From Chrysomallon squamiferum (taxonomy: Eukaryota; Animalia; Mollusca): DNA of 64,000 nt. The stretch covers positions 4,030,001-4,094,000 of the forward strand of contig CM022679.1 of assembly GCA_012295275.1 (NCBI GenBank). The letters are read 5' to 3'. Under the pieces are notes generated by a model. The model saw nothing but the letters and a program-made list of their open reading frames with translations, ran no database searches and was not told where the DNA came from. The translations under genes and the position numbers were made by a program. Below are positions 1 to 64,000 of this stretch, piece after piece (position 1 is the stretch's first letter; the number at the start of each line of letters is the position of its first letter).

Positions 1-1502
1 AGTAACGTAGATGAGTGTTCTTATCTTCAGTACGGAAGATTCACCGTTAATAGAGGGAGATAATTTAGAGGTTAGCAGTACTTTAATGTCAGAAAAAAAA
101 AAAAAAAATAATAATAATAATAACGGCCACTAACAAATTACAAACAAAATAAAAGTTTCTGTTGAAAAATACTTAACAACGACATCTACTACTTCATCTT
201 CTAATAATAACAGTAATAAGAATACAAATAAGAAGAAGGAGAGGTAGGAGAAGGAGAAATAACAAAGAAAAAGGAAAACAAAAGTACTATAAGATAGTAA
301 TTATTATTGATGTAATTACTGGAAAGATTATTGAATAAGATGAATCATAGAAAAAAATCCATGAAAAACAAAAGATCAAGAAAAAGACAAAGAAGAAAGA
401 AAGAAAGAAGAAAAATAAAAGAAAGGAAAAAAGAGCAGATATATCTATTACTATTGACACTAACTATAATCCTAACCCTAACTCCATTTATTATCGTAAT
501 CCCAGTTGTACATGAAACATAAATCTAGTTCTGTTCTCCTGCGCCTCAGATCATTTTCTGTTACTGAGAAAATAAGACAAAAAGAAAAAAACATATCTGA
601 ATTTATATTATCACAACTTCGCCTTACAGTATCTGTAGACATTGATTATGTATTCACTCGATACAAATCACTCAAAAAAAAAATAAAATAAAATAAAATT
701 AATATAAATAAATTTTTTTTTTTTTTTAAAAAACCCGAAAAACCTATAACATTATACTTCAAACATATAGAACTAAAGTTCATGTGGCAAAGGAGCGTTT
801 ACACGATTCAACATTTAGGAACGATCCAAGTTACTTTGAGTCTGAGATAATAAAATAGTTGAAATAAAGTTATGAATTTTAAAAAATAAAACAAAAGATT
901 TATAATACATGAAACTAATACAAAAAAGATGGACGAACTAATAAAGATGCAGTTAGAAAGAGTTTTATTGCTTGAGTTATATATATTAAGTAGATTTAAG
1001 ATGGGCAACTTTCAAGGTAAAAGAATTTCATTACAAATAATTCTTTGATAGTTAGTCATTGTCTTGAACGGGAAATTAACCAGTGGGAGTATTGTTGAAG
1101 ATTGATCCCATACAGGTTTGAACACGTGAATGAATATGTCTTTAAGCATGTTTATTTTAACCTATTCTCAACTTAATTAGTAAAACAAAATTCAGGATTT
1201 ACTCTTGACTTCTGTTTTCTTTGCTTGTGGAAGATTTCTCTTTTATGTTTTAATAATTAGTGTCAAAATAAGATAACAAAAGATGAAAAAAGCTAAAAAA
1301 AAAAAAAATATTTTTATTGAAAAGAAAGTTTTCAGGCCATTTTTGGATTTGTTTTCAAGGCACTTGCCTTCGGGACAGCGTTGTCTGCTTGTTAACAAAT
1401 TTATAAATAAACCGAAAACAGGGTTTTCCTAATTACAAATGAGTTTTTCATCTTTTTATTATTAAAATGATTAAAAACAACAAGACTCGTATCATGCCCA
1501 GC

Positions 1503-1559
<57 letters not shown>

Positions 1560-4334
1560 AAATAAAATTGAAATAAAAAAATAAAATATTAATTAATTTA
1601 GATGTGATGAGTTATTATTATTTAGTGTTATATATTTCTGTTTTGTCTGTGTGTGTGTGTGTATGTGTGTGTGTAATGTGTGTATGTATGTGTTTGTGTG
1701 AATTTGGCTGTATGTGTGATTGGTATGTATATATGTATTTGCATATGTATGTTTCTGTGGGTGTTTATGTATATGTGTATGTCTGTGTCTGTGTGTGTGG
1801 ATATATTTTCTTCCACTTATCATCAAATATTCTCTTCACGACAATTTGGAAATGAATTAAAACGAACAGTTACGCGAGGAGGACTGAACCTAATACGTAC
1901 CGCGCCTCAGACCAGCAGCTACTTAACATGCACAGACAGATGTACTGACAAAACTAATCTTTTTATCACAACGAAAACAATTGTGAATAACGACAGTTTT
2001 CTATGACTTGGCTAATAATTCAAACAACGAAAGTTTCGTAAATCTAAATTACATTTATATTAAAGTTTCTATCTAAAATACTTCGAAATAAACAACGCTT
2101 TAATAGATGCAGACATAAAATTTTGTAATTACCCGAAATTTTTGCAATTACCAGATTATTTTACTTGGGTATCTTAACTGTTTTATTGCTGCTTCTTTCG
2201 TAAGACCTTTGAAATAAATTGTACTGTAATAGATGTCGATTTTCAGAGAGTGGCTTCTTCAGAGAGAGAGCAAAGCCTTCTAAATTGTGTGGCGTGTCTG
2301 AAATCCTTTATCAGTTCGAAGCTTTTTACAACTGGTTCAGCAGGAGCTTAGTTTTATTAAAATGATTTGTGACCAGATTCCAGTAAAGATTAGGAACAAA
2401 GAGATAAGCTTTGAATATTTTAACGCGTGAATCTCACCTTTGTTTACTTTTTCTCTGTGAATTGTAATAAGAACTTAACCCCCGAACCCCAACTCCGTCA
2501 AAATACCAAAAAAAAAAAAAAAACAAAAAAAAAAAAGACAATGATAATAATTAAAAATTAAAACATAAATCAAAAACAGAAATGCAATGAATAAAACTAC
2601 CGTACAGTACAGTAGAGTACCATACACACAGAAGTACATTTCTGTTTAATATTTCATATTTCGTCTAGAATTACTTGCAACGTATCAAATAATCCCAGTG
2701 TCACAGTAGTTGTTAAAAATCGATTGTTTTACTTGGGCAGATTTAAAATGATTTGTTGTTTAATTATATCATTATTATTATTTTTTTTTTTTTTTGTTGC
2801 TGTTGAAAGTATCGATTTTCTACTAAAATCGGTGGCTAAATGTTTGTGTATGTACACATACATAATACATATATGAATGCACATTTACACAGATCATTGT
2901 ATTGCAACACACAAACGTAGCAAATATTGGCGAGATAAAAACATTTTAACCTTTCCTTTGCGACATATGAAATAGAAAAAAAAAAAAAAAAAAAAAAAAT
3001 CAAAAAAAAAAAAATCAAGACAAAACCAGAAAAAAACAAGAAAATCTATTTATTTTGACATGTAAAGTCAGACACTTTGATTCAGTGTTTATTATAGATA
3101 TTTTGCTGGCACTTCCTGTGTGTTAATTTTGACCTTTCTGTATTTTGCTTAATTCAGATCCAGATTCAGATTTAAACATATCTATATATCTCTGTCCATC
3201 CTATATTTGTCATTTAATATTAACGGCTGCATATTTATTTATTTATTTGTTTGTTTTTTTGTTTGCTTGCTTTTTTTTAAGTTCTAGTGTATATACATAC
3301 AGACAGACAAACATATACATACATATTTTAACAACGCAAAAAAAATTATAAAAAAAATTATAATAATAAATATATAATAATAATTATTCTGAATGCCAGT
3401 TCAGAAATGACCTATGCACCACTTTTCATCATTTTGGTTTCACGTTTCTCACATTTAACTGGTTAAAGACTTATATATTACAATTATCACAACAGCATAT
3501 CACTAAATCTCACTTAAAACGATCCACACACAAATCTGTAGATTTTCTCCTGTATTAGGAAGTTCAGCAAAGTCTTCTCAGTTAGAAATTATTGTCAGAC
3601 GATTGTAGAAGGAAAAGCGTTTAATCTGGTTATGACTGTTGGCCGTCCACCAAATTGTTAACTGAAACCGCCTTGACCGTGTAAGTAATCACAACCCAGG
3701 CGTGAATCCAGGCAAAGTTTAGTGTTTTCTAGAATGATGGCTTCGTTGGTGGTTTTCCCCTTTTTGTGTGTTATGTATATAAATATATATAATTTTTACC
3801 ACAATCATTATAAAGTGACTTTATAAAAAAAAACAATTAAAAAAAGAGAAAAATTTAATCTATAAATATAGCGTCTGTAGATTTTATTTTATAGCCACTT
3901 TTTACATACACAGAAACAAACAGGTAATAAAAAAAAAAAAAAGAAGGAAAAAAAAAAGGCGTGCACTGTAATAGCTAATTTTTTTGTTTGGTAATGACTC
4001 AGTTAATGCAATAGCCATTCTTTTTTTATTTCTGACAGTCACGAGCTAAAACACACTGGAATAATGTTACGCAAAATTCCAGAAAAAAACCCCCATCCAT
4101 TTCAGTCGAAAAGTACAAAATCGACTGTTACTTCTACAAAAAGAACCATTAAGTAACGAAACGAACCATTTAGTGAATAAACGTTGACTTTATGTTTGAA
4201 ATAAAAACTAAAACGTAGAAAGGAATTATTACACAATCGATGCATTTGACGTCTGACGCTGCACGTCTGCCATGTTCCGGAGCCTGCAGTTCCCTGAACG
4301 GACCAAATGTTTTCATTGATTCAATCAGTTTTAC

Positions 4335-5100
<766 letters not shown>

Positions 5101-5659
5101 TCTATGTGTATGTGCCTATGATATATACGTAAGTGTCTTGTGCTGATTATGTATGGAAATTCTTGTGGGGTATTTTTTAAGCTTTCCTGATTAATTTTGT
5201 TTTATTTAATTATTTAAATATATTTTTAAAAAACCCACCCACCTGCACAGAAGAAGAAAAAAAGCAAAAGTCACATAACTAACTGTTTTCTCTGTCTTCC
5301 TTCTTCTTCTGAAAGGTTTCTTTGCCGATTTAATGAGCAGTGTTGTCAAAAAGATGATGTAATTCTTGTCGCTTGTATGGTAATATCCTAACGAAATTTG
5401 ATAAGAAACCTGCTCTTCTATGTCTTCTGTGTCAGTCTGAGTGTACATTCTCCTTAATTAGCTGGAAATGCTTCACAGATGAGTAGTCTTAGAGCTAAAT
5501 GGAAAAGTATAGGATTTGTTGGTTTTTTTGGCTTTTAATGTCAGCTCTATCCATTACTTCATTAAGTTTCATTAAAATCACCGCATTCTCCAGTTTATTT
5601 AGAATTACTGTGTACTAACATGCATAGAAGAGTATAGATATTCATATACGTATTCATTC

Positions 5660-5672
5660 ATGCATACATGCG

Positions 5673-5704
<32 letters not shown>

Positions 5705-5960
5705 TATATAAACTTATATAGAAACATACATACACCCACACACATACATACATACATACCAACACACATATATACATACATACATATATGCATACATACC
5801 AAACATACATATATACATACATACATACATATATACACATACATAAATACATATATACCTAAATACAAATATACAAGCGTACATAGGCTCAAAGGTACGA
5901 ACATATACAAACATACAAAGATACATAGGTACACACACAGATACACGTACACACAAACAC
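5660..5960. repeat. Degenerate (ACAT)n/(AC)n/(AT)n microsatellite
   Basis: Directly visible. Confidence 0.9.
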
Positions 5961-7775
5961 ACGTAATCCTAAAACCACTGCATTTAGAACGATAGACTGC
6001 TATAATGATCTACATCCGCTAATTCATCAAATACAGAGGTATTAAACAGAGTATCAGATTTTCTCTGAAATTAATTCTGCAAAACATTTTCCTAGGGAAA
6101 GAGTTTTAAGATAAATGAATGTCGTGATTTCGTAGTTTTGATTAGCTCGTTAAAATATCAATACAGTCTCTCTGGATAAAGCGTAAACTAAATTTATGGA
6201 CGTTTTAACGACATTTGTTACCATTAAAGTTTATTAAATGAGAAATATGGGCTTGTTGTTTGGGGAATTGTGTTTTAAATAAATGAATACGAAAGAGGAG
6301 AACCACTACATAGCTTACGTTTAGCAGCATGTGACCTGTTACATGCATTTTCCATACAGATATCAAAATACGTGCTGTAACATTAGACGTGTCAGGCCAT
6401 ACCCCAGAATTGTTGCATCATTTTCTGTGTCAACATTAGAAATAATATATTTGCTTAGGCCTTGAAGAGATTGTTTAAGTAGTGTAAATATATGTATATA
6501 TCCTGGATTCAGAAGGTTTAAGAGGGAAACGATCACTCTACAACACTGGATTCATCGAATATCAGCGAAAAAAAAAAAAAAATCCACCAAAAAACCAAAA
6601 CACACCAAAACTCCATCTTTATCAAAATATGCCATCAGTAATGAAATTTAAATCCGCATCTCGAAAAAATTACATTTCGCTTCACGATCTCTTGTTACCT
6701 CTAGAGACTGCAGCACGTTGAAAACATAATTCGATCTCAGTGGACAGCCATTAAGTAAGCTCTGAACGTGCAGAGACTGTGCTAACAGTCCGTTCATAAC
6801 ACGTTTGTATGTGGAACCCAGTGCGTCGTGTCAGGTCTGCTCTATCTGGGCTAAACGAAACAACCTTTGCTGTTCGTGAAACGTTTTCGTTTTTGGAATT
6901 ACTGGTTTAGTCTTTCAAACAGGGGCGAAAATGAACGACCGTTTACGTAGAACAGGTCAGAATGTAATTTAGCGATTTTTTTTTTACTATTTTTTTTTTT
7001 AGCGTAAAGTGACTGCGATTAAGGTGGGAGGAAATTTGATCTTGGTTAACTCTGAGAATGAAAAAAAAAATAATAATAATAAAATAAAATAAAAATAAAA
7101 AAGAACGACAATAACATACATACAAAAACAATGAGTTCATGTGTGTGTGGGCGTTTATATATATTTGTTAAAAAAACGGAAGAATAATAAAATAAAAGAT
7201 AAGAAAAGATTTATGAAATATGTCTTTCAGTATATGTTTTTTTTTCTTACTCTTTGTATAGTACCAGCAAATATTGTAATGAGACAAAAGACACACACAC
7301 ACACAGACAGACAGAGAAAAAGGGTAAAAGACAAAGACATAAAAAATAAAAATAGAATATAGATAAACCGAATGAAAGAAAGAAACAAATAAATAAACAG
7401 GCAGAATGATAGATAGATAGAGGTAATGAATGAGAGAAATACAGGGCCAAACAGAGAGAAGGAGACATACAAACATTTTATTTTTCTATTTCTTCTTCAA
7501 AAGGTCTTCACAGAAACGTAATACCAGCTGAAGGAGAAACTCGCCACTTCTACACATTCTCTAACATGTTCCATTAGTTGCGAGGAATGCTAAAAGTACT
7601 TTCGAATCGGGACAAGCCTGAACATGAACGCGCTAACCCTTGCGATCTATTGTCACTGGTTAAAATCCAATCTGGTGGAATGAAACTAAACGAGTAAGTT
7701 AATAATTAATGGCTGTTAGACATGTTTCTCTCGGAGCCAGTCTCAGAGAAACAGGAAAGATCCTTCTTAACTTTG

Positions 7776-7960
7776 TATATGTATGTATGTGTGTATGTAT
7801 GTATGTATGTATGTATGTATGTATGTATGTATGTATGTATGTATGTATGTATGTATGTATGTATGTATGTATGTATGTATGTATGTATGTATGCATGCAT
7901 GTGTTATGTATATATGCATGTATTTATGTATGTATCTGTGTGTATGTGTGTGTGTATGTA
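7776..7960. repeat. (ATGT)n microsatellite
   Basis: Directly visible. Confidence 0.95.
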
Positions 7961-9831
7961 TGATGTATTATGCATGTACGTATGTTCGTTGTTTCATTTG
8001 TTTTTATATGTCTGTGCATAATGATGTACGTATGATTAAAACTGCACGTGTTCAAAATGTTATCACAGAAAAAAGGGTAAAATGTGGGGTTGTATGTCAG
8101 ACGAGAGAAAAACGTTATTTACGTTATTTGGTTTAATTTACAAAACCACAGGGTTCATTGTTTAACATTCACATTGTTCAATAACTCTTTAATAGCACTG
8201 GCTGGAAAATGTCAGTGATTAGGAAATTCTGACAGGTTCTATATTTTTTTTTATGTTTTATAGTTTTCTGTATATCGATTCTCCTTCTGTTTGTACTTTT
8301 ACCTTATTATGGAAACACTCCTTAACGCATCAGATTATTCAACGAACGGAATAATTATCAAAAAATTTCCTTTTGTTTGTTGCATGTGTGAGGATATCTC
8401 TGTGTGCAACACCTTGTTAATGAGCGTTTTGTAAAAAGTCATTTAAATAGCATGATTTGGGAAGAAGAGAGAAATATTCGTCTTCTGGTTGTTGTCTGAG
8501 CTGTAATCCCAGGAAAGGGAAAACTGGTGTTGCAGGGATTACAAAGACATCTTGTTGTATTACCCACGTTGTCTACGTGTTTGTACCGCTGTCGTGCAGT
8601 CATGCAATCTCGCTCAATGTGTTTATTGAAGATCATTTATTTTAACATTAATAAAACAGGGAAAAGATTAAGGAAGAAGGAGATGAAGAAGTAAAAAAAA
8701 AAAAAGTAAATTAACCTTGTCATGAAGTCCTACACTATTGTCCAATGTGTTTGTTGACACGAAAAACAGATACACGCACTCACGCACACACCATCACGCA
8801 CACACACACACACACATGTATACTAATTTGTTTATTTATTCATTAAGAATAATTGTTTTTACAATCATTAAGAAAGACAAAATTTAGATTCAACATTAAT
8901 AAATTTAGATATAAATAATTGATTAAGTCGAAGAAACGTTTTTGAAAATTACTGATTTACATGCAGCACTGAAAGTATAATCAAAATAAATAGTTTTTCA
9001 CCTTTTGTCATCATGATCATCATCTTTATATTTATTATCATCAAACAGCTTTTCACCATTCATGATATCACCACCACCATCATATTCATCATAACCCACT
9101 TTTCACAACCACCGTTTTACCATCATCATCATCATCATCATCATAACCTCTTTTCACCATATCCATCATCACCACCACCGTCATCATTATCGCTATCATT
9201 GCCTTCATCATTATCAATAACTAATCATTATAATCGACAAGAACATGAAAAACTGAACACAACAAAATGGCCAAAACACTGAGGTTGTATGACCACAAAG
9301 TCAGTGCAAGAATAATTAAGTTAATATAAAATCGAATCAACCATTGCCGTTTTTTTCTTTCTGCTTTAATGAAAAAAGGAAAGAAAAATAAACCAAGAAA
9401 TAACTTCATTTATAATAATTATCCTTGCTCTTTGTTCACTGATTCTAGGCTTTGCCTGTAGGATTCTTTTTGCTTACCAATTAGCAGCGGTTATTTTACC
9501 ATCAAAGGCTGAAAAAGTCTTCAAAATGATAAGTAATTACTTATAGAGGAATAGAAGCCCGTTACAGTGACCATATTAACCAATATAAGTAAGAAATACT
9601 CTATGATCATTCGTTTATATATTGGTATTTCTAGAAATAAAAAAAAAATGTAATTGAGTTTTGACACGCAAGCGTTCATTATGAAAAATCATGCTTCGCA
9701 AAGCTTTTAAAAAAAAAAAAAAATAAAATAAAAATTCGGTAACCCCCCCAACCCCCCCAAACAACAACAACAACTACAACAACAAAACAACAATAATAAA
9801 AAAATAAACAAAAAACAACAACAAAACAAAA

Positions 9832-9888
<57 letters not shown>

Positions 9889-10087
9889 CCAAAAAAACAC
9901 AAAAAACCCAACAAAACCCCCAAAATAACAACAAATAAAAACAATAATATCATACTTTGAAAATAAACTGACAGTTATAAAAGTGAGGATTAAAGAAGAA
10001 GAAGAACTCTAGGAAGGGAGATCTATGCAAACAGGTTCAGTACCAAACAAGAATAATAAGACTGACATATCTTAAAAAGAAGCTGAA

Positions 10088-10167
<80 letters not shown>

Positions 10168-10186
10168 CAACAACAACAACAACAAA
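10088..10186. repeat. (AAT)n(AAC)n microsatellite
   Basis: Directly visible. Confidence 0.95.
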
Positions 10187-11370
10187 AACACCAACAAAAA
10201 TGATAATAACAAAGGAGATCAAACATATTCTTTTCTTGGTAAGGACATATATATACACTGTGTAAATGTATATTAATATAATGAATATTCATACACCAAT
10301 TTCCACACAGAAACACACACACACACACACACATACACACACACACATACACATATACACACATACATAATACATACATACATACATACATACACATATA
10401 CATACATATACACACACATACATATAAACCTACATACATAAACAGATACAATATACAGTGATCTCTCCTATGACTGACTCCGAGACAGACAAGTCTGACA
10501 GATGTTAATTATTAACTTACTCTCTTAGTTTCACTCCACCAGATTGGATTTTAACCATGCACACACATACCTTTACACCACTCTACACATACAGTCACAT
10601 ACATTCATGTCGTCTGTACGCTCGTATATCGAACTAATTCACCTACTCGGAAATGAAACGTATAGGACACCGCCAATAATGGAGGGATTCACAACAGACA
10701 GAGATCTGTCTGTGGTAATGGTAAACTAACATCTTCTTTGAACGTGATTTCCGCCTTCTGTCGCACAAAAAGGATGTCCGAATTCAAAACCGCTGGATTC
10801 GGATTGAGGAATTTCCGCGGGGCACTCATTACCCAAACACTGGAAAGAAGCTTTGGAAAAAAAACACAAAAAAAACCCAGAAGTATTTAAAAGTAACTTT
10901 AGTTTATGTAGTTGTGAAATACCTAGAGGACATACAGAAGAAAATGAATATATTAAATTTTTTAACTTACTCCATTACGTTAATTATATTTGAGTTCTTT
11001 GAAAGCAGGATTGTGTTACATAACTGCTTACAGGCGATTGACAAAAAAGATCTGAAAAGTTACGACAAATTTTAACGTGTTATTTTTTTGATTTGAGAGA
11101 GAGAAAAATAAAGAGTCAATAACGACGACAACAGCAACAGCAACAAAGGCGATAATGATGATTATAGTGATATTAGTAAAGATAATAACGGTTTCTCTCA
11201 AAAGTGGTATTACATTCCAGGTAATCATTAAATCATTAAATCATACAAGAGTAAGAACTCGCTATGCTCGGACATGTAAATCAAGAAAACTGTTTTTAAT
11301 ACTCATGGACTAACTGAAAGAAATAATATATGAAAGTATCTACGTGTTGGTGTGTGTAAATATATATATG

Positions 11371-11596
11371 CCTATCTATCTATCTATCTATCCATCATCC
11401 ATCCATCCATCCATCCATCCATCCATCCATCCGTCTATCCATCCATCCATCCATCCATCCATCCATCCATCCATCCATCCATCCATCTATATCTATCCAT
11501 CCATCCATCCATCTATCCATCCATCTATCCATCCATCTATCCATACATCTACCCATACATTTATCTACTCCATCTATCTATCTATCTGTCTATCTA

Positions 11597-11633
<37 letters not shown>

Positions 11634-11802
11634 CCATACATAGATACTTATTAATCAACTTATCTGTCTGTCTTTCTATCTGTCTGATGTATCTGTCTAT
11701 CTTTCATCCATCCATCCATCCATCCATCCATCTACCATATCTATCCATCCATCTACCACCACCTACACATTTATCTACCACTACCTATCTATCTGTCTAT
11801 CC

Positions 11803-11839
<37 letters not shown>

Positions 11840-11853
11840 CCTACCACTACCTC

Positions 11854-11898
<45 letters not shown>
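11371..11898. repeat. Compound (CCAT)n/(CTAT)n/(TA)n microsatellite
   Basis: Directly visible. Confidence 0.93.
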
Positions 11899-11901
<3 letters not shown>

Positions 11902-11960
11902 ACCACACATCCACAACTACCTATCAATCAGCTTATCTGTCTGTCTTACCATCTGTCTGT

Positions 11961-12232
11961 CCACAACTACCTACCACTACCTCCACAACTACCTACCACT
12001 ACCTCCACAACTACCTACCACTACCTACACAACTACCTACCACTACCTACACAACTACCTACCACTACCTACACAACTACCTACCACTACCTCCACAACT
12101 ACCTACCACTACCTCCACAACTACCTACCACTACCTCCACAACTACCTACCACTACCTACACAACTACCTACCACTACCTACACAACTACCTACCACTAC
12201 CTACACAACTACCTACCACTACCTACACAACC
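11961..12232. repeat. 22-bp minisatellite, 12 full copies
   Basis: The unit (C/A)CACAACTACCTACCACTACCT repeats exactly from 11961 to 12224, followed by a partial unit. A separate near-perfect 36-37-bp duplication follows at about 12243-12314. Confidence 0.95.
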
Positions 12233-12772
12233 GCCCTAGCCACCTACATACATAGTACATATACAAATAAAGTTCAAACCTACATACATAGTACATACAC
12301 AAATAAAGTTCAGACAGACATAAAACGGTTAATTCCAACTACAGACAAGCATACTAATTGCTGCTCATAACAACATAACAGTTTTATTTCTTGTCTAACG
12401 CACGTCAGTAAAACACAGACATAAACCATTCATCATGTCCCAGCATCAACTTTTTATCTGACATTGATCTGACACTAGAGTCCAGCCTGTGTTTTTTTTC
12501 CGATGATGACTTGTGTTAGATCCTCGCATAATTGAACCATTTCACCGTACACTCTCATTCCTTTCCAGTTTATCGACAACGTCAGTCCTGGTGTAAATAA
12601 CGTGATCAGCGACGACTTCAGAAAGATAAGGGAGGTTCTGCTGGCAGCTTTGTTGAACGTTAGTTATAATAAATTACATTTTGTCATATATTTTTGTTTA
12701 TGAGTGTTTCGAAATTTGTAATTAGTAGTGTTATATTCTTTGTAAAGAAATCGTTATTTCCCCTAATAATGG

Positions 12773-12775
<3 letters not shown>

Positions 12776-12844
<69 letters not shown>

Positions 12845-12861
12845 TGATGATGATGATGATG

Positions 12862-12916
<55 letters not shown>

Positions 12917-12968
12917 TAATAATAATAATAATAATAATAATGATAATAATAATAATAATTAATAATAA
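12776..12968. repeat. (AAT)n/(GAT)n microsatellite
   Basis: Directly visible. Confidence 0.95.
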
Positions 12969-15901
12969 ATTAAGTAAAAAAAGATAAAATCTTCAGACAG
13001 TCTCTTTAAGCCACACTTTGTCATGCTGGAAAGAGGCAAATCAAATCTCAGTACAGATCAGTGAATGTTGTGCTGAGAGAATAGGAATCCTTTAGACCAC
13101 CTCAGATGCTCAAAGGTTCCTGGAAAATGTCTGGCTCGTAATACGTCTAGAATTCAGTCCCCTGGTTGCTCTCCTGCACGGCGAAATACAAAAGAACGAA
13201 AACAAACGATCTGACGTTTGAGCGTCGCTGGTAAAAAAGAGCAATCCGCTACGACAGGGAGAATAACGTGATTTACAAAATGGTCGCTGCGATGATTTTT
13301 TTATGTCTTCAGTCGCAGAAGGAGGCGAAAACGAAATGATTTGCTGTTTTCTTTTTTCGATCGTTCTTTGCTTATCGCGAGATTAATGCAGTACATCCTG
13401 ACCAGGCCGTCTGTGTGTAAATAAAGAAAAATCATTTCGATTTTTTAAAGCTTCGCTAAGCAATTCCTATACGTCGTGTAATGTAATAATCCAGTTCAGA
13501 TTTCATCGCTGCAGTTCCTTTGATGTTCCTTTTTTTGTTTTTTACAAAAAAGAGATTTGCTGGGATATGTTTTGACTTATGTAGCAAACATTAATACGCT
13601 GGAAAACAGGAAGATGTTCAAAATAATAATGCTGAGGTAGACGGGTTTTTTTTTTTTATATATAAGCAAACATCAATTTTTATAATGTTGTTAACGCAAC
13701 TCGTGTATTTTGTTTATGTTATTATTAATATGTTTAGACGAAGAGAGGAAGCGACAGAAAAAGAAAGAGAATCAGAGAGACAAAGATATATATATATATC
13801 GTATGGCATTAATATTATAATAATGCAGACAAGATATTTTATTTTATTTTGTTTAGGTATTGGCATATAAGAAAATACCGAGATTTGAAATTAATCACAT
13901 GTAATTCTCTAGCGAAACTAATGAGTATTTCGGTTTCTGAAAACAAATATGAGTACTTAGAATATAAATCTTATGTAATATAATATCCTTAATACCGTCT
14001 GAGTAAATATTATAACCAACATTATTTTCTTTGTTACGTGTGTGCATCAATATATTTCTAGGCAGGAATATTAATCAATGAACCCCTTTGATTTATGTAA
14101 ATAATGCAAGATAGTAAAGTTTAGTAAATGTCCAGAACTTAATACCTTAACGAAATAACAGAGTCTACGTTTACTTTTCATATAAATATCAATATATAGG
14201 ATGACTGCTGCGTTCTTCTCTTGTCACACATAATACTTTACTAGAGAAAGGGGATGCTATGTTATTTCACGTATGAATTTCAATACGCTTTAACATCAGT
14301 AAATTTCGATAACTTAACAATGATAATGTCCTTACCGTATTTCAAAACTAATGCTGTATAAATGATAATGCATTTGATTCTGTGTAGAGAAGTATCAGTC
14401 GCTTAAAGTTCGGAAATGATTTTAATAATATTATTGTGAATCACTGGGACATAATTGTAGCAGAAAACGTATGTTGCATAAAAGAAAGATCTAGACTATA
14501 TGTATAGACAAACTACTCAAAGCCAAATAGTGTTAGGCCTGTGTAAAAGGTTCGGTTTGGAGGGTGTTCGGTTTAACGAGTTCTACACTTAGACACTTGG
14601 TAAATCCTAATTCTCCAGAGCACGTAAACATTGTTGTGAATAACCTGATACTCAGTGCACAATAAATCTCGTCTTCTTCGTTAAGTTTGAGATTTACCTA
14701 CACTCACTGGTCGTTCTATAAATATTTGCGTCACCCACACAATTTGAAGTTTGACTTGTTTGGCACAAACATCATTAGTGAAAAAAAAAAAAAAAACACG
14801 AAACGTCTAAATAACAGACAGCAGGGACAGAGGTCTTTCGTCTCCTCAATTAAAACTTTAAAAAAAAGCTAAATCCGAGGTTAGAGCTCATTATGTACCA
14901 ATCCTGAGGGTATTGGCCTAACAGTAAATTCCTCGAGGTTTACTTTTTTTTTTCTACCGCCCCGCAGGAAAACTCGTACAAGCGAGTCTGATATACAAGT
15001 CTGGGAGCTCGAGTTAAAATGGAAAAATAGCCCAAAGGGCGCACTCATAGGGATTGATCCTTCATATATTTTTTTATGTTTGATGTCCTGTCAGTTATTT
15101 CAAATACTTTCCAGAAAGGTTTTTATTGTTTACAGAAAAAAAAACAAAAAAACAAAAAAAAAAGTAAAAAACAAAAAATCTAAAACACGAAGAACAAAAA
15201 CAACAGAAAGAACAACAAATAAAATACGAACAAGAAAAACAAAAACAAAAACAAAACAAAAAACAATAACAACAAAACTTACAGAACAAAATAACAATAC
15301 AAATATACATCTGAATGTGCATCATTTAAATAAAAATAAAATAAAATAAAATAAAATAAAATAAACTAAAAATAAACACATACGTACGCACGCACGCACG
15401 CACGTACACACATAAACATATTTTGTTTTGGCCTTACGAAGCCACAAAAGATGAGGAAGAAAGCGCAGATGTTGTATTGATTCTACGTGACATTTCGCAG
15501 TAAGTACCTCGTCTTTCTCAAAGTCATTTCAGGATTTCATATAAAGTAGATTTCTTCTCAGAAACATTAAAACAAAAAATTAATAAAAATAAAAACCAGA
15601 CAAGATATAAACATACAACTGCTAGAAAGGCACTAGAACAAAGATCGCATAACTATAAACAATATATATAAATATAAATAATAGGTGTGTGTGCCTGCGT
15701 GTATGTGTGTGTGTGTGTGTGCGCACACGTATTTAAGAATAACAAATCAAACGCGGTAATATTGTAATAAATCTTAATAAAAATAAATGCAAAATAATAA
15801 TACTACTACTAATAATAATAATAATAATAATAAAATATAATAGTGATAGGGGAAAACAAATTGGACAGAAAGAAAGTCGGAAGGACGGTTGATTAAAATA
15901 A

Positions 15902-15936
15902 TTCAGTGGGTGTAAAACATTCTTACACCCACTGAA
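15902..15936. repeat. Perfect 14-bp inverted repeat with 7-nt loop
   Basis: TTCAGTGGGTGTAA-aacattc-TTACACCCACTGAA. Confidence 0.85.
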
Positions 15937-16052
15937 ACTTCAATGCATCTCATGAGTAAATTCCCTTTATTGTCTGCGAAGCCGGTGTCTGTGTTACAGT
16001 GCTATAAATAAAACAGACATTATTAGAAGTCATCTTAATTAATTAATTAATA

Positions 16053-16117
<65 letters not shown>

Positions 16118-18574
16118 AATTAAATAAATAAATAAAAAAAATAAATAAATAAAAAAAAGACCTTCTGGAACCTTGTACCTCAAACAAAAGTGGTGACTTT
16201 CTTTATTTTGCATTGCGAATCAAAGATTAATGTGAAAGACCATTTGCCTCAAACCATCTGCTAAAACAGCCACTGAAATGTTGATGGATTTTGTTGACTT
16301 TAATATTGGTGTTGTTGATATCTTATAGTGTTTATTCTTTTAAATTAAAAGTTATTTAGCAGTTTCAATTTTTTCAATTTTTTTTTTTTTTTTATTATTT
16401 GTTTCTGTAAAAATGTTTTTATTCGGGGGAAGCAATCAGTCCGTCTTGCCTGGGGCGCAAAATATTCGAACACCGGTCCTGCCAACAACAGAATCATTAT
16501 CGTCAAAACTATTATTTTTTTATTGATTTTTCACTTTACAACCAACGTTGTTCCTGGTCATTTGTTTTGTTTGTTTATTTCGTATTTTTCTGATTCTGAT
16601 AGTTTGTTTGACAAATATAGTCAACCATCAATATTATTAATTAAGAAAATTAACGTAGAGTCGATTCGGGTGATTTCGTGCATTTTCCGATGGCTAATGG
16701 AGATCATGTTTTTTTTCTCACAGTTAAAAAAGCTGATGATGTCGTTTTGGTTTACACACATACTCTTCAGAACTGACTGATCTACTTCCTAATGGCATTG
16801 CCCCAGGGAAAAATGAAAATAACAAAGTATTAAGACTTTTTTTCTTAAAAAATTATATCCTTGAACTTCCTAGTCTCTTTTCGCAATTTCGGTTTACGGA
16901 AAAACCCGGAAGATGTAAAAGACACCACCTCGTCTCTGAACTTTATTTTAACTTTAAATCCTGCAAAGATAAAGTTGTGCAAATGCAGTAGGAAAAAAAA
17001 AAAAATAAAATAAAATAAATATTAATAAAATAAATTAATAAATGCTAAGATCCTAAGAATTGATAAAAAAATGTATGTATGTATGTATATATACACACAT
17101 ACATATATATATATAAATAAATAAATAGAATTAAAATATATAAAGTAAACAAACAAAACAAAGAAAAAGAAAACAACAACAATGAAAACAAACAAACTAA
17201 ATCAGCAAAAAAAAAAAAAAGCAACAACAAAAAAAACACGACCAAAATAACAACAGTAAAAAACAAAACAAAAAAACAAAAAAAAAAAAAAAAGAAGAAT
17301 AAATTCAACACAAAGCAAAACAAACAACAAAACCACAACAAACAAGAAAAAAAAAAAAAAAAAAAATTACACCAATACACATACTCATATTATACCTATG
17401 AACACCGACAAACCCACATCAGTGACTCATTACCATTAACATCTATTATCTGTCACAAGTTTTAAATATCGTCTTGTTTTAAGCACTTTTCCTGAAATTA
17501 TTAGAGCAAGGGAAGCAACTCCAGTTGTGTTTATTGGTACTAGAAAACATTGCCTCTCTCTCTTTCTGTCTTCACGCATTATTATTATTTACTTTTATAC
17601 ATTTTGATAATTGACAAATCCTAGAAAAGAAAATATAAAGTTTTATAGTAAAACAACTTTTGCGATATTAGTTTTATTTTATTAATTCGTTATTGTCATT
17701 ATACTCATTGCTGAAGAATCCCGAATTTTTACGTTTAACGCGAGCTTGACTGTAATTAACGAAATTAATGGACTCGCTTCAATAATTATAACAGGATGTG
17801 GGAGGAAATTATTAATAACCTCAGGCTTTGGCATTAAGATATAATTTAGAGATTTTGGGGTAACAGTTTTATTTTAAGATGAGGGAGTGGCTGGAAGTGT
17901 GTTTTGTGGGTGAGGACGTGATTTCGGACCGACCAGAAGAATGTTTTGAGGTTGCTACCACGGCCGAATATCATTCTTATAATAAAATAAAATAAAAATA
18001 AAATAAAATAAAATATAATAAAAATAAAATAAAATATAATAAAAATTCAACACGGTTATTTCCTTTTCTGGATTCTCCATTTTGACAGGGATCATTTGCT
18101 GCATTGTCTTACTTCCGTTTTTTTTTTGTTTTTTTTTTTGTTTTTTTTAAAGAAATGTCTAGTGCAGGAAGTTATTTTATCGTGTTAGTTTGTTCTAAAC
18201 TCGAAACCAAATATCAAAATTTTGAGTGACTGAGATGTACAAAACATCTAAGAAAAATCGATGAACCTTCATCGTCATCATTGCAATAGTTTGTTAGATG
18301 GACAGAAAATGAATTATTCATGAGCATGGAACAGCAAAACGCTGCAGGAAATAATAACACAGTACGTTTAAAGTAGGCACTTACACAGAAGTTCGAAAAT
18401 TCACAAACTCATCCACTTACTGAAAAACAATAAAGAAGAAAATATACAATAAATAAATAAATAAATAAATAGATGGATGGATTGACTGATAGACAGATAA
18501 ATAGACAGATCGATCGATAGATAAATAAACAATAAGAACAATCAATGATTACGATAATAAAACAACAACAACAA

Positions 18575-18616
<42 letters not shown>

Positions 18617-19834
18617 AGTTACTGTTACTGTTACTACTGTTATTACTACTAATAATCTAATAATAACAATAACAGTTACAAAAATAAAAGTAAGAATACA
18701 ATGCTGGTTTTTGTTTCTATTAGATCATTCGATATTAAATTTTCGTTTTGTAAACGAACACCGGCGAGGTGTATTTCTAGTAAAGTACTGAATTACCACG
18801 GACTATAATGAGTATTTACTCATCAAACAGATTGGATATCTGACGGGTTATTTGTGAAATCACGATCGCGTACAATCTAAATAATAATTACAAAAGTAAT
18901 ATGTTACTGCATTGACACCGAAAATCAACAGTCCTTTCATCGGTAATGCAGAGAGTGGGAGAGACTGAAATGAAAATCGAAAAAAAAAAAAAAAAAAAAA
19001 ATGGAAAAAAGAAAAAGAAAGAAATACTTATATAGGTATGATGCGATCGTGCGATGGATTAGTAATGTACAAATGTTCGTGTGTCGCAGCATCGATACTG
19101 TTAAGAGAAATAAAACCATTAGAATTTCAAAAAACAAATCAAAAGGGAAACACTTGTAGATAGCGGAACAATTTAGTGGATCAAGTAACAGGAAGCGCAG
19201 TTTTAACTGAAAGAACAAACACATCATTTAAAGGAAACAGTTAAAGGCTGGATTTAAGAAAAATAAATATACAGGAATATATAATTCTGGAATAATATAT
19301 CGGATAACGATTTTGTGTGGCAGCTTTATGCAGTAAACAGAGGAATTACCAAATTGAGCTGAGACAAAGAAAATGCATATAACGTATAACGAAATACAAG
19401 AAAAAGAAAAGAGAAAAACTGGTGCGACATCAAAATCATATTTTGGAGCAGTGAAGTGGTAAATATTCGATCAGAGCTTTTATCAGGCGAACGAAGAGAC
19501 TGTCAGTGTAACTGATACCTGGACGTGTACAAAATATAAAACCAATACAAGAACAATAAAATGGAAGCATTCCAATAAATCTGTAGTTCTAAGTGAAAAA
19601 TGAAAAATTCTTTGCTAGGATTTTGGTCAGGTTAACAAAGAAGCTATCAGTTTAAATGACAGAAATGCGTATGACGTTATAATAAAAAATACAGTGGATA
19701 TGCAGGTATGATATCAAAATAAATACTTGGATTAATAAATTTAAAGAAATTTTTGTTCTGCAGTTTTTGTAAGGTAAAGGAAGGAATTATCGATACGGCT
19801 AAAAAAGCCAACTGAAATAATAAAAATTATATTC

Positions 19835-19872
<38 letters not shown>

Positions 19873-20056
19873 AGATATAATTCCTTGATATGGCAAAACA
19901 TTTGTGATCAGTGAACTGGGAAAGATTTCTGAGTGTTTGTTTTTATCAGATAAATAAGGTGAATGATAAAAATAGCAAAGGAAGACAGAGAGAAATTCAG
20001 TTTAAAAACAGTATATAAAAATATATAAGAAACCGTCTGAAATTACAGACACCGCT

Positions 20057-21010
20057 ATGGACATCACTATTTCAGAAACGGATTTAACATCCGCTATGAC
20101 TAGCGAGACCACAAACAGTGGTTACAGGAGGGAGCTTGGTATCGGGTTCCGAATCTTAATGGTGGTCCTGGTTATTCAGTCCGTTATAACGTCTATTGGA
20201 AATTCATTAACCATTTTCGTGGTTTGGAAAGATCCCGATCTGAGGACGAGCGGCAACATGCACATAGCGTCCTTGGCGTGTGCCGATTTCATTGGTGGAA
20301 TTACAGGCTTGTTTGATATGATCTGGTTCGCGAGCGAAGACATAGATACATTCCTGAGCAACTGTAAATACTGTTGCCTTCTTTGGTACATACTGTTTTT
20401 CATCAGTTTTGGAACATCGCTCTTTAGCATGACATTAATAGCGCTGGATCGCTGGCTGTACATTGCCTACCCATTAAAATATTACATTTGGATAACGCTT
20501 TCGAAAACAGCAGTTATGATTGGCTTAGCTTGGACGGCAGCCATTTTGTTTGGATTACTTCCGCTGGAGTTTAACAACTTCGATAAACTAGGGCTGTGTA
20601 TGAATGCTATCATTTTGAAAGAATACTCAATGTTTGGCGTTGGAACGATACTTTTTGGAAGCTGCGGCATTTCTTTTTATTTTTATTTCAGAATATTCCT
20701 CATAGCCAGGAAGCAGCAGCGGACGATTCAGGCGCAGGCGGGGTATCTGGGTTACACGTCACACACGTACAGGGAAATCAAAATTCTCTTTCTCATCTGC
20801 TGCATAACGTTTACGTGCTGGATTCCGTTCTACGTGGATAACCTTCCCGGCCTTCCCGCCATCTCCTCCGAAGCTTCGAATTTTATCATTTCGCTCTCGC
20901 TTTTCAATTCGTGTGTCAATTTTTTCCTTTATTCAGCCAAAAATACGGCTTTTCGCAAATCATTTCTGAAATCATTTCCTTGCGTTAAAAAGATTTTCAG
21001 TAGAAGATAA
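20057..21010 (+). CDS. Intronless class A (rhodopsin-like) G-protein-coupled receptor, 317 aa, orphan
   Basis: Open 954-nt ORF with seven hydrophobic segments and family motifs: TM1 'IGNSLTI', 'DPDLRTSGNMHIASLACAD' (TM2 LAxxD), TM3 'LIALDRWLYIAYPLKY' (DRY-like), TM4 Trp, TM6 'CWIPF', TM7 'NSCVNFFLY' and a basic helix 8 'FRKSF'. AATAAA follows at 21017-21022. The ligand or subfamily cannot be assigned by eye. Confidence 0.93.
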   Translation: MDITISETDLTSAMTSETTNSGYRRELGIGFRILMVVLVIQSVITSIGNSLTIFVVWKDPDLRTSGNMHIASLACADFIGGITGLFDMIWFASEDIDTFLSNCKYCCLLWYILFFISFGTSLFSMTLIALDRWLYIAYPLKYYIWITLSKTAVMIGLAWTAAILFGLLPLEFNNFDKLGLCMNAIILKEYSMFGVGTILFGSCGISFYFYFRIFLIARKQQRTIQAQAGYLGYTSHTYREIKILFLICCITFTCWIPFYVDNLPGLPAISSEASNFIISLSLFNSCVNFFLYSAKNTAFRKSFLKSFPCVKKIFSRR

Positions 21011-22855
21011 GTAAAGAATAAACATTTCACGGTTAAACTTCTTACATAAAATATATAGGTATAAAAATCAAAAAATTAAAAAAATTATTAGTATTAAAAA
21101 ATTAAGAAAATTATTAGTATTAAAGATGATAAAGGACTAAGTAATGCATCAAAAATAAAATAAATAAATAAGGAAGTAAATAAATAAATAAATAATTAAA
21201 AAAGAAATAATAATAAATTAAAAAAAATAATAATATTTTTTTTAAATTAAAAATTATTTATTTTATCATCTTATCATTTTCCTCTCTTTATATAAAAATT
21301 TGATAAACAGCTTATTTTTGTACTTTATTCAGTATTAAATTACGAGATACAGTAAAGTTAATTAATAGAATATTTTTCTAAAACAAGAAACTAAACTCGT
21401 AAAAGATCAGTGTCATATTCACCATTTGTTACATTTTAACATTTACATGATAATTATAATGTGCATTGAAATTTTTGTATGATATTGTTAAAAAGAAGCC
21501 AATAAATACTTTGTAGATTTGGCCATAATCAATGAACTGTAATTTTATAAATAAAATTATTAATATGTGATAATTCAACTCCTGCGTCATATTTCTGTTG
21601 TTTTACTTTTTGTCTTAACTCATCTTTGTATGATAAAAAAGAAGGAACAACAAGAAGAAGAAAGTGCATTAATTTCCACAACAAATTACTTTTAAAATAA
21701 AATTTTAAAAAAATTTGTTATTTACGAGCTAAGCTTTTTATTAGCATGTATAATTAAACGCAACTGTTTCAAAATTCAACTTCTACTTGTTGCTGGTACT
21801 GTTACTACGATTACGACTACTACTACTACTATAACAGCTACTATTACTAAATTAGTGGACTTTATCCTGTTCATTAATGTTCCGAATGGTAAAGTATTTG
21901 AAAGAACTCAGAGGAGGTATAGAATTAACAAAAGAGTCAGAAAGTGCTGTGTTTGTTGCGGTCTCTACGGAATGAAGAATCGAACCATTGCAGACATTTG
22001 TGAAATAAAAAGACAGAAGTGGAGACAGTTTTCATTGAAACACAAATGATGAAAATGATGAAGTGATTTCTTGACCCGCACTTTTGTGATATTGCACGTG
22101 TATGTATAACGCCAAAATACCACGCGAGTAATGCTATCACTACTGCAAAAACAAAAACCCATAAATATTATTTTAGTATCTAATGTCTGTAAAGGTGAGT
22201 TTATTAAATATTTCATATTATAGTTTTAATTTTCAAATTAATAACAGTATAATATTATGATGTTATCATTTTAAAAGATTTATGATTTAACTGATTTTCG
22301 GGTTAGTATATAAAACTGAGGGCCTACTTTATTATAATTCATGAAATCTGTTACAAAAATAAAATAAAAATGTTAGTTTAATTCTTTCATATATCAGATA
22401 TTGTACGGTTATATGAATGTTTAATATCTCAGTTTGTATTTATTTGGACAGTTATATATGTTTGAAATTATATAACAGAAACTCACCTTAATCCACTACA
22501 AGGGCAACTGTTTTAACAGAATCAACAAGTTTTATATTTACCCCTTCAAAATGAACAAACAGACACATGAAAGTGTTTAGAATATGGAATACTATACCTG
22601 GCTGGAACGGGAATTGTACCAAGTGAATAACAGTGAGATAGAATTAACTTTTAAGTGGATCTGGTTGGTAAAATACCACGCCAATTTTGATCAGTAATTT
22701 CAAATTTTTGACGATTTCGGAAAGGTAAAATTTCGTATTTATTCGTTTGTGTATGAAAATCTTAATCGGTGAGGTTACAATCTTTGAATTGACACGGAAT
22801 AAACCATTTTTTAATCTCAAAAAATCGCAGAAAGAAACGCAAATAAAACAAAACG

Positions 22856-22920
<65 letters not shown>

Positions 22921-23751
22921 CGCCAGAAATTTAAAAAAAAAAAGAGTTAATAATAATAACAAAAAACTCTAACAACTACTAGTAATAAAAACCAAGATCA
23001 AATGAAAACAAAACAACAGCAATAACGAAAATTAAACTTTGATACATTCTTTCGTTTCGATTTTTCATATTTATAATAATTATTCTTCAGTGACTAATCA
23101 TTCGCCCACAAACACGACTGCTTTTAAATACCTCAGTCTTTTTTTAGTTATTTCTTTTTCTTTTTCCTTTTTGGACATAAACAAACTGAAAACTGAAGCC
23201 TACCTTTGAAGGAAGAAATGTATAAAAAAAAAAAAAAAAGGATTTACACCAAAACCTGTTTCTACTCCTTCGACTAAAGATAACAAACTTACATCACAAA
23301 AATAAAAGGAACAGGATAGCCTGTTTACAAAACACTTAGTCAAAATGGAAGCAAAACCAGACATTTTGCTAGATATGACCACCATTAATGGATACACATT
23401 GTTCAAATATTTATTAATTGGGAATGAATGTTTAACTAAATGGATTTCATGTCACTTAGAGTGTAAAGTAAAAACAGTTTTGTCATCACAAAGATTGGAT
23501 GTTTTAAGTGCTTCTCAAATATCCTAAAACTCTAAATCACTGATACTTGTTTCTGTTTTTGTGTCATTTCACTAATGGAAAATAACTGTTTTGTGTGTTA
23601 TTGAAAGAGAAATAAAAATAATAATACTAAATTAAACACGTAAATAAGACACAAACAATTTTTAAAGAAAACAACAAAAAATAAAAATAAAATAAATAAA
23701 AATAAAAATAAAAAATAAATAATAATAATAATGATAAAATCATAAGAAAAA

Positions 23752-23812
<61 letters not shown>

Positions 23813-24775
23813 TAGTAATTAAAGAAAAAAAAAAAAAAAAAAATCAATAATAGTAATTGAAAGAAAACAACAAAAAAAATAAATAAACAACAAATAAAGA
23901 AGAAAATAATTTATTTTTGGCCAACTAATCAAACTTAATTAGATCTACATGCTGAAATTATTTAAAATAAAACATGTTAACACACTTCATTCAGTCAACT
24001 GTTTTCTGTGACTGTGTAATCATATTTATTATGTATGTTAAATGTATGTGGAAGACATTGTTATTTCACAATCTGAATATATTTTTAATGAGCAGTTTTG
24101 TTCATGATGTGTGTAGTTAAGAACCATACAAATAATGTGAGATGAAACCTGTACTAGTCAGGAAAGACAGCTCATGCTAATGAATCAGTTGAAGGGCCTT
24201 GCCGAGGATTGGAAACAGATAAGTTAACACATTGAGAAGAATTGATTCTACAGCCTTTAACACCTAAAGCTTGTACTCCAACCACTGTTATAGGGTAATG
24301 AATGCAACAGAACCAATGTGATAAAAAGATGAAGACGCACACACACAAACACGTAGATAAACAGATATATGGACAAAAAAAAAAGAAGAAAAAAAACAAC
24401 ACCTCACAACTTGAAACACGTTTTTCATTTTTATTTACAGTCTCTTTAACAGATTGTGAAAAATTTACATACGTTAAGATATAAGTTACTAAAACTGTAC
24501 AAAAATAAATATAATATTCTAAGTGGACGGATGGTACAGATAAAATACACCAACATATGACAACAGTTCAAAATACAATCATTCCAATAATGTGTTGAAA
24601 ATCTTATTTTAATTTTTTAAATTATATCTGTAGTGATCAACAAAACAGTTTTATTTGAGATACAAACATTCTAATAATGTGTTCAAGAAGTAAAAAAATA
24701 AAAAAAAATTCTTACATTACTATACTTTTTGGTAATAACAAAGACATAAAGTTGAACAGTAAATTATTATCAGTA

Positions 24776-24806
<31 letters not shown>

Positions 24807-25843
24807 TGTAGTTATGTATATATTATGACAATATGTCTGTTTAAGTACACTACAAATGATAATTTATGACAGTTTGCTCTATTTTTTATTCTTGTGTGTT
24901 TGGTATTTTGTATTTTGTTATTTAGTTTTGGAAAACAAGTAAGAAGTATTATTTACTGTTTTCTGTCATAACCATAAACATATCTGATAATGAAGAAATT
25001 TTATAATAAATATATAAAAAAACCACTAAATAATTTTAATCACATAACAGTATTTTAAAAATAATTTATTAATGTACTTAACTATAATTTCAGGACATTC
25101 TGGCTTGAATTTAAAATACAGATATAATATCTTTAACCATACAAGTAATATATAAAATAGTAAGAATTAATAAAGTTGGTGGATTTTGATTTGTACATAC
25201 ATTTGATTCTTAGTAATTATTTTTTGTTCACTTTTTAAAGACTAAACTAAAGTAGTGAAGATTGATGTTTGACTTAGAAACATTAAAGTTTAACATTAAA
25301 AAGAAAACGTACATCTAGGTTTGAGTTTTTGAATGTTGATTAACAAAGAATGTAATGAAGAACTAAAAATCAAAACTCAAAATTAAATATAACAAAAATA
25401 AAAGAAGACCTCCCATGAAAAAAAAAAAAAAAAAAAAAAAATTCCCCCAAAAAACAAATGCTCAAAACTTTAGATATTAAATACAGACATATGTATGTTA
25501 AAGAAATATAAAGAAAGTACAGTCTCAAACCAGGCAGCTACTTAATACAGGCCAGTTAACAATACATTGGATAATGTGATCTCTTAATAAAAATAGCTGT
25601 TTAATGCAGGCATGTGCTTGAGAAAGTGTCTGATGTAGAAATATACACTGTCATGACATACGAGTTCATTTACATTTGGAATGTTGACGAATAGGTTTTG
25701 TTGTTATCTTCTTTTTTTTAATCCTTTTTTAAATTTCTTGTATGTAATTTTCTATTCTAAAAAAAAAATTTGTATTAACTTTAGAGTAGAAATGGTTCAA
25801 GGCATTTCCACTGGACAGTTTTACTATACTGAATTTTCTGTTT

Positions 25844-28834
25844 TCAAGGCACAGGCACAAGGTTTTCTTTAGCCCACTTCTTCATGGTGCGGATGATGTA
25901 CTCAACCTGGGGGTTGCTGGTGTTTCTCAACATGTTGATTACCTCTCTCAGGTACTCCCTGAAACAAACAAAAAAAAAACTTATTACAACTCATGTTGTT
26001 CCTTGTCATTATCAATATTCTTATTTTTGTTATATTTATTTAATTTCATACCATTAAATTTTGTGTATTTAACAAAGTAATTAAGCAGTGAATTCCAATT
26101 TTATTGAAAAAATATTTAAGGCAAAAATTAATTCTTTTAATTACATGCTATATACTGTTTTGGATTTTTTTTTTTTTTAGGTAACAAAATTTGGAAATAT
26201 ATTTTATTATTACATTATTTTAGTAATAGACTGATTTTGCTATTACTGTTTTAATGAAACACTATTCTTATTACTATTATAATTAATATTACTAAAATTC
26301 TGGTAACATATCTGGAACTGAAAGAGTTTTCTAATTTGACTGCTGGTATAAAAAATTGAAACTTGATTTACTTCAGACTGCTAGGAACATATAAAGATAT
26401 GTTATTTAGTTCAGACCTTTGTTCCTGGCCGGCAATAATAAGCTGGAAAACACCCACACACGCCCCACGTTTCCCCTCCCAGTATTCAGGGTTGGGGTCC
26501 AGACGCTCCAGAACATCAAAGGCTTTGGCAGCATAATAAAACTGTCCCATCTAAATATACAAAAATATTTTATATACAACATAATAAAACTGTCCCATCT
26601 AAATATACAAAAATAATTTTATATACAGCATAATAAAACTGTCCCATCTAAATAGATACAAAAATATTTTATATACAACATAATAAAACTGTCCCATCTA
26701 AATATATATAAAAATAAATATAAAAACAACTTTATACACAGCATAATAAAACTGTTCCATCTAAAATATATACAAAAATAATCTGATATACAGCATAACA
26801 GAATTATCCCATCTAAAATATATAAAAATAATTTTAAATACAACATAATAGAAATTTCCTACTAAAATATATTTAAAAATAATTTTATAAATACCATATT
26901 AAACATCATAACAGAACTGTCCCAAAGGAAATAGATTTTAAAGTAATTTAACAGAATATTGATGAAACAAGACTTAAATAAAATGTATTAAAACCATAAT
27001 TGAAAGAGAGAATTAATGAATTATTTGAATGTATTAATATATTTTTGATATAAATTCAATTAAAAAAAAAAAAAAAAAAAAAAAATGCAAAGAGATAATA
27101 AGTAATAAATAAAAAGTAAAACCAGAGCCAGGTATAGATTTTTTTAAACCTAGTGTTTAGTATTTTCTACCTTGTAGCAGTCATTAGCTATGAGCTGTAA
27201 CAGACTGAATGACTCAGCTGAAGTTTCCATCTTCAAGTACAGTTCCCAGGCCAGACGTGATTTTCTGTTCATGATGTCTGAAAATATTTATAAACATAAA
27301 ACTTTGTAAAAACTTTAAAACTATGTTGACTCTGACACTACCAAATTATTATTTCTATAGGCATAAATGTGCACACACATATACACACACAGAAAAAAAA
27401 AAAAAAAAAAAAATAATAATAAAAAAAAAAAAAAAAAAAAAAAGACAAATAAATAAAACACATATTAATTACAAATCTAAAAAAAAAAAAAAAAAACCTC
27501 AAACATTTAATGATATTAAAACACTCACAACTTTTAATGTATTAATTTATATTAACATATATACAGACAACACATCAACAGAACTGAAAACAGTTTCCTA
27601 AATTATGACAAATATAATATAACCAATATTCCATATAGGAATATACAATAAAACCCAAAGATAGGAATACATACTGACAGATACGTACACATATGCACAC
27701 ACACATAATAATAGTAAATCAATATAAAAAATCCTAAACCTAGCTGAAAATCTATTTCATAATTACAGTTTTTTTTAAAAATAACTATTGTTAGGAAATT
27801 ATTGTAAAGCTAATCATTTATCATATTCCTACTAAAATTTTTTGATTTTTATAAAAAAAAGATAAGAAATTAATCCAAGCTGTCAATAAATTTATATCTA
27901 TGAGTCATGTGAATATTTTATGCCACTCAGCAGGAATGTTATTAAAGGAACTGTATTAGGTTGCATGTTTTTGTTACAGTGTAATTTTAAACTGGTTAAT
28001 TATTAGCAGTGTGAACTGTTAGTGTACTTACAACATCGAGCCAGCCAGCTGAGAAAAGTGTAGTCTGACTTAATCTTGTCACTCTGAACCAGCAGGGCAA
28101 CCTGGGAAAACATTTCAAACATTTTTATCTAACATCAGTCTTACTCTTTGTCTGTCTGTGTATCTTTCTGTCACTTCCATTCAGTGATTCATTCTAACCA
28201 TTTCTGTTACTACTTCTTTATTCCTTTCTCTTCATTTTTCATTTTCTTACTTATTTTTTCAAATTATCAATTTGTGATCTGTTATTCTCAGTATACTAGA
28301 TGGAACAAACTTTATTATGGATTGTGTAGTACTGAATATCAATTTATTAAAATAGCACAAATATGCTCAGTCTTATATGACTTAGTACCATTGCCTATGT
28401 TATCATGATTTGTGTATTTCACATCTAAATGGAAAACTTTAAACAGCAAAAGAAATATATGTGTTATAGGCAAAAATAAATGTCTTACATGGTTCATTTT
28501 TTAATTTAATTTAACGTTGTCCAGATAATGATAATAAATACACAACATATTTATCAGTCCTATAATCTCTTTTATCCTCTCATCTACAACTTCATTAACA
28601 AACAGCTTTATTCATTCATCCTTCTACCCATTAACAGTTTATAAAAAACAAACACATACCTCCTCAGCTTCTTTGAAGTTACCCACAGCTGCTTTGGCTT
28701 GCATGTAGTTGAAATTAAACAGATCATCATTGTAGAAGTAACTCTGAAATTCATTAAACTCAAATTACTCTTTTTTTATTTTACAAGATTTACAAATAAT
28801 TGTTGAAGTCAATACACAAAAAACACAAAAAGGA

Positions 28835-28875
<41 letters not shown>

Positions 28876-31052
28876 CACACACTATTATCTAATCCATTAA
28901 CCTTTATAGAGTTGAGATAAATGAGGACATCTTCAAACTGTTTCAACAGAAAGAAACATGATGACATACACTGTCTTCCAGGAATTGTGTCTGGAAGATA
29001 AAGAAAATATAACAATACTAATGATAAAACATTTAATAACACCAACAAAACAACAATGGCAACAATGATAATAATAATAACAGTATAAAAAAAACCTTAA
29101 TATTACTAATAACAAAATCCAATCTGAGTTGTTTGCATAAACTTCCTATGGTTAATTAATATTACTTCATATATATGCAGTCTAAATAAATATCCCTATA
29201 ATCTGATACATATTTTGTACACTTCCAAGTTAATCTGTTTTATTCTTTGTTCAGGCCAATGTTTATCTAGATAAAATCAATAAACTGCAACAATGTCTAT
29301 CAGGTTTTTAATCTTTGTGCCAGCATGAGAAAACAAGAATATGAGGAAAATTATAATCATTAATGAATACTTGAAGAAAAGTAGGTAAATACTGTTCTTA
29401 AAAGGTATAGAATTATTCTTTTAGGATTTAAATTAAAACAGACAATTCTCATTTTTTTATAATCAGATGCTACATAATAACCAAATAACTCCCATGAAAA
29501 TTACATACTGTTACATAACCCTCTGCCAAAACCAATCACACTGATAACAAAAAATAATAAAAATAAGACAATTTTTTGTGTACTATCATACCAAGAATTA
29601 AAAACCAAATGAAATTATCAATACCTCTGATGAACTGATCAATTTAACTGTGACACAATTTGAAAACAAAAATACAATATTCTGTGCAAACTCATAAATA
29701 AATTTATGACAAAAACATTTTATTAAATGTAGATAACTGTGGCATAAAAATAAAAGAAAGAAACACACTTAAAAAAAAAAAAAAAAATAAAAAAAACTTA
29801 CCACATTCACTGGCTGATCCACCAACAAGTTGAAAGTACTGCTGAGCAATTTTCAAATGTTCTCTCTGAAAAAGAAAAAATGTTAAGAGTTATTACTTAA
29901 TAAACTGTGTATACAAAATATTTAAATTATCATTCACATATGTCAATTATTATTAAAAGTATTCCAAAGTCACATTCACATTACTGATTATTAACCATCA
30001 TTGTAACAATCAAAATATGGAAATTCCCTTTAAAATCACCTCTCATATATTTAAAAATAAAAACATTCCTCAGATAGTTATATTTCATTTAACTCCATTT
30101 TTGTCTAAATTCCATAAACTTGAAACTGTTTGTCAGATTCTGTCTTATGTTTAAACTTACTGAGCCTTGCTCCTGGCCTATGGCAGCATTAACCACACCC
30201 TTCAGAATGTACTCTTGTGGAGTAGTTGGCTCCAGGTCCTTTATTAAGTTGTATGCCTCTGATACATCATCTAGGTAAAAAATATGTTATATAAAATATC
30301 AATCCATGAATTATAAAATATAAAACAAAATTTAATAAATTAGTGATGTAAGTACAAAAAGATATAAAATAACCGTATCCAAAATTTGTAAAGTGTCTAG
30401 ATGAATGCATACTTTTAGTTATAGGGTCCACAGTGCAAAGTGTAAAAGACTCTCATAAAATATAGCTATGAGAATATTTATTAATATCAATAAGTCATAA
30501 ATTGACACATACCTTTACTTCAGTTCAAGCAATTTAAATAGTATTTCACAATCTTATTCTGATGATAACATATCTCTTATATTATTATAATGATAATTAT
30601 TATAAAATGCAGAAAAAAATTAATTACAAAAACTAGTGTGACTAATCAATTTGATAACTGAGAAATGTTCAATGTAAAAGTATCAATTCATTCATTGTTT
30701 TTCAGTCTCTGTTCTTATTTTCTATCTGTCTTTTCTGCCTTCTCTTTTTTTTGATTATTAAAATGTTTCAGCTCTATCTACTGTTTGCTTGATTCACAGA
30801 TTTCTCACATTCACTTCCTACTTACCTTGTTTCAGATAGTATATAACAAGATTTAGACGAGCTTCTGGTATAACATCTATCAGTGGTGGGAGAACCTGGA
30901 GAGCTCCTTCTCCCCCTCGGAACACAACCTGTTATCACAATAACAATAACAATAATAATAGTAATAATAATAACAATAATAATAATCATAACAATAACAT
31001 AACAAAAATAACAATAATAATAATAATAGTAATAATAATAATAATAATAGTA

Positions 31053-31104
<52 letters not shown>

Positions 31105-32078
31105 TTATTAACCATATTAAAATATTAACAACATGGTATTTATTCATCAAAGAGAAAGTGTACTGCAGTATTAAGATAATATGACTGATGTTAACTTACC
31201 ATGTTATGTTTTATAAGATCTCGTGCAAATGTGAATGATGGAGATGACATTTCCTGAAGTGCTTTCAACTCAGCCTGTAAAAATACAAATAACAATATAT
31301 TATTAAATAGTTTTTTTAAAAATTAAAAAAATGACTGGAATTAAAATTTAAACACAACCTAGTTTTCTCTTGCTAATCTTCAAAAAATAAATAGAAAATG
31401 TTGTTTTTAAAAATATTGTAAAATATTATTTTTTTTTTATACATTTATTTATTTTTTGTTAAAAGTTCAAAAAAAAAAAACAGATATAAATAAAATATAA
31501 AATTTCAATCATACATTTTATTTCAAATTAAAACCTCTATGGCTAAAATAAAGCATAGAGGTAGTGCAGTCACCTAATATGTGGTTGATTCAAGATCAAC
31601 TGATGTTGAAGACTCACTAAGATAATTTAATACCAAGCTAAACTCTGAGAGACATAATTCCACACAGATTAGTTATGTGCATGGTGTCAGATAAATTTCC
31701 ATTATTACCTCTGCAGCTTTTCCATTGTAAAGTCTAAAGTGATTGCAAGCCTTTAAGTTGAGAGCAATTGCACTGTCAGGATACTGCTGTAGATAAACTG
31801 CCAACACCTCCTGTAAGAAAAATACATTAAAATAAAATAAATTGTTAAATTATTCTTAGACTGTTAATCTGATGACAAATAAAAAAACTCTGGAATCCCA
31901 CATTACAGAAATTGTAAATTTAAGAAATGAACATTTCATAAGTCAATCAACAGCAGCAGAATTATGAGTGTAGTATATTCAGAATTAAGTTAAGCATCAC
32001 AAATACATGCCTTTATGGTATTGTATGTATAATATGATGCTTTCCAATGCAATTTTGTGTGCATGTGTGTGTGTGTCT

Positions 32079-32122
<44 letters not shown>

Positions 32123-35118
32123 ATGTATGACACATATTTGTGATATCATACATTTTATATCAAAAAGTACTTATGATGTAATACTTTCAATAATTAATTT
32201 TTAATTTTACCTGAGACACATCATAGTAATCCAGTTTGTAATAACACAGTGCAACATAAACATTGAGAGCCAGAAAATCCCTGAAATAACAAAGTTCAAA
32301 TATGTTTCAATGTCAAATTTTAATATTAACAGTTCTTTGGGATCAGTTTTAGTATATTATTTCTTTTTGATTTTTGTAATGAATAGTAACACTGAATATT
32401 CATATTCCCATAAAACAAAAACCTCCACCGCCCCCTTCAAAACATACTTCAATAGAAGTTCCAGTAGATATACAATAAATACAGATAATTATGTGTTTTG
32501 TTGCCTGAGAAATAACAAATCTACAAACAAATTTATGTCAACTATCTGAAATATATTAACTCTATATATATCAAACACCTATGTTATTTCATCAGTTATC
32601 TCCCTTCGACTGTTCAAGAATTTTATTTAAATGCAACAAAAATTTCAGTAATTACTGCTGCAGATATTATTGAATATTATCCTTTTTATACACAAATCAG
32701 TCAAATGAAAAATAAACTTTATTAACATGTCCAATTATCATTTGTTCTAACATATTTATATAAAAAAAAAATAAAAAATAGCTCAATCAGTAAACATCTT
32801 CCATATCCAAAAGAATACTCAAAGTATCTTGAATTAAAGATTAAAGTGTCCTAAAACATCTCTACAAAATAACACACATTTTCAATATATAAATGACATA
32901 AAAGAATATAAAACAGAAATAAAAATAAAATAAAAAATAAAAACACAATCCTAATATTTCTTCTTTTATATAAAAATATATATAAACAAAACAAAAATAT
33001 ACTAATGATGTTAAAATATACGTAAAGAAATGTACCTATTATCAAGCAGAATTCTCTTGTATATGTCAATGGCCTCCTGATAGTGACTGCGGAGGTAGTG
33101 AATGGATGCTAGTGACAGCTGATCCTCAAACACATCCTGCAGGTTCTGGTGATATGACATCAGTCGATGTTCGTCATTGAATTTGTGAGAAAGATGAAAC
33201 TCCAGTCGGTTCACCAGGCGACTTTTTGGAGCTAAAGTAAATAAAAAGTTCAATAATGCAGTATAAAAACCTAAAACAAATATCAATAAAAACTAAGAAT
33301 TATTTAACGATACCACCTGAAAATATTGATTAACATTCTGTAATAGTTTGTTGGAATATCAAGCATAATTCTGAAAAAAATGCTTCTGAAAAAATTGAAT
33401 TGTTTACATTTTCCTAGTAACAAGGTATCTTTTATATTTTTTTTTTCTCAGTTTCTGTGCAAACATGTTTGAATAATTGATGGTTTAATGTCACTTCAGT
33501 GAATTATTAGATACACAAGAAAGTATTAATAATATGAACCACCAAAGCTTCTTTTTCCATTCTGATGAAAACACTTTTCAGCATGTAAACACTGATTAAA
33601 AAAGACAGATTTCTATCATTCTGTATTAAAACTGTTTAAGTTAAATGACCTCTAACCTCTCTGGGCTGCTTTGTCTGCTTCATGATACATCCCCAGTAAA
33701 AAGTAGCAACAAGCCAGAAAAGCCCAGACATCAGGATGACAACCATCTTTCTTTGTCATTCTTTCATATTCCTTTAAAAATAATCTTAATATTAAAAATG
33801 CTGCTTGTAAGTGTGTATAAGAAACATTAAAATAATTTTAGATAAACAAATTAAAAATTAAAAAAAAAAAAAAAAAAAAAAATTAGAAAACAAAAAAAAA
33901 AAAAAGATAAAACCTGAAAATAAAAATTAAAGAATTAAAAATTAATAATAAAATAAAACAACACTGCTAAGTAAAATCTTGGATTAACTAAATATTTACA
34001 AAGAATTTTTTTTCTTATATCATTAGTCAAGATACAAAACAACAGTTATTCCCCCTAGACCATGTATAACATTCATAATTGGGAAATGCAAAAAAAATGA
34101 TAACCTATATAATGTAACAAGATTGTTAGTTTTTGCTGTACTGTTGCTTTTATACATACAGTAATACATTCAGAAGTAGTATTTCTGAAATATCCCAAAA
34201 TATGTAATATTTATTGATCCTTTCAAGGTAATGAATGTGTGAATGAATTCAATTATATATTACATCCATTGCTCTCTTGTAGTCTCCAAGATGAAAAGCA
34301 CAGTAAGCTATCCACATGTTTGTTTCTTCATTACCCTTGCCGCTGTTACGACTGAACTGAAAAGAGAGAAAAACAAATAATTTACTTTCAAAAAAAAAAA
34401 AAAAAAAAAAAGAAAATGATTTTTATTCTGAACAAAACTGAAAAATAAACATATTCTTATTTTTGAAACAAGTTTTAAATCATGCTACAGTTAAATTTAA
34501 TTAAAATTTATTAATCCCTGTTTACCAAGAAATTAGTTTGTAGGAATTGATGAAAAGAAATAATAAAGATACTAATCATTTAAATTAAAAATAAAAAAAA
34601 AAAAAAAAAAAAGAAAGAAACTATAAAGGAAAATAACAAATAATAATGTAAATAAACACAAAATGAAGAAAAAATAAAAAGGAAAAGAAAGATAAGCACG
34701 GACTGATACAATAAATAAATACTATTGAAAAACAAATAATAAACACAAATTGATGGAAAAGTAAAAGAAAGGCAAGCAAAATCCAATATAATAAAATTAC
34801 CTCCAACAGCGTTATTGCACCAGTGTAATCTCTGGCATCAAGAAAGTCATCCAACTTTGGAACTTTCTTCTTCTTCATTGGTTCCTTACCAGGTGTTGTT
34901 GCGCCAGGCCCTACTGCCGGCTTTAATCTTGAGAGCATCTATAAAAACAATTATAAAAAATGATAAGAACCATTAGAATAAAGTTTTAATTTTTACCTTG
35001 AATATTGATGTAGCACTTAACTGGGTCATAAAATATATCAACAACAACGTCCATACAAAAAAAAAGTAGAAAGTAATATAAAAAATATCAAATAATAATA
35101 ATAATAATAATAATAAAA

Positions 35119-35149
<31 letters not shown>

Positions 35150-35551
35150 TGTCAGTTGTCTGTAGCATACAAAATGAATTTGTGTACTAATTTAGCTTGT
35201 CGTATATAAATGATTTAATATAATCATACAATTTAATTTTTACAAAATTACATATACATGTATGTAGAAAAAATGGAATGTGATAAAATTAAACTGAAAA
35301 TAAGTCTGTCATCTTTTGTTTTTCATATGATTCTGTGAATGTTCAATGAATAGTTGATACTACTACAACTAGTCACTTCATATAAAATATAGCTGTCAGT
35401 AAAATGTTTACAGTCAGATTACATATTTATATTATAATCATTAAACTGGTGCAACACGATATTAGGTAGCACACGGAAATCAAACAAAACTGTATACAAA
35501 AACAAAAACCTCAATATTGACAGCTACAAGTACCATTATTACACTTACCAT
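25844..35551 (-). CDS. IFT56: Intraflagellar transport protein 56 (TTC26/DYF-13), 17 coding exons, 555 aa
   Basis: Exons in transcript order: 35549-35551 (ATG only), 34801-34938, 34264-34356, 33657-33771, 33036-33231, 32211-32280, 31709-31810, 31200-31274, 30826-30928, 30161-30270, 29802-29865, 28902-28990, 28660-28743, 28032-28101, 27171-27277, 26417-26550, 25844-25958 (TGA). The total is 1668 nt, all introns are GT-AG and phases are consistent. The translation contains hallmark TTC26 peptides: [143 protein letters not shown]. Confidence 0.96.
26529..26925. repeat. Tandem repeat (about 48-63 bp unit, about 7-8 copies) built from the IFT56 exon 16 acceptor plus the first about 22 exon nucleotides
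   Basis: The unit CA(G/A)CATAATAAAACTGTCCCATCTAAATATACAAAAATATTTTATATA starts at 26529, 26577, 26626, 26676, 26739 and 26791, then decays at about 26841 and about 26905. The first copy overlaps the real exon. Confidence 0.9.
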
Positions 35552-35820
35552 CTTGAAAGATCGTTATATTGGTAATTTCTGTATTGAATCAATTTGTTAA
35601 GTTTGTCTTTATGAGTTAATTTGAAATAAAAAAAATTACGGTTGTCACACAACCGATAAATTTGTTGTGAGTGCTTGCGGAATGTTTCATCTACGCATGC
35701 GCCGGTAAAGACGTCTGCAAAATATCTTGAGCTGGTTGTTTCCTCCATAATAAACGTCGAATCATTCAACAATTTGTTAATTTTATTGTTGCTAAATACA
35801 GTTATTGCTATAGAACATAA
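35552..35820 (-). promoter_or_regulatory. Probable IFT56 5'UTR/promoter region
   Basis: Lies immediately upstream of the ATG-only exon. CpG dinucleotides reappear here after the CpG-poor gene body. Weak RFX half-site-like GTTGCTAAATAC (35788-35799) and TTGCTATAGAAC (35805-35816) are present. The TSS cannot be determined. Confidence 0.4.
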
Positions 35821-36082
35821 GTTCGTTTAAATTAAAATAAAATTAGATTTTAAATACATTTACTGTTGGCTAAAGATTTGAACAACGCACTAATGTGAGA
35901 TTCGAATATATATTTTGTAGATCAATACTAAAAATTATTCGGACATCTATTTTCTTCGTTTTAAAAATATTAACATTATTAATTATAAATTATTTGAGAT
36001 TTTAATATTTTAATCTATAGCCTGAGTATAATTTAAATTTGCGATTTTTTTAAAATTACTTTTTCAAAGATAGCTAATTCTT

Positions 36083-36085
<3 letters not shown>

Positions 36086-36171
<86 letters not shown>
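36086..36171. repeat. (CT)n microsatellite
   Basis: Directly visible. Confidence 0.95.
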
Positions 36172-36173
<2 letters not shown>

Positions 36174-36544
36174 GTTATCAAATATGATTACTATTTTCAC
36201 ATAATAATACTTAACCCATTTCTATCAAATCCTACGGAGTTCGTTGGCCATTTGCTTGCTTTTCGTTTTTCGATCGAATGAACCCCGTACACAGACTGAA
36301 TAGTAAGATAATTTCATAAACGACATGTATCTTCCAGATCCAAGCAAGAGATAAAAAACTCAATTTTAGTTATCTGAACATTAAGGCGACAAATCCATAA
36401 AATGAAATTGGCAAACGCACGAACTCATTTTGGTTTATTTATGACTGGATTTATATATAGTTTAATTACGTAGACATCTCTATCAGATTAATAAAAGTCA
36501 AAATGTCATAGTTAACAAAAATTTGTATGATGTTTCGCTTTAAT

Positions 36545-36548
<4 letters not shown>

Positions 36549-36635
<87 letters not shown>
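36549..36635. repeat. (GA)n microsatellite
   Basis: Directly visible. Confidence 0.95.
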
Positions 36636-36639
<4 letters not shown>

Positions 36640-36711
36640 GATTGGTTTAAAATAGTAGTGACCAGGAAATAACAACGTTTACATCATGATAATAAAATAT
36701 TCTTTCTCTTT

Positions 36712-36762
<51 letters not shown>

Positions 36763-36877
36763 AACAACAAAAAACAAAAAAAAAATACAACAACAAAAAA
36801 CAACAACAACAAACAAACAAACGCTAAACAACAACTACAGCAAAAACAAACAAGTCAAACAAACTCACTGTCCTCCA

Positions 36878-36911
<34 letters not shown>

Positions 36912-37758
36912 CGGCTAACACTTAGGATCTTCTCCCGATATAAAATAGTGTAAAAGGAAAATCAACAGTGTTTTCCACACAACATTAACTTCTTTGCACT
37001 CCAGTGATCATCTTCGTAAGATCCATTAAAGAAAATTGTCCCCTGATTACATGATGCTGGGTCATATAAAACAGCCATTTCAGCTAGGAGAAAGAAACAG
37101 AGAAACAAAAAACAAAAAAAAAATGTGACAGAATAGTAAACGAGTAAGAAAATAAAAAAGTAGCAGTAAAACAATTTCACGAAGAAAAAAGTAAAATGAC
37201 AACAAATCAAGAAAAAAACACAACAAGCAAAAGAAGATGAAGAAAAAACAACAAGCAAGGACAAATCGAAAACAAAATAAATAAATGTAATAAAAAAAAA
37301 TAACACTCTTTCCTAAAACATTATGAAGATCGAATTAAAAAAATAAAAAATACTCAGTTTGAAATTGATATCTTTATCATAAAACTCGCAATGCTTTAAA
37401 AATAAATTTCATTATAAATTATCATGTTTATATATTTAAATACAAACTATAGTAATGAATGACTTTAATTTTAAATTACTTATCTGGTAAACTTTCTAAA
37501 ATGCTTTTAAGTATAAGTTATACGAATATTTAAATTTCTATTAGTTTTATTATTATTATTATTATTTTTTTAAAGATGTAAGATTTAAACAAATGATTAT
37601 TTTAGCAGTACAGGAAAAACAGATTACTAAATATTACTTATTATTTACGTACGAAATATTTCATTTGACTCCAGCAGTAAACAAATATAAATAAATAAAT
37701 AATAATATAATTATTATGAAATGCAACAGTCGTTCTAATAATGAAGATGAAGATGACG

Positions 37759-37789
<31 letters not shown>

Positions 37790-39148
37790 TAATAATAATA
37801 TAGAAAACATTAGTAAAAAAACAAACAAAAAAAACCCAAAACCCAACAACAAACAAACAAGAAAAAAAAATTAAATTATATAAACTATAATAATAAAACA
37901 AAGTCTTGCAAACCAAAACTGAGGAAGACTCAAATACAAATAATAAATAAAAACGTCTTTCATTGAAACAAACTCCCCACAAACAAAAAAAATAAACAAT
38001 CAAACAAAAACAATCCTCTCACAAAACACACTCACTCACACATACAAACACACACATACACCAAAAAAAAAAAAAAAAAAAAAAAAAAATGACGGAGGAA
38101 GAAGAAAAAAGAAAAGAAAGAAAAACGTGGACTCAGTATTAATGATGAGCACGGTGACGTCTATGACATCAACATTTTCAGTAGAAAGACAACCAGTGTA
38201 CATCAGTAAGACGACGAAAATCCTGCATCTTACAGCTAAATAGCCACTAAGATCGAAATCCTTCTACACGACATTCATTTCTGAAGGCAGACTAATAACT
38301 TTCTAGACAAACTATTGTAATAACTCAAGAGAATAATATCCCAGCATTCTCAATTCTTTACACTTTTATATCGTTATCGTCGTCTGCAGAATTGGGTCCA
38401 TTAAGAAAGATAAACAAAACCAATTTTAGATGCATGCCTGCAGTTAAATCTGACAGACGTAGGGACGTTCACGAAATTACCTTTATGTCGAAAATGTATT
38501 GGAGACAAATAATAGTATGACAGATGCATTCGGGAATACAGACATAACAGAGACAATAGCAACTGTAACCAACTGCCCTTACGTTTAGGTAGGTTGGGAA
38601 ATAATGAAACTTCGATCGAGAAAAGAGACTTGAAAAGATATAACAGTGCTTCAAGCTGGATAAGACAATACAATAGATAATCCGCAAAAGCGTGCAGAAG
38701 AACTAGAACGAATAACATTTATGTTTCAGCTGGATTGAAGAAAGAAAGAGTTTAATGCAAAACAACAACAACAATAACAACAACAAACGAAAGAAAAGAA
38801 GAAAAAAGACATTTGTTTCCTTATATCTAAACTGTTTTGAAAAGACAATTCCACAATATTTTGACGAACAGAGAATATTGAACAAAGAAGAAACAAATTA
38901 ATATACATATTTTGCTGTTGATACATCAGAAATTCGTTATATTTAAAAAGGACAGTCTTATATAGAAGTGATCAGTAATAGAAATTTGCATACGAATTTA
39001 ACTTCGAGAGATGCAGCGTTTGGAAGAAGACAATATAGAGATTTATACCAAAATTGTGCTTTCCAACATTATTAAATATTATCAACATAACCGTTTGAAC
39101 ATTTCGTCTACTGATTATTAAACAGTATAATATAAACATATATGTAGA

Positions 39149-39190
<42 letters not shown>

Positions 39191-40560
39191 TAATTAATTA
39201 ATTAATTAATTAATTAATATCAGAAATATTATTAAATAAATAAATAAATATATATATTTATTTTTTTATCATTAAGAACAGGTTAGGTTCACAGTAAGCT
39301 GTTTGACCAGATTTATACTCTAGTTTCAAAATTAATAAAATAAAGCCAAAACAAATTAATTATACTCAATGAATAAAACAGAAATAAAATCATTACTGTT
39401 AAATTTCTCAGAAGCTAAAGAGGGAGTAAATGAAGTGTGATAATTCCACTAATCTCAATACTGCTCTTCATCTCGCTTAAATAACGAAATCGTTAAAAGA
39501 TTCATTATTGAAATTCTTAAACAGTCACCGCGGTTGACTTTTTTTTTTTTTTTCCTTAATCTTTTTGAGCTGTAAAGAATTTGAGTGTAGAAAAAAACTA
39601 GTTATCGGGATCCAGTGATTACTGTCTCTATTTATGCAGATTGCTTGTCGAAGGATGAAATTAATGGGCAAACGATGAGCACATTTTGAAACAGTGCTAC
39701 GAGACCATTTCTCAAAGAAGATAAGGGCGCCCTCTTTCCCATTAGGCCAGCGTTATCTGTACACTTCCATCAGCGAAAATTAAATATTAGTCTCGATGTG
39801 ACTGAAGAAGAAGTAATGGCGAAACGATCAACGTAAACATCTCTTATATTACATTTATAGTTTGATCACCAACAAAGCACTGATCTGTTCGGGACGAGAT
39901 TAGTAAAGCGCCCTCTATCGTCGCACGGCCACACGTTCTCTGGCGCAGTTAACAATGATCTAAGGAGTAAGGAATAGATTTTATTTTATTTTTTAAATCG
40001 CCATTGCCCGATAAGGTCACACGATTTTCAACATTTCGCTTTCATAATGGCGCAAGCTTTTGAAATATGTAGCAACCTCGGGCATATGAGTTATTGATCA
40101 AAAGTACGAGGAAGGGTTTCTAATTGGCTCTTCTTTTCATTATCATCACGAGTCTGTATAGACACGTGCCAGACTTAAAAATAGAATCGTCAAAATAACT
40201 CAGCCGACTTGCACGGCGAAGACAAGTTGAACAATTACCTAAATTTCATAAGCACTTTACGAAGTGTTTGTGCTGTCTGTGTAACGTACATCTGACATTT
40301 GTTAAAACCAGTTTGCCAAGCAAACATTGTATCTTGACTTTAAAATATCCAAACACTTTTTAAACATATTTTTTTTCTTTGATTTTTTCTTTCTTTCTTT
40401 CTTTCTTTCGTTCGTTCTTTCTTTTCGGATTTTGTTGCTTCCTTCATTTAAATTAAAATTTTAAGTTATATATAAAAAAGATATTCGTTGTATTCGTAAC
40501 ATATAAGATATTATCTTTTAGGAAGAGTCAAGAAAAATGTAGTGTATGAAATTTGACACG

Positions 40561-40644
<84 letters not shown>

Positions 40645-40772
40645 AACACACAATACAAATGTTAATACATTCTATAAAGAATACAAAAAACAACAACAAA
40701 ACAAACGCAGTCCTAACATCAGTAATATCATCATTTGCACTGGAAATGTAACAGATTTAATTTTCTTCTTGA

Positions 40773-40804
<32 letters not shown>

Positions 40805-41668
40805 CCGAAATACTATATATATATATATATAAACACACCAGTACTTCAAACCACTCAAACGTAATTAAATATCATAAAATTTCTTTATTTTTATGAATAA
40901 CCGAATTTTTTTTTTTACGTGGTATTTTAATTTCCCAGGCTGTCGAAACATCAAACACAAAGTGTGGCTCGGATTTATCTTCTGTGACAATCTGACGGCA
41001 TGTTTGACCTCGTATAAAGTTTATGCCAACATTAATCACGCTAAAACTATCTGCATATATACTAATTGTGAAGCTAAAGACGACCCGGTTGCAAATTCAA
41101 AGCGTTTATAATCACTGAAAAAAATCAATCACTTCATGATGAACGCTATAAATAACGAAATGGAATCGCTGTGCTTTCGACGGCTTTATCTTGATGGAAA
41201 ATTCTTTTTTGATAGCGATTCTAGTTCCTCGGGGGTAAACTATTTAATTTGACTGCTTGGGTCATACGCCAATTGCACTTTTCAGTAAACATTTGCAATT
41301 GTGTCTGTGGGTTTTTGTACGAATTAAGGGTATTAAATCTGGCGCTAGGCGATTTGTCAAGTTACCGGCCATTTTTTTTTTTTTTTTTTTTTTCGGGGAA
41401 TGGCGGAATGGACGCGAAGAGCCTTTCTCGCCGCTGTGAGAATTTACGAGATCTCGTCGTAATGAACATTAGCTTTATACTTTATTTACCAAAACTGGCG
41501 TACCCAAGGCGTCGGCGATCAATGCGAGAATAAATTTGTAATCACCGAACCAACTGACACAAAATTGGCTTGGATATTTACACAGGGGTGTTTGCTGAAG
41601 ATTCTTTTAAAATTGGTTTTGTAATTACAAAGGCGATCTAGCTAGACAGGATCGAACTTGAAAACTTT

Positions 41669-41699
<31 letters not shown>

Positions 41700-43997
41700 G
41701 TTGTTGTTTTCTTTCTAAAAGGTTCTTGGTGTTATTACTTTTAAGGAAGAAGAAGAAGAAGAAGAAGATAATACTAAGACAATGAATAGCAATAATTAAT
41801 AGTAATAACTACCGTGACAGTAACACACAATATGAAACATCCATCAGCATCAATATTATAAATAATAAAATAATGTACGACTACTACTTCATCTACCTCG
41901 ACTACAACAATAACAACAACTACTACTACTACAACTACTACTACTACTACTACTAATAATAATAATAACAATAATAATAATATAATGATGACGATTATTA
42001 TGATAATAATGATAATGATAATCTGATGATTATAATTATTATGATTTCGATAACAATTCAAACTGTGCAATAAATTTGCAAAGCTAATCTTGGACTGATA
42101 TTTTTAAACATTAAACACAGTTTGATTATGACTAAATGAAAAGTTTTACACATTTTCGTCTTAGTATTATAATAAAGAAGAAAACAAAAACAACAGCAGT
42201 GTAATTAGAAAAGACAAGAAGATAAAATGGAAGTAAATATCGAAACAACAACGGAACAAAGAGCATTAGAGATATTGTCGCCACTCAGTTTTCACCTCCA
42301 TTATCATGAACCTCGTTAACACTTTCCCACAGGAACAGAATATTCTTCAGATCTTAAACAGCGAGAATAAAATACACTATTTAGTATGTCTACCTACTCT
42401 GCCAGTCAACTGGACGCTATAAATGTTATTTACTCTGTGGAAAAGTCAAAATTAAGTGACGCTATCCATTCTCACGGTGTAATAAACCCAACAGGCACGT
42501 CTTGCATCATGACGTCTTTGATTGCAAAAATTTGACATTTTGTGAATGAGAATCGTCTCTGATTGAGTCGGAATGGTCTTTCTGGACGGCTGGAACCAAG
42601 ACGCGGGTCAAAGCTGTTTGTCTGTTTGGTGTACCTTGTGAATACTGAAGGAGATATTCATACCGGTCAAGACTCCTTCGTCCGCTGATTGTCTTCAGTG
42701 TTGAAACTCGCCCAGCATACAGAGTGGCTTTACGATGAACATTTATCATTCATTTATTGTCATTGTATTACTTAAATACGTGGCTGTCTCACGCTCGTGA
42801 ATTTCGGACATGATGTATGCTGGGTTAATGTTATGTGATGGGGTTAATCAAATTTACTAAATGTATAATTACTGTGAAGGAAAAAGAACCACCACCTCCC
42901 CCAAGAAGAGAGAGAGTGAGAGTACAGCACACTTCTCTGAAAGAAAGAAAGAAAAAAAAAATTGAAAATAAACCAGCAGCTGTAATAATTGTTGAATAGC
43001 TGTGAACATAATATGTTTATTTTAAAAACCAATAACAATAAATAAATAAAATATTTAAATAAATCAATAAATAACGAAAATAATGTTGATGATTGTGATA
43101 ATAATAACAACAATAATAATAATAATAATTATTATTATTATGATGATGATAATGACAATAATAAATAAATAAATAAATTAATTAATTAATAAAGAAAGGA
43201 AAAAGAAAGGAAAGAAAGATGAAAGACAGAACAAAATCAAATCAAAATACACACCTGTACATTCCAACCACTCTCCCATCCATCCACCCCCCCACACATA
43301 CATCACAGCACATACGTACAAGACGACCCCCCACCACAAACACAATACCACATCCGTTTTTTTAAAACAGAAATTCTCAACCACAGAGAATTTGACACGG
43401 AAACATATAAGATACATACATCAAGACGGGAGAAAACATCTTGGAAATAGGCCTGTCATAGTTTAATCAACCCCACCAGCCTAACTGCGAATAAGATTAT
43501 TTGTACTAGCGAAACATCACATAAAACTCCAGATCTCATCGCTGTGAATGTACGTCTGGTCGAAGAAAAAGCAATTTGTGTAATAAAACTGTGATTTACA
43601 TCGTATAAACTTCATAACTAGCCTGACAATTTATCTCTGAACAGACAGGTCCCCAAACAAGACAGCATATACAATTTTTTTTAGTTTTTAATGTTAGGGT
43701 AAAATGCAGCGCTACTCATGCCGTTAATGTATCTTCTTTAAATAGTAAAAAAATAATGCTTTTTTTTATTACTGAACAAGATAGGTTTTCAGTATTTAAT
43801 AAGATAATTATAATCCTGATACTTAAAAATATATATTTGTATTACGAGTACAGCATGTTTAGTAATAACAAAATATCTATTTAAATTGTGCCTGGAGTTT
43901 TTATTGTTATTATTTTCCTACATAAAATCTTATATTCACATATTCTGCATATAGTATCTTTAACACTACAATAAAACCGAATTAATATAGAATATAA

Positions 43998-44028
<31 letters not shown>

Positions 44029-44502
44029 CTCAAACATTGGAATGCATTTTCATGAACGCTATAAAGTATATCTTCTAAAGAACGTGTAATATATCATCTT
44101 AGTACTAAATTATTTTCTTCTAAATTATTAAATATTAAAAAAATATATCTTTAATAGTAAAGATGAACAAAATACATCTACTTCAACAAAAGACGACAGA
44201 GGAATAAATCGTGTTAAATGCAGAAGAAATTAGTTTATGTTACAGTATGTTTTTTTTCAGTAGAGATGGAACAGGGCTGAGGTTTTGTGGATAGAAGGAA
44301 CAATTATTTCGATGCTGACATTGCGCTGTTACCTTTTGCAGATTTGTGCAATACAACTTTAACATACGCTTTCTTTTCTTAGTTTTCTCAGTGGGATCAG
44401 TGTGCAAATGTCAGGGGTTTATTTAATTTTAATAAGAACAGCAGAAGACTGTTGTAAAGATAAATAAGGAATGTTATATTTTCAATTCTGGTTCATTGAA
44501 AA

Positions 44503-44555
<53 letters not shown>

Positions 44556-45003
44556 AAATAAAAAATAAAATATGTGTGTGTGTGTGTGTGTGTGTATGTG
44601 TGTGTGTGTGTGGTTTTATACCTGCAGAAAAAAGTAAAAATGTGAAAGAATAGTTGAAGTAGATAGATAGTGTGTATTTTTTTTTTATTATTATAAATCA
44701 TGTCAGTATTATTTATGTAAACAAAAGTTAATAGAATCAGCATTTGGGGTTTCGTCCACATACGCAGTAAGCAGTTGGGATTTTGTAATCGTACTCTTAC
44801 ATACATGCAGGCATATATACGTACATAAATATATACCTTTACACACACATACATTGTACATACCTTGATACACATTCAAGCATGCATACATGCATATACA
44901 CGCACTTACGTACATAGAGACCCATGCATACACATGTTTATACATATTCGTACATATTTTCTGGCATGTATTTGAAAATAAGCACGTGTGCGTGCGTGCG
45001 TGC

Positions 45004-45087
<84 letters not shown>

Positions 45088-45267
45088 GAGAGATAATGTA
45101 CACACAAACAACCGATTTCTGATAAATAAAAACAAAAAACAAAACACGGTTAATAAAAAAGATTTTTTAATTATATAATGGAACCCATTGAACAACACAG
45201 TACTCAACTGTGCTAGTAATACACATAAACATATGCATACATCACTAGATATTGTGCTAACATGAAG

Positions 45268-46171
45268 TTAACCCTTTCAGTGCCGTGTCTTCTAGTGAAT
45301 GTACTGCTTTCATACATTCAGTCTTTTCGCTTGTAACAGTAACATAGTCGTGTCAGAAAATGCTTCAAGCTAGCACGTTATATTTATTACAGACATAGTT
45401 AAAAACATGGTGCAAATTTTCTTTGAAATAATGAAAATATTTCATCACAGAGCAAATACATTTTGACAAATAATCCGACACCTAGATACGTTTTTATGTT
45501 TAAGCAAAACAAAGAAGACAATTGTCACGAAAAAACACTGGTAAAAATAAAATAAATATTCACTGAAATATTTTTTTCATGCTCGTAAACTAATTGCTAT
45601 ATTAAATTTTTGAAGAAAACAAAATGAAAATTTTATTTATTTATATTTTTTGTTTAACTCAGTTCCTAACCAAAAAGTGCACCTGTTGCAAACTTTCGTA
45701 AGTCGCTGCTTTATAAAACAAACAGCCTCGTTAAATTTTCTATGCTTTACGTTGTTGACCGATCTTTAATAATAATAAAGTTTAAAAACGATACAAGTTA
45801 TCTCTAATTGATGCAATTTTCGTTTTCTATCGTAAAAAAAAAAAAAAGAAATATAAAGAAGAAAAAAGAATATAGGAAAAGAAGATGAAGAATAAGAAGA
45901 AATCAATAAACTTTGAGATATTGCAGCTTTACTCACTGCGTATGTGTGTGTGCGTGCGTATATATATATATATATATTTTTTATTTCTGCATAATATGTG
46001 ACGTAACAAAAAAAACAAAAAAAACACCTCAGCGTTAGTGAATCGTTATTGATTTACTCCACTTTGGTGATACTTAATTTCTGGGTAAAATTGTTGGCAA
46101 AGATGTTTATATTTTTAGGCTATTTGTTAACATCACTGTACACGTTTGAAGTAAAGCACTGAAAAGGTTAA
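45268..46171. mobile_element. Non-autonomous piggyBac-type DNA transposon (MITE), about 900 bp
   Basis: Left end TTAA|CCCTTTCAGTGC (45268-45283) and right end GCACTGAAAAGG|TTAA (46156-46171) form 12-bp terminal inverted repeats with one mismatch, start with CC(C/T) and are flanked by TTAA on both sides, the piggyBac target-site signature. There is no transposase ORF inside. Confidence 0.7.
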
Positions 46172-49132
46172 AAAAAAAACGTTTTCCTTTCTCAATTCCC
46201 TGTCGATGGTTATTGCATATATTTTAATTGATCTTTGACACCGACATTGTAATCTGAAGGTGTATCAACACTGGTCTAAGTATAGTGAAGTACAAAAGAA
46301 AATCACCGCTATTTGCAGGATTGAAAACTAGTGAAGTCGAAGTGCACACAAAAAAAAAAAAAAAAAAATACAGATATCACGATGTGAATGTTGTACTTTT
46401 TCGACATTCCTGTTTGTATTGCACATTTGTTTTATTCTTTACATATCATACAAATTTAGCTTTTAGTAAATACTTAATTAATTTTGTTATATGTTAATCA
46501 GTCTTTTATACATGATAACTATTTGAAACTGTCTTAGCGAAAGAAACTTTCTTTAACATTTCACGACATGCATGACTTCATCCAGTTAACATCTTGATCA
46601 AATAGTAATCGAGATAAAATATACATATTGAAAATTCTTGACGTCTATATTTTGAAACTGGTTTTGAAGTCTTTCACCGAAGTGACTGTTCGTTAACATT
46701 AACCGTTTTTGTTCTTTGAAAACTAAATTATTTTCAAAACCAAAAACGTAATGGAAATTGCTTACAGTGCCAGTCCGAGGTTCAGAATTATTTGACTGTT
46801 TCTTTGCGTAAAACGTGTCTAATAATGGTTCCTACTCGAAAACAAGTAACTAATAACAACAATAACAAACATAACAATTGATTTATAACATCACATTTGA
46901 AACTATTTAACAAGATGTGAAAATAATACATAAGTTAAATCTGCAGAGTATTTTACAGGTGTGATTTTTCTAACAAATGTACTGATATATTAAACATTTT
47001 ATACAACAATCTGTTTAAAAAAAAAAAAAAAAAAAAAAAAACAACAACAAATAAAACAAAATAAGTAAATAATAAAAAATACCACCTCCCTTAGCCCGCC
47101 TAAAAAAAAAAAAAAAAAAATAAAGGAGATAAAATAATAATGATAATTATAAATATAATAATCATCATAATCTCGTTGCTATGTGGCGAAAAAGAAGTAA
47201 AAAAAAATCCTTTAATTTGTTAAGTAAGAATAATGTAGGGAATCAACATTTTAATTACTATACAGTTAATTACTGCCAGTAACTTTCCATCAATCATAGC
47301 CCAACATTCATTTGTCTTGACAGAACAATATTTTACCTTTGACACACGTAGAACATCCTGAATAATAACATGACATTTAATTTTCATTTAAATATATTAA
47401 CCAAACATTAATTATATTGTAAAGAATATTTAAATTGTGTTTTTAATTATCATTAACTTTATTTATTTCATAAACATACTTCATATGTATTTTTGGTAAT
47501 TTTTCTTTCTTTCTTTTTTTTTTTTTTTTTTTTTAACATGTGTAATAATGAGTATTCTGAAAAAAAAAAAATTATTGGTAATACGAACAAAACAGCTTTT
47601 GTAAATTTAATTTCAAATTGATTTCAAACATTTTATTTGATTGTGGAATATTAAAAAAACATTATTATATCCTTTGTATACGCATAATCGTATTCAAATA
47701 ACTGTAGACTGAAAATACTTATACTGTGACTTAGTTATTAATAAAGGCTACTGTTCAGAAACAAACATAGTAAACACATTGAAATTGCATTCGAACACGG
47801 ATATATTTTAACAGTTCTCTAATATGTTAGCGAAATTCGGAATTTGTGTGCAAAATTGTGCTCTGCCATCTGAGATATCATCTAGAATAATAAACACAGA
47901 ATATTTAATTATATACATGTATATATACAGTGACAAGTAGGTAAATCAACATAACAATAGATCGTTTGTATACTAACAAAAACATGTAATGAAAGCTTTT
48001 CTGGGTTTGTAACAAATGCATGCCCCACATTAAAAACTCAATATATTTATATATATATATACAAATTAAATTTATTGTATTTATAGTGACCAGCATTGTG
48101 ACCATTATTACCGAAAATGATAAAGAAAGAATTGTCATAATTATATTGTGTTTGTGTGTGTGTGTGTGTATATACGTGTGTCTGTATATGTGTCTGTAAG
48201 TGGTTGAATATGTATGTGTCATATAGTGAAACTAAGCCATTTAATGTATGTCCCAAGTTATGTGCATATAATACAAAGTTTTCGAATAAGATAAAGTGTC
48301 TATATTAAACCACCGATAAATTCCATTGCAACTAGACCATTTGCACCTGGTCACAAACTGAGAGAAAAAACACATAGCTTTGTTAAGATGAATTCGTAAA
48401 ACTAATCTTAGACTTTGTGCGGTCGAGGGTAAGACGTTAAGTGTAAACCATCCAGCAATGTCCTTTCGTCGGCTGTTCTAAAAGTCGAGGCCTGTTTTCT
48501 GAGCTACATTATATAGTCTGTTGTTTAAGAACATTCTTCAACTCCTTGGAATTAGCACTTGGTAATCTTGGTTGCATATTCATTCACATGTTATAGGCCA
48601 CGCTGCCGGACAGTCATTGTCTGTAGCAATTTTGTAACGTTTTTATTTCGTGTGAATGGCTGTGAGTATTTTCTGTGTAAGATGTTTCAAGTTTTAATAT
48701 TTTAAATAACTATCGTGATGCTGTCTTCAGAAACGCAATTGTTGGAAGTAATTGTTTGTTAAGCAAAATTCTTCAAACTCACGTAGAAATTGAAAAATGT
48801 ACTTGAGTGCATTCATTATAAGTTTATAATCAAAGAACAATGAAAGAAATATTTTATATTTTCAAAAGTTACGGTTCTTTTTACATAAAAATTCAGTAAG
48901 TCGAAAACGACTAATACCAAACAGTTCTTTTCTAAGCGTTGTTCGTTCCTTTATAATACGTCATCTGTATGCAATAATCTAAAAGTGAAAAACAAATAAT
49001 ATGAAACATCTTTATGTTCAAAGCTTTAGTGTTACTTTTTCTTTGCAGATGGTTTTTCTTTTTTAAAACATAACATTCTACAAGTTGAAAAAAAAGAGTA
49101 ATATCAAACGCTTATTTATCTCCGCAATGATT

Positions 49133-51438
49133 TTAGTTTGTTTTAACCGCGGCTCCGTCTTCTCCTTTTGGTGTTAGATCGGCCAAGAAGATAACGCCTA
49201 ATCCTACTATATTGACCAGGAGATAGAAAATAAAGATAAGTCTGTCGGTGACACAGGCAATGATTCTCCATTCACGCACGTATTTTTCCTTCTCTTCCAC
49301 CTTGGCCTTCTTCTCCTTCACTTTCTCCAACATGTCTCGAATGGCCCGCACTTCGTCGAGAATCTGCCCGGAACCCCCGCCCGCCCCGTTTCTGAACTGA
49401 GTGTTAAAATCCTCGCCAATCTGCTGGGCCGGAACGCCAGGCTCGGCGAATTCCTGGTTTGCGCATTTGGCGTCGGTTCCGTTGTCAAGCAGCCTCACTT
49501 GCGCAAACCGGATGTCGGTGTACGGGTACTGTCCCTTGGTCTCGCCGATCACCCGCCCAGAGCTCCAGGTCTTTTTCGGCGTAGGCGGGGAACATTCGGG
49601 TTCGACGATCTTCGATCTGATGCAAAGTGCTCTTGCTGCCCCGTCGATGATAATCTGGTGGTAAAAAAAACAACAAGGAATAAAACTGATTCTGTTTTAC
49701 TAATTAGATACAGTTTGAAGCCTGAAAATAATAACTTCCGCGATAATTTATTAATGTTTATTATATGTATAACTACAGTATATTGTATCTTTTGTTATCT
49801 AGGTTTCACCTTCTGTTCTCATTGGCATAGTATCATATCAAATCCCAGCATATTATGTGGTATCATTTATCACAACAATTCAAGTAATTCTTTCTTTTTC
49901 TTTCTTTTTGGTCTTTCTCATTTACATCATAATTGTATTTTCAAAATGATGAAAATAATATGATGCACAACACACATATCAAATTATGTCGTATCATGAT
50001 ATGTTAGATAATATAATGTCATATCATATCAGGTATTACATCAAATATCATATTTCATACCTGGAATGACATCATATTATTACATCATATATCGTATGTG
50101 AATCGCAAGTGAAAGTGAAAGTGAAAGTACTGTAGGCAGATTTACCCTTCTCAACCACTTTGGTGCTCTGTTGATCATCACTCCTCGGAAAAACATGTTG
50201 GCGACCATGCAGGACAGAACCGTCGACATCGTAATCATGACCATGTTCAGACAGAAGTAAGCACCTGCAAAATACACAGGTTCCTCTTGTGATAAAACAT
50301 AAGTAAAGAAACAAACACTAATTGTACAGTCAAAGCGGATCCAGGATATTCAGTAGGAGGAGGTCAGGCAGTCTATGTAATCTGTGTTCACTTGCATAAA
50401 AATGACATGAATTTTACTGAATTTAATGATGGATTTTATTTTTTAAACAATTTAAAATGATCATAAAAATATGTATAAAAAAATTGCTTTTAGTGATAAA
50501 AATAGTAAATTTTAGCGTGGTTTTTTTTTATGCAGACACCTCAACCCCCTCTCTAAATCCCCGCCCAGTTCAACAGGGGTGATGCTGCAGTGTCCTACTA
50601 CATCTTCTGAAGAGTTTACAGGACACAGTTTCAGCTTTTACTTCTCTTCCTACAACAAAATGTGTGTGCAGAGTTTATTAAAAACGAATTAAATTTAAAC
50701 ATAAACCAAACATAATGGACTTTAGAGAAAACATGCTTAACTAGACAGGTGGTCGGTGTAAGCAAGTGGCCTAGATTCTTACTGAAGGTGGTATGTGTGA
50801 ATAGGTGAGACAGAAAAATAAATACACAGAAACACGTCTATATGTACTGTCAGAATAAGAACAGTCATCTCTGTATAACAATTGAAATTTAATTATTTAA
50901 TCATTCTCATACGGTTATCTTACTTACCAAATGTAATTAATAACCCGAAACTTTGTGTTCTTTTGTAAATCGAGGCTGGTATGTATATCAAGCAAGTACA
51001 CAAAATACTACATGTCTAATCTTATATCCATTTCATTATTATTATTTTTTTTTTAAATGAAATTTAGACGGATTTGAAAAATTAGAACACACTAAGTACC
51101 TGAAGCAAAAAAATTGGTATTTCAAAAATATAATTTTCATTTGATTTAAATGGTAATTAATTAATTTATTTTTATTTATTATATTTATAACAACATTGAG
51201 GTCGAAAAGCATATAAGTGATCAGTTATTAGAAAACTGTTGTAGCATTGAGTGTAAATACAAGTCGATACAACGACGACGATGACAACGACAATACTGAA
51301 GGTGTTGAATACACACATACACATAAATAAAATTAAATAAATGAAAGAATCACAAGTAGTTAGAAGATTCACTTCTTTTTATTGGGGAACGAATAATAGA
51401 TACAATGATGCATTAATTATTTTTAATAGAAGAAATGA

Positions 51439-51524
<86 letters not shown>

Positions 51525-51542
51525 TGATTATGATGATGATGA

Positions 51543-51573
<31 letters not shown>

Positions 51574-53582
51574 AAGAAGAAGAAGAAGAAAAGGTTGTAT
51601 TATTATTATTATTATAGTAATAGTAATAATAGCAGTATTTTTGTGGTGGTGGTAATAATCGTTGTAATCCATTGTCATCATCATCTTTATAATAATAATT
51701 AAACAATGTAATAATAAAAAAATAATAAAGTAAAATAATTAATTCTTGGCTCGCCACTGGATAAACTGCTATTAGATGAGTAATGAACCTATTAAAATTG
51801 TTGTTTTCTACACTAAAATAACGACATTTTTTCAAATTAGATTAAGATGACAAAAACAGGGTCTTCTAATATTTTATATTTTCAAGTGTCTGTGAAAAAC
51901 TTTGTTAAGCTGTGATATTCTGTACCCATTAATCATGGTCTATTTAAGTAAGAATAAAAATTAATTTATTAAGACAAATTTTAACTTGTTTTCGTCTAAA
52001 ACTATCCGTCGATTAAGCAACTAAAACAAACCCAAAATAACAACAGCAGTAACAACGTACAGACATATATAGATATAAGCTTACTCTCAAAACCCACTGA
52101 CGAAAAACAGACACAAACACACACACAGACAGACAACACCGTAAACATAATTTATAATATCAGACGTAATGACATCAAGAATAACAACAATAATATCAAA
52201 CGAGAAATAAAAAACAAACTTCAACATAAAGAATGAAATGAAAGTAAACAAATATATCTCCTGTTGTTATTATTATTATTATTTTTTTAATGAAAATTTA
52301 CAATATTTTGTTTAATGTCGGCAAATACAAAGTGTTATGTATTATTAAACTGCATAATCATTTTATGTAATATTTTCCAAAGATATAATTTCAATAATTT
52401 AATTTATATTTTTTATTTACGTTTGTTTTGCGCAGCATATTTGAAAAAAAAGAAAAAAAAAGAGCATAAAACAGCGTAACTGACAGAAGAAAATACAAAA
52501 AGCTTACAAACACTGATGCTAAACAAAAAACAGATAGAAAAGACAAATAAAACACAAAGACAAACAGACACACAGACACAAAGAAAACAAACGTTACGTA
52601 TCTGCACCCCATTTGTAATGTAGACTTGGTCTTATTTTTTATATAAATATTAAATGCAGTTTTGAAAAATCGCTTAAAAATCATCTTAATACTAAATATA
52701 TGATAAACGTTAATTTAATCATTTGTTGTAATACTAGCTCGATTTAAAATTTACTATACTTATTATTTCGTTTCTTTTCTAGACATTTTTTTTTTACCAC
52801 TTATTCGATTTTACATTTTTAAATACGACTTTCTAGACCAGATTCATGGGTACATGATATTACAGCCTTCTTCTGACATGATATTACAGTTTCTAACGAT
52901 ATCATCCGTTACCTTTTGACATTTGAATAATCATGTCACCCCTTTTGGTTTTACTTACTCATAAAACCAGTGCTTATTACAAAAGGGGTGCCAAAACACT
53001 GATAATTTCATCCACTAACCAATTAGCGGTATCGAGTAGGCCGACTTTGGGGTGGACTCCGCCAGCAGAAGTAAAAGCAGAAAGAATGCCAGGAAAATGT
53101 TCATACCTGGTAACAAGAAGAGAAATGTTATGGTAAAGTGTAAACAAGTTGTTGAGATAGTAGTATCTGAACTCACCAATCAGAGGGATCGAGTCTGCAG
53201 CTTTAGGAGTGGATTCCGCCAATAAGAGCAGCAACACAAAGAAGGCCAAGAATATGTTCATACCTATCACAAAAAGTGAGATAAATACATGTATATATTA
53301 CTTGTATATATGTCACAGTAGGTTCATACCTGTTACAAAAGTTAAGTAAATACATGTATATTACTTATTTGTGCACAACACAGTGTGTTCATGCCTAGTG
53401 AGAATTAGATGTAGGCCTATGTTATTGGAATATATATAAAAAAAAAAAAAAAAATCAAGTTCATACCTGTTCAAAGTAAAAATGTTTGTATTATATATCC
53501 GAGTCCTGTGAAACGGGAAAATATATTGTTTTATAGTCTGATAATTGTAATACAGATAAATAAAATTAGTAATGACTGTCTC

Positions 53583-53617
<35 letters not shown>

Positions 53618-53667
53618 CTATATCTCTATATCTCTCTATCTATGTCTATATCTCTATCTACCTATCA

Positions 53668-53741
<74 letters not shown>

Positions 53742-56700
53742 CTATATCTCTATCTACCTATCTATCTCTATCAATCTATCTATCTGTTTGTTTGTCTGTC
53801 TGTCTGTCTCCCTTTCTCACATGTTTATGCCACATTCAGTTTGCCTTCAGATCTCTCTCTCTCTCTCTCCTGAGATATTATATCTATTTATCGCCACATA
53901 ATTTTTTTTATAGTTATCTGTATGTATCTCACAAGCATTATGTCACATATAATTAAATGCTATTTCTATTAGCGAATTTCCCGATACACTTTTTGTAACA
54001 TGGGTTTCAAATGTCTTAAAATGTAATGTCCTAAACAAAAAAATAACTTTTCGCTTTCACATTCAGATATTTTTTATCTGCAGAATTCTGAATTCTGAAA
54101 CGTCTGTTATTTTTATCCTGCGATTATTTTGCAATTTACTGGTTAGATACAATTGTTAAATTAATTTGTATGATTCCTATTCGGGAAAGTAATCAGCTAT
54201 TTTTTTTTTATATTTGTAATAAACTCTTTTATTTAAATTATTTAGGTTCTAGGTGATGGTTCTGACTTATTAAATTTATTTTATAAAAAAAAAAAAAAAA
54301 TAATAAAAAAAATTAAATAAAAAATATTATTCAGTTTTGGTGTGTAACTCTGAAGACAACAATCAATATAACTGTGGAAGAACTGTTAACGCTGTGAAAT
54401 AAAATAGATCCAATTAATTTAGTTTTCGTATTACGGCGGATTACCAGATAATCATCATAAAAAGATATTGTCTTAAGTTGTCGACTGTTTCTAGCTCAGA
54501 TCGAATATTATTCTAACCTTCAAAGGATAAAACCACTCCATGATGAAATGGAAGTATGAAAATATGTTTTGTTCAGCAACACAAATCAATCAACGATTAC
54601 CCGACTTTATTCAGGTTTTTTTTACAAAATTCAGAGATGTGTGTAGAAGAATCCCACTGTTACTGATATCAGCTGACTATTCTTTGTCGATCAGCGGAAA
54701 GGGATCTTAAGTATTCACCTACTCATAGGTTGGAAAGCACATGCCACAATTCTGGTTTGAACTGGAAATGGCCCAGTAAGCTCACTCTTGCAGTATAAAG
54801 ATTCTAAGAATGACTCAGCAAGATGTACATTTCTGAACCATACATTGATATAAACACGGTTCAAAGAATTATGTAAAATAAAACTCTGCATTGTGTTTAG
54901 TTTAAGTATGGACAAAGATAAATAAAAAAATCACAGGGAATTATTATTTTCTAAAATATCGGCTTTATTCATCTCATGTCTAATGTCACCTTTCATAGCA
55001 TCTTGGGATAATGTCGAATAAAAACGTGTTTTGGTGTTTTGTTATTTTTTTAATATAATAATGTAACAGTCATAATGACCTGGTGAAAATTAAATCGGTC
55101 ATCAACTGAAGTTCAAAAAAGTTTATATCGATTCGTGATCTATGAGCTAGGTTGACTAACACCTAAAAAGTGTAACAGATAGAAAGTCAAAATTAATTGT
55201 TGGTAAAAATCTGTTCTGCAAAGTAACTGCTGAAGGTTAATGCTAGTGGTTCATCCTCTGAAGATTAAAATAATATTCAACCACTAATAATAATATGTTT
55301 TACACAAAGTCAATATCTTGAGGCAGTAACCAGTTTTACCGAATGCATTTTGTTTTGGTATTAAATCACAAACATGTTTGATTTCATGATGGTCATAACA
55401 ACCTAAAGGAAAACGTAAATGCAGTTCGTTTAAAATTCTATCCTCGGTTTAATTCTAAAAATAATCAGACGCCGTCAACTTGTCACCTGCCGAGGTTTCT
55501 CTCGAGATTACCTTCTTTTCAAAACATTAAAACAAACTAAAACATGGAGAGAGAAAAAAGAGTAAATTTTACACATGTCCGGAAGATGTAATGGATTTGG
55601 TGTTAAAGCCAAATGCGTAATTATTTGAATGTTCTGCATGTTAAAGTGCCCAGTCGATACGTCCTGCTTTAAAACTGCAACAAATGTAAGAGTGAGTGTA
55701 AAACAGACTCATCAAATTGACCATGGGATGACAAGCAGAGTGAGTGTTTTTCTCGCTGTTACCAAGTTGTTGTTTTCTCGCATGTATTTAGTTTTAGTGT
55801 AATGAAGTGAAAGCTTTCATTTGCCGCTGGTGTCAGTTGTACATTAGTTCTGTCGTTGCTGATACATCGTGCGCCATCAACCAAGAAGAATGTTAGGATT
55901 TAGATTTAACGAAAACAAGATGGCTTATTTTCTAAACAGTGATCGTTATCATCAACGCATTTTATTATATTTATTCAACTACAATGCATTCATTTGAGAA
56001 AAAAAATTCTTAATTCAGTACTCTAAAGGCTTTTATTAAAATTATTATTTTGGATTTTTTTTCCTGTTCGGTGCTTGACGCATTTTCAACGTCTACAACT
56101 TGTTCCAGTCGTAAAAATATTCAAGTGTCTTTTTATATGTATACAGTTTAATGAACAAAAATATATATATTTTACAGTCTTCATCGCAAAAGAATTATTT
56201 TATTATATTTAGGAAGGCTGCGCCAATGATATAGTGACAGATCTGCGCAAAGCTAAAGGGAGCACACTGTACATGATAAAAAGAGATATTCTCTAGCAGA
56301 ATCGTTAAAACCCGATACTTTTAGTTTATTCACGTCACATACCTAATATTAACTTTGCTGGCGATTCTGGGGGCACCCAGAAGATGACCAAAGTCAGAAG
56401 AGACAGCAGTGCGCATGGCATGATCAGGATGAACGTGTAGAACGCCACCTTCCGTTTGATTCTCAGTTTGAACGTGATGTCTGGGTAGGGCTCCGGGCAG
56501 CAGGAGTACCTCTCTTCGTGCCTCACTCCAGTGTTCTCGATGATGTCCCATTCATTGCTTTTTATGTATTCGTTCAGGTTCATGGCTTGGTTGTCCGGCA
56601 AGAAGTGGATGTCCAGCTTGAATCCGTCGTATGTCCACGAGCCGAATTTCAGTGTACACATCTGTTCGTCGAATGGAAAATAAAGAGTGTCGAACGAACA

Positions 56701-56797
56701 AGAGCTTCGCAAGATTGCCTGAGGCATCCATAGACACTGCCCGTTGGACTGAACAACAACAAGAGCATCTCTCTGTTCACGTAATCTGTCGTCGGCA
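49133..56797 (-). CDS. Nicotinic acetylcholine receptor alpha-type subunit (Cys-loop ligand-gated channel), predicted anion-selective; 5'-partial
   Basis: Exon 56343-56797 encodes the Cys loop CSFDTLYFPFDEQMC, loop B WTYDG, loop C YSCCPEPY with vicinal cysteines, M1 and PPESPAKLIL. The M2 exon is 53177-53263 or 53020-53106. Exon 50146-50264 encodes M3 (GAYFCLNMVMITMSTVLSCMVANM) and exon 49133-49654 the intracellular loop, 'EWRIIACVTDRLIF' M4 and TAA. All junctions are GT-AG and in phase. No signal-peptide or N-terminal ECD exons were recognised in 56800-64000. Confidence 0.95.
51439..51590. repeat. Compound (AAT)n(GAT)n(AAG)n microsatellite in nAChR intron
   Basis: Directly visible. Confidence 0.93.
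53020..53106 (-). CDS. nAChR M2 exon, variant B (87 nt): (G)MNIFLAFFLLLLLLAESTPKSAYSIPLI(G)
   Basis: Acceptor ttctcttcttgttaccAG at 53107-53108, donor GTTAGT at 53014-53019, the same length and phase as variant A, no stop codons, and differences mostly at synonymous sites. Confidence 0.88.
53177..53263 (-). CDS. nAChR M2 exon, variant A (87 nt): (G)MNIFLAFFVLLLLLAESTPKAADSIPLI(G)
   Basis: Acceptor ...gtgatAG at 53264-53265, donor GTGAGT at 53171-53176, phase 1-1, and it joins the M1 and M3 exons in frame. Confidence 0.92.
53255..53490. repeat. Degenerate tandem repeat (65-72 bp) of the nAChR M2-exon acceptor and exon start
   Basis: Plus-strand GTTCAT(A/G)CCT recurs with the minus-strand AG at 53264/5 (real), 53330/1, 53395/6 and 53467/8. 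The first two units also share 'taaatacatgtat..tattactt'. Confidence 0.75.
53580..53808. repeat. (CTAT)n microsatellite in nAChR intron
   Basis: Directly visible. Confidence 0.93.
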
Positions 56798-56895
56798 CTG
56801 AAATGTAAGAACAATAACGTTTACTTCTGAGATGATTGGCAAACAATAACAACAACCTCCCCCCTCAAAAACAACAACAATAAAAAAAAAAAAAA

Positions 56896-56934
<39 letters not shown>

Positions 56935-57122
56935 AACAACACCAGAAAACAAAGAGCTACTGAAAATATGAAACTTATGTTATTTATTTTCATCCATTAA
57001 CAACCCATTCTTCCATCCAGCTTTACATCCACGACACACATTTCCTGTTTATAAACAGTCAAAGGAGAGAGAACAAAAAGAAAATGAAAGTCAGTGGAAA
57101 AGAAAGATAAAAAGTAATACAC

Positions 57123-57127
<5 letters not shown>

Positions 57128-57209
<82 letters not shown>
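57128..57209. repeat. (GA)n microsatellite
   Basis: Directly visible. Confidence 0.95.
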
Positions 57210-57211
<2 letters not shown>

Positions 57212-57676
57212 GTTTATTTCATACAAACTGACATTGCGAACAATTTATTTATCACTAATAAATGTATCTCTTTTACGTGTTTATCACTTTCATCTTAATT
57301 CTACAAGCTCTCATCCAGATTCTCACTGAAGATCATCAAACACCTTCGCAGGAAGACGTCATCAAACTAACAACTCACATACACCCAATCCCCCCGCCGC
57401 CACACACACACACGCGTCGCGAATTAACCCTTTCCACGCCAAAGTCACGTTCAGCACATCTGTAAATAGCCAAGCGAAAACGAGCATGTGGTAACAGAAT
57501 CTGGCGAAGCGTGATCGGCCTCGAGAACAACCATGCAAAAAGCGTCCCGCTGCAATCCCTTAATCTCACAGCTATTTCTCAAGACACACTTCGGGCTACG
57601 TTTCGCCGCTCGGTGGCGCGCTTGTACATTTACACCCCGTTTCTTCTGCGGTTACCAAAGTAATGGAATCGGCGGC

Positions 57677-57690
57677 GTTGTCTAGGCAAC
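57677..57690. promoter_or_regulatory. Candidate RFX X-box
   Basis: GTTGTCTAGGCAAC (reverse complement GTTGCCTAGACAAC) is a near-palindromic match to the RFX consensus GTTGCCATGGCAAC, inside a CpG-rich patch (about 57390-57860). This is a motif match only. Confidence 0.4.
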
Positions 57691-59166
57691 GACACACAAT
57701 GCACGTCGTAGGGATGAACGAATGGATGAAAAAAAGTGTTGCTGCGGCCTGCGACGGTGGATATCCTGAGGCTATGAACGTTTCCTTTCCAATTAGTTTT
57801 AGTCAGCTGGCTGCCGGTTCAAACGAGGGTTTAAGCGATTGACCAACAACGAGGCAGATAAAGTAATAGATTCACTGGAAAGTCACAGCACGTTGTTACA
57901 TACAGTGTTGATTGTTCAGATTTTCTATTTTTAGAAAAATAATAATCATCGTGATCATCATCACCGTTATAAGGACCATAACTATTATTACTATTGTTGT
58001 TGTTATTATTATTGTTGTTGTTGTTGTTGTTGTTGTTATTATTGTTGTTGTTGTTATTATTGTTGTTGTTGTTGTTAATGTAGCTATGGTTGTTGACATG
58101 TTATTATTACTACTACTACTACTACGTTTACTAACAAGCATAAGAAAGAAACGATAACGAAATCAATATTTACATACATATTAGATCATATCCTTGCTCT
58201 TTCGCCAAGAAATGTTGGTCTACAAATGAAACAGTCATTCGGGAGTATATAAAAATGCAATTAACCTTTATTTTAGTGCACCATAAATACGCTTTCAGAA
58301 TCACCGGGAAGAAGAAATTAAAGAAGGAATGCTTTATTTAATGATGCATTTAGTAAATTTATAACGAAGAAAGTTATGGATCACACAGATCAAAGATAGC
58401 AGTAAAACACACATAAGGTACATCGACGATATTATAATAAGAAAAATAAGATCTCAGCTATGACCTGTCACAGATTTTAGATATTCAATCACGTTTTATT
58501 TATATCTAAAATTTATGTGGCGTAAATGTATCATGAAAAGAAAACGAAGATCAAAGACACCGCATATTACTATCGTTCATTACTCTTCCACCAAGTGTTT
58601 ATTATATCCAAGTTCGAGAACATCATCCAATTAGCAAATTGTTCCTTTGGATCAGGTTTTCAAAGAATTTATTCCAAACACGACTGTCTTTTGGCTGCCT
58701 CCAGTTTGGGGATTATTCCGATCTGAAATACTTATTCATGACATGAGTCTGGAAGCGAATTTAACGCACAATTCACGATTCTCGTGTAAGTTTCAATCAG
58801 GTGATATCTTTACACTTAATACCTGGCTTTTTACGTTATGTATTTCTGCTTAATTGACTGTTTGATTACTTTCTTTTTGATCATTTTCTGATTAGCATAA
58901 TTAAAATGGATGATGACGTTCACTGGGTAGATCATTTTTTTTTTTTTTTTTTTTTCGTGAGTTTGTTGCTCCTTTTCTGCCTTCTGTATTCATTCACAAA
59001 CATCGTTTAAACATCGACTCTTTGTTTCGTTCCTTATTGGTTTTTTAATATTGCTTCTTGTAATATTGGCTGATAATTTTCTATTCATTTATATGGTACA
59101 ATAAAAACGACGTACATCGTATTTTGTTTTAAAATAACAACAACAATAATAATAATGAGGACGATA

Positions 59167-59288
<122 letters not shown>

Positions 59289-60608
59289 AATCCGATATGC
59301 ACAAATAAATAAATTGATAAATAAATAAACCCCAAATAAAACAAAGTTATGTAAACTAAAGTGGACTAATTCAAAACTTGAAATTTCGGCTAAAAAAAAA
59401 ATAAAAAAAAAAAAAAAAAAATCGAGAAAAAAATTACTGACAAATGTAATATTGAAAACAAAATCCTGTCTTCTTATAGAAATAATTTGACTTTAATAAC
59501 ACAGTGGAAAAGCACTGGGGAAAAAAAAGAATCACTACAGAATCGCGAACAAACATTTGCATTCTTATCAAAGAGAACTCCTTCAAATTGGGCGAAATAA
59601 AAACCGTTCAGACTGCGGTGCTCTCATTTTCTTTTAATTTGTCGAGATGCTCAAGGGAGCATGGACAAATTTCGCCGATTTGAACGAAGCAAATAGAATG
59701 AATTTGGCGGATAGCGTGTCACAAAAGTGATGCGTAAAGAAGGACTTTTCAATCAAAATCTCTTGCTATTTTACTAAGCTTAATCAACCGAAAAACGACC
59801 AAAAAGAACTGACGATTTGTCATCTAAAGCGTTTTTAAAAAACGAGAAAAATGCTCGCTTTGAATTCTCCAGCAAACACAGCGGTAAATAATTCAATCTT
59901 CTGTACAGTTATAAAAATGATCACTGATCTATTAATTGGCCTGCACATGAAATATTGAGAAACAATCTCTAAGTCTGCAGGTTAAAACTGAGCCAAGGGT
60001 TCTTTGTTTGGACTAGTCATGTCTGCTGCATGTCGGCTTTCAAAGAGTACGTTGATAACAGCGAGCTTCGTTTATTGCAATGCAATATCTATCAGATAGT
60101 AACGCGGAAAAAAATGAATATGAAAAATATTATCTTTCAGGAATTAGAAGCAATTTTATGTTGGTGAAATAAGAGGCAATGAGTTGGTCGGAAATTTCTA
60201 GATGGTCTTATCATTCAAGACGTTGATGTTTGAAGTTTGAAAAATAAAAAATAAAAACGCTTATGATAGAATTAGTTTTGTTTGATAGGTTTAATTAGTA
60301 TGAAATAAATATTTATGGTCTCGCACGATAAATATTTTAAAGCTTACAGAGACGATTTAAAAAAAATAAAAATAAATGTAGATTAAAAATACGAGTATTA
60401 AAAACAAATCATATACACACAAAAAGTAATGGAACTTCATTCTTTCTAGTATATAAATAAGAAAAAGTAGACAGAGAGATTGTCAGAGAAAAAAAAACAG
60501 ATGTGATATAGAGATAAAGAGAGTAGTTTAATGATGAAGATGAGAAAGAGTAGTGTGTTTTATAATATCTTTGGTTATTTGTTTCTTGTTACCATAACCT
60601 GATATATC

Positions 60609-60647
60609 AGAGAGAGAGAGAGAGAAGTAGAGAGAAAGAGAAAAGAG

Positions 60648-60723
<76 letters not shown>
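60609..60723. repeat. (GA)n microsatellite
   Basis: Directly visible. Confidence 0.93.
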
Positions 60724-60727
<4 letters not shown>

Positions 60728-62357
60728 GGGGAAATGAGAGAGAAATTAAATAATGAGAAATTATAAAGAAGAAGAAAAAACACTGACATTTATTAAGGAC
60801 ATTGAGTTTAAATCTGAAAAGACTTCGACACACAATTTATTTAGACACTGCCATCTTGAAGACCTTTCCAGTGTTTGTGGGCAGCAAATCTCTATTACTC
60901 GTGGCGACAATTTCGTTAAGGATTACAGTGATCCGCAGAATAACTGTTGAGAGACAGGCAATCTATGGCTTTGGCAAACGACTCGACACACTATTAAGAA
61001 ATCAGCTCTGAGGTGACACGCGGCAGGCTTAACGAGTGAGTGTCTGAAGCTGATTTATTATTTTTGAGACGAGTTTTGGATTAAACGCTAAGCCAGAATC
61101 ATCTTCCATGGACATTACCTTCGCGATCTGACCCTGTCCACGAATCCCAAGTGACACCCCGGATTACTAAGCCAACTTGGTGTACTTTCAGTCTAAGACG
61201 ACCTACATATCAGTGAACTGATTTGACTTGTTCTAATACCATCTTGTAAACTGCAGATGAACACGTAGTTTTGTTTTTCATCTAATACGTTTTCAAAACT
61301 TGCAGCTTAATGGGTTAAATTGTTGCTTGTTTTCCTGTCAAAGACGAGCACAGTACCTACAGCGCAGTGTTCTACATTGTTTGGTTTGGTTTTTAGTTTA
61401 ATACATTCTCAGTATCGTCGTCTTTAGTAGGTCAGTCTACTGCCTGTTTTTCTATCTTTTGCGCTTTGAAAAACCTTCAGCTTAATATGAAAAGTTGTTT
61501 ATTATGGTTTTGCATTTGATACATTATCAAAAACGCAGTAGATTGCCCTCATTTGTTCTGTTTTACCTCTTAATGCTTTCTATGAATCTTAAATTTAATA
61601 GGTTAAGTTGCATTGGTTTTGAGTGTAATGATTAGAGATTGGACACTGAGGGTAGGATTAATGGTGGAGTACTATGCAAGTGGTAGGGATAACAAGATGG
61701 GTACTGAAGGTAGTGATGACTGCAAGACTCTGAGGGTGGGTAGTGCATTCTGAAGAAAGGGAGTAGGCCTGTGAAGTGCAGATGAGATGTCATGATAGAG
61801 ACGACACACGGAACGGCGAGATATATTAATGAATTTATTCGGAAGGTGATGCTCACTTATTACAAAAAGGTCACCTGCCAATGAACGTCACTTTGGCCTT
61901 ATTGGTTTCCGCAAGTAAAACCGTTTTTGTCTTTGTAGCGAATCTCTCCAACTTCAATCACGCAACGTTTTCAATTTGGTTCAGTCGAGCGGCTCGTGTC
62001 TGTCCCAGCACTCGCGGCAGTTACATTTTAATCAGCCCACAAGGCCGCTCGCGTAACGCGCACAATTAAAAACACACGTACTATCTGCAGCTAGCACAGA
62101 GATAGAGCTGTCTGGGTTAATCTGTCTGGGAATCTCCCTCTGATTGTCTTGTCTTCTTTTTCTTTTTTGTTTGCTTCTCGCCACACTGTTGTTTCCTTGC
62201 ACAAATGTCTCTGCGTCTACATTTTTATTTTTACATCTGACTGGTTTTTTTTTTTTTTTTTTTTTTTATCCATACAAACATACAAACAGCTCTATCAAGT
62301 TGTCAGTCTCTCTGTTTCTCTCCTTGCATGTCTCTCAATACATACACACACACACAT

Positions 62358-62392
<35 letters not shown>

Positions 62393-62867
62393 CACACACA
62401 CACACACACACACACACTATCTCTCTCTCTTTTATATATATATATAAATATGTCTATCTCTTCATATGCATGTACTAATGTATATTTGTGTCCATGCAAA
62501 CATGTATACATACACACGTACACAAACACAGAGTGATATGTTAAAGCTGTGTATGAAGTAATTAATATTACCAGTGACAATACACTCTCCTACTCGATTC
62601 ACGTCAAGTTGGTGTTCTGTGACATGGATACATAACGCAGACGCAAAGAGAAGAGCAAACACAATTAAGTGGATTTAACATTCAGACAGCGTACAGACGT
62701 GACGATAATCAAGGACGACAACTGCTGATCTCGAAGGAAGTCGCATGTCGTTTTTAATTTAACACATTAACATGAACATTGTAGTTCCAATCGACTGTGA
62801 TAGAGCGTGCGTGAGGCACAATACCAAAGAGATACATTCAAAGAGATAGACATATATATATATATAT

Positions 62868-62898
<31 letters not shown>

Positions 62899-64000
62899 AA
62901 GAGAGTGAGAGAGGGAGATAGTGTCTGTTAAAAAAACGAAAAATTAGGCAGTTTCTAAATTATAAAGACAATAGAAAAAATAAATATACTGAACGAATCA
63001 AAATCAAATAACAACATTAAAAGTAAAAATGAAAAAGAAAAAAATTCTAACGTCTAATTCAAAACGTGTTTCTTTTTTCTTCTTGAACATATTTTTGTAT
63101 AATTAATTAATCATTCTTCAGTTTACTTCCACTTTCTATCTAAATCAAGATAGTAATAGATCAACATCGAGCTATCACATTTCATCATGTTTTACGACAA
63201 ACGATAAACAAATCTGGAAGCGAGAGTTCAGCCGAATGACACATTAGCAAAGCTTGTTATTATTCGCTTGTTTATTGACTGATCACAGAGTGGCCGCAGG
63301 TTCCCGCTTGTCCGGCAACACTGAATTGAAGAGACTATTTTCCGTGATTAATTTAAATCAGGCGAAACCGTGAGATGATTGTAGCTTTCATAATTATTCA
63401 AATCGTGACGCGCATGCGAGTTAGCGTTATTGCCTTAAAATGGCGAACCGGTTGTGGATAAGTAGGAAAGTAAATTGCGACATTATTTCCAACATGTAGT
63501 CACAAATGGGGCAATTAATTTGTGCTTACTGTCGGTGATTCGTGAAAAAAAAAAAAAATCATTTCTCAACGATTATTTTGGATGCGGCGTAAAGAATGAA
63601 AAAAAAGAAAGAAAGCGAAATGACAGTGCGTCTCTATACTTGACCGATCAGCTAATGTCCATTTCGCTTCTTGATATTAGATAAAACGATATTAGCACGG
63701 CCAGTCTACCATAAACCAGTCTAATTAAAATGGCGTAGTAAACAGAATGATGTGAGAGTGTGGTCAAGCGTTCACGACTGGTCACATTTGTATACAAATA
63801 CTGTAACTAATTGAGAATGGAAACCATAAAAGAGCTACTATGAGATTTTGTAAACAGAATCCACTTTCTTTACTCTGCAATATCAAACACTGCGGTATAG
63901 TGCTTTGCTATTTCTGAAAATTTGCAGTATATAAGATCGTTTTCAGTTAATCCATGAATAGCTCATAAAGTAACAGCAAAATATTTTCTCATTCAAAACA

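Follow-up and report, generated by a model that had tools for sequence, protein, structure and literature searches.

Tandem M2 exons, probably spliced one at a time, in a likely chloride-conducting nicotinic receptor gene of Chrysomallon squamiferum

Introduction

The closest precedent for a choice between pore-lining exons in a nicotinic acetylcholine receptor (nAChR) is the insect α6 subunit, with its mutually exclusive M2 exons 8a, 8b and 8c (excerpts of PMC1919356, PMC2064938 and PMC6393475). A first-pass annotation of a 64,000-nt stretch of the C. squamiferum genome (contig CM022679.1; hereafter the window) had invoked this precedent, which those excerpts confirm, in proposing that a chloride-conducting nAChR here carries two swappable M2 exons of independent origin. 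As far as the excerpts describe α6, the likeness is close: in both systems tandem exons, mutually exclusive in α6 and probably so here, cover the second transmembrane segment of a nicotinic subunit, are old and are conserved, and one α6 copy can be extra-conserved at the DNA level, as it is in the pair of relatives described below. The two systems differ in that α6 is a cation-type subunit of insects with Gly-Glu-Lys before M2, whereas the window gene is an anion-type gastropod subunit with Pro-Ala-Lys. Moreover, α6 has three exons, with a conserved Glu in 8c as the change highlighted in the excerpts, while the window has two copies with a recurring Val/Leu contrast at position 13'.

In its nicotinic fold and the Pro-Ala(-Lys) before M2, the window gene resembles the Lymnaea B, F, I and K subunits, Octopus AChRB1-3 and Schistosoma SmACC. 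According to passages of PMC4055736 and bioRxiv 10.1101/2025.04.02.646353, Pro-Ala-Lys at this site marks the anion-type clade, and chloride selectivity has been measured for AChRB1 and Lymnaea B; a word look-up in the main texts of both returned no mention of splice variants. We likewise found no passage on splicing in the available portions of PMC6896357 and PMC13174522 and nothing relevant in that of PMC11589774. Across the literature searched, which omits most subscription journals and the original Lymnaea and Aplysia subunit papers, M2 exon choice is not described for anion-type lophotrochozoan nAChRs. Public annotations do contain such a swap: the RefSeq sets Aplysia XP_005098514-6, Octopus XP_052824820/1 and Lingula XP_013418082-7 exchange the same exon, with Val13' in one version and Leu13' in the other, and those of Aplysia and Octopus include skip forms as well. 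Their Leu copies carry 9-11 differences by position, compared with three in the window pair, and we found no published analysis of these models. In flies and mammals, ion-channel genes have repeatedly undergone tandem exon duplication (Copley 2004, via an excerpt of PMC3342872); the present case would likewise be one of convergent splicing, with the convergence reaching a single pore residue in several phyla. The swap as such is thus known from public annotations, and what is notable here is the repeated Val/Leu switch at the gate ring across phyla. The lone independent origin proposed earlier is not borne out, as pairs occur across Lophotrochozoa.

Results

The gene lies on the minus strand of the window. 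A constant exon at 56343..56797 (-), ending in phase 1, encodes the second half of the ligand-binding domain with the Cys loop and a loop C bearing YxCC, followed by M1 and the Pro-Ala-Lys linker; it matches Pfam PF02931 (E 8.8e-32), and its product matches the nearest named protein, Gigantopelta aegis P0001, at 90% over 151 aa. Downstream, a 119-nt phase 1-0 exon at 50146..50264 (-) encodes M3 and the start of the intracellular loop (97% to P0001 over 39 aa), and the last coding exon, at 49133..49654 (-), covers the intracellular loop, M4 and the stop (86% to P0001). The gene also matches Pfam PF02932. Profile and tblastn searches did not find the N-terminal exons within the window; they lie outside it. 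The encoded product has the Cys-loop ligand-binding domain, the vicinal cysteines of alpha-type subunits and the four membrane helices M1-M4 of an nAChR, with Pro-Ala-Lys replacing Gly-Glu-Lys before M2.

In two trees built with the M2 exon excluded (63 and 47 rows, partial and most redundant sequences omitted), the gene clusters with Gigantopelta in the gastropod clade that contains Lymnaea nAChR type F and Aplysia XP_005098514-6 (support 99/94 and 98/91). Co-orthologous to this clade and its two sister clades are a single octopus gene and a bivalve clade. By this placement, the gene is orthologous to nAChR-F of the gastropod Lymnaea, a subunit of the anion type, and chloride conduction by its product is likely; the anion-type assignment of the first-pass annotation is supported by both the Pro-Ala-Lys motif and the grouping with type F. 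We also noted that loop C of the window gene has HEER before YxCC (56490-56520, -), where Gigantopelta has NVKR and Aplysia HVKK; these acidic residues might alter ligand or toxin binding.

Between the M1 exon (ending at 56343) and the M3 exon (starting at 50264), each present once and with junctions at the coordinates first proposed, lie two M2 exons: exon A at 53177..53263 (-), with Val13', and exon B at 53020..53106 (-), with Leu13', Ser25' and Tyr27'. Each is 87 nt long and phase 1-1 with its own AG acceptor and GT donor, and a 70-nt spacer intron (53107..53176, -) separates them; this reading and the encoded peptides are as the first-pass annotation had them. The exons are therefore adjacent, homologous, equal in length and phase, separately spliceable and specific for the same part of the protein. 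Their likeness is not due to chance (blastn of A against B, E 3.6e-13), with 23 of 87 nucleotides differing. At the codon level there are 19 differences, and our recount returned the same 16 synonymous changes and three replacements, V13'L, A25'S and D27'Y from A to B (3 of 28 residues); the numbering holds, as the Val of exon A aligns with V13' of human α4 in an alignment made through the Aplysia orthologue. As judged by eye, the donor of A (GTGAGT) is stronger than that of B (GTTAGT) and its acceptor is the weaker of the two, with the converse in B. Exon B has an intact frame, intact splice sites and a good pyrimidine tract. Exon A is the nearest match to the sole M2 version annotated in other gastropod F subunits, with one difference from the Gigantopelta peptide compared with three for B. 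A third M2 copy was absent from the 64-kb window in profile and tblastn searches, and a low-stringency self-comparison of the window gave nothing beyond low-complexity noise.

Upstream of exon A, within 53264..53480 (-), there are three look-alikes of its acceptor and first bases, with AGs near 53468, 53396 and 53331, two of them inside a 65-nt tandem repeat that has degenerated. None of the three is followed by a coding copy, and they could be remnants of a local duplication, decoy acceptors or sites of recursive splicing.

Both M2 copies are old and have long been under purifying selection. Nei-Gojobori counts gave a saturated pS of 0.88 between A and B and a pN of 0.064 (Fisher p 3.4e-12), in agreement with what had been claimed from the codon comparison. 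The saturation at synonymous sites implies that the duplication is old and that neither copy has been drifting for long, and it rules out a recent duplicate or a recent conversion. The pair is also not an artefact of assembly. Both exons lie on one 797-nt contig of DNA run X1, which is free of substitutions from 52900 to 53424 and differs from the window across the pair by a single 1-nt intronic insertion; elsewhere in the gene run X1 shows many substitutions and indels, so that the exons are unchanged in a source with other alleles. This source may be another individual or another haplotype.

RNA runs X2-X4 gave no sequence over the two exons, which weighs neither for nor against their use. 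Among 30 protein clusters examined (in three of them, the 15 members listed of 26, 21 and 75), a one-for-one swap of the M2 segment was seen among the listed members of three, from Aplysia, Octopus and Lingula. The RefSeq isoforms on which this rests are automatic models. Aplysia XP_005098514/5/6 (553, 553 and 524 aa) differ solely in the 29-codon M2 segment, with Leu13' in X1, Val13' in X2 and neither version in X3. Isoforms of Octopus bimaculoides and O. sinensis carry the Val version, the Leu version or neither, and in Lingula the segment is swapped between X2 and X1/X3/X4. In a Logan-only cluster that is sister to the Octopus gene, all four members (4/4) have the Leu version. In the mollusc B-type and I/K-type clusters and in the bivalve clusters, the swap was absent from the listed members. 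Of eight gastropod F clusters, seven had a single M2 version among their listed proteins, and these seven include that of the nearest relative, Gigantopelta. A double-inclusion form was not seen among the listed members of the 30 clusters; the Dimorphilus model P0230 has both copies in frame, which may reflect genuine co-inclusion or an error of gene prediction. The 87-nt M2 exon is also skipped in models of genes without a known second copy (P0168, an Aplysia B-type subunit, P0065 and P0075), and skip forms are therefore not specific support for a regulated pair.

Tandem pairs were also found in metagenome contigs. In a scan of 44 of 64 parts, which yielded 120 loci, two M2 copies were present in five loci, four of them distinct (L101 duplicates L049). 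Both the M1 and the M3 exon were present in 19 loci (18 distinct), and in three of the distinct ones, L029, L030 and L049, the pair lies within a single gene; a further pair is in the short locus L096. L029 and L030 are bryozoan-like, and L049 is annelid-like (Owenia, 79%). In the window, L029, L030 and L049 each pair sits between a single M1 exon and a single M3 exon, and separate tandem genes are therefore rejected for these four. The spacers of the pairs in other phyla are 470-880 nt long, and the exon order is Val-Leu in the window and L049/L096 but Leu-Val in L029/L030. A bryozoan-like contig related to these last two, L058 (nearest named protein from Watersipora, 67%), is spliced, with its Leu copy joined straight to the M3 and M4 exons and the introns after that copy gone; the junction passes the site of the second copy of L029, a relative from a different genome. 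Between L049 and L096, the Leu exon has a pS of 0.18 and the Val exon one of 0.67, as expected of a regulated alternative exon.

We noted a 17-nt intronic element 3´ of the Leu exon that is identical in L049 (6528-6544) and L096 (813-829, minus strand), with introns that are otherwise unalignable and a near-complement in L049 about 270 nt further on; it is a candidate splicing element. The second M2 copy of L030 (5090-5188) has diverged strongly and is longer by two codons, with AG/GT and the frame kept.

To compare the pairs position by position, we used eight: those of the window, Aplysia, Octopus, Lingula, L029, L030, L049 and Dimorphilus (L096 was omitted, as it represents the L049 gene again). 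A difference at position 13' is present in 8/8, as Val/Leu in seven and Phe/Leu in one; each remaining M2 position across 5'-20' shows one in no more than 2/8. Strong as it is, this pattern does not amount to a formal test: the pairs are not fully independent, and among paralogues, too, 13' varies more than any other M2 position (36 V, 14 L, 5 F and 3 I in 58 distinct peptides). Whole paralogous genes have fixed Phe13' or Leu13' (the P0011/P0022/P0023/P0037 clade, P0066 and the flatworm P0079-P0102), indicating that this position has been varied by gene duplication too.

Discussion

The window holds an nAChR-F orthologue, probably chloride-conducting, and we consider it likely that its two M2 exons are spliced singly, giving two subunits predicted to differ in gating. 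Each mRNA of the gene probably takes exon A or exon B, one at a time; the mutual exclusivity proposed earlier draws its support from the isoform models of relatives and the L058 contig rather than from RNA of this species. Exon A probably supplies the predominant form, being the one that corresponds to the lone version annotated for other gastropods. The earlier argument for exclusivity held that including both exons would keep the frame and invert the membrane topology. The frame is indeed kept, and for that reason frameshift surveillance cannot act on double inclusion; inversion would be a reason for selection against such a form and not a splicing mechanism, for which steric blocking is likelier. 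Joining of A to B would probably be prevented by a branch point in the spacer that lies too near the donor of A. Candidate branch adenosines are 36-49 nt from this donor, with one more at 51; the steric limit of 50 nt is a value taken from human exons (PMC5740500, in part), the former fit it, the latter is beyond it, and the case is borderline. The longer spacers of the pairs in other phyla make steric blocking inapplicable there. As to long-range RNA pairing, an uncontrolled comparison gave two complementary stretches of 11 nt in the downstream intron and none upstream, and no pairing that was convincing.

As described in excerpts of PMC11848294 and PMC10899235, L9', V13' and L16' form the closed hydrophobic gate, and the latter excerpt also has the M2-M3 loop coupling binding to gating. 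Together, V13'L and the two replacements in the M2-M3 loop would alter EC50, desensitisation or the stability of the open state, and we infer that the A and B subunits would differ in gating or desensitisation, with no direction predicted. V13'T is part of the cation-to-anion conversion of α7 (passage in PMC6800317). A change of ion selectivity between A and B is unlikely, because Pro-Ala-Lys is encoded by the constant exon upstream, which the two forms have in common, and because Val and Leu are alike hydrophobic.

The pair would have arisen by tandem exon duplication in the F lineage, in the lineage of this snail or earlier in gastropods, and would then have converged on the Val/Leu contrast found in other phyla. 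It is possible, though on balance improbable, that a single ancient lophotrochozoan duplication was instead followed by gene conversion and by loss in most genes, a history compatible with the splicing and gating mechanism set out above. The Leu exons of Octopus and Lingula share a loop one codon shorter and a Val in fourth-last place, as does that of L049, and a clade of the Octopus and Lingula Leu exons was not rejected (p 0.51). With 13' masked, however, all six Leu pair-exons as one clade were rejected (p-AU 3.4e-7), a result in favour of duplication or conversion having recurred; the window copies differ from each other at three residues and from either Aplysia copy at 5-8, and both carry the F-lineage residues Leu9' and Lys24'. 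The differing exon order also speaks against one ancient pair, as does the saturated pS, which excludes recent conversion. These tests used 27 columns, on which window A plus B (p 0.45), window B plus the Aplysia Leu exon (p 0.33) and the mollusc Leu exons (p 0.21) were not rejected either, and the exon-only tree had zero starred branches. Repeated duplication with convergence is the better reading of these sequences; an old pair reshaped by conversion is possible, notably for Octopus, Lingula and the annelids.

The prediction of two differently gating subunits has to be set against other uses of the pair. The exons could be mutually exclusive and their products near-equal, with the pair kept for regulation such as control of skipping or of subunit assembly. 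The small number of replacements, the conservative nature of Val/Leu and the skip isoforms of Aplysia and Octopus are in keeping with this, and the functional difference between insect α6 isoforms is still called elusive (excerpt of PMC6393475). We regard it as unlikely, because the sole change common to the eight pairs falls at a gate position, which near-neutral redundancy does not predict. It is slightly less probable again that exon A alone is used now and that exon B, functional for long, has lately fallen silent: the weaker donor of B, its greater distance from the Gigantopelta peptide and the single version given by most gastropod F clusters among the members listed fit such a loss, and they are opposed by the intact frame and splice sites of B, its good pyrimidine tract, its low pN at saturated pS and the absence of substitutions from it in run X1. 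Least probable of these is that the exons are not strictly exclusive, through frequent double inclusion, which would yield a dead or dominant-negative subunit, or through recursive splicing. The frame-preserving 87 nt and the Dimorphilus model are compatible with double inclusion, which is nonetheless absent among the listed members of the 30 clusters. For recursive splicing, each exon starts with a donor-like GTATGA directly after the AG, once the M1 exon is joined to exon A a donor is re-formed that almost equals the native one, and the three look-alikes lie upstream; the corresponding bases are GG, GC or GA in L029, L030 and L049, and since the donor-like start is not kept there it may merely reflect a Gly-Met codon pair.

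The preferred reading, two singly spliced exons giving subunits with different gating, can be extended to a general proposal, which we advance tentatively and at slightly less than even chances: that lophotrochozoan inhibitory acetylcholine receptors repeatedly evolved pore-exon duplication with a Val/Leu switch at 13', giving two kinetically distinct channels per gene, used according to cell type or stage. If true, molluscs, brachiopods, bryozoans and annelids would have converged on one residue, and the three-residue pair of the window would be the cleanest natural experiment, a minimal test of how the 13' ring controls gating in an anion-type nicotinic pore. The swap would give inhibitory cholinergic signalling a further, hidden source of diversity in the nervous systems of molluscan models: the Aplysia orthologue has it, and in Lymnaea the F subunit ranks with the most highly expressed nAChRs (PMC8414863, in part). 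Expression work on anion-type channels must pick an isoform. The two chloride responses of Aplysia (Kehoe and McIntosh, via an excerpt of PMC4193815) also differ in block by conotoxin ImI, an extracellular property untouched by the swap, so the M2 swap alone is unlikely to explain them.

Outside this gene, exon-like reading frames of another gene are present on the minus strand of the window at 26371-26550 and 25847-25990, one of which resembles IFT56/TTC26.
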